Source of the DNA: an uncultured Chloroflexia bacterium
GTDB lineage: Bacteria; Chloroflexota; Anaerolineae; JAAYZQ01
DNA length: 64,000 nt
NCBI GenBank assembly: GCA_963700285.1
Contig: CAVOXA010000010.1
Location: 96,001 to 160,000 of the forward strand
Reading direction: 5' to 3'
This document shows, in pieces, positions 1-64,000 of the stretch. How positions within the stretch are numbered: the stretch's first letter is position 1; each line of letters opens with the position of its first letter. The notes below the pieces were generated by a model. It had not been told where the DNA came from, ran no database searches, and worked only from the letters and a program-made list of their open reading frames with translations. The position numbers were made by a program, and so were the translations under genes.

Positions 1-334
1 CCTGCAGGCTGAAAGCTGGCGCGCCGCTGGCTCCCAACTGATCTTGGATCATGCTGGCCACCGCAGGCACGAGATAGTCGGGTGTCGATGTAGCGACAAT
101 GATCAGTTCTACGTCGGAGGGAGACAACTTGGCCACGGCCAGCGCCTGCCTGGCAGAGGCCAAGGACATGGAACAACAAGTCTCATCAGGACCGGCAATA
201 TGGCGCTCCCGAATGCCGGTACGGGTGCGGATCCACTCATCGCTGGTATCCACCATCTTTTCAAGATCTTGATTGGTGAGTACCCGCTCTGGAACATACT
301 TGCCCCAGCCGGTTATCCGCGCATAGTTGGTCAT
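1..334 (-). CDS. fabH: 3-oxoacyl-ACP synthase III (5' part; runs off window start)
   Basis: Manual translation from ATG at 334: MTNYARITGWGKYVPERVLTNQDLEKMVDTSDEWIRTRTGIRERHIA..., the classic FabH N-terminus. Missing from the ORF track because no stop lies in the window. Confidence 0.93.
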   Translation of the reverse strand, partial: MTNYARITGWGKYVPERVLTNQDLEKMVDTSDEWIRTRTGIRERHIAGPDETCCSMSLASARQALAVAKLSPSDVELIIVATSTPDYLVPAVASMIQDQLGASGAPAFSLQ

Positions 335-408
335 GACTACCTAGATCTCCCCGATGACAAGAGAAAATGGCTTGGTGCAGTTCCCCAAAATACCAAAGAA
401 TAGCCCCG

Positions 409-439
409 AAAAAAGGCCTTCTGCTGGTACGAGAAGGCC
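409..439 (-). terminator. Intrinsic terminator
   Basis: GGCCTTCT-9 nt loop-AGAAGGCC stem followed by T6 on the minus strand, just downstream of the 458-832 gene. Confidence 0.75.
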
Positions 440-457
440 AACCCAAACTCTGATTCG

Positions 458-832
458 TCAGCCAGTGGCAGTGTGGGCGGCCCGTCCATGCCGAAGGCGC
501 CAAACAAAAGCGACAACCACACCCACAACCGAGGCTACCGAACCAACAGCCGCCGCCCCAATGAGAATACCCTTGCGGTGTTGCTGAAACATGTTGGGTC
601 CAGGCTCCACTCCCCGCAACTGGGCCTCAAGGAGTAGCTCCCCGTGAAGACGCCGGCGGTAATTCGTGTTGGGTTCCACCGGCACCAGGATGCCCTGAAG
701 TTGCTCGGCCAGATCCAGCAGGGACTGTACCTGGTCGTTTCGGGTGAGCCTGGACGTCTGGTGCGTACGCAGCCCAACCAATTCGTCGGCTTGCGCCGCC
801 AGAATTTCTCTTGTCTCACGCCTGTTCATCAT
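458..832 (-). CDS. Small single-TM protein, possible anti-sigma factor
   Basis: Helical N-domain plus C-terminal hydrophobic stretch (GILIGAAAVGSVASVVGVVVAFVW); downstream of the ECF sigma gene; GGGGGAGGG RBS. Confidence 0.6.
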   Translation of the reverse strand: MMNRRETREILAAQADELVGLRTHQTSRLTRNDQVQSLLDLAEQLQGILVPVEPNTNYRRRLHGELLLEAQLRGVEPGPNMFQQHRKGILIGAAAVGSVASVVGVVVAFVWRLRHGRAAHTATG

Positions 833-1090
833 GCCCTCCCCCCAAGGCGTCCTTGTCGGGATGTTCACCCATCGCGGCCCAGAAAGGCTAGATCATCCAG
901 CCCAGTGCGCAGACCTTTCGACTCACGTCCGGCAGCTCACCTTCCTGGAGCACGCTCGCCGCGACCCAGATTTTGATCGGTGTTCCACTAGTCGTGTTTC
1001 TGGAGGAATCTGGATGGCAGTTTCCAGATTGACTCAGTCGCACGCTTGAACATATGCATTCTTTTTCAGCCACTGCTCCTGGCTCATAGG

Positions 1091-1645
1091 TCAGGATACT
1101 TGGCTGGCCAAGTCCTGGCGCAGAGCAACCAATGTACGATGGTAGAGCGACTTGATCGCCCCCTCGCTGCGACCCATCGTCTGACCGATCTGGGCGTTGG
1201 GCATGTGCTCCACGAACTTGAGGATCAGCAGTTGCTGCCGATCAGGTGGAAGGCGATGAATCGCAGCCAAAAGTGCGTCGCGCCGCTCGCCCAAGGCTAC
1301 CTGCTGGAAGGGGCCATCGTCTCCCTGAGATCCCACCATGGCCAACCCATCCAGCGAGACGACCTGCCGCCTGCTGTGGTCACGGTGCCAATTTGCCACC
1401 AGGTTGTGAGCGATCCGATACAACCAAGCCGAAAAGGGTGCTCCCCGCTGTGCGTAGCGAGGAATGTGATTCAGGGCTTGATGAAAAACCTTGGCTGTCA
1501 GATCCTCAGCGTCGTGGTGGTTCCCGGTACGGTAAAAGACATAGCTATAGATTTTATCGACATACCGCTCGTACAAAAGACCGAAAGCGTCCGGATCGGT
1601 TTTCGCCTCTTCGACCAGGGCGATTTCGTCTGCCAGATTATCCAC
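1091..1645 (-). CDS. ECF sigma-70 factor
   Basis: AFGLLYERY, DAEDL, FSAWLYRIAHN (region 2); LPPDRQQLLILKF...IGQTMGRSEGAIKSLYHR (region 4). Confidence 0.95.
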   Translation of the reverse strand: MDNLADEIALVEEAKTDPDAFGLLYERYVDKIYSYVFYRTGNHHDAEDLTAKVFHQALNHIPRYAQRGAPFSAWLYRIAHNLVANWHRDHSRRQVVSLDGLAMVGSQGDDGPFQQVALGERRDALLAAIHRLPPDRQQLLILKFVEHMPNAQIGQTMGRSEGAIKSLYHRTLVALRQDLASQVS

Positions 1646-1840
1646 CAGGATAGCCTCTCAGGCGCCTGCCGGTCTCGCACAATAAAAACACCGACTGGCG
1701 CAAATGGTTACGCGCTAGTATAGCAGAGACAGGGGAGATGGTCAACTGAGGTTCGCCGGACCGACAATCGTTTGATGTTGTAGACCAGATCTGGTATAAT
1801 TGCACTGCAGGTCTAGCCTGGGGAAGCTGGAGTACGAGGT

Positions 1841-2161
1841 ATGGACGATCGGTGTTGCACAAAACGACGGGAGGCCGCCGTATGCGGCCACTATTGTGGC
1901 ACGTGTGACCGTTTGCGCGAGGGCACTTGCTGTGGCTGCGGCTATCAATTAGGCGAAACATCCAACGGTGAGTGTCCTGTTTTTCAGTGTTGCATCGTGG
2001 AGCGGGGGTTGGCTCACTGTGGCCTGTGTCTGGATTTCCCCTGCCAGCTATTCCTAGGCCATGCCCCACCGCTGGACGTGGCGCGACGGTACCAGGCCCT
2101 TTGCCGCCGCGCCGAGATTGGCACCACAGCCTGGCTGGAAGAGCAGGAAGAAACGAACTAG
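1841..2161 (+). CDS. Cys-rich DUF3795-like protein
   Basis: CGHYCGTC...CCGC...CPVFQCC...GLAHCGLCLDFPC pattern; GAGGT RBS. Confidence 0.8.
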   Translation: MDDRCCTKRREAAVCGHYCGTCDRLREGTCCGCGYQLGETSNGECPVFQCCIVERGLAHCGLCLDFPCQLFLGHAPPLDVARRYQALCRRAEIGTTAWLEEQEETN

Positions 2162-2393
2162 CCCGAGAGCCTCTGTACCAGCGCTGGTACAACAAGACCA
2201 TCCCAAAAGCCTTTGCCAGCTCAACCGCGTTCGCCCGCCAGGCTCGGTCAGGTATTCGGTGGTCCTTTTTTCCTCTGAACCTGCAAGGCTGGTTTTCCAA
2301 AAGCCAGGACCAAATCTTGGGCATCTTGGTTCTATTCTGGTATCACCTCCTCCACAGTCCGGGCACTCAGCCCCCATCAGAACTTCGGTCACA

Positions 2394-2410
2394 ATGTAAG
2401 AATTTTACAT
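2394..2410. promoter_or_regulatory. Putative operator (perfect inverted repeat)
   Basis: ATGTAA-GAATT-TTACAT in AT-rich DNA upstream of the response regulator. Confidence 0.4.
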
Positions 2411-2472
2411 CCAAAATACGAGTCTATCGCTTATACTTGTACTCGCATGACATACAGTGCTAGCATGTAGGA

Positions 2473-3171
2473 GTGTTTCCGGTGAGCGAAGCGAGGATTC
2501 TAGTTGTGGAGGATGAACCCAGCATCCGCGAGGTATTGAGCCTATATCTACGGCGGGCCGGCTACCAGGTGACCATTGTTGGCGATGGGCGGGAAGCGCT
2601 GACCGTGCTGTCCAGCCAGATACCCGATCTGGTGGTATTGGACCTGATGCTGCCGGAGGTGGATGGGCTCAAGATCACCCGCTGGTTGCGAGAACGAGGG
2701 GATACCCCCATCATTATGCTGACAGCGCGCCGCGAGGAACAGGATCGCATCGCCGGGCTGGAGATGGGCGCCGACGACTATGTTGTCAAACCCTTCAGCC
2801 CCCAGGAACTGGTCAGTCGGGTGAGGGCTGTACTGCGCAGGACCCAGTCGTCAACACCAGGCAGTGCCGGCGGGCCGCTGGTCTACGGCGGCCTGAGGAT
2901 CGATCCCCAAACCCGGCTGGTGGAGGTGGGAAGCGAAGAAAAGCAGCTCACTGCCAAGGAATTCGACTTGCTCTGGACGTTGGCCTGCCACCCCCGGCAG
3001 GTATTCACCCGCGACCAATTGCTAGACCTGGTGTGGGGGCTGTCAGAGTTTATCGACCCAAGTACCGTGACGGTACATGTGCGCCGCCTGCGGGAAAAGA
3101 TTGAAGCAGATCCTGGAAACCCCGAGCATATCCGAACGGTGTGGGGGGTGGGATACAGGTTCGAACCATGA
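2473..3171 (+). CDS. OmpR-family response regulator
   Basis: ILVVEDE, LVVLDLMLP, GADDYVVKPF, winged-helix C-terminus TVWGVGYRF. Confidence 0.97.
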   Translation: MFPVSEARILVVEDEPSIREVLSLYLRRAGYQVTIVGDGREALTVLSSQIPDLVVLDLMLPEVDGLKITRWLRERGDTPIIMLTARREEQDRIAGLEMGADDYVVKPFSPQELVSRVRAVLRRTQSSTPGSAGGPLVYGGLRIDPQTRLVEVGSEEKQLTAKEFDLLWTLACHPRQVFTRDQLLDLVWGLSEFIDPSTVTVHVRRLREKIEADPGNPEHIRTVWGVGYRFEP

Positions 3172-3178
3172 GGCGGTC

Positions 3179-4450
3179 ATGGAGATAAGGGAAGAACACC
3201 AGCCTTCGCCAAGGCGACACTTGCGATTCCTGGGCGCCGTGGCTTTGAGCCTGGCCCTGGCCTTGGCTTTCTTTTTCCTGCTGATGCGCCCACCCAAGGC
3301 CGACCTCGGTCTCATGACCCTGTTTCTGGCCATCACGGCCATCATCTCTATGGCCGTGGGCTACGGTGCCTATCGCCTGGGCTGGATCAACCGCTCGCCG
3401 CATATCAGTTGGGTCCTGCTGGGCAGTTATGCTCTGGCCAGCGCCCTCACTTTCTTGAACGTCTGGGTGACGGCGCGGCTAATGTTTGCCAGCCGGCATG
3501 ACTTGCTCCTGGCCACGGTGCTTCTCCTCTTTTCCGGAGGAATCGCGATATCCGTGGGTTACTTTCTCTCGGCAGCCCTCACCGATCGTATCGTGACACT
3601 GAACCTTGCAGCCAAGGAACTGGCTCAGGGACAACTGCGCGTGCGCGTCCCGGTGACGGGTAACGACGAGATGGCCAGCCTGGCCCGTACCTTTAACGAA
3701 ATGGCGGCGCGGCTCGAAGAAACCGCTGACAGACAACAGGAGCTGGATAGTCTGCGCCGCAACCTCATAGCCTGGGCTGGTCACGACCTGCGTACTCCTC
3801 TGGCCTCCATCCAGGCCATTGTGGAGGCACTGGCCGATGGCGTCGTGGAAGATCCGGATACAGTAGACCGTTATCTGCACACAGCCCAGCGAGAAATCCG
3901 ATCCTTGTCACTTCTGATCGACGATCTCTTTGAGTTGGCCCAGTTGGAGGCCGGTGGCCTGCGTCTGGACCGCTCGCTGAACTCGATCTCTGACCTGATC
4001 TCTGACACGATGGAGAGCTTCTCTGAGCTGGCTGCACGCCAGGAAGTGACATTGGAGGGACACGCAGACCCAGGAGTGGATCCGGTGCTGATAGACGCCC
4101 AAAAGATCGGTCGGGTACTGGCCAACCTACTGGGGAACGCCCTGCGGCACACACCACGGGGGGGTATGGTGCTGGTGCGCGCCACCAGGGTGGAAGATAC
4201 CACCAAGGTGGAGGACAGCGTGCTGGTCGAGATATCGGACACGGGCGAAGGGATCAGTTCCGACGATCTGCCCCACATCTTTGAGCGCTTCTATCGCGGT
4301 GAAAAATCACGCAGCCGGTCTACAGGCGGCACAGGTCTTGGCCTGGCTATCGCCAAGGGGATTGTCGAGGCACACGGCGGTCAGATCAGCGTCGAAAGCC
4401 TGGTGGACCAACAGGGTGCCCGTTTCTCTTTCACCCTGCCATCATCCTGA
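3179..4450 (+). CDS. HAMP sensor histidine kinase
   Basis: Four TM helices, HAMP domain, GHDLRTPL H-box, NLLGNA N-box, DTGEGI and GTGLGLAI G-boxes. Confidence 0.96.
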   Translation: MEIREEHQPSPRRHLRFLGAVALSLALALAFFFLLMRPPKADLGLMTLFLAITAIISMAVGYGAYRLGWINRSPHISWVLLGSYALASALTFLNVWVTARLMFASRHDLLLATVLLLFSGGIAISVGYFLSAALTDRIVTLNLAAKELAQGQLRVRVPVTGNDEMASLARTFNEMAARLEETADRQQELDSLRRNLIAWAGHDLRTPLASIQAIVEALADGVVEDPDTVDRYLHTAQREIRSLSLLIDDLFELAQLEAGGLRLDRSLNSISDLISDTMESFSELAARQEVTLEGHADPGVDPVLIDAQKIGRVLANLLGNALRHTPRGGMVLVRATRVEDTTKVEDSVLVEISDTGEGISSDDLPHIFERFYRGEKSRSRSTGGTGLGLAIAKGIVEAHGGQISVESLVDQQGARFSFTLPSS

Positions 4451-4634
4451 AGCTCTTTGCAGTCCGCCGCAGCCCTTCGCACTGGGGTTCAGGGGCATCG
4501 CATGGCGCGCCACAACTGCAAACACAGACAGACCGTAATCATTCCGTAAGATTTGGGTAGCATATTCTTTATATCCATAGGCTATCCTGACTGATGAAAT
4601 AGCAGGACTTTGGATTGAGTAGGGAGAAAACAAC

Positions 4635-5667
4635 ATGGTCAAGATCAAACCATCAGAGATCACACCGGAACACGTCTATATATCCCGGCGGAGGTTCATC
4701 AAGGGTGTAGGTGCCCTGGTCGCCGGCTCGGTAGTTCTTGCGGCATGTGGGACAACCGAGCCTCAGGCGACCGCGACGACCATCGTCAAGATTGACCCAA
4801 CGGCCAGTCCAACGGCCAGCCTGACAGCCGGCCCAACTTCCGGCCCAATGACTACAACCGCCCCTACCACGGCGGTGTTTCCACCACTGAGCGCCAGCGC
4901 TGACGAACTGGGCCAAGAGCTGACATCCTTTGATGCAGTCACAAACTATAACAATTTCTACGAGTTCTCAACCAGCAAAGAAAGGGTAGCCACGCTGGCG
5001 CGCGAGTTCAAGACTTCGCCCTGGGAGGTAGAGGTTGGAGGCTTGGTCCGCAAGCCCAGGACCTTTGACATTGACGATCTGCTTGGATTCAACCAGGAGG
5101 AACGGATCTATCGCATGCGCTGCGTCGAAGCCTGGTCTATGGTCATCCCTTGGGTAGGCTTTCCTCTGGCCAAGCTTCTCAACGAGGTAGAGCCCATGTC
5201 AGAGGCCAAGTATGTCCGCTTTGAAACCCTCTACGATCCCGAACAAATGCCTGGTCAAAAGAGCGCCATCTACGAGTGGCCGTATATCGAAGGGCTGCGC
5301 GTTGGACGAGGCCATGAACGACCTGGCCATCCTTTCCACGGGCCTCTATGGCAATTCCTTGCTCCCCCAGAGCGGGGCGCCGGTGCGTCTGGTTGTACCT
5401 TGGAAATACGGGTTCAAGAGCATCAAGTCCATCGTCAAGATCGACCTGGTGGAAGAGATGCCCGTTTCCCTGTGGATGGCTGCTTCACCCCGCGAATATG
5501 GGTTCTATGCCAACGTCAATCCCGAGGTGTCCCACCCGCGTTGGTCCCAGGCCACCGAGCGCCGGATCGGTCAGGGGGGACGCATGAAGACACTCTACTT
5601 CAACGGCTATGCTGAAGAGGTTGCCCATCTCTATGAGCCCCTGGACAAGAAGGAATGGTACTACTAG
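4635..5667 (+). CDS. msrP: Protein-methionine-sulfoxide reductase catalytic subunit MsrP (one +1 frameshift near 5301)
   Basis: Tat motif SRRRFIK, lipobox [22 protein letters not shown]. Continues in the other frame LDEAM...[12 protein letters not shown]...HPRWSQA. Confidence 0.93.
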
Positions 5668-5672
5668 GCCCG

Positions 5673-6341
5673 ATGCGAACGCGCATGTTACGCTCAGACT
5701 GGCTCAGAAGACACTGGCTTCAGATCCTGGTCCACGCCGGGGCGTTGCTGCCACTGACCTTCATCCTCTGGGACTATGCACAGGGCGGGTTCCTCGTTGA
5801 TCCCGTGAGGGAGATTACCACCCGTACCGGCAGGGCGGCCATAATCCTGGTCGTGCTCACCCTGGCCTGTACACCCATCAATACTGTTTTTGGTTTCCGG
5901 CAAGTACTGCGCGTCCGGCGAGCCTTGGGCATGTATGCCTTTCTGTACGTCGGCCTGCACTTCTTGACCTTTGTGTGGCTGGACTACGGCCTGGATCTAC
6001 CCTTGATAATCCAGGCAATCTTTGACCAGCGCTACGTGCTGGCTGGATTCACCTCTGGCCTGATCCTGCTGCTCTTGGCGCTGACCTCGACCAGAAGCTG
6101 GCAGAGACGATTGGGCAAGAAATGGAAACAACTGCACCGCCTCGTCTACGTGGCGGGCATCCTGGCAGTTGTGCACTACCTGTGGCTGGTAAAAGATATC
6201 CGCGACCCTGTACGCTATGGCATCGTTGTGGCCATCTTGTTGGTACTACGCTTTCCATACATCCGGCGGGCTGTGAGCAAGCTGCGCTACAAGCTCGGAA
6301 CAAAACGAAAGCCCCATAGGTCTTCTGGCGCACCGGCCTGA
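5673..6341 (+). CDS. msrQ: Heme-binding membrane subunit MsrQ
   Basis: LACTP, RRALGMYAFLY..LH, LALTS, WKQLHRLVY...HY; follows msrP. Confidence 0.93.
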   Translation: MRTRMLRSDWLRRHWLQILVHAGALLPLTFILWDYAQGGFLVDPVREITTRTGRAAIILVVLTLACTPINTVFGFRQVLRVRRALGMYAFLYVGLHFLTFVWLDYGLDLPLIIQAIFDQRYVLAGFTSGLILLLLALTSTRSWQRRLGKKWKQLHRLVYVAGILAVVHYLWLVKDIRDPVRYGIVVAILLVLRFPYIRRAVSKLRYKLGTKRKPHRSSGAPA

Positions 6342-6419
6342 TCTCACAACAGGGTCACACCCAGCATGGGAACGCTCTGCCGCATTGGCGAGCGTTCCTT
6401 GTCTGTTGTGGCGCAACGT

Positions 6420-6448
6420 TTGCCGTCTGCTATCTTTTAAGGTATAAT
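6420..6448 (+). promoter_or_regulatory. Sigma70 promoter of rplI
   Basis: TTGCCG-17 bp-TATAAT. Confidence 0.7.
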
Positions 6449-6572
6449 CCCCGGGCATGGCGTGGCCTGCCAGAGAGAGACATCATTCTGACAGTCTCGC
6501 TTGGTGCGAGGCACACATGGTCTATCTGCTCAGGCCACAGAGCGTTGATCATATAGACGAGGAGATCCGAAC

Positions 6573-7040
6573 ATGAATGTGTTGTTGTTGCAGGACGTAG
6601 ATCGATTGGGACAGGCAGGTGAAGTCAAGAGGGTCGCCGACGGCTATGCCCGCAACTATCTTTTCCCACGCGAACTGGCAGTTCTTGCGACGCCAGGAGC
6701 TGTCAGGCAGGCGGAGAATCAGAAAAAGGCAGAGATACGCCGCGAAGCCCAGGCCCTCACCGAGGCCCAGGCCCTGGCTGCCAGGCTGGATGGAATGACC
6801 GTAACCTTCGAGGCTCGTGCTGGTGAGACAGGCCGTCTGTACGGTTCAATTACCAATGTGAATATCGCCGATTCGCTTTCAGAAAAAGTCGGCCAGGAAG
6901 TGGACCGGCGCAAGATCGAACTGGATGAACCACTAAAGGACCTGGGTACCCATGCTGTCACAATTCGGCTGGCCGCTGAAGCTGAGGCAAAGGTTACGGT
7001 GATCATCAGGCGCGAGGACGAAGCCCTGGAAGAGAGCTAG
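6573..7040 (+). CDS. rplI: 50S ribosomal protein L9
   Basis: MNVLLLQDVDRLGQAGEVKRVADGYARNYLFP; GRLYGSIT. Confidence 0.98.
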   Translation: MNVLLLQDVDRLGQAGEVKRVADGYARNYLFPRELAVLATPGAVRQAENQKKAEIRREAQALTEAQALAARLDGMTVTFEARAGETGRLYGSITNVNIADSLSEKVGQEVDRRKIELDEPLKDLGTHAVTIRLAAEAEAKVTVIIRREDEALEES

Positions 7041-7044
7041 ACCA

Positions 7045-7413
7045 ATGGAACAGGATTGGAGTGAGCCCGAGATACCACTGGACGAGGACGAAAAACGTCG
7101 GTTGGTCATCCAGTTGGTCACCCAACTTCGTTGCGTGGATTGCGGTCGCCTCTACGACCCCGAGGACTTTGCTCTTGTGCACCGATGGGAAGAAGTATGG
7201 GTACTGAGTACCCGATGCCGCCACTGTGATGAATTGTGCCACGTTGTTGTCTATATGCGACTAGATGCAGAGTCAGAAACTACGACCGATCTGACCCCGG
7301 CTGAGATCGAAGCATCGCATGAATGGCCACCGATCTCGACCGACGATCTACTGGATGTGCACGCCTTTCTTCAGGGATTCGATGGAAATTTCGAAATGCT
7401 CTTTTCCGCTTGA
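7045..7413 (+). CDS. Hypothetical zinc-ribbon protein
   Basis: CVDC...CRHC pairs and acidic PISTDDLLDVH C-terminus; 4 nt after rplI. Confidence 0.75.
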   Translation: MEQDWSEPEIPLDEDEKRRLVIQLVTQLRCVDCGRLYDPEDFALVHRWEEVWVLSTRCRHCDELCHVVVYMRLDAESETTTDLTPAEIEASHEWPPISTDDLLDVHAFLQGFDGNFEMLFSA

Positions 7414-7434
7414 TCCCACACCAGCACCACCACC

Positions 7435-7464
7435 AGACCGTCACCCTTGTGGCGGTCTTTTTTT
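7435..7464 (+). terminator. Intrinsic terminator
   Basis: AGACCGTCAC-CCTT-GTGGCGGTCT followed by a T-run. Confidence 0.85.
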
Positions 7465-7514
7465 GTGAAAATACCAAGATTTCGAGCGATCAGATGACCC
7501 GGGCAGAACTCGAC

Positions 7515-7570
7515 TTGACAGGCTGGCCAGCTTGTGATAATATTGAATGTATGAGCATGTATTCATATAT
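7515..7570 (+). promoter_or_regulatory. Sigma70 promoter with SmtB/ZiaR-type operator
   Basis: TTGACA (7515)-17-TAATAT, followed by the imperfect palindrome ATGTATGAGCAT/GTATTCATATAT resembling the ArsR/SmtB box. Confidence 0.75.
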
Positions 7571-7582
7571 ACTATTGATACC

Positions 7583-7936
7583 ATGAACGACAATCACTGT
7601 GCCGACACCTATGCTCACGGCGAACGCGTTCAAGCGGCCCTTGAGCATCTGGTGGAAGACGCGACCGCTATCCGCCTGGCCGAAACATTCAAGGCTCTGA
7701 GCGATCCGACCCGAGTGCGGATCGTCTCGCTGCTGGCAGGCGCTGAATTGTGTGTCTGCGATGTGGCGGTGGCTCTGAATATGAGCCAGTCAGCCGTATC
7801 GCATCAACTCCGAAGCCTGCGCGACCTAAGGCTGGTTCGCTGGCGGCGCGAAGGCCGGCAGGTTTTTTACACGCTGGACGACGACCACGTGGCTGACCTT
7901 TTCCAGCGCGGCCTGGACCACGTGGTACATGGCTGA
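7583..7936 (+). CDS. ArsR/SmtB-family metal-sensing repressor (Zn/Cd type)
   Basis: FKALSDPTR, ELCVCD, SQSAVSHQLR, alpha5 site LDDDHV...HVVH. Confidence 0.93.
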   Translation: MNDNHCADTYAHGERVQAALEHLVEDATAIRLAETFKALSDPTRVRIVSLLAGAELCVCDVAVALNMSQSAVSHQLRSLRDLRLVRWRREGRQVFYTLDDDHVADLFQRGLDHVVHG

Positions 7937-7962
7937 GCCTCTCCATTCCATCCAGAAGCGGG

Positions 7963-10665
7963 TTGGGTGCCAGAATGGGACATGGGAGTACTACATTGAG
8001 CGACAAGATCAGGATCGAAATCTCCTGGCTGCTACCCCAGGGTAACGCCTGTGAGTCCTGCTGGCATAGATGGGAAGAAAGTGTCCGAGCCTACGGAGGC
8101 GTAGAACGGGTACACCTGGACCAGGAAGGCGAGACCCCCAGCTTTTGCATTCACTACGATCCAGGCCTGATCAGCCCGGATATTGTGCGGGCCATTGCTG
8201 TCGAGGAAGGCGCCCATTTGGACTGGCGCTATCGTCACGAGATCTTGTCCATCAGGGGGATGGACTGCGCCGATTGCGCGCGGACGCTGGAAGGTGGCGT
8301 TGGGCGCCTGGATGGCGTGTTGTGGGCCTCTGCCAACTTTGCCGCGTCTACCCTGGCTGTCGAGTACGATGCCGAGTGGACAGAACGCCCAGCCATCGTA
8401 TCCCGTATCCGCGCCCTGGGCTACGACCTTCAGGCACCTGCGCCCTCCCGTGAAATGGTTTATCAGGTCGAGGGTATGGACTGTGCTGACTGCGCTCTGA
8501 ATCTGGAAGAGGCGCTCAGACGCACATCTGGCGTGGCCCAAGTGACCGTGGACTTTACCCTGGCCCGGCTGCGCCTCACAGCCGACGATGGCATGGAAAT
8601 CGACTCGGCTGTCCACCAGGCTGCGGAAAGCATGGGCTACTCACTCCGGTCGCAGGATACCCGATATCCCGGCGGGACCAGCAGTGTTGAGGGCTGGCGA
8701 GAGCGGCTGTGGCGCAGGCGCCGCGATCTGACGACCGTGGGCTCTGCGCTGCTGATTGCCGCAGGCGTGATCCTGGGCTTGCTGGGAGCGCCTGAGGCGA
8801 TTGTAGCCGGCACGTACGTGGCAGCGATTCTCGTAGGTGGCTTCTATATTGCCCGGTCCGGATGGGCCGCGCTGCGGACGGCTCACTCCCTCGACATGAA
8901 CGCATTGATGACCATCGCCGCAGTAGGTGCGATTTTCGTCGGCGAGTGGGCCGAGGGCGCGGTGGCCATGTTCCTGTTCTCCCTGGGCAACTCCCTGGAA
9001 GGCTATACGATGGACCGTGCCCGGAATGCCATCCGGAGCCTGATGGAACTCTCACCCCGCCGGGCTACCCTGATCCACGGGGATCAGGAGGAAGAGGTAC
9101 CGGTCGATGATCTGGTCGTCGGTGATCGAATTTTGGTACGGCCCGGCGAGCAGATTCCAATGGACGGGGTGGTACTGACGGGCTCGTCGGCTGTGAACCA
9201 GGCCCCAATCACCGGCGAGAGTGTACCGGTGGAAAAGGGGACAGGTCAGGAAGTCTATGCCGGCACGGTCAACGGCCAGGGAGCGCTGACCGTGCGCGTG
9301 ACCCACCTGGCTGCTGACACGACCATCGCCCGCATTATCAAGATGGTGGAGGAGGCCCAAGCCCAGAAAGCCCCCTCGCAGCGTTTCGTCGACCGCTTTG
9401 CCCGGGTATACACGCCGGCGGTGATCGCGGTGGCGGCCAGTGTAGCGATAGTGCCGCCGTTATTCGGCTGGCTAACAGGTACGGGTACCTTTGCTGCCCT
9501 GTTTGGTGAGTGGTTCTACCGGGCCCTGGTGCTGCTGGTGATCGCCTGTCCCTGTGCCCTGGTCATTTCTACGCCGGTCACCATCGTGAGCGCTATCGCC
9601 AGCGCAGCTCGCTCCGGCGTGTTGATCAAAGGCGGCACCCATCTGGAAGCTCTGGGCTCACTAAAGGTGATGGCCTTCGACAAGACCGGTACCCTGACCG
9701 CCGGCCAGACGCAGGTGGTGGATGTCCGCTGTCTGGATCACCAGGCAGGATTGGTCTGGACAGAGTGCCCCGATTGCAGGCGCATGCTGGCCGACGCGGC
9801 GGCCGTCGAGCGCCGCTCGGAGCACCCGTTGGCCCGGGCTGTAGTGCAGACAGCCGAGGAGCAGGGCCTGGCCCATGCCTTGCCAGCAGCGGAGGAGGTG
9901 GAGGCCCTGACCGGGCGTGGCGTACGGGGCCGGGTGAATGGCCACAGCATCACAGTCGGCACTCATACCTTCATCCACGAGAGCGATCCGGATCTGGTTG
10001 AGGGCCCTCTGTGCGATGCTGTCCATGCCGCCCAGGACGCTGGCCAGACGGCGATGGTCGTCCGTGACGACTGCTGTGGCGTGCGCGGCTATATTGCTGT
10101 GGCCGATACGATGCGTCCAGGGGTGCCAGAGGTGATGGCCGCCCTGGCCAGAGTGGGCATCGAGCACACGGTTATGCTGACCGGCGACAACCAGGCCACG
10201 GCACAAGCCGTCGCCGCAGCCGCGGGGGTAGACGATGTGCAAGCTGAGTTGTTGCCCGAGCAAAAGGTGGCAGCCATCGAGGCTCTGTTGGAAGAGTATG
10301 GGGCCGTAGCCATGGTGGGTGATGGTGTCAACGATGCTCCCGCCCTGGCGCGAGCGACGGTGGGTATCGCCATGGGCGCCGCTGGCACCGACACCGCGCT
10401 GGAGACTGCTGACGTGGCCCTCATGGCCGACGATTTGGGCAAGCTACCCTTTGCCGTCAGACTTAGCCGGCGAGCGCGGGCCATCATCCTGCAGAATATC
10501 GCCCTATCGCTGGGCATCAAGGCCGTCTTTTTCGCCCTGGCCCTATCTGGAACGGCGACGCTGTGGATGGCTGTCTTTGCTGACGTGGGCGCATCGCTCA
10601 TCGTCACCCTCAATGGAATGCGGCTGCTACGACAGCAGGAAAAAGCCATGCCAGGGCAGAGCTAG
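7963..10665 (+). CDS. Heavy-metal translocating P1B-type ATPase (Zn/Cd/Pb class)
   Basis: Two GMDCADC HMA domains, TGES, CPCAL, DKTGTLT, SEHP, GDGVNDAPAL, TM8 FADVG; exact start uncertain. Confidence 0.96.
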   Translation: MGARMGHGSTTLSDKIRIEISWLLPQGNACESCWHRWEESVRAYGGVERVHLDQEGETPSFCIHYDPGLISPDIVRAIAVEEGAHLDWRYRHEILSIRGMDCADCARTLEGGVGRLDGVLWASANFAASTLAVEYDAEWTERPAIVSRIRALGYDLQAPAPSREMVYQVEGMDCADCALNLEEALRRTSGVAQVTVDFTLARLRLTADDGMEIDSAVHQAAESMGYSLRSQDTRYPGGTSSVEGWRERLWRRRRDLTTVGSALLIAAGVILGLLGAPEAIVAGTYVAAILVGGFYIARSGWAALRTAHSLDMNALMTIAAVGAIFVGEWAEGAVAMFLFSLGNSLEGYTMDRARNAIRSLMELSPRRATLIHGDQEEEVPVDDLVVGDRILVRPGEQIPMDGVVLTGSSAVNQAPITGESVPVEKGTGQEVYAGTVNGQGALTVRVTHLAADTTIARIIKMVEEAQAQKAPSQRFVDRFARVYTPAVIAVAASVAIVPPLFGWLTGTGTFAALFGEWFYRALVLLVIACPCALVISTPVTIVSAIASAARSGVLIKGGTHLEALGSLKVMAFDKTGTLTAGQTQVVDVRCLDHQAGLVWTECPDCRRMLADAAAVERRSEHPLARAVVQTAEEQGLAHALPAAEEVEALTGRGVRGRVNGHSITVGTHTFIHESDPDLVEGPLCDAVHAAQDAGQTAMVVRDDCCGVRGYIAVADTMRPGVPEVMAALARVGIEHTVMLTGDNQATAQAVAAAAGVDDVQAELLPEQKVAAIEALLEEYGAVAMVGDGVNDAPALARATVGIAMGAAGTDTALETADVALMADDLGKLPFAVRLSRRARAIILQNIALSLGIKAVFFALALSGTATLWMAVFADVGASLIVTLNGMRLLRQQEKAMPGQS

Positions 10666-12032
10666 TCAGTTTTCGATACTGTCCCCCGTCGCCCGTGACA
10701 TTGCTTGAACTTTCTGCCGCTCCCACAAGGGCAAGGATCGTTGGGCTTTGCGTCAGAAAATGCCTGTGCCCGCTCAAGATCCCGGGATCTGTACCACTGC
10801 ATGATCTCTGATGGTGCCCGATTCTCCCGCAGCAGGCCGGTCATGATGCGCATCGGCTGATCGACGTGGTGAAAGAACAACTTGTAGCCAGCACACAGGT
10901 AATTCAGCCCCGGTTCGCCATCCGGTGTCTTGATAAACCGGTTGCGCGGACAGCCCCCGTGACATGCAAAGCGCACATCACATTCAAGGCAATACTTGGG
11001 CAGCGTGTCTCGCTTGTCCGCCCCGAATTTCCGCTGCTGGTCTGAGGCCACCAGATCGATCATGTGCGTTTCCTGGATATTGCCAAGCAGGTAATCCGGT
11101 TCCACAAAGTGATCGCAGGAATAGAGGTCGCCGTTGTGCTCCAGGGCCATGGCATTGCCACAGGTGGGTGCAAAGATACACAGAGAGTGCTGCCCCACGT
11201 GGCTGCCAAGCGTGACGTCAAAGATCTGAACATAGACCTTGGCCACGTCCCGTCGCACCCATTCTTCAAAGATACCGATCATAAAGCTGCCGTACTGCTT
11301 GGGCTTGACCGAGCGGTGGGTGACCATGAAGCCGTCCTGCGTGTAAAGGGGACGATCGCCCCCCGGCCTCTCACTCCACCCCTGGTTGGCCTGCGGTAGC
11401 ATGTCCGCTGTTGCCCGTTCGATGATGGGTATGAACTGGACAAACTCGGCCTGCAACTCATCCCGGAAAAAACGATAGACCTCTACGGGGTAGTCAGCGT
11501 TGGCCGCATGCACCGTGCACAGAATATTGAAATCCACCTCGTGCTTGCGAAGGATCTCCCAGCCGCGCATCACCTGATCAAAGCTGCCCTTCCCGCCCTT
11601 GTTGACCCGGTAAGCATTGTGCAGCGCTCGAGGCCCATCCACACTGAGGCCAACGAGAAAGTTATGCTCCTTAAGAAAGGCACCCCATTCATCGTCCAGT
11701 AGGGTACCGTTGGTCTGCATGGAATAGCTGACGCTCTGCCCTGGTTTCTTGTACTGCTCTACAAGGGCCACCGATCGCTTGAAGAACTCCCGGCCCATCA
11801 GCGTTGGCTCCCCGCCCTGCCAGGCCACAGTGACCTCTGGTACACGGTGCGATTCGAGCAACTGTTTGATGTAGGTCTCCAGCAACTCGTCCGCCATGCG
11901 GAAGCGGCTGCCGGGGTAAAGCATCTCCTTGGATAGAAAGAAACAGTATTGACAATCAAGATTGCACACGGCCCCCGTAGGTTTGACCAGAAGGTGGAAT
12001 CCAGGAGGCGCGTACTGGGGAATGCTATCCAT
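10662..12032 (-). CDS. Anaerobic sulfatase maturase (radical SAM/SPASM) with C-terminal SEC-C motif
   Basis: CNLDCQYC, WQGGEPTL, YSCDHFV, CLECDVRFACHGGCP, PNDPCPCGSGRKFKQCHG. Confidence 0.93.
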   Translation of the reverse strand: MDSIPQYAPPGFHLLVKPTGAVCNLDCQYCFFLSKEMLYPGSRFRMADELLETYIKQLLESHRVPEVTVAWQGGEPTLMGREFFKRSVALVEQYKKPGQSVSYSMQTNGTLLDDEWGAFLKEHNFLVGLSVDGPRALHNAYRVNKGGKGSFDQVMRGWEILRKHEVDFNILCTVHAANADYPVEVYRFFRDELQAEFVQFIPIIERATADMLPQANQGWSERPGGDRPLYTQDGFMVTHRSVKPKQYGSFMIGIFEEWVRRDVAKVYVQIFDVTLGSHVGQHSLCIFAPTCGNAMALEHNGDLYSCDHFVEPDYLLGNIQETHMIDLVASDQQRKFGADKRDTLPKYCLECDVRFACHGGCPRNRFIKTPDGEPGLNYLCAGYKLFFHHVDQPMRIMTGLLRENRAPSEIMQWYRSRDLERAQAFSDAKPNDPCPCGSGRKFKQCHGRRGTVSKTD

Positions 12033-12079
12033 GTTTGCCTTTCTAGCTGTTACCAACGCCCATATGATCTTGGTTTGCC

Positions 12080-12979
12080 CTAAATGGCCACCGCTGGCGC
12101 GTCCATACCCATTCTCTGATGGGCGCGGGCCATGTACGGTGTGTTATAGTGCCAGCCAGGCTGCCCGTCGGGTGTCAGCAGGATGATACCCCCCACGCCG
12201 TTTACCCTGCTGGCCAGCCTCAGGATAGCAGTCCTGGCAGCGGCATGCGGGTCGCCCAGCTCCTGCAAGTGATGCAGGGCCAGCCGGGCCAGAAGGACCT
12301 TGGCGATGGCCTCACCCCAGCCGGTACTGGAGGCGCCGCCCAACTCATCGTCGGCGTAGAAGCCACAACCCACCATCGGCACGTCCCCTACCCGGCCAGG
12401 CATCTTGTTGGGCGTTCCTCCGGTCGAAGTGCCGGCCGCAACATGCCCATCCATGTCCAGGGCCACGCAGCCCACCGTGTCCGCAGGACGGGAAAAGGCC
12501 TGCCGCGCTGAATAAGTATGGTCGAACAGCAGTCGCTGCCACCGTTCAAACTCGCGGGGCACGGCCAGGTCGGTCAGGTCACAGGTGGGGAAACCCATCT
12601 TGTGGGCAAAGCGCTGGGCGCCCTGTCCGATCAAGAACACATGCTCGCTCTTTTCCATCACGGTTCGCGCCAGCCGGATGGGATTGCCGATGAACTGCAC
12701 GCCAGCTACGGCGCCGACTTGCAGATCAGTACCATCCATAAACCCTGCGTCAAGCTCTACCTGGCCGTCAGCGTTGAGGAACGAGCCCCGCCCAGCGTCA
12801 AAGGTCTCGTCATCCTCCATGACCACGATGGCCGCCTCAACAGCGTCCAAGGCCGATCCACCTCGGATCAATACCTCCCAGCCAGCCTCGGCGGCTAGCC
12901 GGGTACCGTCCTGGTGAGCCTTGTGCAGATCTTGTGGAATATCCCAGGCTCCTCCGTGGACAATGATAGATGGCTCCAT
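12080..12979 (-). CDS. Isoaspartyl peptidase/L-asparaginase (Ntn hydrolase)
   Basis: IIVHGGA, DTVG autocleavage site, TSTGG, GRVGD. Confidence 0.95.
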   Translation of the reverse strand: MEPSIIVHGGAWDIPQDLHKAHQDGTRLAAEAGWEVLIRGGSALDAVEAAIVVMEDDETFDAGRGSFLNADGQVELDAGFMDGTDLQVGAVAGVQFIGNPIRLARTVMEKSEHVFLIGQGAQRFAHKMGFPTCDLTDLAVPREFERWQRLLFDHTYSARQAFSRPADTVGCVALDMDGHVAAGTSTGGTPNKMPGRVGDVPMVGCGFYADDELGGASSTGWGEAIAKVLLARLALHHLQELGDPHAAARTAILRLASRVNGVGGIILLTPDGQPGWHYNTPYMARAHQRMGMDAPAVAI

Positions 12980-12994
12980 TCCAATCCCCCAAAA

Positions 12995-13705
12995 TCAATC
13001 AGGCAGTGGCAGCCCGGGCTGTTTGTGACGCTGTAACCCCAGGACCAGGGAACGGACATCACTGGACAGCCGGAATGCAAGCCCCTTGGGTACGACGGCC
13101 AGTTCCCCGCTCTCGAGGTCGTACTGCCCGTGTTCCGTCTCCAGAATCAGCTTCCCATCCTGGCAGAAGACCAGGCTATCTTGAAGGTCTGTCTGCTGCC
13201 AGGGTCCGGTCCCCTCGTAGAAAGCCAGGTGGACGGAAAAGGTGTCCAGATTAGCCAAGACCACTGGCCTGAAAGGAACGACGATTTGGCGCCCCATGGC
13301 CGGCACGCTGACCTTCTCCAGGTTCCTCCCTTCCTTCAGGGAAAAAATCCGACGATCGCCATTGCGACGATTGACCATCAGCCGCGGCTGGAGGAGGAGG
13401 ACTTGTGAATGCAAAAGGGACGAAGAGCGGTGCCCCACTCCTTTGGGCGCCACGGCCAAATCACCAGGCCGCAGGATCGTGGTTCCCCAGTCGCTCTCGA
13501 GGCTGATGGTACCGCTGTAAACCAAAAAGAGTTCATCCTGGTCCAGGTGGCGATGGCGGGGCAGCGTTCCCGCGCACAGAAACACGCTCAAGACCAGGTC
13601 ATCGATCGACGCCAGGTCGATCATGGTGAACGGTTCTGTCAAACGGCCAGCGTGGTCGGCAACGCTGATGACCTCGAGTTCTTGGGGTTCTGCCACGGTT
13701 TTCAT
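12995..13705 (-). CDS. Bicupin protein
   Basis: [10 protein letters not shown]...PKGVGHR in the first cupin; degenerate second cupin (VVPKG). Confidence 0.85.
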
Positions 13706-14265
13706 CCCAGTCGTGCAGGTGTTATGTCCTGCTGAGCCTGGTATTTCCCCTGCTTGTCGGCATAGGATATCTCACAGGCCTCGTCACTTTCGAAAAAAAG
13801 TACCTGAGCGATCCCCTCGCAAGCATACAGGCGTACCGGCCTGGACCCAACGTTAGCGATACACAGGGTTGCGTTGCCCTCCCAGCCAGGCTCAAAGGGG
13901 GTAACGTTGACCATGACACCACAGCGAGCATAACTGCTCTTGCCCGTGCACAGGGTCAAGACATTCGATGGGATACGGAAATACTCAATCGTCCGGCCCA
14001 GGACAAAGCTCTGGGGTGCCAGCTCAAACACGTTGGTGCGCGTATCGACAAAAGCAGCGGCAGACATTGCCTTGGGGTCTACCAGACCCTGGCCCGCCCC
14101 GCCAGCAACCAGTACTTTGAACTCATCCGCCAGGCGGACGTCATAGCCATAGGACGACAGGCCATAAGAGATGACGGTTCCCCCTACCTGTGCCGGCTCA
14201 AAGGGTTCAATCATGCCCTGTTCCAGGGCCATACACCGGATCCACCGATCAGATTTGATACTCAC
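13702..14265 (-). CDS. dcd: dCTP deaminase
   Basis: [48 protein letters not shown]. Confidence 0.97.
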
Positions 14266-14423
14266 ACGCGCCTCTCAACTACTCCGGTGGTTGCCCACAA
14301 ATAAGGTCACAGTTACATGAGCCGTTTGGACTCGCCCCTCGACAAGCTGCGGGTGCCGCTGCACGGTTGCAAGCCGCCCGCATTATACTCGATAAACCCA
14401 AAAGAGACAAAGGTGCAATCTCG

Positions 14424-15266
14424 TCATTGGGCACCTTCAAGGACCAGATTGTCTATCAGGCGGGTCTGGCCAACGAATGCAGCCAGGGACAACAATGCGT
14501 TGCCAGTGATGGTTTCCAGCTCCTGGAGCGTGTCAGGATGGGCGCAGGAAACGTACTGCAGGCGAACCCTGGGCTCGTCTGCGATGGTTTCGGCCACGAT
14601 CTTTCGCAATCTTTCGGCGCTCCGTTCCCCAGACTCAAAGGCTGTCCCGGCTGCCACCAGTGCACGGTACAGCACAGGCGCCGCTTCGCGCTGCTTGGAA
14701 TCCAAAAAGGCGTTTCGGCTGGACAGCGCCAGGCCATCCAGATCACGCACGATGGGACACACGATGACGTCCAATGGGAAATCCAGATCGCGCGCCATCT
14801 GCCGTACGACCGCAACCTGCTGGGCATCCTTCTGACCAAAGTAGGCGCTCTGGGGTCGGACAGCGTTGAACAACTTGGCCACCACTGTCGCCACGCCTCG
14901 GAAATGGCCAGGACGCATTGCACCCTCCAGCAGCCGCGCCACCTCCTCCACTGTGACCCACGTTTGAAAACCGCTCGGGTACATCACTTCGGGGCTAGGC
15001 ATCCAGACCAGGTCTATGTTTTCCGCTTTCAGCAGGTATAGATCCCGGGCCAGGTCGCGGGGATAGGAGGACAGGTCTTCGTCGGGCCCGAACTGAGAAG
15101 GGTTCACAAAGATGCTGACCGCTACGCTGGCACATTCGGCCCGAGCACGCCGTACCAGCGACAGGTGACCTTCGTGCAGAGAGCCCATGGTGGGGACCAG
15201 GCCCACCGGTTCGGCAAGGGTTGCCCGAGCGCTGCGCACCTCGAAAAGGGTGATGGCGGTTTGCAC
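14424..15266 (-). CDS. panC: Pantoate--beta-alanine ligase
   Basis: VPTMGSLHEGH, SIFVNPSQF, RPGHFRGV, FGQKDAQQ, GLALSSRN; GTG start assumed. Confidence 0.97.
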   Translation of the reverse strand: MQTAITLFEVRSARATLAEPVGLVPTMGSLHEGHLSLVRRARAECASVAVSIFVNPSQFGPDEDLSSYPRDLARDLYLLKAENIDLVWMPSPEVMYPSGFQTWVTVEEVARLLEGAMRPGHFRGVATVVAKLFNAVRPQSAYFGQKDAQQVAVVRQMARDLDFPLDVIVCPIVRDLDGLALSSRNAFLDSKQREAAPVLYRALVAAGTAFESGERSAERLRKIVAETIADEPRVRLQYVSCAHPDTLQELETITGNALLSLAAFVGQTRLIDNLVLEGAQ

Positions 15267-15268
15267 GT

Positions 15269-16180
15269 TCAACGCTCCGGATGCGCGAGGGCCTTGACCA
15301 ACAACCACAGCGCTCGATTCACCGGGACAGGAACGCCACAGGCTTTGCCCGCGGCGACAATGGCCCCGCAGATGGCATCGATCTCGGTGGGGGCGCCACG
15401 CAGCACGTCCTGAAGCATAGAAGAGGTATTGCGGGTGGTCTGACTAGCTACTGCCTCTGCGGCAGCGACGGGATCCGAGTAACTCAATCTCTGGCCGCAC
15501 GCGGAAGCAACGGCTGCGGCCTCACCAGCGGCGGAGGCCAGTAGTGTCCTGGCATCGGGGCGGAGCAGCAGCTCGCCATTGGGTACACGCAGCAGGGCGG
15601 TGAGTGGATTGATCGCAGCGTTGATGACCAGCTTGCTCCACAGCAGCCGGTCAACGTCTGGTACGAGTTCCACCGCAAAGCCAGCCTCTTCCAGTAGTTT
15701 CGCCAAAGGCGCCAGCCGAGGGTGTACGCCAAGCGAGACGGTCCCGATCCCACCAGGGCGCACCTGTCCTGGTCCCACAAGCGTAGCCCCATACGTGGTC
15801 ACACCCAGGGCCACACGCGGCGCCCCCAGGAACTCTACAAGTCTCTCGCGGTTGCCCAACCCATTTTGCAGGGTCAACGCCAGACCTTCCGGCGACAAGC
15901 AGGCAGCCAGTTGCCGGGCAGCGCGCTCTGTCTGCCAGGACTTGACCAATACCAGGGCAAGGCGAGATGCGAGGCAATCGGCCGGATCAGCAGTGACCTG
16001 TACGGAATACGCGTAGTCGGAACCATCAGATTCGACCAGGCGAACGCCCTGGGAGCGCAACGCATCCAGACCCTCTGGCCAGGTACCCAGGAGCGTTACC
16101 CCCACGCCTGTTTCTGCCAGCCGTGCCGCAAAAAGGCAAGCCAGCGCCCCTGTCCCAACAATGAGAACAGAAGCTGTCAT
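15269..16180 (-). CDS. panE: 2-dehydropantoate 2-reductase
   Basis: GTGALA, LVKSWQT, LQNGLGN, WSKLVINAAINP, SSMLQD, TEID. Confidence 0.95.
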   Translation of the reverse strand: MTASVLIVGTGALACLFAARLAETGVGVTLLGTWPEGLDALRSQGVRLVESDGSDYAYSVQVTADPADCLASRLALVLVKSWQTERAARQLAACLSPEGLALTLQNGLGNRERLVEFLGAPRVALGVTTYGATLVGPGQVRPGGIGTVSLGVHPRLAPLAKLLEEAGFAVELVPDVDRLLWSKLVINAAINPLTALLRVPNGELLLRPDARTLLASAAGEAAAVASACGQRLSYSDPVAAAEAVASQTTRNTSSMLQDVLRGAPTEIDAICGAIVAAGKACGVPVPVNRALWLLVKALAHPER

Positions 16181-16214
16181 CTGCTCACCGGGTATGATGG
16201 AGGGGGAGAGGCCA

Positions 16215-17095
16215 TCATGGATCAGATCCCTCCATCTCCTCTAGAAACGCATCCCACTCGCCGTCCGGCATGTCCACGGTATGCTCGGGCCCAGGGAAGA
16301 CCCTCCCTTCGACATCCTCTCGGAAGGCGGCAAGGGCGCGCGCCATCTCTGCATAAAGATCTGCGTACTTTTTGACGAATTTTGGCGTGAAACGATCAAA
16401 GAAACCAAGCAAGTCGTGGGTAACCAGTACCTGGCCATCGCACCCCAACCCAGCCCCAATGCCAATGGTGGGGATCTCTAACCGCTGGGATACAACAGTG
16501 GCCAGTCGGGCAGGGATAGACTCGAGCACCAAGCTGAAACAGCCGGCCTCTTGCAGCAACAGCGCGTCATCCAACAGGCGGCGGGCAGCCAGTGCCGTAC
16601 GCCCCTGGGAGCGGAAGCCACCCAATTGCTGCACGCTTTGGGGGGTGAGGCCCAGGTGACCCATGACCGGGATCCCGGCAGCGACGATGGCGCGGATGGC
16701 ATCCGCGCGCTCCGCCCTCCTTCCAACTTGACGGCATCCATGCCAGCTTCCTGCAGAAAGCGCCCTGCATTGAGCACGGCCTGCTCCACCGAAACCTGAT
16801 AGGACATGAAGGGCATATCGCCGACCAACAAGGCGTAACGCGCCCCCCGTGCTACCGCGCGACAGTGGTGCAACATATCCGACATCGTAACTGGCAACGT
16901 GTTCTCATAGCCCAGTACCACCATCCCCAACGAATCTCCGACCAGGATCGAATCAATACCAGCCTGATCTGTGGCCAGGGCTGTAGGATAGTCATAGGCG
17001 GTCAGCATGGTAATGACCTCGCCACGCCCTTTCTTCTGTAGCAAAGTGTGCGTGGTGATCTTTTTTCGGCGCGATGAGGACAGAATCGTAGACAT
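16215..17095 (-). CDS. panB: 3-methyl-2-oxobutanoate hydroxymethyltransferase (one -1 frameshift near 16712)
   Basis: [30 protein letters not shown] then [26 protein letters not shown] in the other frame. Confidence 0.94.
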
Positions 17096-17141
17096 AGCTG
17101 GCACCTCGGTCCGGATATCTGCAAACAGAACGACACCTTGC

Positions 17142-17170
17142 ATTATAACGCACAACGGGCATCCTGTCCA
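17142..17170 (-). promoter_or_regulatory. Sigma70 promoter of panBEC
   Basis: TGGACA-17-TATAAT on the minus strand. Confidence 0.65.
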
Positions 17171-17211
17171 CTAGCCCGAAGGATACCCGTTGAGAATGAC
17201 AAATCTTTGCC

Positions 17212-18249
17212 TTAACCCCTCAGTCGATGAACCTCCTTGACCTGCGCGATGACGTCGTCCACAGGCCGTTCGTTGAATGGCGATGGACCCAAAGGGTCCG
17301 CCAGTTGCCAGCCAGCGTCGCCCAGAAGCACAGCAAAGGTGTTCAGGACCGAGTAGGCCAGCGCCTCCAGGTGATAACCCCCTTCCAGGGTCCAAACCAG
17401 CCGCCCTTCGCACAACTCTTCGGCAAGCTCCACCAGGGCCCGGGCGATGGCCGCATATCCAGCAACAGAAAGATACATATAGGCCAGGGGATCATCCCAG
17501 TGGGCATCGTAGCCAGCCGAGACGAGAATGAGCTGGGGTTGGAATCGCCAGGCGGCCGGGCCCACCACTTCCCGAAAGATCTGCGCAAAGCCCTCGTCCC
17601 CGACACCGCCACCCAGGGGCACGTTGACGATGCCGCCTGCGCCGTCGCCGCGTCCTATCTCGCGCAGATTTCCTGTGCCGGGGTAGTAAGGATATTGGTG
17701 CGTTGAGATGAACATCACGGCCGGATCACGCTCGAACGCATCCTGGGTACCGTTGCCGTGGTGGACATCGAAATCCACGATGAGCACCCGGTCCAGGCCG
17801 CGCTCGGCCAGCGCATAGCGAGCGGCAATGGCCACGTTGTTGAACAGACAAAAGCCCATTCCCCTATCACGGAGGGCATGGTGCCCAGGAGGGCGAACCA
17901 GGGCAAAGGCGTTGGCAAGCTGGCCATCGAGCACGGCCTTTGTCGCCTCCACCAAGCCACCAGCAGCCATCAGCGCCGCATCGTAGGAGGCCGGTCGCAC
18001 GTAGGTGTCCGCATCCAGATGACCACCACCTTGTCGGGCCACACGCTGCACCTGGTCTACGTAGCGACCCGAGTGTACCCGCTCCAGCCGCTCGGGAGCG
18101 ATGGGCGCCGCGGGAACAGGTACCAGCCGGTCCAGCATGCCATTTTCTTCTAACACCCTCAGGATGGTCGTGAGCCGCTGCTGGTTCTCCGGGTGACCAC
18201 GCAGGTCGTGTTCCAGGTAGATAGGATCGTATACGTAGCCGGTTGTCAT
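17212..18249 (-). CDS. Histone deacetylase-family protein
   Basis: HPE, RPPGHHA, GFCLFNNVA, DFDVHHGNGTQ, SAGYDAH, LEGGY. Confidence 0.96.
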   Translation of the reverse strand: MTTGYVYDPIYLEHDLRGHPENQQRLTTILRVLEENGMLDRLVPVPAAPIAPERLERVHSGRYVDQVQRVARQGGGHLDADTYVRPASYDAALMAAGGLVEATKAVLDGQLANAFALVRPPGHHALRDRGMGFCLFNNVAIAARYALAERGLDRVLIVDFDVHHGNGTQDAFERDPAVMFISTHQYPYYPGTGNLREIGRGDGAGGIVNVPLGGGVGDEGFAQIFREVVGPAAWRFQPQLILVSAGYDAHWDDPLAYMYLSVAGYAAIARALVELAEELCEGRLVWTLEGGYHLEALAYSVLNTFAVLLGDAGWQLADPLGPSPFNERPVDDVIAQVKEVHRLRG

Positions 18250-18266
18250 AGATCGGTTCTCTCTGT

Positions 18267-18869
18267 CTACATCTCGCGCCGGCCCTCAAGGGCCCGGCCG
18301 AGAGTCACGGCATCGGCATATTCCAGATCGCCGCCTACGGGCAGCCCTCGCGCCAGCCGGGTAAGCCGCGCCCCCAGAGGTTCAAGCACGCGCGCCAGGT
18401 ACATGGCAGTCGCCTCCCCTTCAAGATTGGGATTGGTCGCTAACAAGACCTCCTGTACCGGTTCGTTACTCAGGCGGGCAACGAGTTCGTTGATCCGCAG
18501 TTCATCAGGACCGATGCCCTCCACCGGCGAGATGGCGCCGTGGAGAACGTGGTACAGCCCCCGGTACTCGCCAGTGCGGTCGATGGCCAGCACATCGAGC
18601 GGCTCTTCCACCACACAGATGATCGAACGATCGCGCCCTTGGTCCTGACAGATGCGGCAGGGATTCTCCACTGTGATATTAAAGCACACACGACAGAAAG
18701 TGGTCTTCTTCTTCAGGTCAACCAGCGCAGCGGCCAGGAGTTCGGCCTGTTCCGCCGGGCGACGGAGCAGGTAAAAAGTCAGCCGTGATGCAGATTTAGG
18801 ACCAATACCTGGCAACTGGGCAAAGGCTTCTATCAGCCGGCTTATCGGTTCAGGTATTGCCGCAGACAT
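18267..18869 (-). CDS. recR: Recombination protein RecR
   Basis: [17 protein letters not shown] zinc finger, YHVLHG, Toprim [12 protein letters not shown]. Confidence 0.98.
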
Positions 18870-18898
18870 AGATTTGCACTCCTTGGGCCAGCGATCGG

Positions 18899-19273
18899 CT
18901 AGCCCAGCAAGCCACCCAGGCTGCCCAGCCCACCCAGCCCACCCAATCCACCGGTCAGCGCACCCAAGCGCTCGGCAGCCAGCGACTGTGACTGCTCGAT
19001 GGCTTCATTGACCGCAGCAACCATCAGATCCTGCAGCATCTCCACGTCTTCGGGATCCACGGCTTCGGGATCGATGGTGATCGACTCCACCCGCTGGTGC
19101 CCGTTGATGACCACTGCAACAACTCCGCCACCCGCCGTTACGGTAACTGTCTCAGCGCCCAACGCATCCTGTGTCTGGACCATCTCTTCCTGCAGCCTCA
19201 TAAGCTGCTGGCGCATGTCCGGCCGGCCACCCGGCTGCTGGCCCCGAATACGTCGCCCTTTACCTTTTGCCAT
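18899..19273 (-). CDS. ybaB: YbaB/EbfC nucleoid-associated protein
   Basis: AGGGVV...[17 protein letters not shown]; lies between dnaX and recR. Confidence 0.96.
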
Positions 19274-19356
19274 TTGTCTTCCTCCTATTTCCTGCCATCA
19301 ACCGTCAGCTTCTGGAGGCTATACCGTTGATTGCTGAGCTCTGATGGCTAGTTTTT

Positions 19357-21063
19357 CTACGGCTCTTCAACAACCTTTGTCTGCCCACCAAGTTTCTCGG
19401 CCCAGCGCGTGATCTGGCCCAGGTCCTCGGCATCCAACGCAGGTTGCGGGGAGGCCGTATCTGAGGCTGGCGCGGAGGGGCCAGGGGCTTCCTGAGGATT
19501 GGGTAGATAGTCCGAGGCCAGTACCAGCTTCACGTGACAACTGCGGCCCACTACCTCGCTAAGCGCATCCTGGACCTCTACCTTCCGTTGGGGATCTCCG
19601 AGCTTATCCCGCAGGAAGGGATAGGGAAAAGTCACGACGACCTGACTGCCCGTCACTTCAACCGGTGTGCAACCAGAGCGCAAGGCGCCTTCCGCGGTGG
19701 GATTGCGCTGCCGCACGGCGACAAGTATCTGCTCCCAGACCCGCTCTACCATCTCCAGGGTCAACTGTCCGGAGCTGGTCTGAGCCTCTACAACGGGCTC
19801 AACATCTGTAGTGCTCTTGACCGGCACGTGCGGTGCCGGAGTTGGCGTGAGAACAGGAACTGAAGATTCTGCCACACGATGGCCTTCCGCCTTGGGTACA
19901 GTGGACGGTGGGGCAGGGGGCGTCGAAGGAGCTGGTTCCTGCCTACCAGTGGTCTGACTCGAAGCCTCTGGCCCAGCAGTTCCCATAATGCTCTCGACCA
20001 GAGCAAGTTCCAGTGGCAATTGAGGGATCATCTGCAGACCACCCTTGACGTCGGTCACTGCACCGTTAAAGAGGCGGATGGCCTGCAGCAACTGCCCCGT
20101 CGGCATCCGTTGGGCCAGCTCTTCCATTCTGGTGGACTGCTCTGCCGTCGCATTGAGCAAGCGCGTGCCCGCACCCTGGTTGACCAGCAACACACCACGC
20201 AGGTATTCCACCACTTCCCGGCCGAACTGGCGCGGATCTGCGCCACCACCCACCGTACGATTGATGCGATCCAGGCCTCCGGCCACGTTGCCATCGGCCA
20301 GATCAGTAACCAATTGGCTGGCCGCCTCGCCCGCGACGGTTCCCAGGACCATCTGCACCTGGTCCAGCGTAATCTGATCCCCATAGCTGGTCAATTGATC
20401 CAGCAGGCTGATGGCATCCCGCATGGCGCCAGTGCCCTGATAGGCAATGAGTTCCAGCGCCTCGGGCTCGACGGCAATCCCCTCCCGTTCGGCAATGTAG
20501 GCCAGTCGGTCCACGATGGTCTGCAAGGGGATACGCTTAAAGTCGAAACGCTGGCAGCGTGAGGAAATCGTAGCCGGAATTTTGTGGGGATCGGTGGTGA
20601 CCAGAGCAAAGATCACGTGCGGTGGCGGCTCCTCCAGCGTCTTGAGCAGGGCATTGAAGGCCGGCTCAGTGAGCATATGTGCCTCATCGAGAACATAGAT
20701 CTTGAATCGGCCCTCGTTAGGCCGAAAGCCGACCTTCTCCCGAATATCCCGGATCTCGTCGATGCCCCGGTTGCTGGCGGCGTCGATCTCGATCAGGTCC
20801 AGCAAACGCCCGTCATTGATGGCCACACAGATGGAGCAGACATTGCAGGGTCTTTCCCCTTCAGAGGCATGGCAGTTCACCGCCTTGGCCAGCAGGCGGG
20901 CAGTGGTCGTCTTGCCGGTTCCCCTGGGCCCAGTAAAAAGGTAGGCGTGGCGGATCTTGCCCTGGCGCAGCGCATTGCGCAGCGTCCGGGTGATCGGCTC
21001 CTGGCCAGCCACTTCGTCGAACGTCTGCGGACGGTACTTGAGATAGAGCGCCTGAGCGGCCAT
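19357..21063 (-). CDS. dnaX: DNA polymerase III subunit gamma/tau
   Basis: LYLKYRP, GPRGTGKTT, EIDAAS, DEAHML, FNALLKTLEEPP, SRCQ. Confidence 0.98.
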   Translation of the reverse strand: MAAQALYLKYRPQTFDEVAGQEPITRTLRNALRQGKIRHAYLFTGPRGTGKTTTARLLAKAVNCHASEGERPCNVCSICVAINDGRLLDLIEIDAASNRGIDEIRDIREKVGFRPNEGRFKIYVLDEAHMLTEPAFNALLKTLEEPPPHVIFALVTTDPHKIPATISSRCQRFDFKRIPLQTIVDRLAYIAEREGIAVEPEALELIAYQGTGAMRDAISLLDQLTSYGDQITLDQVQMVLGTVAGEAASQLVTDLADGNVAGGLDRINRTVGGGADPRQFGREVVEYLRGVLLVNQGAGTRLLNATAEQSTRMEELAQRMPTGQLLQAIRLFNGAVTDVKGGLQMIPQLPLELALVESIMGTAGPEASSQTTGRQEPAPSTPPAPPSTVPKAEGHRVAESSVPVLTPTPAPHVPVKSTTDVEPVVEAQTSSGQLTLEMVERVWEQILVAVRQRNPTAEGALRSGCTPVEVTGSQVVVTFPYPFLRDKLGDPQRKVEVQDALSEVVGRSCHVKLVLASDYLPNPQEAPGPSAPASDTASPQPALDAEDLGQITRWAEKLGGQTKVVEEP

Positions 21064-21392
21064 GGATTCTCCTCATGCGGTGTCCTCGATCTCGAGGCCC
21101 TTTCTAGTTTACCAGAGATGGGCAGTTTCTGCAAGGTCGGAGAGGTCGTTACAGACGTGACGATGAGGGGCAGGCGTCTCAACCGTCTGGAATGACCATG
21201 TGGAGGATAGACGCCGTTACGACACAGCCTTTCTCCTCCGCATATAGTTTGCGCTTTCCAAAATCTTGCGGTACAATCCAGGGCAACACCAGCGACCGTG
21301 CGGCAGAGGATGATCGCCGGCGTCCATTGGTCTGCGCAGGTTAGAAGGGTTGCTTCCTTGGCCTACTGCACAGAGAGTAAAAGGAGTCAAAC

Positions 21393-21857
21393 ATGTCACC
21401 ATGGCTTAAAGCGGGACTGATCGGCGCGGCTGTGCTCGTCGCGCTGAACGTATTGGGGTTGATCCCCTGCGTCGGGCTTGTCACCTGTTTCGTGGGCCTG
21501 TTGGTTTATGGCGGCATCGGCGCTGTGGTTGCCCATTGGCTACCCCCAGTGCGCGATGCTGGGGTAGCCGCCGGTCAAGGAGCAGCCGCGGCTGTCCTGG
21601 CTGCAGTGATCGGCGGGTTCGTGAACATGATCCTGACCACGATCCAGATGAGCCTCCTGGATACCTCGGCCATTCTCTCCCAGCTTCCGGCAGAATCGCT
21701 CCAACAGATGGAAATGGCAGGCATTGACCCTTCCATATTCACGGGACCAACCGCAGGGCTGTTCTATGGCGGCGCTTGCTGCCTGGGAGGTTTGATACTG
21801 GCCGCCATTCTCGGCGCCATCGGCGGCGCTATCTATGCCGGTGTGAAGCCTGAGTAG
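21393..21857 (+). CDS. Membrane protein (about 4 TM)
   Basis: Gly/Ala-rich hydrophobic helices; AAGGAG RBS. Confidence 0.8.
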   Translation: MSPWLKAGLIGAAVLVALNVLGLIPCVGLVTCFVGLLVYGGIGAVVAHWLPPVRDAGVAAGQGAAAAVLAAVIGGFVNMILTTIQMSLLDTSAILSQLPAESLQQMEMAGIDPSIFTGPTAGLFYGGACCLGGLILAAILGAIGGAIYAGVKPE

Positions 21858-21883
21858 GTTTGTGCAAAAGAAACGACCCAAGC

Positions 21884-21913
21884 AGGGCTGCCCCTTGCGG
21901 GGGCAGCCCTTTT
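21884..21913 (+). terminator. Intrinsic terminator
   Basis: AGGGCTGCCCC-loop-GGGGCAGCCCT followed by TTT. Confidence 0.85.
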
Positions 21914-21958
21914 CCTTCGCTCATCGTGGCGGAAGGTTCTGAACACAAGGACGACACC

Positions 21959-22705
21959 ATGGCAGAAGAATTGACAAGCGAGTTGGACCTGAACGAGGAA
22001 AGCCTCTGCCCCGAATGCGGCGCAGCCATGGATGAAGGCGACATGGTCTGCCCCCAGTGCGGGGCTGAATTTGGCTACTATTGTCCCGAGTGTGACGAGG
22101 AGGTTCCCGCCGACGCCTGCGTCTGTCCCCACTGCGGCGCAGAGATGGATGAGGGCTTTGAAAATGAGGGTGAATCCGAGCCGGAGGGAGAGCGAGCAGC
22201 TAACGGTACGAACTGCGGTGAGTCCATAGATAACGAGGACAAAAAGTGCCCCGAATGCGGCGCAGTCATGGATGAAGGCGATACAGTCTGCCCCCAGTGC
22301 GGGGCTGAATTTGGCTACTATTGCCCCGAGTGTGACGAGGAGGTTCCCGCGGACGCCTTCATCTGTCCCCACTGCGGTGCAGAGATGGATGAGGGCTTTG
22401 AAGATGAGGAGGAAGACGCGGAACATGGGGGTGAGTCCAATCCGGAGGGGGAGCGAGCGGCTTTCTGTGCGAATTGCGGTGAGCCCATAGAAAAAGAGGA
22501 CAAAGAGTGCCCCGCCTGCGGCGTGGATTTGTGTCCCGATTGCGGAAGCCCGCTGGAAGAGGACGACGAGGTCTGCCCAGAATGCGGCGCCGAGTTCGCG
22601 TTTTCCTGTCCAGACTGTGGTGAGGATCTCCCGGCCAACGCAGTGATCTGTTCCCACTGCGGCTATAACTTCGTGGACGAGGAGGAGGAGGAGGAGGATG
22701 ACTGA
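21959..22705 (+). CDS. Acidic poly-zinc-ribbon protein (14 CxxC)
   Basis: Repeated CPxCG knuckles, very Asp/Glu-rich; AAGGA RBS before ATG 21959. Confidence 0.85.
   Translation: MAEELTSELDLNEESLCPECGAAMDEGDMVCPQCGAEFGYYCPECDEEVPADACVCPHCGAEMDEGFENEGESEPEGERAANGTNCGESIDNEDKKCPECGAVMDEGDTVCPQCGAEFGYYCPECDEEVPADAFICPHCGAEMDEGFEDEEEDAEHGGESNPEGERAAFCANCGEPIEKEDKECPACGVDLCPDCGSPLEEDDEVCPECGAEFAFSCPDCGEDLPANAVICSHCGYNFVDEEEEEEDD
22007..22504 (+). repeat. Intragenic tandem duplication, 240-bp period
   Basis: Lines at 22021 and 22261 are nearly identical; the second copy carries an 18-nt insertion. Confidence 0.92.
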
Positions 22706-23540
22706 GGGCGGCATCGACCTCATCCTCCTGAAGCCTGACCCGGTCCTTGAGGGCCCCGACACCACCCGCTGCCCGGCCTGCGGCACCGGCGTCTATCTCA
22801 ACGATGGCATCTGCTCAGCCTGCGGCCAGGTCTATTGTCCGGGATGCGGGCATTCCCTCGAAGATGATACGTTTGAGGACGAGGGCCTCGAAGACGAGGG
22901 CCTCGAGGACGAGGGCCTCGAGGACGACGATACCTGCCCGAACTGCGGCCTGGCGCTGAGCTTTCCCTGTCCTGGCTGTGACTTTCCGGTTGCCAGCGGG
23001 GCCAAGCGCTGCCCCGAGTGCGGCGTCCTTTTTGTACTGCGCTGCCCCGCCTGCGATGTACGCATCCTTGATGGAGCCGAGGCATGTCCCGATTGTGGCC
23101 AAGCCTTCGCGCTGGAAAGGCGCACGCTGGCAACTATTTTTGCCTCGGAGCCTGGGCTAGTCTTGCTCAAGTGTCCGGCCTGCATGGTCAAGTTCGGCAG
23201 CGAGATGGGAGCCTGTCCCGGGTGTAACCAACGCGTCTGCCCCGAGTGCTATCTACTGTTAAAGGACGAGGAACTCGATTGTCCCCACTGCGGCTGCCAT
23301 GCCGCCCGGCCCTGCCCTGCCTGCAAAGCCAGCGTAGGTTTGGGGTCCCCAGAGTGTCCTGCTTGCGGCCAATCCCTCTGTCCAGCTTGTGGCGCCGGAG
23401 TAGGGGAGAACGACACAAACTGCCCCAGGTGCGGCACAGAACTGGAGTTGTGTTGCCCCCAATGTGGCGCCGACCTGGAGCCTCAGATGATGCACTGCCC
23501 CGCATGCGGCCTTAGCTTTGGCCCAGACGACCCGGACTGA
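22698..23540 (+). CDS. Poly-zinc-ribbon protein (18 CxxC)
   Basis: 18 CxxC knuckles; start overlaps upstream stop (ATGACTGA); poly-GAG upstream provides the RBS. Confidence 0.85.
   Translation: MTEGGIDLILLKPDPVLEGPDTTRCPACGTGVYLNDGICSACGQVYCPGCGHSLEDDTFEDEGLEDEGLEDEGLEDDDTCPNCGLALSFPCPGCDFPVASGAKRCPECGVLFVLRCPACDVRILDGAEACPDCGQAFALERRTLATIFASEPGLVLLKCPACMVKFGSEMGACPGCNQRVCPECYLLLKDEELDCPHCGCHAARPCPACKASVGLGSPECPACGQSLCPACGAGVGENDTNCPRCGTELELCCPQCGADLEPQMMHCPACGLSFGPDDPD
22875..22927 (+). repeat. 15-bp coding tandem repeat (EDEGL)x3.5
   Basis: GARGACGAGGGCCTC repeated. Confidence 0.9.
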
Positions 23541-23588
23541 TTCGCCGGCGCTTGTTGCCAGCCTATTAGAGGATTCGTTCCCGCGATA

Positions 23589-24740
23589 TTACCACGACCG
23601 CCTGAACTCGACACGCCAGGCATAGTGGGAGATGCTCACGCACTCGCCCTTGTCATAGAGTTCCTGGCATCGCTCCCTGGTAATATCAGTCTCGCAGCAT
23701 GCACAATAACCTGCCGCCCACAGATCTTCAAGGGGAGGCGGGTCGTGGGTGGGCAGATTGCGGGTCAAGTCGGTCTCACACGCCCCTCCCTCGCCACTGG
23801 CGATGCAAAGCTGTCCCCCATCCATCCCGCTGAACTCGACCTCACCGGGCCCCCAGAACGGATCATCTCCTTTGTGGCCTGATACCTGGTACAGACCCGT
23901 ATATCGCTCGTGCACCCAGACACCCGGGATCTGGTTCCCCGCCGCATCCAGAACGGTAACGCGGATCAGTTTGAGACCGTCGCTGCAGGTTTGACCTTCC
24001 TGTCCAGGACCAACCAACTGGGCCGTATAGGTCCATTTCACGGCTGCCGTCGGCGATGGCTGCGCAGTCGGCGTTGGCTCGGGTTCCACGGTATTGGTCG
24101 GTTGGGGCCTCGGCGTGTCCGACGGCACAGCGGTTGCCGTCGGCAGGGCAGGCGTGTCTGAGGGTGCCATCGTCGGCGCAGGTGAAAGCGTCGCTGTGAC
24201 CGTTGGCGTGGGTGGGATGGTCGTCGGCTCTTTGGTCGTCGGCTCTTTGGTTGTCGGCTCGGGTGTGGCCGATGGCACAGCCGTTGGCGCCGGTACGTCT
24301 GTAGGCGTCGAGCTCGGTTGGGGCAGAGCCGTACCGGTGGGGGGCAGAGTCGGCGTAGCCAAATAGGCCAACGATTGTGGGCTTTCCACACCCAGTGCCT
24401 GGCCCAGCACGGCGAGTGCACGAATATCCGCCTCGTCGCGCCCCTCAGTGATGTAGCGGTCAATCAAGATCGCAAGCTGTTGATCGATATCTGACGCGTC
24501 CAGCCGCGCCAATCGTGCCTGGGCCCTCTCCAGATCGTGGTCAGAACTGTAGGAAGCCGCCACCAGGACGACATAGACTTCCTGGGACTCTGCTCCCAGG
24601 CTGACCAGGGCCGCATCGGATCGGCACGGCGCCTTGATGCCTCGACTAAACAAAAAGCCCAGCCCAAGCCCAATCATCAAAGCCAGGCCAGTACAAAGCG
24701 CCCCGATGAGAATGGTCCGATCGGTCCGTGATTCTTTCAT
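23589..24740 (-). CDS. Membrane-anchored surface protein with PT-rich linker and Cys-rich C-terminal domain
   Basis: N-terminal TM, long Pro/Thr linker containing (EPTTK) repeats, C-terminal beta-rich domain. Confidence 0.85.
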   Translation of the reverse strand: MKESRTDRTILIGALCTGLALMIGLGLGFLFSRGIKAPCRSDAALVSLGAESQEVYVVLVAASYSSDHDLERAQARLARLDASDIDQQLAILIDRYITEGRDEADIRALAVLGQALGVESPQSLAYLATPTLPPTGTALPQPSSTPTDVPAPTAVPSATPEPTTKEPTTKEPTTIPPTPTVTATLSPAPTMAPSDTPALPTATAVPSDTPRPQPTNTVEPEPTPTAQPSPTAAVKWTYTAQLVGPGQEGQTCSDGLKLIRVTVLDAAGNQIPGVWVHERYTGLYQVSGHKGDDPFWGPGEVEFSGMDGGQLCIASGEGGACETDLTRNLPTHDPPPLEDLWAAGYCACCETDITRERCQELYDKGECVSISHYAWRVEFRRSW

Positions 24741-25128
24741 CGTCCTATACCGCTCCTTGATCTAAACTCGGATACCAGTATAGGGGAGAATGCGCTGTTG
24801 GTCAATTCCAGCGGACACCCCATCTGGGTGGGTGAGGGACCCCAGCTATTGCTAGATCTCCGCACAGGGTGAGAAAACCTACAGCAACCGCCAGTATTTG
24901 TATGCTACAATTCAACAGATGGGACCGCGCACGATCCGGGTACAGTCACAGGTAGCACAGCAGAACCATCTCGTAATCCCAACCTATCTCTTGGGATAGA
25001 CTTGCAGTAATTTGCAGAGAATCGTCGAGGGTGGGGTAAGGAACCTATGCTCCGGGGCGTCCAAACTACTGTATGGGGCCGCAGACCTGATGTTTGCCGG
25101 CATGCTCATCAAGGAGAGGAGATACGAA

Positions 25129-25815
25129 ATGGGAGAATCTGCAGAATCCGTACCCATCAGACCCTTCGCCTGGGAGGAGCCCCTGCGCCGGATCGCGTTG
25201 GTGATCGCTCGCCTGGGCCTGGCCTTTCTTTTCTTCTCGCAGCTCTTTTGGAAGCTTCCCCCCCAGTTCGGCTGTGGCTCTGAATTCGACTTTTCCAGCG
25301 AGGGACCCGATGGCGCGCTGATCCGCAAGAGTGGCCTGTGTGACTGGGTCGGTCTTGAATCTGTCTATGCTGACCGCGAACGGACTTTCTTTGTGATTCC
25401 CAGCTCTGATGGCGGTACCCTTTTCTCCATTGGCCTGGATCCACTGGTCAAGCTCAATGGAGTCTTTGTCAGCCATGTCGTGCAACCAACCTTTGGCGCC
25501 TTCGGCTGGGCGATCTTTCTTGCCGAAGCCTTCGTCGCGGCCACGCTCTTCCTGGGTCTTCTCAGTCGTGGGGGCGCGCTCGTTGCACTCTTGCTGTCGC
25601 TCCAACTGATGCTGGGTCTGGCCGGCGCCTGGGATCCCGCGACCCATCTCAACGAGTGGGAATGGAGCTACCACCTGATGGTCCTGCTGTCGCTCGTCCT
25701 GCTTGGTATTACTCCCGGCCGCATCTTTGGGCTGGATGCACTGCTAAGACCCCGTCAGGCTGCCAGCGCCGCCCGCGGCCGATGGCTGGCCAAACTGTAC
25801 CTAGCTCTCAGCTAG
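25129..25815 (+). CDS. DoxX/TQO small subunit DoxD-like membrane protein
   Basis: RLGLAFLFFSQLFWKLPP, EAFVA..LFLG..SR, EWEWSY; AAGGAGAGGAG RBS. Confidence 0.85.
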   Translation: MGESAESVPIRPFAWEEPLRRIALVIARLGLAFLFFSQLFWKLPPQFGCGSEFDFSSEGPDGALIRKSGLCDWVGLESVYADRERTFFVIPSSDGGTLFSIGLDPLVKLNGVFVSHVVQPTFGAFGWAIFLAEAFVAATLFLGLLSRGGALVALLLSLQLMLGLAGAWDPATHLNEWEWSYHLMVLLSLVLLGITPGRIFGLDALLRPRQAASAARGRWLAKLYLALS

Positions 25816-25872
25816 CACCACCACTTGGGTAGCCCTGTAACGCTGCCCCACCCTGGTACATAGGAGACGTAA

Positions 25873-26721
25873 ATGGTTCTTTCCAGAACGCTTGCAGGAC
25901 CCGCAACAGACACTGCTGGCAGCCCGACCGGCGAAGGGACACCGTTCGTTTGGAAACTGTGGGTTTATACCAACTATGATTGCAACCTGAGTTGTACCTA
26001 TTGCGTGGCCGAGTCCAGCCCGCGTGCTGCGCGTAGAGGACTGGACCTGGAGACCGTACAGCGGCTCGTGGACGAGGCCATTGCGCTGGGCTTTGGCCAC
26101 CTGCTCTTTACCGGCGGCGAGCCCTTCATCCTGGACGATATCTATGATATGCTGGCCTACGCCTCAGCCCGGGCTCAGACAACCGTCCTGACAAATGCCA
26201 TGCTGCTGCACGGCAGTCGCTTGGAACGACTGGCAGCCATCGCCAGCGACAGGCTGACGGTTCAGGTAAGCCTGGATGGCGCCCGGCCCGAGCACCACGA
26301 CGTCTATCGCGGCGCGGGTACCTGGGCCAAGACCATGGAGGGCATCCAGCGCCTGCAGGTGCGCGGACTGCACCTGCGTCTGTCTACGACCGAGACGCCG
26401 GCCAATAGCGACTACCTGGCGGAATTGTACGCACTCCGTCGTTCCCTGGGTATCCCCGAAAAGGATCACGTTATCCGGCCGCTGGCCCACCGGGGCTTTG
26501 CCCGGGAAGGGACGGAGGTAACCGTCGACAACTTGATGCCCGAGGTTACCGTCACTGCGGATGGCGTCTTCTGGCATCCGCTGGCCTCGCCCAGTAGCTG
26601 TGACATGCAGGTGAGTAACAGGATCTTTCCCCTGGCCACGGCTGTGGACTGTATCCAACTGCAACTCGACCAGTTGCTGCGCGCCAAGCACGGGCTGCCA
26701 CAGGCCATCACTTGAGGCTGA
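25873..26721 (+). CDS. Radical SAM protein (Rv1681/MoeX-like), probable penultimate selenocysteine (...QAIT-U-G*)
   Basis: YTNYDCNLSCTYC, FTGGEPF, LTNA, QVSLDG, DGVFWHP. ORF-track stop TGA 26713 is followed by GGC TGA and a SECIS-like hairpin. Ends at 26715 if not recoded. Confidence 0.85.
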
Positions 26722-26727
26722 GCCGCG

Positions 26728-26744
26728 GGCTTCTGGAGGAAGCC
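26728..26744 (+). promoter_or_regulatory. Candidate bacterial SECIS element
   Basis: GGCTTC-TGGAG-GAAGCC stem-loop starting 12 nt after the in-frame UGA, with G in the apical loop. Confidence 0.6.
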
Positions 26745-26756
26745 GAGAACAGTACG

Positions 26757-26779
26757 CATCCTGGACGGCGTCCAGGATG
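26757..26779. terminator. 10-bp perfect hairpin (terminator or stabiliser)
   Basis: CATCCTGGAC-GGC-GTCCAGGATG; no adjacent U-tract. Confidence 0.45.
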
Positions 26780-26851
26780 GCAAACCTGCTGCACATCCAG
26801 GATTTTCTTTGACGGTGGGATCACGTTATTAGATCTAGGAGGGGGGTTACG

Positions 26852-27361
26852 TTGACCAAGACCATGCGCGAGGCGCTCAGCCGCCAGGCGCCGCTATGGC
26901 CCATCGCCCTGAGCCGCGTGCTCATCGGAGTGCTGTGGTTGGGGACGCTGCGCTGGAAGCTACCACCGGACTTTGCCCCCGCATCGGGACGGGGGTTATT
27001 TGACTGGCTGCTATTGGAGGCCCAGTACCCGGCCTTTGGTTTCTATGGCGCTTTTGTCGAGTCGATCGTGATTCCCAACTTTTCCCTGTTCGCCTGGCTG
27101 GTCTTTTTGAGCGAGCTAGGCGTGGGGCTGCTGCTGGTGACGGGCACGTGGACGCGCCTGGCAGGCGCCCTGGGCCTTCTCATGTCCCTCAACCTGGGGA
27201 TCGGACTGCTGGAGGTTCCGGGCGAATGGCCCTGGTCCTACATCATGATGGCCATGTGGCACGGGCTGTTCGTGGTTGCGGCCGCAGGGCGCGTGCTGGG
27301 CGTCGATGCCTGGCTGCGCCGCCGGTTGCCCACCAAGTCCCTGTGGCTCGTCTTCACTTAG
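26852..27361 (+). CDS. DoxX/TQO small subunit DoxD-like membrane protein (paralog)
   Basis: RVLIGVLW..LRWKLPP, ELGVG..L.TG.WTR, EWPWSY; TTG start with GGAGG RBS. Confidence 0.85.
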   Translation: MTKTMREALSRQAPLWPIALSRVLIGVLWLGTLRWKLPPDFAPASGRGLFDWLLLEAQYPAFGFYGAFVESIVIPNFSLFAWLVFLSELGVGLLLVTGTWTRLAGALGLLMSLNLGIGLLEVPGEWPWSYIMMAMWHGLFVVAAAGRVLGVDAWLRRRLPTKSLWLVFT

Positions 27362-27409
27362 CCGAGTTCCCTTGATGGGCAAAGGTTTCGCAGCTCACGA
27401 TCTGTCTCC

Positions 27410-27736
27410 ATGGTAGCTGTCGCCGGTCTTGCCGTCACTGCCGCCCTGACTGAGGTTGGCTTCCTGGCCCCGGTACGGACGTTTCTGCAAACGCCCAGTA
27501 TTATGTCCCGGCCGGATGGACAGGGCCCGACCTTGTCTATGCCCCTGGGCCTGCCCAACCCCTGGCTCATCATAATACCTGTGGTACTCCTGGCCGGCTA
27601 TTGGCTGCTGCGCAGCCCCCACAATTGCATGCAGGCCCTGGAAAGCCTGCCGCGCTGGGCTGAGGGCCAGGGACACACCGTCGTAAACCGCCAGGACCTG
27701 GGCGATGGCGTGTGGCAGATCGTGATACGAAAGTAA
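27410..27736 (+). pseudogene. Fused remnant of a YeeE/YedE-type transporter and a TusA/YeeD/YedF-type protein
   Basis: First part resembles the mid-section of YeeE (…GPTL..LG..NPW). Last 38 aa (NCMQALESLPRWAEGQGHTV...GVWQIVIRK) resemble the C-half of YeeD/YedF but lack the N-terminal CP motif. Confidence 0.55.
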
Positions 27737-27740
27737 CAAG

Positions 27741-29189
27741 ATGCCTATCATTGAGATTCTTTACGCGGTCTGTGCAATCCTGCTCGGCCTGTACGGCCTG
27801 AACAACCTGATATTGACCGGGATCTACCTGCGGCACCGCAACGATCCTGTGCCAGAGCCCCCGGCGCCAGCAGACTGGCCCCTGGTCACAGTTCAACTCC
27901 CCATTTACAATGAACTGCACACCGCCGAGCGGCTGCTGACCACCGTGGCGGCCCTGGACTATCCGCGCCACCGGCTGGAGATCCAGGTACTGGACGATTC
28001 CACCGATGCCACCCGTGAACTGGCGGCCCGCGTCGTCAAAGGTCTCCGAAACCAGGGCATTGACATCGTCCATGTTGTACGGCAGGATCGGTCGGGCTTC
28101 AAGGCGGGGGCGCTAGCGGCTGGCATGGACCGGGCCAGGGGCGAACTGATCGCCATCTTTGACGCCGACTTTATGCCGGCAAGCGACTTTTTGCGGCGGG
28201 TGGTGCCCCACTTTGCCGATCCTGCCGTAGGCTGCGTCCAGACCCGTTGGGGCCACGTCAACCGCGACTATTCGGCTTTTACCCAGACCCAGGCCCTGGG
28301 CGTCGATGGGCATTTTGTCGTCCAACAGGCGGCGCGGGGCCAGGCCGGGCTGTTTCTCAACTTTAACGGTACGGCTGGCGCTTGGCGGCGGGCCTGTATT
28401 GAGGATGCCGGCGGCTGGCAGGGAGATACGCTCACCGAGGACCTGGATCTCAGCTACCGCGCCCAATTGCGCGGCTGGCGGATCGCCTATCTACCAGAGG
28501 TCGTCGTTCCCGCAGAGTTACCGGCCCAGATCAGCGCCTTCAAACGGCAGCAGGCCCGCTGGGCCCAGGGCAGCATCGAGACAGCAAGAAAGCTCATAGG
28601 CCCCCTGCTCCGTTCCGGCCAGCCCCGGCATGTCAAGTTGGAGGGCGTTCTGCACTTGACCGGGTACCTGGTCCACCCCCTCATGCTGTCGATCATCTTG
28701 CTCACCTTCCCCATGAGCTTCTCCCGCAGTTGGGTTGTGCTGGGCATCCCCTGGCTGATGGTCACCGCTGCGGGTCCTCCCCTGTTATACATTGTGGCCC
28801 AGACCGGTGGTGGCACAGAATCACGCCGTCGCCTACGATTCCTGCCCCTATTGGTCATGTTGGGCATGGGCTTGAGCCTGAGCAATACGGGGGCCGTGCT
28901 ACGGGGGGCGCTGGGAATCACCCGAAGCTTCCAGCGCACGCCCAAGTTTGACCTGCAGCAGTCAGCGGATGCCTGGGTCGGCAGCGCCTATGCCCTGAGG
29001 GGAGACTGGCTGGTCCTGGGTGAGGCGGCGCTGGCCATCATGGTCCTGCTGATGTTTGCCATGCCCAACATCCGTTGGACCTTTGTGCCCTGGTTGCTCC
29101 TGTACGCCGGCGGCTTTGGCTATGTGGCCGCCATTAATCTCCACCAGACCCACCAATTGCGCCGATGGCTGGCCAAGCAGCCCAGATGA
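27741..29189 (+). CDS. Processive GT2 glycosyltransferase (cellulose synthase-like)
   Basis: VTVQLPIYNE, LDDSTD, GFKAGAL, IFDADF, TEDLD, QQARWAQG. Confidence 0.95.
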   Translation: MPIIEILYAVCAILLGLYGLNNLILTGIYLRHRNDPVPEPPAPADWPLVTVQLPIYNELHTAERLLTTVAALDYPRHRLEIQVLDDSTDATRELAARVVKGLRNQGIDIVHVVRQDRSGFKAGALAAGMDRARGELIAIFDADFMPASDFLRRVVPHFADPAVGCVQTRWGHVNRDYSAFTQTQALGVDGHFVVQQAARGQAGLFLNFNGTAGAWRRACIEDAGGWQGDTLTEDLDLSYRAQLRGWRIAYLPEVVVPAELPAQISAFKRQQARWAQGSIETARKLIGPLLRSGQPRHVKLEGVLHLTGYLVHPLMLSIILLTFPMSFSRSWVVLGIPWLMVTAAGPPLLYIVAQTGGGTESRRRLRFLPLLVMLGMGLSLSNTGAVLRGALGITRSFQRTPKFDLQQSADAWVGSAYALRGDWLVLGEAALAIMVLLMFAMPNIRWTFVPWLLLYAGGFGYVAAINLHQTHQLRRWLAKQPR

Positions 29190-30648
29190 GCACCAGGTAC
29201 AAGGGTACGTATTCCACAAGTCGAACCGCGTCATACTCGCGCGGGTTGGCCGGGTCCTGGTAGGTCAGGTAGGACAGGGCCACAACGGCGGAAAAATAGA
29301 TGCCCGGCAGGAGAAAGCGGCTGATTCTGCTGTCTTCCGAGCGCGTGGGAGTGAGAAAAGGCAACAGAGGGATGAGCAAGGTCACGTACCAGGGATGGAC
29401 CGTCGTCGCCAGGAGCAGATAGGCAGCCAGGGGGACAATAGCCAGTCTCAGGAGGGCCAAATTGCCATCACAGCGGCGGCTCCAGCGCCAGACGCCCGCC
29501 AGCACCAAACCCAGCATGCCCAGCGAGAGCAGCTTCGCAGTCCGGATCGGCCCAGGCCCGACAGCCTCCAGCGGTACGGCCCCTGGCGTTGGGTAGCCAG
29601 AGATCGCCACCTCCAGCCAATGATACAGCCCGCCATTATAGTTCCAATAGGTGCTATAAATGCGGATTGCACCAAATAGCCCTGTACCATCCAGCGGGCC
29701 CAGCAGGCCCCATCCTCCGCCCAGGGCAAAAGCAGCGCTGATCGCCACGACCAGCCCACCGTAAACCAGCACATAGCGCCAACCCCAACGCCGGCCTACC
29801 ACCGGCAGCAGCAGTGCCGGCAGAACTTTTGTCAGCGTCGCCGCAGCCAGCGCCACCACCGATAGCAGGCGCGAGTGCGCGGATACAAAGGGCCGGCGGT
29901 CCCCTGTGGCCGGCACGACGAGAGCCCACAGCGCGGCCATCATCAGGCAGATCATCAGCGCATCCACGACATGGGCGCCATGGGCGAACTCTACGACGAC
30001 CAGAGGGTTCCACAGGTAGATGAGCACCCGCGTGCCTGGCAGCCCGAGCCGGCGCAGCAGATCCATCACCAACGCACCCGTCAGCAGGTCCAGGAGTACG
30101 GCAGTGACCTGGAAAGCCAGGGCACTGCCGGGGACCAGGCGGTACACGGCGGCGAAAAGCGCCTGGGCTGCCGGCAAGTACGGCGAGGCCATCCAGTTAT
30201 TGTTTACTAGGGTCCGTTGGGGCGAATCAAGGGCATCGAGCAGCGGAGAATTCACCGGCAGCGCGTAGGGGCTTATGCCGGCGTTGGCCAGCCGGCCATC
30301 CCAGATGTAGCGCCAGATATCGTCGGACAGCGTGGGCATGGTGAACAACAACGTGGTACGAAAGACCAGCCCCAGGCCCCAGATGAGAAAGAGCGCCCTC
30401 CGCCGCTCCGGCTGTCGCAGCGACCACCAGACGGCCAGCCCGTAGAACACAAAAGCAGCCGCATACAGCCCCAGAAAGGGCACCGTCCGCTGCCGTAGGT
30501 TCCCCTGGGTGACCATGCCAGCGAAGCACACTTCGACCGCCAGACCCAGCCCGGCAAGGATCCACGGGGCCCGGATCCCCCTAGCGCCTCGGAGATCCTC
30601 TACCTGTAGAGGGAGGCCACCCCGGGGCCCTTCAGATACCTGAAGCAT
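29134..30648 (-). CDS. GT-C (GT87/DUF2029-like) membrane glycosyltransferase
   Basis: LSDDIWRYIWDG, SPYLP, YLWNPLVVVEFAHGAH, TTVHPWY; start uncertain. Confidence 0.88.
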   Translation of the reverse strand: MLQVSEGPRGGLPLQVEDLRGARGIRAPWILAGLGLAVEVCFAGMVTQGNLRQRTVPFLGLYAAAFVFYGLAVWWSLRQPERRRALFLIWGLGLVFRTTLLFTMPTLSDDIWRYIWDGRLANAGISPYALPVNSPLLDALDSPQRTLVNNNWMASPYLPAAQALFAAVYRLVPGSALAFQVTAVLLDLLTGALVMDLLRRLGLPGTRVLIYLWNPLVVVEFAHGAHVVDALMICLMMAALWALVVPATGDRRPFVSAHSRLLSVVALAAATLTKVLPALLLPVVGRRWGWRYVLVYGGLVVAISAAFALGGGWGLLGPLDGTGLFGAIRIYSTYWNYNGGLYHWLEVAISGYPTPGAVPLEAVGPGPIRTAKLLSLGMLGLVLAGVWRWSRRCDGNLALLRLAIVPLAAYLLLATTVHPWYVTLLIPLLPFLTPTRSEDSRISRFLLPGIYFSAVVALSYLTYQDPANPREYDAVRLVEYVPLYLVLIWAAWPAIGAIGGSGGD

Positions 30649-30663
30649 GGGCTTTTTGCGCCA

Positions 30664-32202
30664 TCACCTCGGTACTTCCTCACGAAACACGGGAGCCAGC
30701 ATCTGGTCCACCGGCGCGTACCGGTCTGTGAGCGTCACCGCAAGACCTTCGGCCAGCAGGGCTTCGAGCTCATCAGCGTTGAGCACCTGATTCGCCAGGA
30801 GCGTAACGCCGTCGCCCGCGTCAAACGCCGGAAGGGCAGCCCGGTCCAGAGGCACATCACTGGCAATAATCACAAAGGTGCTGCGCGTCGTTCGGCGCCA
30901 GGCCTCGATGGCGGGCGCCAGGTAGACGTGACGGAAGGTCTGTTGCAAGGTGCGGACATAGGCACGCAGGAAACGCCCTCGGGGGCCGTCGACGATATTG
31001 ACTACGTACAAGCCATCGTCCGCCAGCCATGCCCGGACCCGGTCGTTGAACTCCTTGGTAGTCAAGTGGTAGGGCACCGAAAAGTCATTGAAGGCATCGC
31101 CCATAATCAGGTCATACACGGTCACCGGCTCCCGCTCCAGGTAGAGGCGAGCATCCTCGTTGTAGCTCACGACCTCCGTGTCGCGCTCCAGTCCCAGGTA
31201 ATCGTACGCCACCTCGGTGACCCCGGGATCAATTTCGATGACGTGGACGTCGCTGCCTGGATAAGTGGCCTCCATATACTTGGGAAAAGTATACCCTCCG
31301 CCTCCGATAAAGAGCGCTCGCATGTGGTCATCCTGACTGGCCCGGTAGGCGGTGGCCTCGGCATACATCTGTTCGTAGCCATAGACCAACTTTGTTGGAT
31401 CATCCAGCGAAGTATAACTATGGACCAGCCGATCCAGTGTCAGGACACGGACAGGCTGGCCATCCCGCTCCTGTTCGTGGACCTTGATGCAAAAGTAGTT
31501 GGTCTCGCGCGTACAGGGGGCGTGCAACCACTCCAGATTGGCAGCCACTACCGTGCCGCCAGCCAGAATCAAGGCGGCCAACAGCAACCACAGGGGGCGG
31601 CGGCCCACCAGAAACAACAGGCCCAGCACGAGCAGGACCACCGCCACACCCCAAACGATAGCATGGGTACCCAACCATGAGATCAACAAAAAGCCGGTGG
31701 CAAAGGTCCCCACGATGCTGCCCACAGTACTGGCAGCATAGATGCTGCCCACCGTCCTACCCGTTTTGCTCAAGTCGTGCACGGCCAGCTTGGCCACAAC
31801 AGGCGAAACAGTCCCCAGGATCAAGCTGGGGACAAAGAACAACGCCGCAACCAAGATCAGGATCTGGATGATGATCGGCCAGTCGCCCGGCGTCAGCTTT
31901 CCCAGCACATCCACCGCCAAGATGCCAAAGGAGGACAGGCCGGCCAACACAAAGATGCTGCCCAGCATCTGCAAAGAAGCCCATCGGTCTCCCAGCCTCC
32001 CCCCCAGGTAATTCCCCAGGCTGATCCCGGCTAGCACCACCCCAATGATGCTGGTCCAGGTATAGAGCGACACGCCAACGTAGGGCGCCACGATCCGGCC
32101 AGCAACCAGCTCCAAGATCATGGTGCACCCGCTCGAGACAAAGACGATCAGGTATGGATGCCAAAGCCATGGGTGCAGCGGCGCTTGGGAGGTGGCTTCC
32201 AT
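30664..32202 (-). CDS. Fused MFS/spermidine synthase-like methyltransferase
   Basis: Seven TM (ELVAGRIVAPYVG...WTSIIGV) plus LFIGGGG, IEIDP, EDAR, GDAF, PYHLTT, LTDRYAPV. Confidence 0.92.
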   Translation of the reverse strand: MEATSQAPLHPWLWHPYLIVFVSSGCTMILELVAGRIVAPYVGVSLYTWTSIIGVVLAGISLGNYLGGRLGDRWASLQMLGSIFVLAGLSSFGILAVDVLGKLTPGDWPIIIQILILVAALFFVPSLILGTVSPVVAKLAVHDLSKTGRTVGSIYAASTVGSIVGTFATGFLLISWLGTHAIVWGVAVVLLVLGLLFLVGRRPLWLLLAALILAGGTVVAANLEWLHAPCTRETNYFCIKVHEQERDGQPVRVLTLDRLVHSYTSLDDPTKLVYGYEQMYAEATAYRASQDDHMRALFIGGGGYTFPKYMEATYPGSDVHVIEIDPGVTEVAYDYLGLERDTEVVSYNEDARLYLEREPVTVYDLIMGDAFNDFSVPYHLTTKEFNDRVRAWLADDGLYVVNIVDGPRGRFLRAYVRTLQQTFRHVYLAPAIEAWRRTTRSTFVIIASDVPLDRAALPAFDAGDGVTLLANQVLNADELEALLAEGLAVTLTDRYAPVDQMLAPVFREEVPR

Positions 32203-32443
32203 CGTGATGGCGGCTGGGACGTCCTCTTTGCCTGTAGAATGGGATCTCGGTTCCACGGAGCCTCCTGGCGTCAAGCCTTTCGCTGGACTTGTGATCTGTC
32301 TCCTCGCACAAGTATGCCACAGAACTCCCAATCCTGCAACGGCGGCAGACTCGGACCACGAGTTGCTCCGCCCTGCATCTCCCGGCAACGCTCCCTGTTT
32401 CGCCATGCGATGCCATCTGTGGTAGAATAATCCCCGGTACGAA

Positions 32444-33304
32444 ATGGATTGGGTAGAGGAGCGAATTTTGAATCGTAACCTATTGTGGATAGTCTTGATC
32501 CTGGCAGCCTTGGTCCTGGCTGCCTGTGGAGGCGGGGCAGCGGGCAGCGAAGACGCTCCTGCCGCGAATCCCGCAGCCACTGTCGTGGAGGCAATGCAGC
32601 AGATGGGCCAAAGCGCGGGAATGGGGCCGGGCAGCGGCATGATGGGCCGCCATCACATCGCAGTCGCGGAGCCCTATGCCGGACTCTCCAATCCCGTAGA
32701 AAATGACGAGGCGTCACTGGACCGCGGCGCCGAGCAATATTCCACCCTGTGCGCCAGTTGCCACGGTGACGGCGGCATGGGCGACGGCCCGGCCGGGACG
32801 AGCCTTGATCCGGCCCCGGCGCCGGTCGCCCACACCAGCCAGATGCTGGGCGACGACCTGCTGTTCTGGCGGATCAGTGAAGGAGGCGTGGGGGAGCCCT
32901 TTAACTCTGCGATGCCGGCCTGGAAGGATTCCCTGGATGAGGAGGCCCGTTGGGACCTGATCAACTACATGCGAGCCCTGGGCCAGGGCCAGGTACAGCC
33001 CCGGCACGCGGCAGGCGGCGCTGCGTTTGACCCGGTGGTAGAACAGGCGGCTCGGACCGAAATGCTGGACCGAGGTGTGGAACAGGGTGTGATCAGCCCG
33101 GAGCAAGCCGAGGTCTTTGACCAGGTCCACAGCGCCATGGATGGCCTGACCGCCACGGGCGAAACGCAGCGCCTGGGCGGCATGGAACAGATGCGCGATG
33201 CACTGCTGGATGCCCTGGTCGAGGCGGGGACCATCACTCGCGAGCAGGCCGACGACTTTAACGAGATCCATGACCGGCTTGAAGAGGCTGGCTTGATGGA
33301 GTAG
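32444..33304 (+). CDS. Monoheme cytochrome c lipoprotein
   Basis: Lipobox LAAC, CASCH, axial Met in SAMPAW; helical C-terminal repeat (LVEAGTITREQAD); start may be TTG 32468. Confidence 0.9.
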   Translation: MDWVEERILNRNLLWIVLILAALVLAACGGGAAGSEDAPAANPAATVVEAMQQMGQSAGMGPGSGMMGRHHIAVAEPYAGLSNPVENDEASLDRGAEQYSTLCASCHGDGGMGDGPAGTSLDPAPAPVAHTSQMLGDDLLFWRISEGGVGEPFNSAMPAWKDSLDEEARWDLINYMRALGQGQVQPRHAAGGAAFDPVVEQAARTEMLDRGVEQGVISPEQAEVFDQVHSAMDGLTATGETQRLGGMEQMRDALLDALVEAGTITREQADDFNEIHDRLEEAGLME

Positions 33305-33376
33305 GCGATGGTTGCCAGACTTTGACCTTGTCCGAGATAACAGAGGTCGCGCCCCAGGATAGGGTGCGGCCTCTGC

Positions 33377-34030
33377 TCATGTAGCCCCTCCCCCTTCTCC
33401 CTCGCAGCCCCAGGCGTGCAGCACCTCCAACTCGACCCAACCTGAGAGGGCGCCCAGCACCGTCTCCCTATCGATGCCCTCCACCCGCAGCGTAATGTTT
33501 ATCCTCCCGGGCTGTCCGGGGTCGTAGGCCACCACGGAACAGATGTTGCCCTGCACCCCGGCGATCCGCCCTGCTAACTCCGCTAGCTGGCCGGGGGTAT
33601 CGGCCACCTGGACGGTCAACCGCAGCGAGTCGCTGCCGCCGCCCAGCGCCGCCGCAAACTGTTCAAAGATGTCCGTCTCGGTGATGATGCCCACCAGTCG
33701 CTCTGCCTGTACCACGGGTAGGCTGCCGATCTTGTGGGCCACCATTCTCATCGCCGCCTCCTCCAGAGGGCAGTCGGGCGGCACGGTGATCACCTCACGG
33801 ACCATGACTTGGTCGACGCGGTGCTGGCGCTTGGCCACGCCAGGCGACCCAGCCTTGGACAGAAAGAGTTCCAGGTCATCGCGGCCCACGATCCCAGCCA
33901 GCCGTCCATCGTCATCCACCACCGGCAGATGCCGGAACCGGCCCGACCTGAGCAGCATTATCCCCGCCAGCGGGTCACTCCCTGGCCGCACGGTAACGGG
34001 GTCTCGGGTCATACAATCTCGCACCAACAT
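33377..34030 (-). CDS. CBS + ACT domain protein (AcuB-like)
   Basis: Two CBS repeats (RHLPVV; IGSLPVV, GIITETD) plus ACT (DTPGQLA). Confidence 0.9.
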   Translation of the reverse strand: MLVRDCMTRDPVTVRPGSDPLAGIMLLRSGRFRHLPVVDDDGRLAGIVGRDDLELFLSKAGSPGVAKRQHRVDQVMVREVITVPPDCPLEEAAMRMVAHKIGSLPVVQAERLVGIITETDIFEQFAAALGGGSDSLRLTVQVADTPGQLAELAGRIAGVQGNICSVVAYDPGQPGRINITLRVEGIDRETVLGALSGWVELEVLHAWGCEGEGGGAT

Positions 34031-34380
34031 CAGCCACTCCCTGTGCAGCGAGCAGTTCGCCTTCTATGAATTCCACCGCTAGTATAGCATAGCGTGCCGG
34101 CATAGGCAAGCATCTACCGCTCTATTTGGACCCTGATCACCAGATCTCCGCTCTCTCGGAGGCTGCCAGTACTCACACAGCTAGTGCAAGTTATCCTGAC
34201 AGCAGCAGAGCAATCAACGCAGACAAGATCAGCCCGCCAAGCATACTCTCCTGGCGGGCAGCTAGGTGATCCTCAATGACGCCAGGGCAACTCGGGCTCC
34301 AGCTACGGCCTCTAGCCCACAATCCAGGGCACCATGATTCCTGGGAATATCCAAGGGATGCTGTGCTATTCCTACCATCT

Positions 34381-34416
34381 CGAAAGGGGATGGCCCTGGA
34401 GGGCCATCCCCTTTCG
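34381..34416. terminator. 16-bp perfect hairpin, likely terminator
   Basis: CGAAAGGGGATGGCCC-TGGA-GGGCCATCCCCTTTCG downstream of the 34477-34928 gene. Confidence 0.7.
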
Positions 34417-34476
34417 TTATTTGCTGATCGTTCCGGAACTTGGCTCCGGCGGCCAGGGCAGCTTTGCTGTCTGTGC

Positions 34477-34928
34477 CTAAGGTTTGGTGTAGGGTAGGGG
34501 TATGGGTACGGCGGCAGCCAGTATATCGCACAAGGTCGTCCCTGTTTAGATCGGGGTCATATTCCCAGCCGGCCTTGGTGACATCGGTGACGCAGATCGT
34601 CATAGTCGCCTGCACCTTCAAAGATTCCGAATTCGGCGATGCCCTGGACGTTCGTTTCCGCTTCTAGGTCATCGACGTTCAACAAGTCCCATCGGGCAGT
34701 GTCCATCGGCGCTAACGATTGCGCCTTCGACCATGTCAAGATCGGCATCACGGATGTGGATGTACGCGATCATCATGTCCGGGCCACCAGAAGAGCGCCC
34801 GGTATAGGTCAGCCGGGCACGGTGGACCCACATCGAGTGTCACCCTCTTCGGCCAGTACGGGGATGGCACCCATGGAAGCCAGCAAACCGATAATGATCG
34901 CCAGATACAGCGCACGCTTGGTTTTCAT
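34477..34928 (-). pseudogene. Secreted small beta-sandwich protein, multiply frameshifted
   Basis: Signal peptide MKTKRALYLAIIIGLLASMGAIPVLA with AAGGAG RBS. Coherent protein only across about 4 frame switches (MWVHRARLTY / WTLPDG / ETNVQGIAEF / ICVTDVTKAGWEYDP). 3' end uncertain. Confidence 0.6.
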
Positions 34929-35198
34929 CGTTGAAAGTTCTCCTTTTCTGCAAAAGTGTAATGGGTGAGGAGCAATCATGGCACCTCAAAGCGACGTCAG
35001 CCTGACACCAGATCTAGAATCTCGAACACCAACTTGAAACCCCTCGGGGGGAGCGTTGCACCTCCTTTCCATATGCTCCAACCACGCTCGTCAAGGGCGT
35101 CACTTGGCTCTATGGTGCTCATACAACCTCGGGTAACAGAGCACCGGATAGACTCCAAAACTGCCTCTCGTACAACTAACGCAGAAGCAGCAAAAAGG

Positions 35199-37298
35199 TT
35201 ACGCTAGAAATCGCGTGACCTCAACCAATACCGAGTGGGTACGCGAGTTGCGGCTGGGCAGCGTGGGCTCCGTGCTGGTCAGGACATTGGCCGCACCAGC
35301 AGTGTCGGTACCGTCCGGTTCAAGCAAAGGCCACACACCTTCCAGAAGGCAGACCACGCCCGGCATGATGTCCTCGGTCACCCTGGCTCCGATACGCATC
35401 TTGCCCTGGGGGCTGGAAACGATGACCTTTGCGCCGTTCTCTATACCCCTTTCCGCTGCGTCATCGGGGTGCATCCACAGCGCCTGCTTCTCTTGCTCCC
35501 TGAACCAGGCGATATTATGATACTGGGAGTGGACGCGGTATTTCGGGTGCGGCGTAATCAGCCTCAATGGGTGGCTTTCAGTCGTTGGAAACGTCCTGAG
35601 CTTGGGGATCGGGGCATATCCCGTCTCAGCATAGGCCGCTGAGGCTATCTCCACCCGGCCCGATGGCGTACTCAGCGGATGCTCCTGTGGATCGGCGACA
35701 AAATCAGAGAGACCCACCCGCAACTGATCGGCGCCCAAATAGATGCCAGTACGCTTGAAGGCCTCATAGTCCGCCACTTCCGAGTCTGTGATAAAACCGC
35801 TGAGCCACTCCTCAGCGCTCTTGCCCTCAGAGAACCCGGCTAGAAAGCCCAGCCTCTCCGCTAACTCACAAAAGATGTCATAGTCGTTCTTGGCTTCGGG
35901 CATGGGTGGAACCGCTTGATTGGAAAACAGCAAATAGTTGCCGCTATCGGGAAAGACGATATCGTCTCTTTCCAAGAAGGTTGTGGTGGGCAGAACCAGA
36001 TCGCAATGACGCGCTGTCGGCGTAAGCACAAAATCATGGCAGACGGAAAAATCGACTTGGGTAAAGGCCCGCATGTTCTTTTTGATGTCGCTGCCCTGCA
36101 CGACAAAATTGCCGCCGACATTATAGATAGCCTTGATGTCGACAGGATAGCCGCCCCGTTTCCCTTCCAGGATGGCATCGGGCCAACAATACTGCGGCAC
36201 GGAGGCCTGGACCGGATTAGAGGGCCAGCCAATCTTTCCCGCGCGAGCAGATGGCTGCACATTCCAGAGGGGAGAACCCGACGAACCGCCCAGGATGCCC
36301 AGATTGCCTGTGGCAACCTGCATGGCTATCGCCATACGGCTTGCTTCCTCCCCACCGATGGTCCGTTGAATGGACCAACCTGGAATGAGGGCGGTCGGGC
36401 GGGTACGCCCATACCGGCGCGCGAACTGTACGATCATCTCGGTGGGTGTGCCACACACTCCCTCCGCCCATCGAGGCGTCCTGGCCTCTCCATCTGCATG
36501 GCCGAGAATGTACTGCTCAAGCTCATCAAACCCGGTACTGTACTTTCGCAGAAAGGCCCGGTCTACCAAGCCCTCTTCAAGCAGTACATACAGCACGGCC
36601 ATCATCAGGGCCGTGTCCGTCCCGGGAAGAACCGGGATCCATTGCGTACCCAGCGTCATTGCCGTCCTTGACCGGCGGGGATCGATGACGATCACCTCGA
36701 TCCCTCTCGATCTAGCCTCGCGGATGTGGGCCTCTGTGTCGCAGCCCATGCGGGTGTCGGCGATATTCGCGCCCCACAGGACAATCAGGTTGGAGAATTG
36801 CAGGGTAGCCGGGTCAATGCCTGCCGGCGCCCTCCCCAGAACATAGGGAACAGCAAAGCTGGCCGCGCCCGTACTATAGTTGCCGGTCGTCCAGGTAAAA
36901 CCACCAAACATTGCCAGAAACCGTTTTGTCAGGCCGCCGGTGTTGTGCAGCGCACCCCTGCAAGAACCACTCCCTCCCAGGTAGAGTATCGCCTCGTTGC
37001 CATACCTGGCCTTGATGCCGGACAGCCGCTCAGCCACATAGTCGAGAGCCTGTGGCCAGGAGATTTCCTGGAATTCGCCCGAACCCTTGGCCCCACTTCT
37101 GAGCAGCGGTCTCTTGATCCGATCGGGGGCGTATAGGGCCCTCTTCATCTGGCGTCCCTTTTCGCAGCCATACATCGTCGGTTTGGCCAAGGGGTTGTTG
37201 GTAATTCTCGCAACGCGGCCGTTCTTGATGTGGGCCAACAACGGGCACCCACCACCGCAGTCTAGGTTGCACGAAACCGGTAGCGTTCTTGTCGACAT
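35199..37298 (-). CDS. DMSO-reductase-family molybdopterin oxidoreductase, copy 2
   Basis: CNLDCGGGC...CEKG Fe-S motif, GNYS Mo-Ser ligand, LPTTTFLER, TPSGRVE, RVHSQ; no Tat signal. Confidence 0.95.
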   Translation of the reverse strand: MSTRTLPVSCNLDCGGGCPLLAHIKNGRVARITNNPLAKPTMYGCEKGRQMKRALYAPDRIKRPLLRSGAKGSGEFQEISWPQALDYVAERLSGIKARYGNEAILYLGGSGSCRGALHNTGGLTKRFLAMFGGFTWTTGNYSTGAASFAVPYVLGRAPAGIDPATLQFSNLIVLWGANIADTRMGCDTEAHIREARSRGIEVIVIDPRRSRTAMTLGTQWIPVLPGTDTALMMAVLYVLLEEGLVDRAFLRKYSTGFDELEQYILGHADGEARTPRWAEGVCGTPTEMIVQFARRYGRTRPTALIPGWSIQRTIGGEEASRMAIAMQVATGNLGILGGSSGSPLWNVQPSARAGKIGWPSNPVQASVPQYCWPDAILEGKRGGYPVDIKAIYNVGGNFVVQGSDIKKNMRAFTQVDFSVCHDFVLTPTARHCDLVLPTTTFLERDDIVFPDSGNYLLFSNQAVPPMPEAKNDYDIFCELAERLGFLAGFSEGKSAEEWLSGFITDSEVADYEAFKRTGIYLGADQLRVGLSDFVADPQEHPLSTPSGRVEIASAAYAETGYAPIPKLRTFPTTESHPLRLITPHPKYRVHSQYHNIAWFREQEKQALWMHPDDAAERGIENGAKVIVSSPQGKMRIGARVTEDIMPGVVCLLEGVWPLLEPDGTDTAGAANVLTSTEPTLPSRNSRTHSVLVEVTRFLA

Positions 37299-37348
37299 AC
37301 ACGCATCCTTGGGAATAGTCAGCGAGGAACAAAGCCCTCGCCATTGTT

Positions 37349-39451
37349 TTAGAAACGCGCCTGCGTGACCTGAACCAGAACAGAGTGGGTACGCGAGCTG
37401 TAGCTGGGTAGCGTGGGCTCCGTACTGGTCAGGACATTGGGTGCCCCGGCCGTTTCGGTGCCATCCGGTTCAAAGGAGGGCCACACGCCCTCCAACAGAC
37501 AGACCACACCTGGCATGATGTCCTCGGTCACCCTGGCTTCAATGCGCATCCTGCCCTCAGGGCTGGAAACAATGACCTGCACGCCATTTTCTATGCCCCT
37601 TCTTGCTGCGTCGTCGGGGTGTATCCACAACGCCTGCTTCTCCTGCTCTCTAAACCAGGGGATGTTGTCATACTGGGAATGAACGCGATATCTCGGGTGT
37701 GGGGTGATCAGCCGCAGTGGGTGGCTGCCGGTCGTTCTGAACTCTCTAGGCTTGGGAAAGGAGGAATATCCGGTCTCAGCATAGTAGGCTGTCGAGGATA
37801 TCTCCACCAGGCCCGATGGCGTACTCAATGGCTGGCTCTGGGGATCGGCCACGAAATCAGAGAGCCCTACCCTGAACTGATCGGAGCCCTGATAGATGCC
37901 AGAACGCTTGAACTCCTCATAGTCAGGCACGTCCGAGTCCGCGACAAAACCCTCGAGCCATTCCTCAGTGCTGTTGCCTTCGGAAAAGTCGGATAGAAAG
38001 CCCAGTCTCTCTGCCAATTCACAAAAGATATCATAATCGTTCTTGGCTTCGGGCATGGGAGAAACTGCCTGATTGGAGAATAGCACATAGTTGCCGCCAT
38101 CGGCAAAGACGATGTCGTCCCTCTCCAAAAAGGTTGTAGTAGGCAGGACCAAGTCGCAATGGCGCGCTGTCGGCGTAAGGACAAAGTCATGGCAAACGGA
38201 AAACTCTACCTGGGCAAAAGCCCGCTTGTTCTTCTCGATATCGCTGCCCTGTATCAGCCAGTTGCCGCCGACGTTATAGATCGCCTTGATGTCAGCGGGG
38301 TAGCCGCCGCGCTGACCTTCGAGGACAACATCAGGCCAGCAGTATTGCGGCACGGTGCCCAGGACCGGATTAGAGGGAACCCCAATCCTACCCACGCGGG
38401 GGCCTGGCAGCTTGTTCCAGAGCGGGGATCCCGAAGACCCGCCCGGGCTGCCGAGGTTACCCGTGGCAACCTGCAGGGCAATGGCCATGCGGCTTGCTTC
38501 CTCCCCGCCGAGAGTTCGTTGAATGGACAATCCCGGGATGAGGGCGGTCGGGTGGGTACGGCCGTACTGCCGTGCGAATCGCACGATTGTGTCGGCGGGC
38601 GTGCCACAGATTGCCTCCGCCCATTGTGGTGTTCTGGCCTCCACGCCCGCATTGCCCAGAACGTGCTGCTCCAACTCGTCAAAGCCTAAGCTGTACTTTC
38701 TCAGAAAGGCCCGATCTACCAGGTCTTCTTTGAGCAACACGTACAGTACTGCCATCATCAGGACTGTGTCCATCCCAGGCAGGACAGGGATCCATTGGGT
38801 GCCCAACGTCTTTACTGTCCTCGACCGGCGGGGATCGATCACGATCACCTCGACCCCTCTGGACTTGGCCTCTCGGATGTGGGCCTCTGTGGCGCAGCCC
38901 ATGCGGGTATCGGCAATGTTCGCGCCCCACAGGACAATCAAGCTGGAAAAACGCAGGGTAGCCACGTCAATACCTGCCGGCGAACTCCCCAGGGCATATG
39001 GGACAGCAAAGCTGGCTGCCCCCATGCTGTAGCTACCTACGGTCTCGGTATGGCCGCCAAACATGTTCAGGAAGCGCAGGGTAAGCATCTTGGTATTGTG
39101 CAACGCGCCCCGGATGGAACCAGTTCCTCCCAGGCGGAGTAGCGCCTCGTTCCCGTACCTGGCTTTGATGCCGGACAGCCGCTCGGCTACATAGTCCAGG
39201 GCGTGGGGCCAGGAGATTTCCTGAAACTCGCCCGAACCCCTGGGCCCGGTTCTGAGCAGCGGTCTCTTGACCCGATCAGGGGCATACACGGCCCTGGCCA
39301 TCTGACGCCCCTTTTCACAGCCATGCATGGATGGCCCGGCCAGGGGGTTGTTCGTGATTCCCGTGATGTGGCCATCTTCGGTGTGGGCCAGCAACGGGCA
39401 CCCGCCGGTGCAGTCCAAGTTGCAGGTAACCGCTATCGTTCTTTTCGACAT
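37349..39451 (-). CDS. DMSO-reductase-family molybdopterin oxidoreductase, copy 1
   Basis: CNLDCTGGC...CEKG, GSYS ligand; colinear paralog of 35199-37298. Confidence 0.95.
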   Translation of the reverse strand: MSKRTIAVTCNLDCTGGCPLLAHTEDGHITGITNNPLAGPSMHGCEKGRQMARAVYAPDRVKRPLLRTGPRGSGEFQEISWPHALDYVAERLSGIKARYGNEALLRLGGTGSIRGALHNTKMLTLRFLNMFGGHTETVGSYSMGAASFAVPYALGSSPAGIDVATLRFSSLIVLWGANIADTRMGCATEAHIREAKSRGVEVIVIDPRRSRTVKTLGTQWIPVLPGMDTVLMMAVLYVLLKEDLVDRAFLRKYSLGFDELEQHVLGNAGVEARTPQWAEAICGTPADTIVRFARQYGRTHPTALIPGLSIQRTLGGEEASRMAIALQVATGNLGSPGGSSGSPLWNKLPGPRVGRIGVPSNPVLGTVPQYCWPDVVLEGQRGGYPADIKAIYNVGGNWLIQGSDIEKNKRAFAQVEFSVCHDFVLTPTARHCDLVLPTTTFLERDDIVFADGGNYVLFSNQAVSPMPEAKNDYDIFCELAERLGFLSDFSEGNSTEEWLEGFVADSDVPDYEEFKRSGIYQGSDQFRVGLSDFVADPQSQPLSTPSGLVEISSTAYYAETGYSSFPKPREFRTTGSHPLRLITPHPRYRVHSQYDNIPWFREQEKQALWIHPDDAARRGIENGVQVIVSSPEGRMRIEARVTEDIMPGVVCLLEGVWPSFEPDGTETAGAPNVLTSTEPTLPSYSSRTHSVLVQVTQARF

Positions 39452-39452
39452 A

Positions 39453-41945
39453 TTACACATCCTCTAACAAGATCCCCCGCCCTCTCCGTCTGCGAATCAG
39501 GGAACTGGACAGAGCGATCGCGATGAGGAGGACCCCAGCAAGCATACTAACCGCCAGGCCGGTGCGGAAGGATGGCGGGCTGTATCTGAACTCGACGGTG
39601 TGTTTCCCCTGCCGCAGAGGGACAGCTCTGAACAAATAGTCAGCCTGGTAGATCCGGTCCTCTCGCCCATCTACAAACACCTGCCAGCCGGGATAGAAAG
39701 TGTCGGTTAGCACCAGGAACCCATCCGCCTGAAGCTCGGTCTCGATCACAACCTTGTGTGGCGAGTACAATGCAATGTTGGGTGAGGGTGGCCAATTGCG
39801 GCTGACGAGTGGCAAATAAACATCTCCCGTACTTGGGACCGACCCAGGGCTCTCTGCTTTTGCGGCGAGCCGATCACCCTGGTCCTGCACTGGGAGGGGT
39901 TCCTCCTCCAGAATGACACTACGGCCTGGATCAAAGCCCTCACTCAGCAAGCGGCTCAGTACCGCCTGCTCTAAGGGAATGACTTCCACCTCGTAGACGA
40001 CAAAGGCTCTGGGCAGGACCGATTTGTTCTCATAGACCTCATGACCCCCACCGGTGTAGGCGCTGGTATAGCCCGGGAGTTCGGTTCCCTTTTCCACGAG
40101 CGCATACTTGACCCCAGCCAGATTGCGCAGCGTCTCACTTTCGCCCAGGGCTTCGAGGAATACCTCGTATCGCCGCAGGGCCAATTGAGAGACATGGCCT
40201 TGAGCGCTATAGAGACCGTAGGCAGTGGCCATATCCTCCAGGAGGTACTCCACCATGTCCTCGCGGCCAAGAGAGAACACCCGGTATAGGCCCAGATTCT
40301 GTTGCAGGAAGCCTGTGGACCCGGTCTGCCGTGCATAGTACGAGCCCTCGCGCACCGGATTGATGGCAGTTCCTCCTGCCAGTAAAAGGTCTACCACAAT
40401 CAAACCAACCAGCAGGATCTGAAAGGCGGGCGCCTTGATCCGCCTCTTGTTCCAAAGGCAGATGAGCAGGAAACCTGCATTGCTAAAGAATACAAAAAGC
40501 AGTACAGGGTTCAGGGACGCCAGCGTCATACCCGGGTTGTCCGAGAGCTGAATCAGCGGGAGCCGGATGAGCCCGCGGACCAATATCAAGATCCGCCCCA
40601 GCCACTGTTCGGGAACCAACCCAGTCCCCAGGGTTTCGAGACGCTGGGCCACTTGTTGGCCAAAGGCCACTCCCGTCAGCAGCATCAGGGAAAAGGCCAG
40701 GTTCAGCCAGCCCAGTATTCGCCAAAAAGAGGAGAACCGGCTGGATTCCAGGCCAGCGCGGTCCCCTACCAGGGCATCATAGCCATAGCCGGCCAGGACA
40801 GACAGGGAAAAGGTAACGGTGAGCAACCATCGAGCCGGCACCCGAAAAAAGTTAAAGCCGGGCACATGGACCAACAAACCGTACAGGGGGGTGTAACGCC
40901 CCAGGGCAAGCAGGAGGGAAAACCCCGCCAGCAGGGCAAAGAAGGTCACGTTCCTGTCGTACTTCCGCTTGAGCCAGGCCCAGGGAACCAGCATCAGGGG
41001 CAAAATGCCGACGTAGCCGTGCAACTCTTCAAAGAGCCCTTCCCCTTTGAAACCGATAACCGGATTGCCATGGATGCCTGGGAAGAGAAAGGTCAGCGGG
41101 TGGTAGGGAGGAAGGGAGAACACGGTCATCATGCCATGGCTCAAACCTGTGGCCCGGAGCGAAAGCGCCTTCAGTTCCCAGGTTGGAGCAATCTGGACGG
41201 CGGCCAACAAGAGCCCGGCGGCAACGGCCAGGGCCATCAGAGACAGAAGGATGGCTGTCCCTTTTCTCTTGGCCAGGGGGGTGGTTTCGGCATCCCGCCA
41301 CAGACCATACAGCCAGAAGGCGCCATAGGCTCCCAGAGCGAGCAGGGTATAAAAGACAACCTGCGGATGGGACGCGAAAACCTGGAGGGCGATGGCCCCA
41401 CCGCAAAGGATGGCATACGACAGGCTCCTGGTCTCAAGCGTCTTGACAAAAAGAAAAAAGACCAAGGGCAGCCATACGCTGCCCGTCATGATGGGCAAAT
41501 TGGTCAGTTGGGCCATCATGTATCCGCTCAGAGAAAAGGCAAGCGCCATGATGAGGGCACCGACCCTGCTGATCCGCAGCCCGCGGGCCATCACATAGCT
41601 GGCGACACCCGCCACGACAAAATGGGCAACGACGAACCAGCTCAGAGAGAGATGCGGTGACAGAGGAAGAAGGAACAGCAGGTTCAGTGGATTGAGCGCG
41701 ATCACGTCTTGATCCGCCAGTTGGGGGAACCCAAACTCGATAAAAGGGTTCCATAGAGGCAACTGACCTACGCCCAGCAGACGCCCCTTCAAGACGCCCA
41801 GCGGGTAGTGGATCATGACCACGTCCCTGTAGTAGAGCGTCTTGTCCAGCAGGAACAATTCAAAGAAGGAGATGACCGGCAGAAAGAACAGCAGGAGCAG
41901 GACCAAGAGATCTTTGCGGTCGGGCAGCCTTTGTCGCCAATCCAT
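39453..41945 (-). CDS. YfhO-family membrane protein (GT-C type)
   Basis: GQLPLWNP..GFP, HPQ, YVGILP, FFRVPARW, PRAF, LTDTFYPGW, FRYSP. Confidence 0.92.
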   Translation of the reverse strand: MDWRQRLPDRKDLLVLLLLFFLPVISFFELFLLDKTLYYRDVVMIHYPLGVLKGRLLGVGQLPLWNPFIEFGFPQLADQDVIALNPLNLLFLLPLSPHLSLSWFVVAHFVVAGVASYVMARGLRISRVGALIMALAFSLSGYMMAQLTNLPIMTGSVWLPLVFFLFVKTLETRSLSYAILCGGAIALQVFASHPQVVFYTLLALGAYGAFWLYGLWRDAETTPLAKRKGTAILLSLMALAVAAGLLLAAVQIAPTWELKALSLRATGLSHGMMTVFSLPPYHPLTFLFPGIHGNPVIGFKGEGLFEELHGYVGILPLMLVPWAWLKRKYDRNVTFFALLAGFSLLLALGRYTPLYGLLVHVPGFNFFRVPARWLLTVTFSLSVLAGYGYDALVGDRAGLESSRFSSFWRILGWLNLAFSLMLLTGVAFGQQVAQRLETLGTGLVPEQWLGRILILVRGLIRLPLIQLSDNPGMTLASLNPVLLFVFFSNAGFLLICLWNKRRIKAPAFQILLVGLIVVDLLLAGGTAINPVREGSYYARQTGSTGFLQQNLGLYRVFSLGREDMVEYLLEDMATAYGLYSAQGHVSQLALRRYEVFLEALGESETLRNLAGVKYALVEKGTELPGYTSAYTGGGHEVYENKSVLPRAFVVYEVEVIPLEQAVLSRLLSEGFDPGRSVILEEEPLPVQDQGDRLAAKAESPGSVPSTGDVYLPLVSRNWPPSPNIALYSPHKVVIETELQADGFLVLTDTFYPGWQVFVDGREDRIYQADYLFRAVPLRQGKHTVEFRYSPPSFRTGLAVSMLAGVLLIAIALSSSLIRRRRGRGILLEDV

Positions 41946-41959
41946 GAGAAGGTATGCGT

Positions 41960-42376
41960 TCAGTTGCGCGAGAAGCGGATCTGCCGGAACTGCTCAAGAA
42001 TGCCTGGCCTGTCTTCTTCAGGCTCGTCCTTATCCCATACCCCGGAGGCCAGGATCCGGTCCAGGCGGCTTGTGGCTTCCTGCGCGGCATGGGCAAGCTC
42101 GGCACAACGAACCGGCGACAAGAGCAGAACCAGCGAGCCCATCTGAAGCTCGCAATCCTCATCCAACCGGCTGGTGACGCGCAGATCTTGATCGCAGAGG
42201 GAGATGGGGGGCAGCGCAGTCACGGCTTCCTCCAGTAGACTGGCCAGGCGCCTGAATTCGTCTCTGCCAAGGCGCACAGTAACGCGCCCCCAGGTCAGGT
42301 GGACAAGGCCATGGCGACAAGCCGTGATAAAGTGTTGGTCGTCGAGCTGAGTCAGCCGGACAAAATTGGGCGTCAT
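41960..42376 (-). CDS. Hypothetical protein
   Basis: Plausible codon usage, GAGGGG RBS, ACRHGLVHLTWG motif; fills the gap co-directionally with YfhO. Confidence 0.7.
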   Translation of the reverse strand: MTPNFVRLTQLDDQHFITACRHGLVHLTWGRVTVRLGRDEFRRLASLLEEAVTALPPISLCDQDLRVTSRLDEDCELQMGSLVLLLSPVRCAELAHAAQEATSRLDRILASGVWDKDEPEEDRPGILEQFRQIRFSRN

Positions 42377-42680
42377 CGATACCCCTCGCACCCTTTGATA
42401 AGCTCCCGTTGGTGATCCATTCTACCTCAAGTCGGCCCAAGTGGCAAACCTGTTCCTGGGTGACAGGCAACGGCGGTGGAGCGAGAGAGGCTGGAACCTT
42501 CGACACATGCTGTATGTCGCCTACACCCAACGTTGAGCGGGACCATAGACCCTTTGCCCACAGGAAACCCACGTCAAACTGATGACAGCGAGATTGTTTT
42601 CTGATACACTGGTAGCATCAAGCCACCGGCAATGGTCGATAGACCTGCTAGAATCTGACCAGAACAAAGGAGGATGCTCG

Positions 42681-42932
42681 ATGTCACTCGACGATTTCTA
42701 TCTTGCGGGGCGAACGATGAACCTGCATGTCGCGGGAGAGCTCAAAGATGCCGAGGCCAGTCGCCTGGCAAGCGTCGCAATGGCTGGGCGCGCGCCCCGC
42801 CGTCGCTTCTGCCGCGGCGTTCTGGCCTGGTTGGGCTATCGCCTGATCGCCTGGGGACAAGGCTTGGAGGACCACTACAGCAACGTACCCTCAACCCCTG
42901 TGTCTCACTCTGCCAATCACCTCTCGACCTGA
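42681..42932 (+). CDS. Small hypothetical protein
   Basis: Strong AAAGGAGG RBS; ...LAWLGYRLIAWG..L motif. Confidence 0.7.
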   Translation: MSLDDFYLAGRTMNLHVAGELKDAEASRLASVAMAGRAPRRRFCRGVLAWLGYRLIAWGQGLEDHYSNVPSTPVSHSANHLST

Positions 42933-42962
42933 AGCGACGATCACCTGGAAGGAAAGGGGCCC

Positions 42963-43397
42963 ATGCAGCGGCGCATCCGAGTGCTGATTGCCGATGATCG
43001 TCCTCCCTCCCGAAATGGCCTGCGAGCGCTGATGGCGAGCTGGCCGGCCGTTGAAGCTGTATATGAGGCGGCCGACGGCCTTGAGGCCCTACAGCTCACG
43101 GAGGACCTTCAGCCCGACGTGGTGCTGATGGATGTCCGGATGCCCGTGATGGATGGCCTGGAGGCGATACGCTTGCTCAAAAGCAGGTGGCCGGACATCA
43201 AGGTCATCGCCCTGTCCATGAGTGATGGGTACCGCGCCGACGCTTTGACCGCGGGGGCGGATGGGTTTCTGACAAAAGGGTGCCCGACCAAGGACCTGCT
43301 GGATACAGTTTCCCGAATTGGGGAAACCAGTTGTGGCCCGAAGGGACGATCGTGCCTGCTCGTCCCTCGGTCCATTTGTATTGCCTGCCCCCCTTGA
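42963..43397 (+). CDS. Stand-alone receiver-domain response regulator (NarL-like REC, no HTH)
   Basis: IRVLIADD, VVLMDVRMP, GADGFLTK; short C-tail. Confidence 0.88.
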   Translation: MQRRIRVLIADDRPPSRNGLRALMASWPAVEAVYEAADGLEALQLTEDLQPDVVLMDVRMPVMDGLEAIRLLKSRWPDIKVIALSMSDGYRADALTAGADGFLTKGCPTKDLLDTVSRIGETSCGPKGRSCLLVPRSICIACPP

Positions 43398-43423
43398 GCG
43401 GCGCCAGTCGCCCTGGCCCAACC

Positions 43424-46060
43424 CTACAGAGTCACCCCAAGATGGTCTGGCTCTAGCAAGAGATCGAGCAAGCGCAAGCAGTTGCTCTTTGTATCCTCCC
43501 CAACCTCGGCCACTGGCCCGACGCACGAAGGGCAGCCTCGCTGGCAGCGACAGGCACGGACCAAATCGCGGGCTGCCAGCAGCAGCGTCCCGTGAAGCTG
43601 GTACAGCGCCTCGCTAAAGCCCAACCCGCCCGGCGCATTGTCATAGATGGTGATGGTGGGCTGTTTGGTGTACGACGATTTGACCTCACTCACCACGCCA
43701 ATGTCCCGGGGGGCGCTCATCAGGTACAGCGGCGCCAGGTGGCGGACCAGATGGGACAAACCACTCAGCGTACCTCGCACCATGCGGTCCACCTCCACCC
43801 GGCGGTGGCAGGAACGGCAGAGGGTCACCAAATTCTCCAGCCGGTTGGCCTCCAGGTAGCGATCGTTCTGATCCCGCATGTAACCAAAAGTACGGAAGGG
43901 TTGGATATGGTGCACATCGTGGGCCCGGTTGGGGCGCTCTGCCGCCCCACAGTGACGGCAGACGTGACCATCCCGCGCCCGGGCCTGGTTTCGTTGTCGC
44001 TCCCAATTGGGCCCCCGATCGTCCCGCCCCATGTTGAGCAGCCCCTCCTGTTCCAGTTGGGCCGATAGCTCTGGCATGATGTTGAACCAATAGGCCGTCG
44101 TTTCCATCTCCTGTTCGGGAATGCTCTCGGGATGGATCTCACCCCAACCCAGGATCTCGTGGGTGTACAGCCGCACCTTCTTGTAGGACGTTGCCTTGGA
44201 CGTCAGCAGCACCTGACCGTGGGACTTGAGCGCTACTGTACCCGCCATCTGCTCGTTCACATCCATGACCTGTACATTGACCGACAGGCTGGCTTGGGTA
44301 TAGTATCCGGCCTCGACCGGTTCTACCTCGGCACGGCGTCCCTCCCAGTCCAGTTTTCTCACCTGGTAGGACTCGCCACCGTGGATATAGATCGCTCCCT
44401 CGTGGATCAGCAACGGCACGCTCTGCCGGTCGACCACACCAATCGCGCGACCATGCTCCCCACCGATGCCCCCTTCCTGCGAGGTGTCCACGACCACAAA
44501 GTTGTCCATCTCGGCCGCGCGCAGGCTTATGGCTTCGGCAGGATAGCTCTGGTCGGCCCAGTGCCATTGCCCCCCGCTGTGGCGCAAAAGCCCCTCCTCC
44601 TCCAGGAAAGCCAGTACCTCCTGGGTATGGGGAAAGCGACCAAAGGCCTCGTCCTGGGCAAAGGGCAACTCAAAGGCAGCGCAGCGCACGTGGTTGACGG
44701 CGATGGCCAAGTTGTCGGGATTGAGCAGCGCCTGCTCCGGCGACCGCCCGAAAAAATAGTCGGGGTGGGTAACAATGTACTGATCCAAGGGTGATCCGCC
44801 AGCTACCAGCACGGCAGCGGAGGTCTCGGAACGGCGGCCCGCCCGCCCCGCCTGCTGCCAGGTACTGGCGATGGTACCCGGGTAGCCGGTCATGAGGCAG
44901 GCGTCCAGGTGACCGATATTGATACCCAGTTCCAGGGCATTGGTGGCCACCACGCCCAACACCAGGCGCTCGCGCAGCCCCCGCTCAATCTCGCGCCGCT
45001 CCGACGGCAGGTAGCCGCCCCGGTAGCCCTGGACCTTCTTGGGGTCCAGCCCATCGCGAGCAGCCGAGTCCCGGAGGTAGGTGAGCAGCACCTCAGTAGT
45101 CAGACGGGCGCGGGCAAAAATGATGGTCTGGATCCCAGCCTCTAGAAATCGTTCGGCCAGGAGCCGGGTATCGCTCACCGCGCTGCGGCGGATGCCCAGT
45201 TCGCGGTCCACAATCGGCGGGTTGTAGAACAAAAAGTGCTTCCCACCCTGGGGCGAACCATCCTCCTCTTGACCCACCAGAACAAAGCGATCCTCGGTCA
45301 GGCGCTCCGCCAGCTCCAGGGGGTTGGCGATGGTTGCCGAGGCACAGATGATCTGGGGTGAGCTGCCGTAGAAAGCGCAGACGCGCTTGAGCCGGCGGAG
45401 GACATTGGCCACGTGGCTGCCGAAAACACCCCGGTAGGTGTGGATCTCGTCCAAGACTACGAACCGCAACCCCTGGAAAAAGCCCGCCCAGCGGGTGTGG
45501 TGAGGCAGAATGCCAGTGTGCAGCATGTCGGGATTGCTGATCACGATCCCGGCTGTTTTCCGGATGCGCGGCCGAGCTCCCTGGGGCGTGTCACCATCGT
45601 AGGTATGTACCTCAAGCCGGGCGCCGGGTTGCTGCCTGGCTGGCCCGCTGCTAGAGGGAGGCATCGCGGGAAGGCGCTCCAGCGCACCCTTCAATCCGCC
45701 CAGCTCGGCCAACTGATCCTGAGCCAGGGCCTTGGTGGGGAACAGGTAGAGCGCCCGCGCCGAAGTATCGGCCAGCAGTTTGTCCAGTACCGGCAGGTTG
45801 TAGCACAGCGTTTTGCCGCTGGCAGTGGGAGTGACAACAACCACGTTCTTGCCGCGCAATGCGGCCCCCACCGCCTTGGCCTGGTGGGTATACAGGTGCT
45901 CAATGCCGCACTGGCGGAGCGCCGTCACCAGGCGCGTATCGATCCCGGCCGGGAAATCAGCATAGCGCGCCCGACGGGGCGCCAGCCGCTGCCAACGGGT
46001 GATCCGCCGCGCCAACTGCGCATCGTGCTCGATCTGGTCGAGTACATCCTCTAGATTCAT
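43424..46060 (-). CDS. Hrq1/YprA(MrfA)-type DEAH helicase with DUF1998 C-terminus and inserted HNH domain
   Basis: LYTHQ, TPTASGKT, DEIH, SAT, ATNALELGI, QQAGRAGR, PGGLGFS, CRCQRGCPSC. HNH insert CRHC...DVHH...NL.TLCRSCH at about 43790-44015. Confidence 0.93.
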   Translation of the reverse strand: MNLEDVLDQIEHDAQLARRITRWQRLAPRRARYADFPAGIDTRLVTALRQCGIEHLYTHQAKAVGAALRGKNVVVVTPTASGKTLCYNLPVLDKLLADTSARALYLFPTKALAQDQLAELGGLKGALERLPAMPPSSSGPARQQPGARLEVHTYDGDTPQGARPRIRKTAGIVISNPDMLHTGILPHHTRWAGFFQGLRFVVLDEIHTYRGVFGSHVANVLRRLKRVCAFYGSSPQIICASATIANPLELAERLTEDRFVLVGQEEDGSPQGGKHFLFYNPPIVDRELGIRRSAVSDTRLLAERFLEAGIQTIIFARARLTTEVLLTYLRDSAARDGLDPKKVQGYRGGYLPSERREIERGLRERLVLGVVATNALELGINIGHLDACLMTGYPGTIASTWQQAGRAGRRSETSAAVLVAGGSPLDQYIVTHPDYFFGRSPEQALLNPDNLAIAVNHVRCAAFELPFAQDEAFGRFPHTQEVLAFLEEEGLLRHSGGQWHWADQSYPAEAISLRAAEMDNFVVVDTSQEGGIGGEHGRAIGVVDRQSVPLLIHEGAIYIHGGESYQVRKLDWEGRRAEVEPVEAGYYTQASLSVNVQVMDVNEQMAGTVALKSHGQVLLTSKATSYKKVRLYTHEILGWGEIHPESIPEQEMETTAYWFNIMPELSAQLEQEGLLNMGRDDRGPNWERQRNQARARDGHVCRHCGAAERPNRAHDVHHIQPFRTFGYMRDQNDRYLEANRLENLVTLCRSCHRRVEVDRMVRGTLSGLSHLVRHLAPLYLMSAPRDIGVVSEVKSSYTKQPTITIYDNAPGGLGFSEALYQLHGTLLLAARDLVRACRCQRGCPSCVGPVAEVGEDTKSNCLRLLDLLLEPDHLGVTL

Positions 46061-46205
46061 CGAAGCCTCACCACCCCAAAAACCCTCGCCTGGAGTCTGG
46101 GGTGCCGTCAAAGATCTACGGGCGATCGATGCTGCACATCCCACCGAAAGCAGGATCTGCCAAGAGACCGGTGGTCCCGTCATCCTGGAAGGCGCTGATG
46201 TCTCG

Positions 46206-46234
46206 ATTATAGCCCAAGGCGCAGCCCTGAGCAA
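46206..46234 (-). promoter_or_regulatory. Sigma70 promoter of helicase gene
   Basis: TTGCTC-17-TATAAT on the minus strand. Confidence 0.55.
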
Positions 46235-46384
46235 AATCAGGCCGTCTCTCGATTTCCAAAAACCGGCCAACTGGGGTACAATATGGGCTGCTCGAGCCCA
46301 TTACACTGGCACCCCGGAACGGTCCAGGCGAGAACCTGTAGCCTGGATCAATCGACCAAGCAGCACAAAGGGAAAGGACAACTC

Positions 46385-46675
46385 ATGACTGACAAACTGC
46401 CATACGGAGAGGATGGCTACAAGATCATTGCCCGGGTGATCAAGCAGGAAGGGCACTGTGTCGCCGGACACCAGGTAGGCGACACCGTCGTCTTTGAGGG
46501 ACAGACGATACAGGGCCAGGTCTGCATCCACGCGCTTTACAGCTTCCTGCCCAAGGTGTTCGCCCTGCGCTATGGCGCCAACTTTCCCTGGGTGGACGAC
46601 CTGGACGTGGCGACCCACGCCTGTCCAGACGCCTTCAACCCTGTAGTCTTTGAGCTGGAAAGGGTGCGTGAGTGA
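46385..46675 (+). CDS. TIGR04076-like small Cys protein
   Basis: GHCVAGHQVGD...CIHAL...ACPD...VVFEL; GAAAGGA RBS. Confidence 0.82.
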   Translation: MTDKLPYGEDGYKIIARVIKQEGHCVAGHQVGDTVVFEGQTIQGQVCIHALYSFLPKVFALRYGANFPWVDDLDVATHACPDAFNPVVFELERVRE

Positions 46676-46965
46676 CAGCACTCTGCCTCAAGTGCGGCAG
46701 CCCCGCCGAGAACCGCTTTCGCCTGGTGATGGGCCGGGGCCGCATGGAGCGCCTGTGCCCCCCTTGCGCCGATACCCTCTCGGCGTTGGTGCGCGCGGCG
46801 GGCGACACCTGCCAGCTTTCCCTGGCCGATGAACGCTTTGTCACCTGGCTGGAGACCGATAGCTGGCAAGCACGGGATGGGCGCTCCATCGGGATTGAGG
46901 ATCTCCTGGTTGGCTGGCACGGGGCCGAGTGCCCCTGCTGCGCCACTTTTGCCGAGGAAGAATAG
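46672..46965 (+). CDS. Small Cys-rich hypothetical protein
   Basis: CLKC, CPPC, CPCC; GTGA overlap with upstream stop. Confidence 0.7.
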   Translation: MTALCLKCGSPAENRFRLVMGRGRMERLCPPCADTLSALVRAAGDTCQLSLADERFVTWLETDSWQARDGRSIGIEDLLVGWHGAECPCCATFAEEE

Positions 46966-47088
46966 CCACCATCCTCCCGCGGGTTGTGACCCGGTGTGTT
47001 CTGATCGATCGTGGTGGCTGGCTGCCCCGGTCTCAATTGCCAGGTAGTACAAACCCGCGGGAGGATAAGTCGAGGAGGAGCGTGATCT

Positions 47089-47943
47089 ATGGCTCGAAAC
47101 TTACGGATCGCATTGGCCCAAGTCGCCGTCGCGCCTGAGCGCGACGACAATGTGGTCAGGGCATTGCGCATGATGGCCGACGCAGCATCGGCCGGGGCGC
47201 AGCTCATTGTCTTCCCCGAGATGAGCGTCGACCCCTTTTTCCCCCAGTACCGCGCCCAACAGCGCTTCTTTGATTGGGGCGTGCCGGTGCCGGGCCCGTT
47301 CACCGGCCGGTTCCAGGAGCAAGCGGCCAAACTCGGCCTGGCGACCGTGATCAACCTTTTTGAGCGAGCGGCGCCGGGGCGCTACTATGACTGCTCGCCC
47401 GTTTTTGACGCCGATGGCAACTATGTGGGCAAGCAGCGCATGAGTCACATCCTGGAGGGGCCCGGCTACAACGAGCGCTATTACTACTGGCCGGGCAACA
47501 GCGGCTACCCGGTTTTCGACGTGGGGTCGGCCAGCACGGGGCCGCTGCGCCTTGGCGTGGCCATCTGTTACGACCGGCACTTTCCCGAGGGCATGCGGGC
47601 CCTGTGCCTGGGCGGCGCCGAACTCATCGTCGTGCCCACCGCCACGGCCAGCCTGGAGGCCGAGTACCGTGCCGTATGGGAGATTGAGATGCAGGCGGCG
47701 GCCGTTGCCAACGGGCTGTTCATCGCCGTGGCCAATCGCGCCGGCGTCGACGACACGCTGAGTTTCTTTGGCGGGAGTTTCGCCGTCGACCCCTTTGGCC
47801 GGGTTCTGGCCCGCGCGCCCGAGAACGACGTGTCCCTGCTTCTGGTGGACCTGGATCTCGACCTCGTCGAGCAGGCCCGCCGCGACATGCCCTTCCTGCG
47901 AGACCGCCGCCCAGAGACCTATGGTCCTCTCATTGAGCATTAG
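47089..47943 (+). CDS. Carbon-nitrogen hydrolase (N-carbamoylputrescine amidase/ureidopropionase-like)
   Basis: VFPE, SHI.EGPGY.E..Y, ICYDRHFPE, NRAG, FLRDRRPE. Confidence 0.93.
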   Translation: MARNLRIALAQVAVAPERDDNVVRALRMMADAASAGAQLIVFPEMSVDPFFPQYRAQQRFFDWGVPVPGPFTGRFQEQAAKLGLATVINLFERAAPGRYYDCSPVFDADGNYVGKQRMSHILEGPGYNERYYYWPGNSGYPVFDVGSASTGPLRLGVAICYDRHFPEGMRALCLGGAELIVVPTATASLEAEYRAVWEIEMQAAAVANGLFIAVANRAGVDDTLSFFGGSFAVDPFGRVLARAPENDVSLLLVDLDLDLVEQARRDMPFLRDRRPETYGPLIEH

Positions 47944-48037
47944 GATGAGCCAAACCGATTGACGAAAGACCGATGGAACCCTGCAGCCTGTCCTTCTTCC
48001 TTGGTCCTTCATCTCAAGATCACAAGGAGCAAACACA

Positions 48038-48523
48038 ATGTCAGAAAAGACCCTTCAAGCCCGCACCGGCCTCTATTTTGAGGAATTCGAGGTAGGCCAA
48101 TCAATCATCAGCCCCGGGCGGACCATCACCGAGGCGGACGTGGTCGGCTTTGCCGCCATGAGCGGCGACTGGAACGCCATGCATACCGACGCCGAGTACG
48201 CCGCCGACCACCCCTTCGGCCAGCGGGTGGCCCACGGGCTGCTCGTGCTGTCCGTCGCCAGCGGCCTGGCCATGCGCCTGGGCATCCTGGAAGAGACGGC
48301 CCTCGCCTTTCGCGAGATCGACTCCTGGAAGTTCAGCCTGCCCGTATTCTTTGGCGACACCGTCCGCGTGCGAGCAACCGTCACCGAAACCAAAAAGATG
48401 CGCCGCATCGGTGGCGGGCTGGTGACCCTAAAGGTAGAGATTCTGAATCAGGAAGACAAGATCGTCCAGCGGGGTTCCTGGGGGGTATTGGTCATAGGCC
48501 GCGAGGCTTTGGCATCAGACTGA
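48038..48523 (+). CDS. MaoC-family dehydratase
   Basis: GLYFEEF, RTITEAD, SGDWNAMH, VAHG, PVFFGDT. Confidence 0.94.
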   Translation: MSEKTLQARTGLYFEEFEVGQSIISPGRTITEADVVGFAAMSGDWNAMHTDAEYAADHPFGQRVAHGLLVLSVASGLAMRLGILEETALAFREIDSWKFSLPVFFGDTVRVRATVTETKKMRRIGGGLVTLKVEILNQEDKIVQRGSWGVLVIGREALASD

Positions 48524-48595
48524 TTACGGCAAGTCCATTTCTGTCAGAATGGACTCAATCTCATCCAAGAACTCGGACAGACGTTCATGAGGCAT
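48524..48595 (-). pseudogene. 23-codon remnant of a putative toxin partner gene
   Basis: MPHERLSEFLDEIESILTEMDLP*; start overlaps the end of the upstream antitoxin-like gene. Confidence 0.35.
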
Positions 48596-48896
48596 TTCTG
48601 AGATGCTCAAGACGTTCGACCTCCTCCGCCATGTCCTCAATGCCAGTCACGGACATTTCCCAGTCAAAGTAGTCTTGTTCCATCTCGAAGGCTGGTTCAG
48701 AGCCCAGGATCCTCTGTTGGAAAGTCACAAAGTCCTGGTTATGCTTGGCCTCAAACTGGCGTGACATTGTTCGATACTTGATCAGATTCTTGCGCGCTCG
48801 TTCGAGCAAAAGCTCTGCCAATGCTTCTTCCGGATCCAAGTCAGGAAACAAGCGCTGGACGCTGACTTGCAGTGTTACAGAATCAATACTCATCAT
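48585..48896 (-). CDS. Small helical antitoxin-like protein
   Basis: FEAKH..DF..F...FEMEQDYFDWE motif, recalled from small toxin-antitoxin-associated proteins; lower GC. Confidence 0.6.
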   Translation of the reverse strand: MMSIDSVTLQVSVQRLFPDLDPEEALAELLLERARKNLIKYRTMSRQFEAKHNQDFVTFQQRILGSEPAFEMEQDYFDWEMSVTGIEDMAEEVERLEHLRNAS

Positions 48897-49056
48897 GAAC
48901 TCCACTGACAGTATGTCTGGGCACCATACAGACACCAGGCGCGGACTCGAAAGCCAAGCATATTATGCGCTGGAAAGCAGTTGCTGTCAATCGTCCGGGG
49001 TAGTCCAAAAACACTTATACCCAGGCTCGTATGGACTCTGGCTCCTCTGCCAGGCA

Positions 49057-49941
49057 TCACATGCCGTCAATCAGTCCGAGTACTTTGCGCGCCCGGGCGA
49101 CGACCGGGGCATCGATCATCTGTCCATCCAGGGCGATGACTCCCTCTCCCCTGGTCTCGGCCGCTTCAAAGGCCTCCAGCACGCGCCGGGCATGGGCAAC
49201 CTCCTCCTCGCTGGGAGCAAAGGCCTGGTGCACCGGCTCGATCTGGGCGGGGTGGATGAGCAGCTTGCCGCTGTAGCCCAGTTGCCGCGCCTGGCGGGCC
49301 TCAGCCAGCAGGCCCTCCGGGTCGGTGAGGTCCGTATAGACGGTATCGATGGCCGCGGCGCCTGCAGCCCGGGCAGCAAGCACCAGGTGAGCCCAGGCGT
49401 AGGCGATCTCGGCGCCATCTCTGGTACGCACGGCCCCCAGGTCCCAGGCCAGGTCTTCCCCACCCAGGCACAGAGCCCGCACCCGGCGGCCGCCATGCTC
49501 CGCCCCGGCCACAGCCATCCCGTAGGCATTGAGCACCCCCAACGCGGTTTCGACCATCAGCAGGATCCCCACCGCCCCAACCGGCAGGCCACGCGCCTGC
49601 TCCAACGCGGCCAGCATCGAGCCCAGCAGGTCCACGTCGGCGGGCGTGTCCGCCTTGGGCAGGCAGACAGCGTCTACCCCCAGGGCAAAGGCTCCCTCCA
49701 GATCGGCCTCGACCAGCCCCGTGGAGAGCGCATTGACCCGCAGGATCACCCGCGGGCCGTAGGGTCCAGATTCCAGGGCCCGCCGCACCATGGCTCGCGC
49801 CGCCGCCTTCTCGCCAGGGGGTACCGCATCCTCCAGGTCAAGGATGACGGCATCGGCCGGCAGCGTCCGCGCCTTCTCCAACATGCGGGGTTTGTTGCCT
49901 GGTACAAATAGGACGCTGCGCAGCGGCTTTGACAGATTCAC
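49057..49941 (-). CDS. CitE-like CoA ester lyase (HpcH/HpaI family)
   Basis: LRSVLFVPG, ILDLEDAV, RVN, LPK, MVET, GKLLIHPAQI, DGQMIDAP; start GTG 49941 or 49965. Confidence 0.94.
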   Translation of the reverse strand: MNLSKPLRSVLFVPGNKPRMLEKARTLPADAVILDLEDAVPPGEKAAARAMVRRALESGPYGPRVILRVNALSTGLVEADLEGAFALGVDAVCLPKADTPADVDLLGSMLAALEQARGLPVGAVGILLMVETALGVLNAYGMAVAGAEHGGRRVRALCLGGEDLAWDLGAVRTRDGAEIAYAWAHLVLAARAAGAAAIDTVYTDLTDPEGLLAEARQARQLGYSGKLLIHPAQIEPVHQAFAPSEEEVAHARRVLEAFEAAETRGEGVIALDGQMIDAPVVARARKVLGLIDGM

Positions 49942-49981
49942 GATTGGAAAATCTCTCGATCCCACCGAATGGCCTTATCCT

Positions 49982-52308
<2,327 letters not shown>

Positions 52309-52405
52309 CCTAGTACTGGACCTCCTCGTCGGTCGTTTGCGCGCCGCCTGGGCGCACCGCGCGCGGCGGAAGGGGAGTATCTTGGCCTGGTTTTGGCCAG
52401 TAAGT

Positions 52406-52639
52406 TCAGTCTCGGGCAGCGCTCGGATCGACCAGCCATCCTGCGGCCTCGTGGTAGAGCAGCTCAAAGCGCTGGCCTGTCTCCGTCCGGACGCAAAAGG
52501 CCGGGCCATCCGGCGTCCGCCAGCGGCTCTCGATACGAGTCACCGGATAGCGCTGCCCCTGCCACAGCACGGCCCTCGGTTCCTGGGCATAGGTATGGCC
52601 GGAATAGCATTCGACCCGAGCGGCTTCCTGGTCAGCCAC
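52406..52639 (-). CDS. Small hypothetical protein (DUF6504-like)
   Basis: VECYSG.....P....WQG.RY.V......WRTP. Confidence 0.7.
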   Translation of the reverse strand: MADQEAARVECYSGHTYAQEPRAVLWQGQRYPVTRIESRWRTPDGPAFCVRTETGQRFELLYHEAAGWLVDPSAARD

Positions 52640-53640
52640 GGCCCTGGGCAAAGTCCAGCCGGGCCGAATCGCCCACGTTCAGCACCCGGTAGCGGCCTCG
52701 CACCACGGCATCTTTGCCGATCAGGGAACGATCCAGCATCGTGTCGTCGATATAGGCTCCCTCGTCGATGATCGAGTCGCGGACGATGGAGCGCAGGACC
52801 ACGGCTGTTCTCGGCAATCGTGACGTAGGGGCCAACGATCGAATGCTCCACCCGGGCTGAGGGGGCAATATACACCGGCGGGATGATCACCGAGTCCGGT
52901 GACGCAACCTCGCCGCCATTGTCCCGGCCGTGCTCCAGGAGATAGCGGTTGGTCTTGAGCACATCCTGGGGCGTGCCGCAGTCCTCCCACACCGACACCT
53001 CTCGCACGCCAAAGCTCGCGCCCTGCTCGATCATTACCGTGAAAGCATCGGCCAGGTAGAATTCGCCCTTGGTCTGCATGTCGCGCTCCATCAGCTCTTC
53101 GATGGCCCGCAGTCAGCCAGGCTCCATCGCGGATATAATAGACGCCGACAATGGCCAGTCGGTTCTCAAAGGTATCGGGCTTTTCCACCAGGCCTGACAC
53201 CAGCCCGTCATCCCCGAGCACAGTCACCCCAAAACGGCGGGGATCCTCCACCTCCTTGACGTAGAGCATGCCATCCAGCCCTGAAGTCTCCAACCCGCTC
53301 AGATCCGCCTCAAAGATGTGTCCACAAAGATGATCAGCACGGGCCCGTCCAGGTACTCTCGGGCCAGCCAGATGGCATGGGCTTGGCCCAGGAGTTCTTT
53401 CTGTTCCACGTAGCGGGCCGGATAGGGATAATCGCTGGCCTCATAGTACTCCTGGATCTGCTCGCCGAGCCAGCCGACGATAAAGATCAGCTCGTCGACC
53501 TCTACGTCCAGGTCAGCCAGCTTGTCCAGGATGTGGCCCAGCACCGGCTTGCCGGCCACGTTGACCAGCGGCTTGGGTTTGGACCAGGTGTGGGGCCGCA
53601 TCCGCTTGCCGAACCCCGCCAGGGGAATGATGACTTTCAT
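52632..53640 (-). CDS. Sugar-phosphate nucleotidyltransferase with LbH C-terminus, frameshifted
   Basis: IIPLAGFGKRMRPHT..KPKPL, LGQAHA, DPRRFGV, VEKP, GEFYL, WEDCG, hexapeptide tail. Confidence 0.92.
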
Positions 53641-53671
53641 GTTTTCCTGTATCTCCTGTGATGATTGCCAA

Positions 53672-55139
<1,468 letters not shown>

Positions 55140-55143
<4 letters not shown>

Positions 55144-55437
55144 CCGTCCGCCTCCAGCACCACCGGCACCCGGAAGCAGTCCTCCTCCACGCTCGGGGCG
55201 TTGGCCAGCACGTCGGCCAGCGGCAGCGAGGGCTGCGACCTCGTCATCGCGCATGACGTTTTCCAGGGGCAGAACGGTGGCCGTGGGGGGAATGGCCGCG
55301 GTATCCAGTTGCTGCAGGCGCTCGGCATAGGCCAGGATAGAGGACAGCTGCTCGCGAAACAGTTCTTTCTCCTGGTCGCTCAAAGCCAACTGGGCCAGTT
55401 GGGCCACGTGTTCCACTGCTTCAGAGCTCAGTTTCAC
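55140..55437 (-). CDS. gatC: Asp/Glu-tRNA amidotransferase subunit C, frameshifted
   Basis: VEHVAQLAQL, QLSSIL, NVMRDD, LANAP....FRVP. Confidence 0.93.
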
Positions 55438-55680
55438 GGCAGAGATCGCCTCCCCGAGGATCTAGGGCTTTTTGGACAAAGCCTGGCGCCGCTATTATAG
55501 CACCTATTCAGGCAAACAGAAAACAGCCGCTGGCCCAGGGCAGGCAACTCGCACTGGGTACTGGCAGACAAGGCGTAACAGACGGTTGGGGCGCCGCACG
55601 GCGTCGACGAGGATGCACCAGAGGGTCCGAATGCCGGTACTTGTGGGGTTTCCACGTGGGTTTCGACCGAGTACTGGGGA

Positions 55681-56139
55681 TCAGGTACTTACCACCAAGA
55701 CCGCACCTGCTGCCTCCGGGTCAAAGGTGACCGACCATCTCGTGTACTCGTCATAGCGCGCGCCCTGCAGATCGGCCCCATTCAGATCGGCATGGTACAA
55801 GTTGGCCCCCACGAGGTGGGCATCGCCCAAGTCGGCCTCGCTCAGGTCGGCCTGGCTCAGGTTGGCCTCAGCCAGATTCGCCCCCCTTAAAGTAGCCCCT
55901 TTCAGGCAGGCATTGGACAGTTCGGCCTCCTCCAGCGTGGCCGCTGACAGATCCACCCCTGACAGATCCCCGCCTGCCACGTTGGTCTTGGTCAGGTCCG
56001 CCCCGCTCAGATCCGCGCCACTCAGGTCAGCCCTGTACAGCCCCAGATCTGACAGGTCGCGCTCCTGCAGATCCAGCCGTTCTCCCCGCTCCCGGGCCCG
56101 CTTGGCCAGTTCCAGAACATCCGCTACCAGTAGTTTCAC
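55681..56139 (-). CDS. Pentapeptide-repeat protein
   Basis: ADLSG/ANLAE repeats; C-terminal W...FDPEAAGA; AGGAGG RBS. Confidence 0.93.
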   Translation of the reverse strand: MKLLVADVLELAKRARERGERLDLQERDLSDLGLYRADLSGADLSGADLTKTNVAGGDLSGVDLSAATLEEAELSNACLKGATLRGANLAEANLSQADLSEADLGDAHLVGANLYHADLNGADLQGARYDEYTRWSVTFDPEAAGAVLVVST

Positions 56140-56473
56140 CGTGGCTTATACCTCCTGTTGCTCGGCCTCCCGCAGGTTGGCGAACCGGCCGGTACCACCC
56201 AATCGACGCAAAAAAACTACGAGCAGCGACACTCACGCCCTCGTGTCCTCAGCCTTCGCGCCCAGCGACCAGCTTCCACCGCCAGCGTCTAAAGAGCCTG
56301 GCCCATCCTGCGGAAGGCGCCCACGGTCAAGTCCACGGCAATGGCGTTGGCCGGGGCAAGGTCAGGGCTCAGGGACATGGCGCCCACAATCAAACTGAGG
56401 ATGCTCGCTTCTCAGGGGTACGAACCGGTGCTCCGTGTCACCTGCCTGATGCGCCGCCAAAATACGCCGATTA

Positions 56474-56510
56474 GCCGTCTGGGCTTGCCGAGTCCGCAAG
56501 CCCAGACGGC
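56474..56510. terminator. 15-bp perfect hairpin
   Basis: GCCGTCTGGGCTTGC-7 nt-GCAAGCCCAGACGGC downstream of the SHOCT gene. Confidence 0.55.
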
Positions 56511-56587
56511 GTCAATGGCGCTGGATTGTGATCCACGGTGAGCAGGCTATGACTTGCTCTGGCTTCGTGCAGCCAAGAGATCCGCTG

Positions 56588-57049
56588 CTATCCCTCAAGC
56601 TCCTGCTTCTTGGCCAGATACTCCTCGGGGGTGATGATCCCCTTGTCCCGCTGATCCTCGAGCTTTACCAGCTCTGCCTCGGTCTCCGAAGCGGACAGTT
56701 GGCTGGCCTCGGATGGGTGGACGCCAGTGGAGGCCCGCATAGCGGCCTCGGCGCCTGCCGGGTAACCCGGTACCTCTTTGCGCTTGTTGACAATCTGGCC
56801 CCACTTCATGATGTCAAGCACGACGCCCAGGAAAACCCACATCCAGTCCCAGCCGGCCACCCCGAGCCCGGGACTCCAGGCCAGGACGTACATGATCGTC
56901 GTGTAGGGCAAAAAGATGAGACCGAGCAGCGGCACGATGAACGTGTCAAAGGCGGCGTTCACCCGATCGCCAACGATCCACATGAAAGCCAATACCAGCC
57001 GCGGCGCGAACGCCGCACCCATCGCCAAGAGACAACCACAACCTAGCAT
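56588..57049 (-). CDS. Membrane protein with C-terminal SHOCT domain
   Basis: PRL..., PLLGLIFLPYTT; LVKL...RDKGIITPEEY.AKK; AAGGAGGAGG RBS. Confidence 0.85.
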   Translation of the reverse strand: MLGCGCLLAMGAAFAPRLVLAFMWIVGDRVNAAFDTFIVPLLGLIFLPYTTIMYVLAWSPGLGVAGWDWMWVFLGVVLDIMKWGQIVNKRKEVPGYPAGAEAAMRASTGVHPSEASQLSASETEAELVKLEDQRDKGIITPEEYLAKKQELEG

Positions 57050-57300
57050 AATGAAACCTCCTCCTTGATTATTTGTCAGTTGTTGGAGTTGCAGCGCCAA
57101 CAGCTGAGATCACCACCGCAGTCTGATTACCCTGCGTGTCAGGCAATTTCTATTCCATCAGGGGTACAATGATTCTCATCTGACTCTCGTCGTGCTCAAC
57201 TGACCGGATACACTGGGCCTGGGCGGCCCCAAGGTCGAGCAGACCAAATGGTATGGGGGATTATAGCATATGAGCGGCAGGTACACAAGCCATCCAGGTG

Positions 57301-57420
57301 GAGATTGCTTTCCTGTCGCTGCGCTCAGGACAGGCTCTCGCTACACTCGTCGCAATGACACAGTGGCGGTATCATTCCGGATAGAGTAGCGACCTGTGCC
57401 ATGGAACTCTCGCAATGACA
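57301..57420. repeat. Degenerate REP/MITE-like intergenic element
   Basis: GAGATTGCTT...TCGCAATGACA with nested CTGCGCTCAGGACAGGC; second TCGCAATGACA ending at 57420. Confidence 0.55.
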
Positions 57421-57489
57421 GATCTGACTGGCAGTGCATGTCAAGGGAGAATGCGACAGCCCTGGCAGCTCATGGAGCTCGCCTGCTCG

Positions 57490-58707
57490 CTAACCTGATC
57501 TGACGAGTACTACGGCAACCGCCGTCACCACGATCAGCAGCGCGGCCGGTACCATGCGCCGGTAGATACCGCCCCAGGTGGCCCGAAAGTAGACCCGGGT
57601 CAGCGCCAAGCAGAGGTGAACGGGGGACAGCAGCAGGCCCACGTAGCCGCCGGCGTAGGCCAGCAGGCCACAACCGCTGGCCACCACGTCGGGTCCGCAC
57701 AGGGGCAGGACAATGGGAAAGCCGATGGCAAAGGCGGGCAGGGCCAGCCCCGTCAGCAACCCGGCCACCAGGGGAACCGTGAAGACGATTACGTAGACAG
57801 GGATGCCCAGTTCGGCAAAGCCCGCCGAGACCGCCTCCACCGCGCCGCTGCTCTCCAGGACGCGGCGAAAGACCATCGTCCCCACGATGATGGGCACCGT
57901 GCCCAGGGGCATGGCCCGCGCCAGGTCCCACAGCACGCGCGGCCCCAGGCGGTAGGCGGCGATCAGGGCAGCAATGGTCAGCACCAGCGACAGGATCAGG
58001 TCCAGGCCCAGCACAATGGACAGCCCCAACACCATGACAATGGGCCAGATGCTCTTGGCCAACAACAGGAGCGACTCCCTGCGATCGGTTCCTCCCTCAT
58101 CGGCTGCGGCCTTGGCCCGACTGATCCCGACCAGGCCAAACAGGATGCCGCCGGCCAACGTGGCCAGAAAAAGGGGCCACTGGGTCATGGTCAAGGTCTG
58201 GGGCGAGGCCCCCATCAGGCCGGCGGCCAGGACCAGCGAGGGATAGAGCGGGAAGATGGTCTCCAGGGAGTGGCGGAACCAGTAGTTGACAAAGGTTTTC
58301 CGCTCCTGGCTGAGGTTCAGGCCCTGGCTGGCTTCTTCCACCATCGGCGCGGAAAACATTGCCCCGCCTATCATCGGCAGTAAGCCGATGAGCATGGGCA
58401 AGATAGCCAGCAGCCAGCGCCGGTCCACAAAGAGGTCGCTGAGGGAGCGGATGAGTCCCTCCATTTGCAGCGTGCGGCCCAGGATCAGACCCAGGTAGGT
58501 GATCAGCAGCACGATGGCCACCAGGCGCAAGGTGAGGGGATCCACAGCCGCCCCCAGGGCATCCAGGGCCAGGTCGCTGAGAGGGCGCCCAAAGAGCAGG
58601 CCGGTCGCCAGCGAAGCCAGGAAGAGGACCAGGCCAACGTTCCAGCCGAACCGGAGCAAAAAGATGATGATGGCCAGAATGCCCACGAGCTTGACCAAGT
58701 CAAGCAT
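57490..58707 (-). CDS. DUF401-family (ion transporter superfamily) membrane protein
   Basis: PMLIGLLPMIGGAMFSAPMV, NYWFRH, LSPVHLCL.LT..YF. Confidence 0.9.
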   Translation of the reverse strand: MLDLVKLVGILAIIIFLLRFGWNVGLVLFLASLATGLLFGRPLSDLALDALGAAVDPLTLRLVAIVLLITYLGLILGRTLQMEGLIRSLSDLFVDRRWLLAILPMLIGLLPMIGGAMFSAPMVEEASQGLNLSQERKTFVNYWFRHSLETIFPLYPSLVLAAGLMGASPQTLTMTQWPLFLATLAGGILFGLVGISRAKAAADEGGTDRRESLLLLAKSIWPIVMVLGLSIVLGLDLILSLVLTIAALIAAYRLGPRVLWDLARAMPLGTVPIIVGTMVFRRVLESSGAVEAVSAGFAELGIPVYVIVFTVPLVAGLLTGLALPAFAIGFPIVLPLCGPDVVASGCGLLAYAGGYVGLLLSPVHLCLALTRVYFRATWGGIYRRMVPAALLIVVTAVAVVLVRSG

Positions 58708-59296
58708 GTGGCTGGTCGCCCATCTCGGCTATCACTCGTTCCAGATCCTGGATGGCCTCAGCCAGTTCATCGGCCAGCGGGTGCTGGCCCAACCGCTCTC
58801 GAACCAGGGCGCCAACGCTCAGGTAGTACCAGAGGGAAGGCCCTGGCCCGCGCGAGAAATGGCTCCAGAGCGAGGGTCCGTATAGACCCAGATCCCGGGC
58901 CAGGGATCTGGCGCTGTGCAGGGCATCTGCGGCCTTGACGGCCACCGCGTCAGGGCTGGCCGCACGGACCTGGGCCAGCACCTCCCGCTTTCGATCCTCC
59001 CAGGGGCGCTCCACACCAGCCTCCAGCTTTCGCTCGGTGACAGCGGCGACGAGCTCGGCGACGCTGGGGCCAAAAACAGCCTCAATGCGGGCCAGGGAAA
59101 TGTCCTGATCCTCGACGACATCATGCAGTAGCCCGGCGACAACCACCTCCTCTGCAAAACCATGGCGCAGCAGAATGGTGGACACGTGTACCGGGTGCAC
59201 GATATAGGGTACGTCCCCCGCCTTGCGATCTTGATGGCGATGGGCCTGGGCCGCCAGGGTCAGGGCAGCTTCGTAGCGTTGTGAAAAAGCCTTCAT
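58700..59296 (-). CDS. HD-domain RelA/SpoT-type small hydrolase
   Basis: AH..Q.RK...PYIVHP, GLLHDVVED, FG..VA..V..VTE, W..RK, VKAAD. Confidence 0.9.
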   Translation of the reverse strand: MKAFSQRYEAALTLAAQAHRHQDRKAGDVPYIVHPVHVSTILLRHGFAEEVVVAGLLHDVVEDQDISLARIEAVFGPSVAELVAAVTERKLEAGVERPWEDRKREVLAQVRAASPDAVAVKAADALHSARSLARDLGLYGPSLWSHFSRGPGPSLWYYLSVGALVRERLGQHPLADELAEAIQDLERVIAEMGDQPHA

Positions 59297-59544
59297 ATCG
59301 ACTCCGGCCAATGGGCAATTGAACCGGCCTGTGATGGAGCTGGCCTGCGCGCCCGTCCCGCGAGTGGGGATTATAGCACCAGCCTGGCAGATCCACAAAC
59401 AGCCACGCGCCCCAGATTGGACAGATCTAGCCTGTCATGGTTTCGTTGAAGAGGATCGGCATGATCCAACTCGTGGGCAAGGGGCCATCCGAAAAGGGAG
59501 CGGAACATGAAGACGATCCAGCGGGCCTGGGATTGGTGGGCCGT

Positions 59545-59796
59545 TCAAACCTCGAACGCCTTTTCCCCAGCCTCCACGGAAAAGGGCAACCAGGTCTCTA
59601 CCGGCGCCAGGGGGCAAACCCACTGCTCGTTGTAGGCGCAGGAGGGGTGCGACTTGAATAGATCGTTCCTCGCCGCCCGGAATGCTTCCCAGGCGCTCGC
59701 CTGCCCGGCTGGCGGCGCCTTCCGCACGGAAGCGTACATCTCGGCTACGGTCCGGCGCCAATGCGCCAGGGCAAGGGGATCGCCCGGTGTCGTCAT
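59545..59796 (-). pseudogene. DUF1684-family gene with in-frame internal deletion
   Basis: N-terminal WRR.V...Y...R..LF..HP joined directly to the C-terminal PSCAYN..W.CPLAP...L...V.AGE; only 83 aa. Confidence 0.7.
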
Positions 59797-61097
59797 GATT
59801 CCAGTACCTTTCTGAGGCCCCACTGGGCCCGGCCACGAAGGCCCCACCACACGACCATCGTCTCGACCATGAATCCGAATAACAAGGCCGCTACACCCCG
59901 CGTCGCACCATAGACTCCCAGGAGCGGCAGGAGGAGCAGTGCGACCAACACGGCCACGACGCGAGCGGGTGCGCTGGGCGCCATGGCCTGGGTACGGCGC
60001 TCGAACAGCCCGATGCCATGCAGGTAGGCGCGGGCCATCACCACCAGGGGGAAGAAGGTAAAGACCACCAGCGGCATCGCCGCGGCTGCCGCCAATCTGG
60101 CATCGACGCCGAGCAGCGTGCTCAGGATAAAATCCCGGACGGGTGTCCAGAATAGCAGAATCATGACGCCAAAGGACAGCAGCCCGCACCCGAGCGCAAA
60201 GCGGCGGATGTGTGCCAGACTGTTTTCCCTGTCCTGGAATGCAGCCGGCAGGTTCCGGATCTCATTCAGCCAGCCGTAGGGCAGGAGGCCCAGGGCATAG
60301 GTGATGGTCAACACAGCCAGCGCCTCGGTCCCGCCCGGTTCTCTGGCCACAAAGAGGTTGATGAGCGGCCGGCTCAAGCCCTGGATGGCCATGATCAGAG
60401 CCAGGGGCCAGAAAAAGCGGATGATGTAGGAAAACGAAAGGTCAGACCCTGGCTCCCGCAGCAAGTGATCTGCATTACGCCAGTTTCCCCAAATGACAAC
60501 AGCCAGCTCGGCGAGCGCGCCGGCATAGATAACCAAAATGGGCAAGCGGATTGGATCGGTCTGTACAAAGGCGGTTGGCAGCAGGGCGAACACAGCCAGC
60601 GTACTGGCACCCATGCTGACAAGCATGGCCAGGCTGACCACACCGGTCCGGCGGATGCGGAGCAGCAATCCTGAATGGTACCAGGCCAACCCCCTGAGCA
60701 AGGGGAGGGGAATCAGCCAGAGGATCACCGTCCGAGCTGCAGCGCCCAGGCTCCGGCTGACACCGTGCAGGTCCTCGATCACCCAATTCCCCAACGGTGT
60801 CAGCACCAGGCTGGCCAGGATGGCCCCCAGCAGCAGCCCGAAGAGCAGGACAAACCAATGTACCCGTTTGAAGGCCTGCCGGCCGTCGACCAGCACCAGG
60901 CCCAGTTGCCTGGTCTGCAGCATGGTCGTCGTCAAAAAGCTCACCAGGAACCAGGCCAGGCCAAAACTGGCCAGGGTCTCTGTCGCTCTTGGCAAACGGG
61001 CCATGCCGCCGTTCAGTACCTGCGTGCCCAACTCCTGCACCACTGTCATCAGGACCAGGGGCAGGAGAAAACGAATGAGTTCGATATATATCATCAT
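59793..61097 (-). CDS. ANKH-like multipass transporter (MATE/MOP fold)
   Basis: Multiple hydrophobic helices; blocks [22 protein letters not shown]...[29 protein letters not shown].GAT match recalled animal ANKH. Confidence 0.85.
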   Translation of the reverse strand: [434 protein letters not shown]

Positions 61098-61124
61098 GCC
61101 GCCAGTGCGCGCATTGTAGCACAC

Positions 61125-61454
61125 TCACAACTGTTCGACAAAGCGAGAACCTGCGACATCCACTGACGCGCTCTCTGATGAGATTTGGATCGGGATCGTC
61201 GGTACACTCGGATGGGCGGAGAGAAAGGGGACCAGTACTGACTCGGGCTGCTGCCCGGTTTGGTTCCGGTCGTCCGTCATGACGCCAAAGCTCAGCAGAA
61301 AATCCAACATCTCTTGCAGGTCGAGGAACATGGCGCTCTTGCCGCTCTGCACATGGTCAATCTGGCCACGCCAACGCGGTCCGGCGACGGACCATTCCCA
61401 CCAGAAGCGCACGACAAAGGTACTGGCCGGTACGACAGAAAGGGGCGCTTCCAT
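61125..61454 (-). CDS. Small hypothetical protein
   Basis: TFVVRFW...WRGQIDHVQSG...F.DL..ML.FL, a motif recalled beside STAND/SARP regulator loci. Confidence 0.72.
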   Translation of the reverse strand: MEAPLSVVPASTFVVRFWWEWSVAGPRWRGQIDHVQSGKSAMFLDLQEMLDFLLSFGVMTDDRNQTGQQPESVLVPFLSAHPSVPTIPIQISSESASVDVAGSRFVEQL

Positions 61455-61485
61455 GTCGAGCCAGATCCAGCCCTTTCACGGGTAG

Positions 61486-61512
61486 AGGGTCGGGAACGTG
61501 GTTCCCGACCCT
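61486..61512. terminator. 12-bp perfect hairpin
   Basis: AGGGTCGGGAAC-GTG-GTTCCCGACCCT between two minus-strand genes. Confidence 0.5.
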
Positions 61513-61539
61513 GTCATCCTTCTACACGAGGCTGTGCTG

Positions 61540-62229
61540 TCACGGAGCCTGGGTAGAAACCTGCCGTAGCAAGATGGTTAGGGCCAGCACACACAAACCA
61601 GCCAGCCCAATCCAAAGCGGCAGCAGCCCCTCCAGCGCGGTCCCGCCTGTCTCTGGCACCGTGGGCGGCGCCGCTGCGACCTCAAAGTTCACGACAAGCT
61701 CGTACGTTCCGGCAGGCGTGACATGAAAGCCGTCGTCGATTTGCTCGCTGACGTCCAGCAGGCTGCGCAGCGTATGCGCGCCAGCCGTTGGGCCGACGAG
61801 TACGACGTCCCAACTGCGGAGCTTGGTGATCACCTCTTCGTCCGTACCGTGACCGGGCAGGCCCGTTTGAGGCAGATCACCATCGTAGGTACCGAATGCC
61901 TCCAGATCCACCAACTGACCGTCGAGATACAGGCTCCAGGTCATTGCCTCCCAGTTTGAGTCACGGAGATCCTCGTCGGCCGAAAACCAGCCGTGCCCGA
62001 TGGCCAGCTCCGGAAGGGGTGGGACGCTGCACTCCGTCGTCGTGACTCCAGGGTTGACAAAGGCAGGAGAGCAGAAAGCCCAGATCGGCGGGCCATCCGA
62101 GCCACCAGCCCTCAAGACCATCCCGCCGATGCTGTCACCGGGCTGAAAGTCCTCCTGGGCCTGGAGCGTTCCGGGCATGACGAGGAATGCGAACACAAGC
62201 ACAATTGTTGCCATCAGACCTGTTTTCAT
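61540..62229 (-). CDS. Secreted protein with sortase-type sorting signal
   Basis: Signal peptide (...TLQA/QE), C-terminal VPETGG + TM + basic residue; AGGAGG RBS. Confidence 0.85.
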   Translation of the reverse strand: MKTGLMATIVLVFAFLVMPGTLQAQEDFQPGDSIGGMVLRAGGSDGPPIWAFCSPAFVNPGVTTTECSVPPLPELAIGHGWFSADEDLRDSNWEAMTWSLYLDGQLVDLEAFGTYDGDLPQTGLPGHGTDEEVITKLRSWDVVLVGPTAGAHTLRSLLDVSEQIDDGFHVTPAGTYELVVNFEVAAAPPTVPETGGTALEGLLPLWIGLAGLCVLALTILLRQVSTQAP

Positions 62230-62364
62230 TTTGACCTCCTGATTCTGCAGAATGGCGGTCTGTTGTTCATCCAGTGAAAACGGCAGCGATCTGGAACTAC
62301 CAGGTTCCTGTGACCGCCACGAATGCGCCCTGCCTCTATTGGCTGGATCTTGTTCTCAATAGGT

Positions 62365-62407
62365 AGCATACCACGAGGCAGTCAAGAAAGCATCAAATTT
62401 CCATCAA
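62365..62407 (-). promoter_or_regulatory. SARP-geometry operator/promoter
   Basis: Heptamers TTGATGG, TTGATGC, TTGACTG at 11-bp period, the last 8 bp upstream of a TATGCT -10. Confidence 0.6.
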
Positions 62408-62440
62408 AAAGCCCCACCTTCCTCAGAAAGGTGGGGGCTT
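62406..62440 (-). terminator. Intrinsic terminator
   Basis: GCCCCCACCTT/AAGGTGGGGC stem followed by T5 on the minus strand. Confidence 0.7.
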
Positions 62441-62487
62441 GCTGCCTCCAACGAGCAGGTAGGAGGCAACACAGGTAGGGCCGCACG

Positions 62488-64000
62488 CTAATGCGGTTCG
62501 ATGACGACATCCTTCCAGGGCGGCGTAGCCATGGTCGATATTGAATACCTGCTCACCCACGGTTTGACCAGGCGGTGGATCGACACGTAGGTGAGGGGCA
62601 AGATCCTCACCTCCTCTATCAGATTCTTTTCCGCTTGCCCATAGAGCCTCATTCTCTCCGGTTGGTCCGTGACCCGCCTAGCCGCTTCTATCAGCCTCTC
62701 GCAGCTTCTGTCCCCCCACCCAATGCACCAAGGAATCGTACTCGTCCTCAAAAAACTGTCGGGATCGGGGTAATCGGCGAGCCACCCCGCGGCGAGCATT
62801 TGTGGCGGGTCGCCGAGCATCCAGCCCCACCAGGTCTCCCCTTCTACGACTTGCCAGGAGAGCTCTACGCCCAGGAGCTCCTTCCATCGCGCCTGCAGGT
62901 ACTGGAGATGGGGAAGAAGGCCGGGCAATCCCATGGCCTCAACAGCGGGGAAGCCACGACCTCCAGGAAAGCCAGCCTCAGCCAAGAGGTCACCCGCCCG
63001 GTCGGGACGGTACGGCAGACCGATCCCAAACGAGTGGCCTGGCATTCCCGGCGGCACGAATCCACCCGTGGCGGGCAGATCGTAACCCCTCAGGATCACG
63101 TCGGCCAGGGTCTCCTTTTCTGTGGCCAGGGCGAAGGCTCGGCGCACCCGCACGTCATCGAAAGGCGGTCGCCTCACGTCAAAGCCGACATAGCTCGTGC
63201 TGAGCCTTGGTACCCGGACATATTCCCTGGGATGGGCCCGGCGTGCGGCGTCCATCTCCGCTGGAGAAAGACGGGCAAGGTTCAGGATGTCCAGTTGGTC
63301 AGCCTCATACCTCTCCAGTGCGGCAGACGTCTCCATCTCGAGCAACAGGGTCAGTTCCACCCGCTGTACATTGCCCCCAAAGCGGCCATGATATGCTGGA
63401 TGCCGCGAGAGGATGATCCTCTCGCCTGGATGCCAGGACTCCAGTCGGAAGGGTCCATTGGTGACAGTATTCCCCTCCTCGGTCCAGGCTTTGCCCAGCC
63501 TCTCCACGACATGCCGGGGTACAGGCAGGGTGACAGGGTTGGCCAACAGGTAGAGAAAGTAGCCCGTTGGCCCCTCCAACTCTACTTCCAGGGTGCTGTT
63601 ATCGAGAGCCCGTACCCCCACCCGATCTGGATCGGAAGCCTCACCGCGATGGAAGGGTTGGGCTCCTTTCACGTCATAAAGCAGGTTGGCCACCGTCGAC
63701 CCGGTGGCCGGGTCCAAGGCGCGCTTCCAGGCGTATTCAAAATCGCGCGCGGTCACCGGGACGCCATCGCTCCATCGCACGTCGTCCCGGAGATTGAAGA
63801 TGTATCTACAGCCCCCGTCAAGGACTTTCCAGGTCCGGGCCACATCAGGCAAGACGTCCATCTCTGGGCTCAGCGTCACCAGCCCGCTAAAGAGTTGCTG
63901 GACCAGCTCAATGGAGCCCTGCGCATCGGCAAATGCCGGATCCAGGCGCGTCGCCGCGTCTGTCCAATGCGTCCTAAGGGCATGGGGCGCTGGGGTGAGC
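62488..64000 (-). CDS. Family-5 (OppA-like) solute-binding domain; ORF open beyond window edge
   Basis: LDPA...LFSGL, WSDG.PVTA.DF, NGPF.L..W, PPFDD.RVRRA, W.ADYPDP; frame open to 64000 (LTPAPHALR...). Confidence 0.9.
   Translation of the reverse strand, partial: LTPAPHALRTHWTDAATRLDPAFADAQGSIELVQQLFSGLVTLSPEMDVLPDVARTWKVLDGGCRYIFNLRDDVRWSDGVPVTARDFEYAWKRALDPATGSTVANLLYDVKGAQPFHRGEASDPDRVGVRALDNSTLEVELEGPTGYFLYLLANPVTLPVPRHVVERLGKAWTEEGNTVTNGPFRLESWHPGERIILSRHPAYHGRFGGNVQRVELTLLLEMETSAALERYEADQLDILNLARLSPAEMDAARRAHPREYVRVPRLSTSYVGFDVRRPPFDDVRVRRAFALATEKETLADVILRGYDLPATGGFVPPGMPGHSFGIGLPYRPDRAGDLLAEAGFPGGRGFPAVEAMGLPGLLPHLQYLQARWKELLGVELSWQVVEGETWWGWMLGDPPQMLAAGWLADYPDPDSFLRTSTIPWCIGWGDRSCERLIEAARRVTDQPERMRLYGQAEKNLIEEVRILPLTYVSIHRLVKPWVSRYSISTMATPPWKDVVIEPH

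What the first reader, a model, noticed from the sequence alone, without database searches (positions are those of the whole stretch)
25129..30648. Candidate S/Se-handling membrane system: DoxD-rSAM(Sec)-DoxD-yeeE/yeeD remnant-GT2, converging on a GT-C
Seen: two paralogous DoxD-like membrane proteins (shared WKLPP and EW.WSY motifs; the first has two Cys in an external loop) flank the radical SAM gene. They are followed co-directionally by a YeeE/TusA-like remnant and a processive GT2, which overlaps a convergent GT87-like gene. Known: DoxD belongs to thiosulfate:quinone oxidoreductase, YeeE/YeeD mediate thiosulfate uptake, and YedE/YedF are linked to selenium utilisation. Inference: an uncharacterised pathway coupling chalcogen uptake and quinone-linked redox to radical chemistry, possibly modifying a glycolipid or surface glycan. 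The link to the glycosyltransferases is the weakest part.
Basis: partly seen in the sequence, partly recalled or inferred. Interest (0 to 1): 0.72.

Follow-up and report, generated by a model that had tools for sequence, protein, structure and literature searches.

The report
Hidden-selenocysteine radical SAM glycan-capping enzyme
A radical SAM enzyme ends in a UGA codon predicted to encode selenocysteine, and its relatives often sit among sugar-transfer genes like those that cap a mycobacterial surface glycan, so it likely makes an unusual sulfur- or selenium-bearing ribose for the cell envelope.

Summary
All six genes are real. The radical SAM gene is a distant member of the Rv1681 (MoeX) group and ends UGA-Gly-stop followed by a SECIS-like hairpin. 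Of 77 related loci, 53 end UGA-x-stop (hairpin in 46); 16 have Cys instead (hairpin in 1). This selenoprotein family is not in a 2026 inventory of 119 families. Two closely related actinobacterial operons join the enzyme to homologues of four genes of an MTX-type (methylthioxylose) capping cluster, with the fifth nearby. This genome holds the missing capping genes at a second locus. Best model: the Sec tail carries a methyl-S/Se group to the adenosyl radical, giving a 5'-substituted adenosine whose pentose is activated, lipid-linked and put on an envelope glycan. Arsenic chemistry or sugar epimerisation are live rivals. Chemistry is untested.

The parts
25129..25815 (+). doxA: DoxD/DoxX-clan four-helix membrane protein with a conserved Cys pair in its loop; distant Rv1678-type
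   Evidence: Pfam DoxD 29.2 bits; Cys49/Cys71 at least 90% conserved; AF2 pLDDT 93.5; best fold NACHO/TMEM35A Z 9.4, rmsd 3.6, 126 aligned
25873..26721 (+). Rv1681-like radical SAM protein, 282 aa with predicted C-terminal Sec-Gly (UGA 26713-26715; stop 26719-26721); one CxxxCxxC, no SPASM cysteines
   Evidence: NF049973 294 bits, cut-off 380; read-through extends the match to model position 325 of 326; Cys/Sec column invariant in 60 tails
26728..26744 (+). SECIS-like hairpin in the 3' UTR: 7-bp stem, GGA loop starting 22 nt from the first base of the UGA
   Evidence: same geometry in 46 of 53 UGA-x-stop relatives, 1 of 16 Cys-tail loci, 89 of 896 control TGA-ended frames
26852..27361 (+). doxB: DoxD/DoxX-clan membrane protein, Rv1678-like, no loop Cys
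   Evidence: Pfam DoxD and DoxX; 38% identity, E 2.6e-21, to the membrane gene heading the Rv1678-81-type operon on a Mycolicibacterium vanbaalenii plasmid
27377..27736 (+). Dead remnant of a yeeE-yeeD fusion; start and TusA CPxP motif deleted (junctions near 27376/27377 and 27628/27629)
   Evidence: alignment to L001; junctions bridged in runs X18 and X2 (first) and X1 (second)
27741..29189 (+). Processive CesA-like GT2, an extra paralogue; possible maker of the acceptor glycan
   Evidence: Pfam GT2; motifs; next to the rSAM in 5 of 77 loci; family found in 37 of 41 relatives' genomes
29134..30648 (-). GT-C (GT87/MptA_B-like) membrane transferase; candidate final transferase from a lipid-linked donor
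   Evidence: ESM Atlas 0.99; GT87-like neighbours in 14 of 77 loci; not detectably homologous to the MtxT-like protein
30664..32202 (-). Fused MFS/spermidine-synthase-like gene 15 bp upstream of the GT-C; possible source of methylthioadenosine; not conserved here
   Evidence: NF037959 439 bits; beside the rSAM only in L001, 1 of 77

Best explanation
The radical SAM protein is predicted to be a selenoprotein that likely makes a 5'-substituted adenosine, most likely carrying a methylthio or methylseleno group, as the first step of a pathway that would cap an envelope glycan with an unusual pentose. Shown by sequence: the UGA-Gly-stop tail, the hairpin, the invariant Cys/Sec position and the recurring partners. 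Inferred steps: (1) the single [4Fe-4S] cluster cleaves SAM to the 5'-deoxyadenosyl radical; (2) the tail Sec holds the heteroatom group as a Se-X bond and the radical attacks X, as ArsS does with arsenic; (3) Dox proteins, plus CMD, DsrE, the Rv1679-like flavoprotein and the Rv1680-like binding protein where present, import, reduce or recycle X and the tail; (4) a phosphorylase releases the pentose-1-phosphate, DUF2064 activates it as an NDP-sugar, an epimerase may invert it, and the small GT2 loads it on polyprenyl phosphate; (5) a GT-C (GT87-type here, DUF2079 or MtxT-like elsewhere) moves it to a surface glycan, possibly the one made by the CesA-like GT2. In this genome the pathway is split between the window and C10:655982-665422. 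My odds: Sec decoding about 0.93; link to the capping pathway about 0.75; this chemistry with S/Se about 0.4.
For: Sec: 53 UGA-x-stop plus 2 UGA-x-x-stop tails in 77 loci; a stop two codons on in 19 of 896 control frames; hairpin 46/53 vs 1/16 vs 89/896. At least three Sec/Cys switches on the tree, the hairpin being absent in the Cys sisters L076 and L040. A UGA-Ala-stop member lies about 2 kb from selB-selA-selD on a Miltoncostaea plasmid. Own genome has tRNA-Sec, selA, selB, selD. Pathway: DUF2064 in 18 of 21 rSAM-positive vs 84 of 380 other Chloroflexota genomes (counted). L108/L109 hold ACAD-PhnD-GT2-DUF2064-MtxT-like-epimerase-CMD-rSAM-Dox co-directionally, with a phosphorylase about 2.5 kb away. 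Homologues of the MtxS-like GT2 occur in 27 of 76 rSAM loci vs 1 of 80 ArsS loci, and it groups with 22 rSAM-linked GT2s including this genome's copy (FastTree, support 87). MtxS makes a lipid-linked MTX and MtxT transfers it (PMC8780516, figure legend). S/Se hints: YeeE-YeeD in L001, DsrE/YedF in 7 of 77, sub-threshold match of the binding protein to a putative selenate ABC binder (88.5 bits, cut-off 250). C-As bond formation by adenosylation is the precedent (PMC12159101, passage).
Against: No biochemistry; X is not identified. 31 of 76 loci show no glycosylation gene within the DNA held, and 17 of 45 well-flanked loci show none. DUF2064 is about five times commoner than the rSAM (102 vs 21 of 401), so capping mostly runs without it, and MTX is recalled to come from ordinary methylthioadenosine. 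The mycobacterial-type operons L069, L102 and L074 have no GTs in the stretch read. The window GT-C is not detectably related to the MtxT-like protein. This genome has no Rv1680 match (nothing rang in the controls either) and no close Rv1679 homologue. selA enrichment is modest, 54 of 58 hosts vs 114 of 151 in the phylum, and two UGA-form hosts gave no selA match. Kin are not independent, and neighbour queries came from these same loci.
Confidence: 0.4

Rival explanations
1. Same pathway, but the rSAM tailors the sugar (radical epimerisation or redox of the pentose or NDP-pentose), with the tail Sec/Cys as the hydrogen-atom donor.
For: One invariant extra Cys/Sec and no auxiliary cluster; tail modelled at pLDDT about 83. 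Sequence and fold neighbours include the sugar or nucleoside enzymes BlsE, DesII and BtrN and the epimerase EpeE. Cys H-donors in radical epimerases are recalled.
Against: Those matches are generic (at most 25% identity). A GalE3-like epimerase already sits in the same operons. It does not explain the binding protein, flavoprotein, DsrE or ArsM-like neighbours.
Confidence: 0.2
2. It is a non-orthologous ArsS: it adenosylates a methylated As(III) species, and the pathway makes arsenosugar glycoconjugates.
For: ArsM-like methyltransferases flank the rSAM in 7 of 76 loci; six show an in-frame UGA in a UxGA motif, and one passes the arsenite methyltransferase cut-off. ArsS loci share DUF2064 (20 of 80), small GT2 (13) and ArsM (9). 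ArsS was found in 1 of 70 hosts. Six rSAM-linked GT2s group with ArsS-type GT2s.
Against: ArsM genome-wide is not enriched: 44 of 70 hosts vs 98 of 151 background; none was found in this genome. Most rSAM-linked GT2s are MtxS-like. Dox, CesA-like GT2, GT87, ACAD and PhnD were found in 0 of 80 ArsS loci (41 of them under 8 kb). ArsS background in these phyla was not measured.
Confidence: 0.18
3. The rSAM-Dox module is a thiol/selenol redox or stress module with no chemical link to the glycosyltransferases; adjacency reflects shared envelope-gene islands.
For: Mycobacterial-type operons sit with peroxiredoxin-like, glutaredoxin, CMD and disulfide genes and no GTs. Rv1676/dsbF are under the redox sensor Cmr (PMC5499769, passages). 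The CesA-like GT2 family is near-universal in the class (37 of 41).
Against: Co-directional operons with capping genes recur in Chloroflexota, Actinomycetota and Myxococcota in different gene orders; 18 of 21 vs 84 of 380 genome-level co-occurrence.
Confidence: 0.12
4. One reading: a DoxD heterodimer oxidises imported thiosulfate or a Se oxyanion through the quinone pool and feeds the rSAM.
For: DoxD Pfam hits; intact YeeE-YeeD in L001; Dox fused to an NDH-2-like domain in L007.
Against: TQO model scores about 21 vs cut-off 300; no DoxA-family gene found; YeeE in 1 of 77 loci and dead here; Dox pair in 3 of 38.
Confidence: 0.05

Closest known systems
Rv1681 family radical SAM protein (NCBIfam NF049973), with Rv1678 (NF049986), Rv1679 (NF049984) and Rv1680 (NF049985)
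   Same: Best family match (294 bits); penultimate Cys of the model aligns with the UGA; Rv1678-like Dox neighbour; Rv1679/Rv1680 homologues near 12 and 8 of 77 relatives.
   Different: Below cut-off (380); lacks the first about 70 model positions; Sec instead of Cys; the family name carries no '(seleno)' label (model comment not visible); tied to glycosylation genes.
MTX (methylthioxylose) capping cluster of mycobacterial LAM: MtxS (Rv0539), MtxT (Rv0541c), with phosphorylase, epimerase and DUF2064
   Same: Relatives of this rSAM share operons with homologues of all five genes of a syntenic cluster in genome G685; this genome's second locus has the MtxS-like GT2 (43%) and DUF2064.
   Different: The known cluster is recalled to have no radical SAM gene and to use methylthioadenosine; the window GT-C is a different family from MtxT; the G685 cluster was identified by recalled synteny, not by name.
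ArsS arsenosugar radical SAM (seleno)protein (TIGR04167) with ArsM, TIGR04282 and TIGR04283
   Same: Radical SAM selenoprotein with Sec near the C-terminus; DUF2064, a GT2 and sometimes ArsM and a phosphorylase as neighbours.
   Different: 47.5 bits vs cut-off 300, core only; Sec motif x-x-U-G/A-COOH rather than GxxU; different GT2 clade; Dox, GT87 and CesA-like GT2 not found at ArsS loci.
Other radical SAM selenoproteins: TrsS (NF045646) and CUAEP-tail (NF040546); C-terminal Sec proteins such as SaoC
   Same: Sec in a radical SAM protein; SaoC is a precedent for UGA at the end with a 7-bp G-loop SECIS (bioRxiv 2022.07.06.499078, passage).
   Different: Neither family scored at E <= 1e-20 against this protein.
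Thiosulfate:quinone oxidoreductase DoxDA; YeeE/YeeD (TsuA/TsuB)
   Same: DoxD-clan fold; YeeE-YeeD fusion in L001.
   Different: Far below the TQO cut-off; no DoxA found; transporter deleted here.

Membership tests
Bacterial selenoprotein | In-frame UGA aligned with Cys in homologues | tested here: met
   47 UGA and 13 Cys in one invariant column of 60 tails; model position 325 of 326
Bacterial selenoprotein | SECIS-like hairpin just downstream, lost in Cys forms | tested here: met
   46 of 53 vs 1 of 16 vs 89 of 896; the window hairpin alone is not unusual by shuffle (z -0.2 to -1.8)
Bacterial selenoprotein | Host has SelA, SelB, SelD, tRNA-Sec | tested here: met
Bacterial selenoprotein | Sec shown in the protein | not testable with these tools
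   needs MS or 75Se labelling
Rv1681 family (NF049973) | Score at or above 380 bits over the full model | tested here: not met
   294 bits, model positions 72-325; sister subfamily
Rv1681 family (NF049973) | Neighbours Rv1678, Rv1679, Rv1680 | tested here: inconclusive
   Rv1678-like present; Rv1679/Rv1680 not found in this 89%-complete genome, present near some relatives
MTX-type capping pathway | Phosphorylase, DUF2064, epimerase and MtxS-like GT2 in the genome | tested here: met
   GT2 43% and DUF2064 at C10:656-664 kb; phosphorylase at C22:22.3-23.1 kb (frameshifted in the assembly); epimerase 41% at C14, in an unrelated glycan locus, so orthology is doubtful
MTX-type capping pathway | MtxT-type GT-C | tested here: not met
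   hhalign probability 0.04; no genome hit at 1e-6; GT87-like and DUF2079 GT-Cs present instead
MTX-type capping pathway | Methylthiopentose on a surface glycan | not testable with these tools
   needs glycan analysis
ArsS arsenosugar system | TIGR04167 at or above 300 bits | tested here: not met
   47.5 bits
ArsS arsenosugar system | ArsM in the host | tested here: inconclusive
   not found here (best 78 bits, cut-off 263; genome 89% complete); present in the two closest relatives; not enriched overall
Thiosulfate:quinone oxidoreductase | DoxD over the NF041179 cut-off plus a DoxA subunit | tested here: not met
   21.9 and 20.9 vs 300; PF07680 not found
YeeE/YeeD thiosulfate uptake | Intact transporter and TusA-like Cys motif | tested here: not met
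   933 bp deleted, including start and CPxP
SPASM/twitch radical SAM | Auxiliary cluster cysteines | tested here: not met
   only C37, C41, C44 and the tail residue are conserved

The most novel reading that the evidence does not exclude
The Rv1681/MoeX group is an unrecognised, multi-phylum family of radical SAM selenoproteins whose swinging Sec tail hands a methyl-chalcogen or methyl-arsenic group to the adenosyl radical, so that bacteria display methylseleno-, methylthio- or arseno-pentose caps on their surface glycans; the orphan mycobacterial Rv1678-Rv1681 operon is the detached upstream arm of MTX-type capping.
Probability: 0.3. Interest if true: 0.87.

Novelty: new variant of a known kind. 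Interest (0 to 1): 0.7.

Why it matters
It adds a selenoprotein family that gene callers miss because only two residues lie past the UGA and the SECIS falls in the 3' UTR; database copies of the nearest 120 homologues end just before this position. It also ties an orphan radical SAM family, long labelled MoeX, to a defined glycan-capping pathway. That gives a testable substrate class and predicts Se-, S- or As-bearing sugars on the surface of sediment and soil Chloroflexota and Actinomycetota.

Tried and rejected
Both UGAs as Sec (a 319-aa product): rejected, the second codon varies among all three stops. Deletions as assembly errors: rejected. TQO and YeeE-centred models: see rivals. ArsM as a required partner: no enrichment. 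Window GT-C as an MtxT orthologue: no similarity. PDB sequence and fold searches of the rSAM gave only generic radical SAM barrels; the Foldseek search of DoxA gave nothing at E <= 0.001. The complex prediction for rSAM with DoxB was not available, and the VIA-align look at the rSAM model never ran, so binding and tail docking were not examined; model coordinates were not in the script box. Promoter/terminator scan was uninformative. The careful rSAM tree did not finish; the quick tree was used. The RNA run X18 holds two short exact pieces of the region, which does not show transcription; run shares were small and name no habitat. Earlier-finding searches by sequence and by words returned nothing. 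Paper searches: Rv1681 + radical SAM gave 0; Rv1681/moeX gave four TB biomarker or vaccine papers, listing only; searches listed no title or abstract start on this family.


Full report
Setting. The window is G000:C10:96001-160000 of a 7.05-Mb genome, 89% complete; its closest relatives by this protein are titled Chloroflexia or Anaerolineae.

The radical SAM protein. Its best family is NF049973, Rv1681 family (292 bits, cut-off 380). Reading TGA 26713 as Sec extends the match to model position 325 of 326, where full members end F-P-C-A. I gathered relatives from a GTDB scan (46 loci), family searches in 401 Chloroflexota genomes (21 positive) and 301 genomes of the phylum of a Rubrobacter-type host (15 positive, one unpublished and left out), and three plasmids. 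After dropping the window's own locus, seven duplicates and small cuts replaced by larger ones, 77 loci remained: 53 end UGA-x-stop, 2 UGA-x-x-stop, 16 have Cys in the last five residues (one, L045, is a different SPASM-ArsM fusion) and 6 are other (two carry Cys-Gly plus an extension; the rest look frameshifted or truncated). A stem of at least 6 bp with a G-containing loop 16-29 nt on was found in 46 of 53, 1 of 16 and 89 of 896 control TGA-ended frames; controls include shadow frames, and 19 of 896 had a stop two codons on. The window hairpin alone is not significant against shuffles; the evidence is comparative. In 60 full tails the position is Sec (47) or Cys (13) without exception, with at least three switches on a quick tree. 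The host has the Sec machinery. selA was found in 54 of 58 host handles (one genome under two handles) against 114 of 151 in the phylum, a weak enrichment. A UGA-Ala-stop member lies about 2 kb from selB-selA-selD on a Miltoncostaea oceani plasmid. AlphaFold gives a confident radical SAM barrel (pLDDT 91.7; tail about 83) with no auxiliary cluster cysteines.

Is the Sec known? Table 1 of PMC13188914 (119 families; I read section 7 parts 1-2) lists only TIGR04167 and TrsS as radical SAM entries; that table also omits the CUAEP-tail family named in bioRxiv 2022.07.06.499078 (passages), so it is not complete. deep-Sep (PMC12013277, passages) and BSepDB (PMC13326102, passages) have no 'radical SAM' text; the BSepDB supplement was cut when stored, so its family list was not seen. 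Haft and Tolstoy 2025 is not held, and the NCBIfam comment is not visible. A prior mention there cannot be excluded.

Neighbours. Within 8 kb, by tblastn with queries taken from these loci (each count includes the locus that gave the query): DUF2064 36, small GT2 33, GT87-like 14, NUDIX 13, Rv1679-like 12, CMD 11, epimerase 9, Rv1680-like 8, DsrE/YedF 7, DUF2079 6, CesA-like GT2 5, phosphorylase 4, YeeE 1 and MFS-spermidine synthase 1, all of 77. With L045 removed and better Dox queries: Dox 38 of 76, any glycosylation gene 45 of 76, both 21; among 45 well-flanked loci, 28 and 26. Two Dox genes occur in 3 of 38. At genome level DUF2064 occurs in 18 of 21 rSAM-positive and 84 of 380 other genomes of one sample (counted); the rSAM search scored only five candidates per genome, so it may miss members. 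This genome has a second locus, C10:655982-665422, with a small GT2, two other radical SAM genes, a multiheme cytochrome c, DUF2079, DUF2064 and NUDIX. L017/L018 and L009 hold several of these next to the Sec enzyme.

The MTX connection. By recalled gene order this is the Rv0533c-Rv0541c region. MtxS (Rv0539) forms the lipid-linked MTX and MtxT (Rv0541c) transfers it (PMC8780516, figure legend; PMC12088412 and PMC8081860, passages). The primary paper (Angala 2017) is not held; its five-gene model starting from methylthioadenosine is recalled. Using the G685 proteins as queries, hits at 1e-6 in 76 rSAM loci vs 80 ArsS loci were: GT2 27 vs 1, DUF2064 26 vs 12, epimerase 9 vs 5, phosphorylase 5 vs 9, MtxT-like 3 vs 0; no ArsS-locus hit reached 100 bits. 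L108 and L109 (near-identical, so one case) carry ACAD, PhnD, GT2, DUF2064, MtxT-like, epimerase, CMD, rSAM and Dox on one strand; L112 is similar without ACAD, PhnD or the phosphorylase in the stretch read; L111, L113, L073 and L034 are rearranged versions. The MtxS-like GT2 groups with 22 of 33 rSAM-linked GT2s; 6 group with ArsS-type ones. Against this: the window GT-C is unrelated to the MtxT-like protein, and mycobacterial-type rSAM operons have no GT in cis.

Arsenic. ArsM-like genes flank 7 of 76 loci, most with a Sec-type UGA, and ArsS loci share DUF2064 and a GT2. But ArsM is not enriched in hosts (44 of 70 vs 98 of 151) and was not found here. ArsS was found in 1 of 70 hosts, with no background measured. 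X may differ between subgroups.

Dox and YeeE. The Dox proteins are Rv1678-like four-helix proteins far below the TQO cut-off, with no DoxA found. I infer a thiol-redox or scaffold role; binding to the rSAM was not examined. The yeeE-yeeD fusion looks like a lineage-specific insert (present in L001, absent in L002) now deleted here. It hints at S/Se supply but is not a working part.

Verdict. A probable new selenoprotein family (about 0.93) attached to an MTX-type capping pathway (about 0.75). I commit to heteroatom adenosylation with a methyl-S/Se group (0.4) over sugar epimerisation (0.2), arsenosugar synthesis (0.18), no link (0.12) and the TQO model (0.05). New variant of a known kind; interest 0.7.

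Noticed in passing
G000:C10:655982-666359 (L072): Second cassette: small GT2, radical SAM/SPASM, 884-aa multiheme cytochrome c, ethylbenzene-dehydrogenase-type heme domain protein, DUF2079, DUF2064, and convergent NUDIX, radical SAM and methyltransferase genes. The two extra radical SAM genes recur beside the Sec enzyme in 7 and 3 of 77 loci.
   Followed up: partly
L028:183-1535, L034:3560-4897, L037:6367-7821, L004:3-473, L020:7295-7907, L085:4243-4827: ArsM-like methyltransferases, several with tandem domains, carry an in-frame UGA in DDWFR-U-IGGA (WTC-U-IAGA in L085): probable unannotated selenoproteins next to the rSAM.
   Followed up: partly
L045:7632-10157: 842-aa fusion of an Rv1681-like radical SAM domain, SPASM and ArsM ending in CC, near a phosphate transporter and a uridine-phosphorylase-like gene.
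   Followed up: no
L038:7098-8795, L039, L103-L105: Cys-form subgroup fused to or beside a metallophosphoesterase, with an FAD oxidoreductase and a TIGR04283-type GT2.
   Followed up: partly
L006, L007:11098-13467, L033; L020:4971-6560: Dox domain fused to an NDH-2-like oxidoreductase, with a DUF1440 gene, converging on the rSAM; in L020 the NDH-2-like gene follows a separate Dox gene.
   Followed up: no
window 26757-26779: Perfect 10-bp hairpin just after the SECIS, without a U tract; its 5' arm is also seen in L001.
   Followed up: no
window 21962-23540: Two tandem, very Cys-rich acidic zinc-ribbon repeat proteins upstream of the cluster.
   Followed up: no
window 35199-39460: Two tandem paralogous molybdopterin oxidoreductase genes.
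   Followed up: no
L069:14439-16807: On the M. vanbaalenii plasmid a TrsS/Tes-like radical SAM gene and a DVU1556-like methyltransferase lie near the Rv1678-81-type operon.
   Followed up: no
G000:C22:22341-23110 and C9:56685-57700: The phosphorylase and selD genes show frameshifts in the assembly; selD has the expected in-frame UGA.
   Followed up: no

Follow-up and report, generated by a model that had tools for sequence, protein, structure and literature searches.

The window, a stretch of 64,000 nucleotides from an uncultured Chloroflexia bacterium, carries a radical SAM gene on its forward strand at 25873–26721, with a Shine-Dalgarno-like AGGAG (25862–25866) 6 nt 5′ of the ATG. The frame runs through 280 codons (25873–26712), the last four being CAG GCC ATC ACT (26701–26712), and into a TGA (26713–26715), a GGC (26716–26718) and a second TGA (26719–26721). 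From profile matches, alignment and an AlphaFold model (pLDDT 92), we predict a protein of 282 residues with a selenocysteine-glycine tail (280 residues if cut at the first TGA), in which the first TGA encodes selenocysteine (Sec) 281 and the segment 26716–26721 holds the last residue, Gly, and the true stop. The 280-residue product matches the radical SAM family PF04055 (E 7.5e-20). Three of its cysteines (C37, C41, C44) form the CxxxCxxC motif of the SAM-binding [4Fe-4S] cluster (25981–26004, forward strand), which is invariant in 34/34 aligned sequences. The first-pass annotation had described a protein without SPASM cysteines, and so it proved: PF13186 (SPASM) gives no match, the only other cysteines, C243 and C260, are not conserved in the 34-sequence alignment, and no conserved cysteine lies between the CxxxCxxC motif and the tail.

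Wholly behind the true stop lies a predicted SECIS hairpin (26728–26744, forward strand), in which GGCTTC (26728–26733) pairs with GAAGCC (26739–26744) and a T-G pair closes a GGA loop, giving seven pairs in all. Both the ACT TGA GGC TGA ending and the stem starting 12 nt after the first UGA are in the sequence exactly as first described. A second inverted repeat, of ten perfect pairs (26757–26779, forward strand), stands between this hairpin and the next gene; it has no T-run, and in a related locus (L001) its arms are kept while its loop is changed. Assembly error at the tail was ruled out, because short-read contigs from two studies (X5 record 26 and X10 record 9) cover TGA-GGC-TGA with zero differences; either sequencing run could derive from the habitat of the source, and the X10 contigs, although from an RNA library, do not demonstrate transcription.

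Two DoxD/DoxX-like membrane proteins flank the gene on the same strand, one at 25012–25815 (start codon uncertain; PF04173, E 1.4e-6) and one at 26852–27361 (PF04173, PF07681). They are followed by the remnant of a YeeE/YedE sulfur transporter-TusA fusion (27410–27736, forward strand), with a 108-residue in-frame product. Compared with the whole copy of 406 residues in L001, the remnant region (27398–27736) has lost about 380 and 570 bp in two deletions, and short-read contigs bridge both junctions, ruling out an assembly error there. Next come a GT2 glycosyltransferase (27741–29189, forward strand; PF13641, PF00535) and, on the reverse strand, a membrane protein that is probably a GT-C (GT87-like) transferase (29134–30648; no Pfam match, but 30% identity over 454 residues to L009:13581, which matches GT87) and a fused MFS/spermidine-synthase-like protein (30664–32640, start uncertain; over the NF037959 cut-off), the last of which adjoins only 2/45 family loci. 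Elsewhere in the window, at 21860–23540, two adjacent acidic proteins contain many zinc-ribbon repeats (PF12773, PF13240).

Reading of the first TGA

The C-terminus could be read in 61 homologous loci, all of which have either TGA (49) or Cys (12) in the column of the first TGA. GTDB genomes supplied 46 loci, from which L033 (a fragment) and L045 (another protein) were left out. In 37 of these a stop stands one or two small residues beyond the TGA (35 read directly; L025 and L044 are frameshifted upstream yet keep the tail), and in seven (L029, L038, L039, L040, L042, L043 and L046) the column is Cys. The family was also sought in 401 Actinomycetota genomes, whose tallies are the only ones here to include unpublished genomes, and 19 loci were found; after setting aside L055 (the same gene as L038) and L064 (an unpublished genome), 12 of the 17 kept read TGA-X-TGA and five carry Cys. 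Family loci were found in Chloroflexota, Actinomycetota, Myxococcota and Nitrospinota. In 48 TGA copies (the window's, the 35 and the 12), the residue after the TGA is G in 28, A in 15, S in two, V in two and T in one, and the codon after that is TGA in 30, TAG in nine, TAA in seven and AAG then TGA in two. Read-through of the second TGA as well was rejected: just 6 nt separate it from the hairpin, and 16/48 copies have TAA or TAG in its place.

A rival reading makes the first TGA an ordinary stop, or a Cys codon, with Gly-stop as a backup stop and the hairpin as a terminator. It agrees with the database, where all of the 120 closest proteins (the window's own included) are cut at the first TGA: 97 end in Thr, nine in Gln and none in Cys-Ala or Cys-Gly, because the DNA there reads TGA-X-stop. 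No residue U occurs among the 390 database proteins retrieved. The codon usage, however, argues the other way. The first stop is TGA in 49/49 non-Cys loci and never TAA or TAG, although genome-wide TGA terminates only 2798 of 5916 long coding-like frames, and the second stop varies freely. These 2798 frames also exclude TGA as a general sense codon.

A plain stop would, moreover, discard an otherwise invariant cysteine. Locus L053 scores 537 bits, above the Rv1681-family cut-off, and ends in Cys-Ala, as do 120/120 of its best homologues, all Rv1681-family proteins; the tail column of that family is thus judged from L053 and these homologues. The first-pass annotation had expected a penultimate Cys in Rv1681-like proteins and had proposed aligning it with the UGA, and the two do share a column. 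Among 150 cluster representatives, 27 have a complete C-terminus, 18 of them with Cys and nine without. On a 62-row tree, Sec and Cys must have been exchanged three times, with two of the exchanges forced by well-supported branches (L029 and L040, both Cys, are unlabelled there), and L040 (Cys) and L041 (TGA) are sister rows with support of 100/100, a direct swap that speaks against a plain stop.

Three oddities of the wider family may be recorded here. One database protein (P0284) ends in Phe-Arg-Trp-Gly, possibly a tail TGA called as Trp by a gene caller. The Cys forms L038, L039, L054 and L056–L058 are fused behind a metallophosphoesterase domain, and a further protein (P0050) is fused to DinB.

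The hairpin by itself is not unusually stable (z −0.22; 74/200 shuffles fold as well), which favours the plain-stop reading, and folding energy was rejected as proof of a SECIS element. What stands above chance is its conservation, not its stability. We scored hairpins by a rule of our own, distinct from bSECISearch and framed after the loci had been inspected: a stem of at least five pairs, a loop start 16–25 nt after the codon and a G in the first two loop positions. Such a hairpin follows 47/48 TGA copies against 303/2797 other TGA stops in the genome; 3/9 Cys copies also have one. Combined with a stop two codons on, it is found at 8/2797 TGA stops, one of them this radical SAM gene. Over the stem, 26 aligned TGA copies have 95.5% of cells paired and 6/6 pairs changed on both sides, and the covariation is 0.72 against 0.30 when shuffled and at most 0.21 when slid (26 copies, one row out of register). 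The SECIS-like hairpin with a G-containing apical loop reported at first is therefore borne out by the GGA loop, the 47/48 copies and the covarying stem. No T-run follows it, which speaks against a terminator. The same scan returned a second candidate with a Sec-X-stop ending, a class V aminotransferase that closes with TGA-CAC-TGA and an eight-pair hairpin (L075:2260–3732, reverse strand; C10:1608770 of the host genome); it passes the rule but was rejected as probably due to chance.

The host genome (G000, 89% complete) contains tRNA-Sec and a whole selA. Its selB (L049) and selD (L051) are present with several frameshifts each in the assembly, and selD carries an in-frame TGA of its own. The search for sel genes proposed in the first-pass annotation was answered in part, with selA whole, tRNA-Sec present and selB and selD broken as assembled. 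These breaks favour a plain stop. Those in selB are single-base indels when set against the whole selB of G001, a close relative, and look like long-read error. Across genomes, selA or selB occurs in 48/49 Sec-form against 8/12 Cys-form genomes (p 0.004), G392 being the only Sec-form genome with neither; within Actinomycetota the association is weak (p 0.04–0.06), because selB is common in the background (256–271 of 401 genomes). The host genome holds 74 UGA-plus-hairpin candidates. By their motifs, nine of these are presumably two FdhA, two PrdB-like, a DsbA-like, an MsrA, a UshA-like, an MvhD-like and a HesB-like protein, and the hairpin of the MvhD-like candidate has the same GGA loop as the radical SAM gene.

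Taken together, the Cys/UGA column, the conserved covarying hairpin and the co-occurrence with selA or selB strongly support the unannotated selenoprotein proposed at the outset. We consider it very likely that the first TGA is read as selenocysteine by SelB-dependent insertion, giving a tail that is likely Sec-Gly where relatives carry Cys-Ala or Cys-Gly. That it is a plain stop or a Cys codon appears very improbable.

Family placement, fold and novelty

The best NCBIfam match is the Rv1681 (MoeX) family, NF049973 (292.3 bits, E 3.6e-87, profile positions 72–313 of 326), whose curated cut-off of 380 bits is not reached by the protein as scored without its two tail residues. The first-pass annotation had compared it with Rv1681-like proteins; the family match stands, and the score below cut-off makes the protein, on profile evidence, a sister form of that family rather than a member. 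The two share core motifs, a DoxX-like neighbour and the tail column, where the UGA occupies the position of the family's penultimate Cys (Cys-Ala). They differ in that the family has Cys and a TusA-like N-terminus, whereas the gene here has UGA and lacks the N-terminal ~70 residues (profile 1–71); the family name bears no seleno label. The TusA likeness comes from weak matches in five of the 12 relatives examined, none of them reaching the Pfam cut-off (best E 8e-6); they start after the catalytic-cysteine region. Homologues of Rv1679 and Rv1680 flank Sec forms in L077, L081 and L089. In the host genome (89% complete), Rv1680 (NF049985) has no match, only distant acyl-CoA dehydrogenases being found.

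Identity with known Sec-containing radical SAM families was rejected on profile scores. The ArsS model (TIGR04167) gives 47.5 bits against a cut-off of 300, over the core only, and the TrsS model (NF045646) 33.5 bits against 490, while the gene is not among the 17 matches in the host genome to the CUAEP/CCAEP-tail model (NF040546, cut-off 500).

The tail (pLDDT 67–78) is the least confident part of the AlphaFold model. The model follows the folds of SkfB (Z 21.4) and SuiB (Z 21.2), with BlsE and viperin-like enzymes also at Z 19–21, all at ≤21% identity; EpeE is a further neighbour. No close solved structure was found by sequence (best E 4.7e-19) or by fold (≤26% identity). The tail of viperin folds over the barrel, and our model aligns to viperin-like chains through residues 256–258, which hints that the tail here may fold over the barrel in the same manner.

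Table 1 of a 2026 review (PMC13188914) lists 119 selenoprotein families, in which the entries named radical SAM are ArsS and TrsS; a Sec-containing family of the Rv1681 type is not among them. The table is not exhaustive, omitting the CUAEP-tail family that a preprint names. The main text and one supplement of BSepDB gave no match for such a family either, the accessible part of the deep-Sep paper makes no mention of radical SAM, and a literature search that did not extend to Haft and Tolstoy 2025 found nothing on Sec in this family. The gene thus probably represents a real and uncatalogued selenoprotein variant of the Rv1681 lineage, adding a further probable radical SAM selenoprotein family.

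In practical terms, the apparent stop of dozens of relatives is most likely Sec, and annotation probably drops a reactive tail. The database entries end two residues early, and a protein expressed from such an annotation would be missing a residue that never varies among the Cys forms. Positions at which Cys and Sec replace one another are usually catalytic; the tail thus points to the working residue of the uncharacterised Rv1681 family, reportedly a urinary marker of tuberculosis.

Gene neighbours and a proposed role

Around the family gene, 36 loci of at least 12 kb contain DUF2064 in 22, a small GT2 in 20, DoxD in 18, GT-C in ten, an epimerase in seven and a phosphorylase in four. In L081 and L089, a stretch within 18 kb brings together Rv1679/Rv1680 homologues, GT2, DUF2064, GT-C, epimerase, an AhpD-like gene, the Sec gene, DoxD and phosphorylase. 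The full phosphorylase-epimerase-GT2-DUF2064-GT-C cassette is linked to the family gene in L080, L081 and L089, and in L084 without the phosphorylase. In G288 it lies 12–18 kb from a Cys-form gene, and the best G288 matches of the neighbour epimerase (57%) and GT2 fall within it. Among Actinomycetota, DUF2064 occurs in 18/19 family-positive genomes (17/18 without the unpublished G165) against 89/382 others (p 2e-10, related genomes not being independent). An AhpD/CMD-like CxxC gene directly precedes the Sec form in 11/14 wide Actinomycetota loci (L076–L089) and is absent from the 45 other loci.

This cassette resembles the methylthioxylose (MTX) capping pathway, of which no radical SAM enzyme is known to form part. 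The mycobacterial version, which caps lipoarabinomannan, was reportedly described by Angala et al. 2017.

The likeness is that phosphorylase, epimerase, GT2, DUF2064 and GT-C stand together both in G288 and beside Sec forms. In the host genome, by contrast, the genes are scattered: GT2 and GT-C adjoin the gene, DUF2064 is about 540 kb away (C10:663 kb), and the epimerase and phosphorylase homologues are on other contigs. The distant DUF2064 belongs to a set at C10:656–666 kb (L072:5983–16360) comprising a small GT2, two radical SAM genes, a multiheme cytochrome c, DUF2079, DUF2064, NUDIX and a methyltransferase, and the GT2, radical SAM, DUF2079, DUF2064, NUDIX and methyltransferase genes of this set flank the Sec gene in L009 and L017. 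Against a cassette link stand also the rarity of the phosphorylase (4/36) and the 11/36 long loci with no cassette gene within about 8 kb; the other 25 have at least one. On balance, the gene neighbourhoods suggest that the enzyme probably acts upstream of an MTX-type cassette (phosphorylase, DUF2064, epimerase, GT2, GT-C), and it is predicted to help build an unusual cell-envelope sugar.

Upstream of the Sec gene in two loci (L028:81–1610; L034:3485 onward) lie ArsM-like methyltransferases of two domains, which have their own in-frame TGA and hairpin. These are probably selenoproteins split by gene callers.

What the tail might do can be set out as a chain of steps. The Sec tail would fold back over the active site and be loaded with sulfur or selenium by carriers of the TusA/DsrE type; the 5′-deoxyadenosyl radical would attack the tail-bound chalcogen to give 5′-thio- or 5′-seleno-adenosine, DoxD- or AhpD-like neighbours would reset the tail, and the 5′-substituted adenosine would then be phosphorolysed, activated, placed on a lipid and transferred outside. 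We put this forward tentatively: that a chalcogen-loaded tail is attacked in this way and reset by DoxD/AhpD-like partners may be so, at somewhat less than even chances for the chain as a whole. The sulfur-transfer step draws on the weak TusA-like N-termini, the whole YeeE-TusA in L001 and YedF/DsrE in L009 and L040. Against it, such carriers are patchy (YeeE and TusA in 1/40 loci, DsrE/YedF in 2/40), and the YeeE-TusA of the host genome is broken. The first-pass annotation had offered two roles for the tail, cluster ligand or carrier of a sulfur or selenium intermediate, and the gene neighbours favour the carrier. Two preprints, as far as they were accessible, describe related chemistry: ArsS adds 5′-deoxyadenosine to arsenic, and the Cys tail of ArsL holds its substrate.

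A Sec tail might instead donate a hydrogen atom or electron and so quench a radical, during epimerisation or deoxygenation of a nucleotide sugar or by capping the ArsL-like radical left when SAM becomes methylthioadenosine (MTA), with AhpD/DoxD-like proteins re-reducing it. Cys acts as such a donor in radical epimerases, and a single Cys or Sec suffices. The AhpD-like gene of the Actinomycetota loci and DoxD in half of the long loci fit this role, as do the fold neighbours EpeE, BlsE and viperin-like enzymes. However, at neutral pH a selenol is largely in its ionised form, and the proposal leaves the TusA-like fusion and the YeeE/DsrE neighbours unexplained. ArsL, according to the accessible part of its preprint, yields MTA, which is in keeping with the capping variant. 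We regard hydrogen donation as possible but unlikely.

The tail could also bind an As(III) species as in ArsS and ArsL, the cassette product then being arsenosugar-like. DUF2064 bears the NCBIfam name of an arsenosugar biosynthesis enzyme (TIGR04282), and the ArsM-like methyltransferases of L028 and L034 would suit such a pathway. Their matches, on the other hand, fall under the cut-offs, except when the two-domain read-through is scored with the ArsM subfamily model; the ArsS score is far below its threshold, no arsenic resistance genes are among the annotated neighbours, and the tail has a single Cys/Sec, whereas ArsL, in the part of the preprint available, binds arsenic with three. An arsenic substrate therefore seems improbable.

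Equally improbable is a tail Sec/Cys that ligates iron, whether by gating the SAM cluster at its open site or as a ligand of a shared auxiliary cluster. The SPASM/Twitch fold of SkfB and SuiB without their cysteines is in its favour, as the tail could substitute for them. But a second cluster within one chain is unlikely because only four Cys/Sec positions are conserved, too few to hold it, and the ArsL tail did not bind a cluster in the accessible preprint text.

Returning to chalcogen transfer, a bolder version is that the Rv1681 family in its multi-phylum Sec form relies on a mobile Sec/Cys tail, and not on a sacrificial cluster, to insert sulfur or selenium at C5′ of adenosine, which would be the missing first step of MTX-type capping. 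We hold this to be a possibility, still rather doubtful. If true, seleno-sugar-decorated cell surfaces would be possible in Sec-using bacteria; the genomic link to an MTX-type cassette in any case makes the function of the Rv1681 family testable in hosts that are harmless.

Comparison with known systems

Several known systems combine parts of this arrangement. Thioredoxin reductase has a C-U-G tail that forms a selenenylsulfide, and the first-pass annotation had drawn on its U-G ending. The penultimate Sec is indeed shared, but the likeness is only an analogy, because the tail here has no Cys-Sec pair. As described in the accessible sources, SaoC, KCU-star and UXX-star resemble thioredoxin reductase and our protein in having Sec at or near the C-terminus, and SaoC likewise has its SECIS beyond the stop; their folds are unrelated to the one described here.

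ArsS, TrsS and the CUAEP-tail proteins share the radical SAM fold with Sec, and ArsS, by NCBIfam naming, also travels with DUF2064 and GT2; the protein here is shorter and has one Sec, in penultimate position, and no further Cys in its tail. ArsL (NF040542, RCCLKC-tail), as far as its preprint is accessible, is alike in that the cysteines of its C-terminal tail keep the substrate in place for attack by the radical, and unlike in its three tail cysteines, As(III) substrate, ACP radical and other gene context.

Follow-up and report, generated by a model that had tools for sequence, protein, structure and literature searches.

An HNH nuclease domain inserted in the MrfA-type repair helicase of the Chloroflexota class Anaerolineae

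Introduction

MrfA (YprA) of Bacillus subtilis is a 3′-5′ motor (PMC7797055) that works with MrfB, a 3′-5′ exonuclease that acts on ends, nicks and gaps and, in the published model, has the 3′ end near its active site (excerpts of PMC11194089). The pathway is stated to lack a factor (PMC7797055 and excerpts of PMC13705206), named as a recruiter or partner, not an endonuclease, in PMC7797055 and in excerpts of PMC11194089. How MrfA and MrfB find and open damaged duplex is an open question, and a MrfA that carries a conserved endonuclease allows it to be tested directly. Such a protein is encoded in the stretch of DNA analyzed here (64,000 nucleotides from an uncultured Chloroflexota bacterium, hereafter the window), where an HNH nuclease domain interrupts a MrfA-type helicase. 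A preliminary description of the gene had proposed a single-chain helicase-nuclease for crosslink repair or defence. We asked whether this HNH domain is likely to cut DNA, and in which process.

An HNH domain is inserted at the start of the MZB domain

The gene is a single open reading frame of 878 aa without an internal stop (Table 1); a longer frame from a TTG start, reaching 46270, was rejected since no homology supports the extra stretch. Pfam places DEAD at residues 58-246, Helicase_C at 307-410, WHD_HRQ1 at 447-516 and MZB/DUF1998 at 768-847, and the protein aligns with B. subtilis MrfA (6ZNP; E 3.2e-233) in two stretches, residues 13-662 with 14-633 and 761-867 with 644-749, bearing out its first assignment as a MrfA-type helicase. 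Between these stretches stand 98 residues here versus 10 in MrfA, a net insert of 88 aa at the CON/MZB junction, early in MZB and following its first helix (MrfA domain limits: CON 557-630, MZB 631-749; PMC7797055). The preliminary description had put the insert at about 75 aa (43790-44015), which fits the HNH core and falls short of the full insert with its linker.

Table 1. Features of the MrfA-HNH gene in window coordinates.
Feature	Coordinates	Strand	Basis
mrfA (yprA)-type gene, DUF1998/MZB superfamily-2 helicase with inserted HNH nuclease	43424..46060	-	homology, Pfam, AlphaFold/Foldseek
RecA1 and RecA2 motor, aa 39-443	44732..45946	-	boundaries mapped from MrfA
Winged helix, OB and connector (CON), aa 444-660	44081..44731	-	MrfA domain limits from PMC7797055
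Insert (linker and HNH), about aa 674-761, between MZB helices 1 and 2	43778..44041	-	
HNH (beta-beta-alpha-metal) core, aa 682-757	43790..44017	-	Pfam, fold, alignment
Remaining MZB/DUF1998, aa 762-868	43457..43777	-	alignment to MrfA, Pfam
Four-cysteine zinc motif C837/C839/C843/C846	43523-43552	-	in MZB/DUF1998 domain

The helicase motifs and the C-terminal cysteines are intact, as had been noted: Walker A has K83, the DExH box D204-E205-H207, motif III S241-A-T and motif VI Q402/R406/R409. K83, D204, E205, H207, Q402, R406 and R409 were invariant across the alignment rows spanning the motor (213/213), R514, the counterpart of the MrfA rope arginine R491, was kept in 212/213, and C837, C839, C843 and C846 were each kept in 254/255. 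The AlphaFold model of the whole protein (pLDDT 89.7) has 6ZNP as its top Foldseek match (42% identity, TM 0.80). The protein thus has the SF2 DExH RecA pair, the WH-OB-CON-MZB order with its rope arginine, and the MZB zinc motif of the MrfA/YprA repair helicases. At position 782, where DUF1998 begins, serine replaces the cysteine of MrfA-like proteins in this protein and in 93/255 relatives; the replaced cysteine is not among the four zinc ligands.

Together, our results confirm that the gene encodes a MrfA/YprA helicase with an HNH-bearing insert at the start of MZB, and because the same insert occurs at the same place in hundreds of relatives, it is not a product of chance. The variant is apparently undescribed: our literature search found no paper on it, and the term "HNH" is absent from the main text of the MrfA structure paper of Roske (PMC7797055).

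The HNH domain is intact and conserved like the motor

Pfam recognizes HNH at residues 701-754 (31.5 bits, cut-off 21.4; E 1.9e-7), and the AlphaFold model of the insert (pLDDT 89.4) has HNH proteins as its top fold matches (PDB E 4e-3; viral library E 1e-6). Both zinc knuckles and the H-N-H residues are present, as first described: the core holds a [CxxC]2 zinc site (C701/C704/C748/C751) together with H717, H718, N743, H752 and E756, in a predicted beta-beta-alpha-metal fold. In a profile alignment to GVE2 HNH, H718, N743 and H752 fall on H93, N109 and H118, and excerpts of PMC5304195 report that substituting these residues removes 94, 60 and 83% of nicking, respectively, that the H93 mutation does so with an unchanged CD spectrum, and that N109 and H118 are partly structural.

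All nine positions (C701, C704, H717, H718, N743, C748, C751, H752 and E756) were invariant in 260/260 aligned sequences, a set biased to intact copies by the 236 that came from insert-based searches and possibly containing some duplicates. In a less biased check, 21/21 same-class genomes found via the motor alone carry an intact insert, and 30 low-scoring class matches that we picked keep the key residues wherever the contig shows them; E756 was replaced by D in 1 of 21 further loci read. Conservation of the HNH residues among orthologs had been set beforehand as one of two points on which the nuclease reading could fall, and on this point it holds.

Mean top-residue share was equal for the HNH domain (0.74) and the motor (0.74-0.75). 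dN/dS came to 0.08-0.21 for HNH versus 0.12-0.26 for the motor in five pairs (a sixth was saturated), showing that purifying selection acts on the insert as it does on the motor. In the same pairs the synonymous divergence of HNH was similar to that of its flanks, indicating that the domain has been passed down vertically as part of the gene.

A conserved domain might nonetheless not cut, and instead act as a zinc-stabilized DNA-binding wedge or a guide for the displaced strand. MrfA has no obvious strand separator (PMC7797055), N109 and H118 of GVE2 have their structural share, and DotN entries, which are not described as nucleases, share the fold of the insert in our fold search. Yet H718, at the catalytic position, is invariant in the 260 sequences, and inactivated nuclease domains of YprA proteins are recognized by their lost residues (PMC12458937), none of which is lost here. 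We consider a non-cutting role unlikely.

The insert resembles viral HNH endonucleases

The closest free-standing relatives of the insert are viral (134 IMG/VR stretches, of which 80 were kept as L119-L198; best 64% identical), and PHROG 1271 and 8446, of the zinc-finger-array build described below, match its HNH domain. HNH proteins similar to the viral ones are also carried by haloarchaeal viruses and plasmids, and the best solved match is GVE2 HNH (5H0M; PMC5304195), by sequence (E 2.4e-8) and by fold (TM 0.62, E 4e-3). Most of the 40 viral frames read have N-terminal cysteine-rich finger repeats followed by a C-terminal HNH; in some members of this large viral family (L141, L169, L171) further kinds of N-terminal domain are attached. 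A finger array with a C-terminal HNH is a build typical of homing endonucleases. The HNH module was likely captured from a virus, and we infer that the targeting role passed from the viral finger array to the helicase motor.

Family f7 (L012, L066, L078, L085, L089) differs from the rest: all five members read are without the first MZB helix, have different junctions and carry a more virus-like HNH motif, and two of them group with viral rows in an HNH-only tree. A second capture or a replacement in this family is possible.

Such an ancestry raises the question of whether the insert is itself a selfish element, be it a homing endonuclease or the remnant of an intein or intron. Its resemblance to viral homing-endonuclease-like proteins and the deviating f7 junction would fit, but no splicing domain or intein family was found in Pfam, in line with the preliminary reading that it is no intein, and Rfam gave no match to a structured intron RNA at E 0.01. 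Moreover, the insert has no DNA-binding array, occurs once in this genome and has diverged at synonymous sites as its flanks have, and no decayed copy was seen among loci read from 81 genomes. A patchy, mobile distribution with a DNA-recognition domain of its own is not what the insert displays, and we regard a selfish element as highly improbable.

The HNH form is the normal MrfA of Anaerolineae

Of the 28 genomes that represent the window's class in a sample of 250 from Chloroflexota, 23 had the insert, and the five without it also gave no MrfA or MrfB match. In other classes 104 genomes had a MrfA-type motor, and 103 of these motors were insert-free; the sole fusion lies in a genome with 8% contamination (G015), and a second out-of-class HNH match proved to be a free-standing 219-aa HNH protein. 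Among 301 Anaerolineae genomes, 237 matched, 230 with the HNH type (part read directly, the rest called by match length or score) and seven insert-free (six read, one called by score; families f67, f105 and f109). Source labels of the matches include Anaerolineae, Anaerolineales, Thermoflexales, Brevefilum and Anaerolinea thermophila, the last a cultured thermophile (P0201), and Atlas clusters were commonest in Chloroflexota. By this sampling, the HNH form is the normal MrfA of class Anaerolineae.

A motor tree without four paralog rows places HNH-bearing and insert-free motors on two sides of one starred branch. Adding these rows makes two changes necessary, and a single HNH clade is then rejected by an AU test (p 0.021), a value from a quick LG+G4 tree of 34 of the 61 rows in which long branches are possible. 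The HNH-only tree (86 columns) was poorly resolved, and a single capture was not rejected (p 0.20). The fusion may have been gained either once, or earlier and then lost in some lineages.

MrfB is retained alongside MrfA-HNH

No exonuclease gene adjoins the helicase, as first reported: open reading frames and Pfam matches of the window show as neighbours a response regulator, a TIGR04076 protein, a nitrilase-family gene and a MaoC-family gene. Further off, the window holds a tandem pair of molybdopterin subunit genes of the DMSO-reductase family, each about 700 aa long (35199-39460, minus strand). Several genes at 50000-55400, among them upp-like, aminotransferase and gatA-like amidase genes, read in shifting frames that are likely assembly errors, like those in other parts of this genome.

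The suggested correlation of the HNH form with absence of mrfB was contradicted. An MrfB-like gene with RNase_H_2 and TPR domains (L001; C10:549,976-551,300) lies on the same contig, about 410 kb from mrfA; its reading frame seems to shift near the start, and such shifts are frequent in this assembly. Overall, mrfB was kept in 213/230 HNH-type genomes, the other 17 being draft genomes that gave no MrfB match, while in the 301-genome sample 11 had an MrfB but no MrfA match and 53 had neither gene; kin genomes in these counts are not independent. All HNH-type genomes of the phylum sample keep mrfB (23/23), directly downstream in six and unlinked in 17. Six loci of family f4 have this downstream arrangement, and coordinates indicate it for G252, G255, G316, G352, G432 and G477. 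DEDDh-type motifs were present in 19/19 intact mrfB frames read.

As mrfB is retained in 213/230 genomes and lies directly downstream in some families, we conclude that HNH adds to MrfB rather than replacing it. A one-protein pathway in which HNH takes the place of MrfB could appeal to the missing adjacent exonuclease and to the 17 genomes without an MrfB match, but this co-occurrence largely refutes it, and we find it barely credible.

Neighbourhoods and LexA-type boxes

The neighbourhoods of 25 HNH-type loci consist of family-specific housekeeping genes. Candidate conserved partners other than mrfB were rejected, the largest family, a lysylphosphatidylglycerol-synthase-like gene, being present in only 10/25 loci. 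Some loci have ruvC/ruvA, dinB-like or mutL genes close by, again family-specifically (3-4/25).

A promoter and terminator scan of the locus gave nothing useful. The pattern GAAC-N4-GTTC, which we take to be a LexA-type box, stands before both lexA genes of this genome, two tandem paralogs each with its own box (G000:C9:95,000-96,650), and before lexA in perfect form in 4/5 relatives. The genome also has two recA genes (C10:720,719 and 1,823,368). Perfect boxes within 300 bp upstream were found at 11/20 insert-free mrfA loci versus 1/50 HNH loci, seven of the 11 coming from three related families and two from one genome. The boxed loci are L039, L041, L044, L046, L049-L052, L056, L057 and L062, with the box 26-65 bp before the gene. 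These boxes would place insert-free Chloroflexota mrfAB in the SOS regulon, tying the MrfA family to the damage response in this phylum, and suggest that the HNH form either is not directly under SOS control or sits inside operons.

The near absence of this box, the mostly unlinked mrfB and the repair genes at some loci would suit an active HNH with another job, namely an ATP-coupled, structure-specific nuclease for forks, flaps or recombination intermediates that is partly independent of MrfB and adduct excision. Such a nuclease would be conserved at the same residues (260/260), and the insert has a weak profile match to the HNH domain of ZRANB3 (E 0.008), a eukaryotic translocase to which it may be likened. 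On the other side, genomes of the class retain or lose MrfA-HNH and MrfB as a pair, and the repair neighbours are family-specific. We judge this alternative somewhat unlikely.

MrfA-HNH lacks the operon and chain features of known defence systems

YprA helicases fused to nucleases have roles in defence (PMC12458937), HNH is a common defence effector and the insert resembles viral proteins, all of which would agree with a stand-alone anti-phage helicase-nuclease like DruE, ARMADA or CasDinG-HNH. The gene is, however, class-wide, vertically inherited and set among housekeeping genes. PADLOC gave only weak matches among nine window neighbours (PDC-M60B, 0.003; SduA, 0.0005, to the response regulator), and its matches to the 878-aa protein are limited to helicase cores. 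A conserved operon with methylase, helicase or sensor partners was seen neither around the window gene nor at the 25 loci, and the protein is collinear with MrfA apart from HNH, with no BrxA-like insertion, enlarged chain or C-terminal PLD, Vsr or RNase H nuclease. No full-length match to MrfA-HNH was found in 72,556 plasmids or 50,697 phages, and Brevefilum and Pelolinea proteins are filed as "MrfAB-like" in Table S1 of PMC12458937. It is other DUF1998 helicases of this genome that occupy defence-like settings. The housekeeping neighbourhoods in particular make a defence role, one half of the preliminary proposal, unlikely, and we give a stand-alone anti-phage system little credence.

Further DUF1998 helicases were observed in this genome. 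One, frameshifted, lies just upstream of BREX-like pglX, pglZ and brxL with a Fic-family gene between (L229; G000:C22:1-16000), one is larger, DruE-like and in pieces (L230; G000:C14, about 218,000-222,800), and one is a second MrfA-like paralog, which has no insert and is spread over several reading frames (L005; G000:C9, about 267,200-269,600), with similar paralogs in L048, L054, L055 and L061.

Discussion

We propose, with a probability of roughly 55%, that MrfA-HNH of Anaerolineae is a repair enzyme whose HNH domain nicks DNA where the motor is loaded, providing an incision for MrfAB-type repair. The MZB domain of MrfA makes up a large part of the funnel through which DNA enters, provides one wall of a proposed displaced-strand channel, and rotates by about 63 degrees when DNA is bound (PMC7797055). 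Because MZB lines the funnel, an HNH domain on MZB would face the duplex ahead of the motor, a position that we infer from domain adjacency only. With the viral zinc-finger array left behind, the motor would now position the nuclease, and HNH might nick where the motor is loaded or stalled, cutting ahead of it (beyond the adduct or on the displaced strand) or making an entry nick. MrfB could then trim from the 3′ end, and polymerase and ligase would fill in.

In support of incision are H718 at the catalytic position of GVE2 H93, the residue conservation, the co-retention of MrfB and the place of the insert beside funnel and channel. Against it, the pathway of B. subtilis runs on a MrfA without insert, as is also found in 103/104 MrfA-bearing genomes of other Chloroflexota classes, so that HNH is dispensable for the pathway as such; the published missing factor is a recruiter or partner; mrfB is unlinked here and in 17/23, gave no match in 17/230 and in this genome has apparent frameshifts; E756 is D in one further locus; and the LexA-type box contrast (11/20 versus 1/50) counts mildly against it too. 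The repair half of the preliminary proposal is thereby retained as most likely, with cutting predicted, although "crosslink" needs care: according to excerpts of PMC13705206, the lesions that B. subtilis MrfAB handles are monoadducts and intrastrand crosslinks and do not include interstrand ones.

A bolder and more tentative reading is that a viral homing-type HNH was domesticated, perhaps twice at the same site, giving a self-incising, UvrABC-independent excision machine (nick, unwind, and trim with MrfB) outside SOS control. If true, it would show the step that is missing from the B. subtilis pathway, and the insert site would mark where a separate incision factor docks on MrfA of other bacteria.

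HNH is predicted to supply a cut that has no assigned enzyme in a known two-protein repair pathway, and its role could be tested with one protein and one H-to-A change, the A. thermophila protein (P0201) being easy to obtain. Complementation by such proteins is reported to require closely related alleles (PMC12458937). The locus clearly illustrates how a nuclease module, probably of viral origin, has become fixed in a chromosomal enzyme throughout one class of bacteria. It belongs to the repair branch of the YprA family, for which a survey of 52,000 proteins lists no nuclease insertion of HNH type (PMC12458937). The finding is less surprising in that fusions of helicases with nucleases are well known in general.

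Comparison with known systems places MrfA-HNH closest to B. subtilis MrfA (YprA; 6ZNP/6ZNQ/6ZNS; PMC7797055), with which it shares the collinear NTR-RecA1-RecA2-WH-OB-CON-MZB order, the rope arginine and the four zinc cysteines, the B. subtilis protein being without the net 88-aa HNH insert. MrfB (8UN9; PMC11194089) is kept as well, but its gene is usually unlinked. With the viral zinc-finger-array endonucleases and GVE2 HNH the insert has the catalytic module in common, whereas the viral proteins mostly carry N-terminal finger arrays and the insert is the catalytic module only. ZRANB3 (structure 5MKW) likewise combines an ATP motor and a nuclease in one chain. So do CasDinG-HNH and ExoDinG (PMC12345164), and S. 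aureus DinG has been described as like a MrfA-MrfB fusion (PMC12345164); the motor families and nuclease positions of CasDinG-HNH, ExoDinG and ZRANB3 differ from those of MrfA-HNH, and CasDinG-HNH, unlike MrfA-HNH, is RNA-guided through a CRISPR complex (PMC12345164). Finally, Druantia DruE, ARMADA, DISARM DrmAB, Dpd and TALON (PMC12458937) belong to the same helicase family and have a nuclease on or beside the chain, but these defence systems have extra domains and operon partners, unlike MrfA-HNH, and their nucleases are PLD, Vsr, EEP or RNase H, C-terminal or in a separate gene, and none is HNH (PMC12458937).

Follow-up and report, generated by a model that had tools for sequence, protein, structure and literature searches.

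The DNA analyzed here (the window, 64 kb) lies within a 2.15-Mb contig of the genome of an uncultured Chloroflexota bacterium (7.05 Mb, 89% complete), and its principal feature is a minus-strand gene with an intact frame that encodes a 434-aa predicted transporter (hereafter P0001), located exactly where the first-pass annotation had placed it (Table 1). An additional in-frame GTG is present at 61124. The start codon is preceded by a promoter-like site; one such site was detected against 0.9 expected by chance, and position alone makes it a suggestive candidate. The in-frame reading across the -10 element of this site is also kept in a same-genus genome, L003, despite the different genes upstream, where a lactate racemase gene lies immediately 5' of the transporter gene and a frameshift splits the transporter gene itself. 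The adjacent DUF1684 gene, which is intact in L003 and encodes 212 aa there, carries an internal in-frame deletion in the present genome that is either a real loss or an assembly error. The methyltransferase gene remnant that follows, corresponding to a gene that is intact in L003, where it occupies the other strand (8031-8975), represents a second deletion in this genome.

Table 1. Coordinates of the features of the window.
Feature	Position	Strand	Description
Housekeeping-like genes	~50000-55500		dCMP deaminase-, UPRT-, aminotransferase-, sugar-nucleotidyltransferase- and GatA/GatC-like genes (by eye), seemingly frameshifted
Pentapeptide-repeat protein	55681-56139	-	under every curated NCBIfam family cut-off
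SHOCT-tailed membrane protein	56588-57100	-	at least 4 paralogs in the genome
HD_4 protein	58700-59296	-	stand-alone, RelA/SpoT hydrolase-like
Methyltransferase gene remnant	~59400-59545		
DUF1684 gene remnant	59545..59796	-	83 aa; ATG overlaps the transporter stop (ATGA)
ANKH-family (PF07260) transporter gene	59793..61097	-	434 aa; ATG at 61097, stop at 59793-59795; predicted 12-helix MOP fold
Promoter-like site	61113..61141	-	-35, 17-nt spacer, extended -10 TGnTACAAT; end 16 nt 5' of the ATG
ORF with SBP_bac_5 domain	62488-64000	-	long, open at the window end; terminal solute-binding domain

Among the other genes of the window, the HD_4 gene likely encodes a small alarmone hydrolase and is preceded by TGCTATAAT, an extended -10-like site that is conserved in a same-genus genome. 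The long ORF with the SBP_bac_5 domain is possibly the C-terminal portion of a larger fused protein, and no obvious permease genes are found downstream of it. The apparent frameshifts in the housekeeping-like genes suggest long-read errors. Contamination or recent transfer as the source of the transporter gene is ruled out by its location on the 2.15-Mb contig among bacterial genes, the lack of introns, native codon use (GC3 and codon adaptation at the 80th and 50th percentiles, respectively, of long ORFs sampled from its own contig) and the syntenic orthologue in a same-genus genome, which differs by 75 synonymous and 41 non-synonymous codons. In metatranscriptomes, four short near-identical contigs from three runs map onto the gene; these data are unstranded and come from runs that were found using this very stretch, one of which also covers other places nearby, with all run shares below 0.2.

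A Pfam scan of P0001 yields a single family, ANKH (PF07260), with a score of 196.5 bits (cut-off 22, E 1e-57) over positions 10-344 of the 344-position model, whereas no match to MatE (PF01554), MurJ (PF03023) or polysaccharide flippases was detected at E<=0.1; the NCBIfam scan of the same protein produced no match. The first-pass annotation had proposed a full-length colinear resemblance to human ANKH, and the six bacterial motifs that it quoted are all present, at residues 7, 42, 229, 257, 273 and 390. With vertebrate ANKH sequences standing in for the human protein, the colinearity is borne out over about 430 residues: BLASTP aligns P0001 with catfish ANKH (P0182) at 37% identity over 438 columns (268 bits), the identity to pufferfish ANKH (P0183) is 37% over 435 columns, and in a global alignment with an unnamed vertebrate-type sequence (P0198), 169 of the 429 aligned residues (39%) are identical. 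By quarter, the identity to P0198 is 33, 35, 53 and 37%, the peak corresponding to TM7-TM9, and the local alignment score of 704 compares with a maximum of 64 in 300 shuffles. In the reciprocal direction, a tblastn search of the 7-Mb genome with catfish ANKH returned the transporter gene as the best hit (222 bits) and no other at E<=0.1, and when the same protein was used to query the ESM Atlas, the top feature hit was a Chloroflexota ANKH cluster. The two MatE and four MurJ proteins encoded in the genome reach at most 26.6 bits against P0001 (E 0.14-2.3 for the MATEs in BLAST) and no more than 20.4 bits when compared with vertebrate ANKH, and P0001 is not among the six PF03023 matches in this genome. 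Thus, at the level of best hits, the protein does not fall among ordinary MATE or MurJ proteins, and the view that it is a close prokaryotic relative of ANKH, far beyond MATE-level similarity, is upheld. On the Pfam ANKH model, P0001 scores above the choanoflagellate proteins from Monosiga (166.6 bits) and Hartaetosiga (169 bits), whereas 14 more distant prokaryote-type representatives score between 22.9 and 81.9 bits and one further long one gives no hit. Judging from these comparisons, P0001 is almost certainly a member of the ANKH family.

At least 431 homologs were found at E<=1e-5 among 7999 scored candidates; the best 120 of these 431 show 55-100% identity, or 55-91% for the 119 other than P0001 itself. 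Named homologs come from Anaerolineae and Latescibacterota, with Gemmatimonadota added by a further search, and the databases already recognize the resemblance: 3 of the best 120 of the 431 homologs carry the JGI label 'progressive ankylosis protein' and the ESM Atlas includes clusters named ANKH. The distribution of this bacterial clade is patchy. Strong matches to PF07260 were obtained for 3 of 41 near relatives, for 2 of 301 genomes of the phylum and for none of the 14 control genomes, which include all the archaea that were sampled. Class-wide, the family profile matches 17 of 401 genomes at E<1e-90, 10 of them in one genus, with the next values down at 1e-41, and among 121 genomes from the phylum to which a Latescibacterota genome belongs, 33 match at E<1e-100. 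A diverged copy of the close clade is present in ten genomes of one genus of the same class (g41; L127-L135 and L138), several of them single-contig, and these genomes are a useful source for a tractable homolog. In the plasmid and viral collections searched, no copy was found, hence there is no sign in these collections of a mobile vehicle.

Beyond the close clade, three deeper bacterial groups (P0253, P0270, P0279 and their relatives), one of them from Planctomycetota, possess the four C-lobe arginines and have weak PF07260 scores; these groups comprise an unnamed wider ANKH-like lineage. The more distant bacterial tiers (e.g., the Planctomycetota group) differ from P0001 in reaching no more than 82 bits on PF07260 and being 19-25% identical to vertebrate ANKH. 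A deeper tier is also represented in the same genome by a second, distant ANKH-like MOP transporter (L002; G000:C13, ~13500-14800), which scores 22-28 bits on PF07260 and lacks most of the arginine set. Compared with the bacterial ANKH-domain proteins annotated in databases, P0001 is a member with no difference of kind, and TCDB presumably files a bacterial entry under 2.A.66.9. A literature search of mainly openly accessible papers found no study on bacterial ANKH, no ANKH structure and no transport assay for any bacterial member; 'bacteri' does not occur in the main text of PMC13356900, PMC11417794 or PMC7371198 and occurs once, in relation to the gut microbiome, in that of PMC12632560. The gene adds one more member, among hundreds, to a bacterial group that databases list but that seems not to have been studied; the size of the clade and its existing database labels limit the interest of this single gene.

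For phylogenetic analysis, 1.84 billion representatives were searched with a profile and without filtering, which produced 339 clusters at E<=1e-30, and the best 150 of these 339 were retrieved. Ten of these 150 clusters were looked up and correspond to Sycon, Monosiga, Hartaetosiga, a EukProt transcriptome entry, a Planctomycetota protein and five nameless entries; Hydractinia ANKH was obtained through a separate search. The ANKH-family proteins P0203, P0185, P0186, P0229 and P0228 come from a sponge, a hydrozoan and two choanoflagellates. In the hydrozoan there are two paralogs, both located on a single chromosome-scale contig, and UniRef names the Monosiga protein 'RFT1 homolog'. A FastTree phylogeny was built from 163 rows after the removal of 41 short or partial ones, and 67 of these rows were picked for IQ-TREE, most of them unnamed and assigned to groups by tree position and sequence. 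In the IQ-TREE phylogeny, 25 close bacterial and 23 eukaryote-type rows are united with support of 100/98, and this joint clade sits within three successively deeper bacterial groups. The same grouping is recovered in a quick mixture-model tree (SH-aLRT 96) and in a 42-row tree with genuine MATE and MurJ proteins as the outgroup (99/96), the type of phylogeny that the first-pass annotation had proposed as a check. The AU evidence against alternative placements of the bacterial clade is borderline, with p-values that are optimistic given that the tree groups were named after the FastTree phylogeny had been seen: 0.032 when the clade is moved to the outgroup, 0.057 when it is swapped for the next bacterial group and 0.065 when it is joined to MATE/MurJ.

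The non-vertebrate eukaryotic ANKH proteins (Hydractinia, Sycon, Monosiga, Hartaetosiga and EukProt), which are 28-38% identical to P0001, form one supported clade with the bacterial group and lie nearer to animals in the tree than the bacterial clade does, apart from two or three rows on long branches whose placement is uncertain. Accordingly, the tie is to eukaryotic ANKH broadly, including sponge, hydrozoan and choanoflagellate proteins, and the animal-specific framing of the first-pass annotation is not supported: choanoflagellate and other eukaryote-type sequences sit between bacteria and animals, and a clade of bacteria and animals alone receives AU p-values of 0.053 and 0.001, so that an animal-specific transfer is not supported either. 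Its broader suggestion of a possible cross-domain transfer is implied by the grouping of the bacterial clade with eukaryotic ANKH. We infer that the ANKH family is probably of bacterial origin and would have entered eukaryotes before animals arose; the extant bacterial clade could be the sister group of the eukaryotic proteins, their donor or the recipient of a transfer back, eukaryote monophyly receiving AU p-values of 0.49 and 0.081. In a zebrafish study, no invertebrate Ankh was found in Ensembl, which left the origin of the family in vertebrates (PMC11417794); the present data would shift it back to early eukaryotes and bacteria.

The AlphaFold2 model of P0001 (130-row alignment) is all-helical, with a mean pLDDT of 93.6, and is consistent with 12 membrane helices; the hydropathy profile contains 11 detected peaks, and basic residues cluster in alternate loops. 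In the predicted topology, the 12 membrane helices are divided equally between two lobes and the N- and C-termini both lie inside, and the model has the MATE/MurJ-like fold of the MOP superfamily. In PMC9333335, ANKH is designated SLC62A1 (TC 2.A.66.9) and assigned a MATE fold. Among known structures (Foldseek, VIA-align), the top match is MurJ (Z 26.6, rmsd 3.1, 396 aligned residues), followed by human MATE1 (Z 25.5). MurJ uses cavity arginines and has two helices beyond the 12. P0001 has the MOP fold in common with these transporters over about 400 aligned residues, but is only 10-17% identical to them in structural alignments, and canonical MatE and MurJ members are separately encoded in the genome. 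The copy of the PDB that was searched by sequence and by profile holds no sequence relative of P0001, which makes the earlier proposal to use this protein as a structural model a sensible one.

The structural match with MurJ, as well as the cavity arginines that both proteins would employ, raises the alternative that P0001 is a MurJ- or Wzx-like flippase for an anionic lipid-linked glycan. We regard this as very unlikely: the ranking separates MurJ from human MATE1 by only about one Z unit, the two extra helices of MurJ are absent from the 12-helix model, the Pfam scan detects neither MurJ nor a polysaccharide flippase, four separate MurJ-family genes are present in the genome, and a single glycosyltransferase-type hit was found among 119 neighbor proteins. 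The same fold would also be expected of a common MATE-type multidrug (cation) efflux pump with a chance resemblance to ANKH, and the AU p-value of 0.065 for the tree that joins the clade to MATE/MurJ, which reflects uncertain root placement, leaves some room for such a pump. This scenario is nevertheless hardly credible in view of the lack of a MatE hit, of the contrast between 268 bits to vertebrate ANKH and E-values of 0.14-2.3 to the MATEs of the same genome, and of the conserved arginines, which would disfavor cationic drugs.

Those arginines stand out in alignment A1, which consists of 125 bacterial rows and is biased toward near relatives of P0001: R243, R356, R379, Q239, N247, W276 and E412 are invariant in all 125, and position 281 is R or K throughout. 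Arginine or lysine at positions 243, 281, 356 and 379 is found in 25/25 rows of the close clade and 12/12 animal-group rows; since the quartet is also present in 9-10 of the 10 more distant bacterial rows (compared with 1-4 of 9 outgroup rows), it marks a broader group rather than ANKH function as such. More specific to the close clade and eukaryotes are W276 (48/48), N247 (47/48) and Q239 (44/48), which occur in 4, 2 and 0 of the 10 distant bacterial rows, respectively. The C-lobe signature derived here (Q-x3-R-P-x2-N in TM7, W-x2-E-x-R in TM8, R in TM10 and TM11, and E in TM12) is present in P0001. With vertebrate ANKH (SLC62A1, TC 2.A.66.9, PF07260), the bacterial protein has in common R243, R281, R356 and R379, together with Q239, N247, W276, E279 and E412, as well as the predicted MOP fold. 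Two parts of vertebrate ANKH are absent from P0001, namely, an acidic tail at the C-terminus and a short extension at the N-terminus that includes P5. In addition, the loops of P0001 are shorter, and the charged set R36, K60, D168, R204 and R252, conserved in animals and expected of a vertebrate-type exporter, is replaced in it by G30, S53, S161, E197 and G240.

In the genomic neighborhoods of 103 homolog loci, no neighbor family is generally recurrent. DUF1684 and HD-domain genes accompany the transporter only in two close relatives and the other neighbors vary, so that a conserved operon is rejected and the adjacency with DUF1684 is a local link only. A Pfam scan of 119 of the 149 selected neighbor ORFs revealed a mixed set with many catabolic enzymes; organic-acid and sugar-acid enzymes are frequent (DHDPS-type aldolase, mandelate racemase/enolase, SDR, lactate racemase and PEPCK), a signal that was obtained with no background set and from genomes likely rich in such enzymes, whereas there is no recurrent nucleotidase or phosphatase, only one PhoX. 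Conceivably, P0001 could import organic or sugar acids that feed the adjacent catabolic enzymes, using the same cationic cavity inward, given that homologs are often co-oriented beside aldolases, dehydrogenases, amidohydrolases or lactate racemase. This possibility appears unlikely because the neighbors vary by locus and the upstream region of the gene examined here is a different one, where a separate promoter-like site precedes the gene; furthermore, to our knowledge, all characterized members of the MOP superfamily are exporters or flippases.

The conservation of R243, R281, R356 and R379 between bacteria and animals suggests organic-anion transport, and we consider it fairly likely that the substrate is an anionic small molecule. 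Under the mechanism that we propose, P0001 would be an alternating-access transporter of the 12-helix MOP fold, with a central cavity lined by R243 (TM7), R281 (TM8), R356 (TM10), R379 (TM11) and R63 (TM2), along with Q239, N247, W276, E279 and E412, all of which would bind the anion; the placement of these residues in the cavity follows from helix spacing and the known MOP architecture and is accordingly putative. The two lobes would then rock, as in MurJ and MATE, to free the anion on the opposite side of the membrane. Transport would be directed outward, and the cargo would be small organic polyanions, e.g., carboxylic acids. We estimate the probability that the function is export of carboxylates at roughly 45%, the preference for export over uptake and for carboxylates over ATP being the weakest parts of this explanation. 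A presumably less basic cavity in the bacterial protein than in the animal ones is the reason for favoring carboxylates over ATP. In HEK293 cells, the release of citrate by ANKH exceeded that of NTPs by a factor of at least 100, and malate and succinate were released as well (PMC7371198).

The full-length identity of 37-39% (with 53% in the quarter spanning TM7-TM9), the arginine set common to animals and the four identical residues among the six mappable disease positions (see below) would also fit a protein that functions as vertebrate ANKH does, with release of ATP or other nucleotides in addition to citrate. Such activity seems quite unlikely for P0001: four basic residues of the animal proteins (R36, K60, R204 and R252) are missing, no ectonucleotidase or phosphatase recurs among the neighbors (one PhoX in 119), and a steady loss of ATP would presumably be costly for a free-living bacterium. 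The bacterial protein could be used as a simple model of ANKH.

In animals, ANKH is the membrane protein behind the release of citrate and ATP and behind tissue mineralization; it controls the extracellular levels of citrate, ATP and pyrophosphate and causes chondrocalcinosis and craniometaphyseal dysplasia. The human variants listed in a 2026 review are P5L/T, M48T, L244S, C331R, S375del, F377del and G389R, and this review describes the structure-function relationships of ANKH variants as poorly defined (PMC13356900). The disease positions, the mapping of which had been proposed as a check in the first-pass annotation, were transferred through P0198, which has the wild-type residue at each listed variant number. 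Four of the six mappable positions are identical in P0001 (human L244, C331, F377 and G389 correspond to L232, C304, F349 and G361), S375 corresponds to T347 (Ser in 72 of the 125 bacterial rows), and P5 is unaligned. The remaining position, M48, corresponds to T41, so that the bacterial protein natively carries the residue of the CPPD allele. Threonine at this position is found in 117 of the 125 bacterial rows, 7 of 11 choanoflagellate and other non-animal eukaryote-type rows and 3 of 12 animal-group rows; hence the CPPD allele M48T likely matches the ancestral residue. This match might explain the reported gain of function of M48T; the reference list of the review also cites an effect of M48T on PiT-1 binding (PMC13356900).

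These strands can be combined in a single evolutionary scenario that we present as speculative and rather unlikely to hold in full: ANKH would be a bacterial invention, and the present clade would be the extant lineage that is sister to, or the donor of, every eukaryotic ANKH; eukaryotes would have obtained the protein before choanoflagellates and animals diverged, and the bacterial clade would already export polyanions such as citrate via the same arginine cavity; animals would have added basic residues for ATP release, and M48T would be a reversion to the ancestral Thr. If this scenario is true, it is through the bacterial protein that a structure and a mechanism would first become available for ANKH and for its disease alleles. 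More generally, a compact bacterial protein that is 37-39% identical to the vertebrate proteins and keeps most of the disease positions makes questions about ANKH testable in E. coli, in proteoliposomes and by cryo-EM, namely, whether ANKH transports its substrates directly, what drives the transport and how the mutations act.
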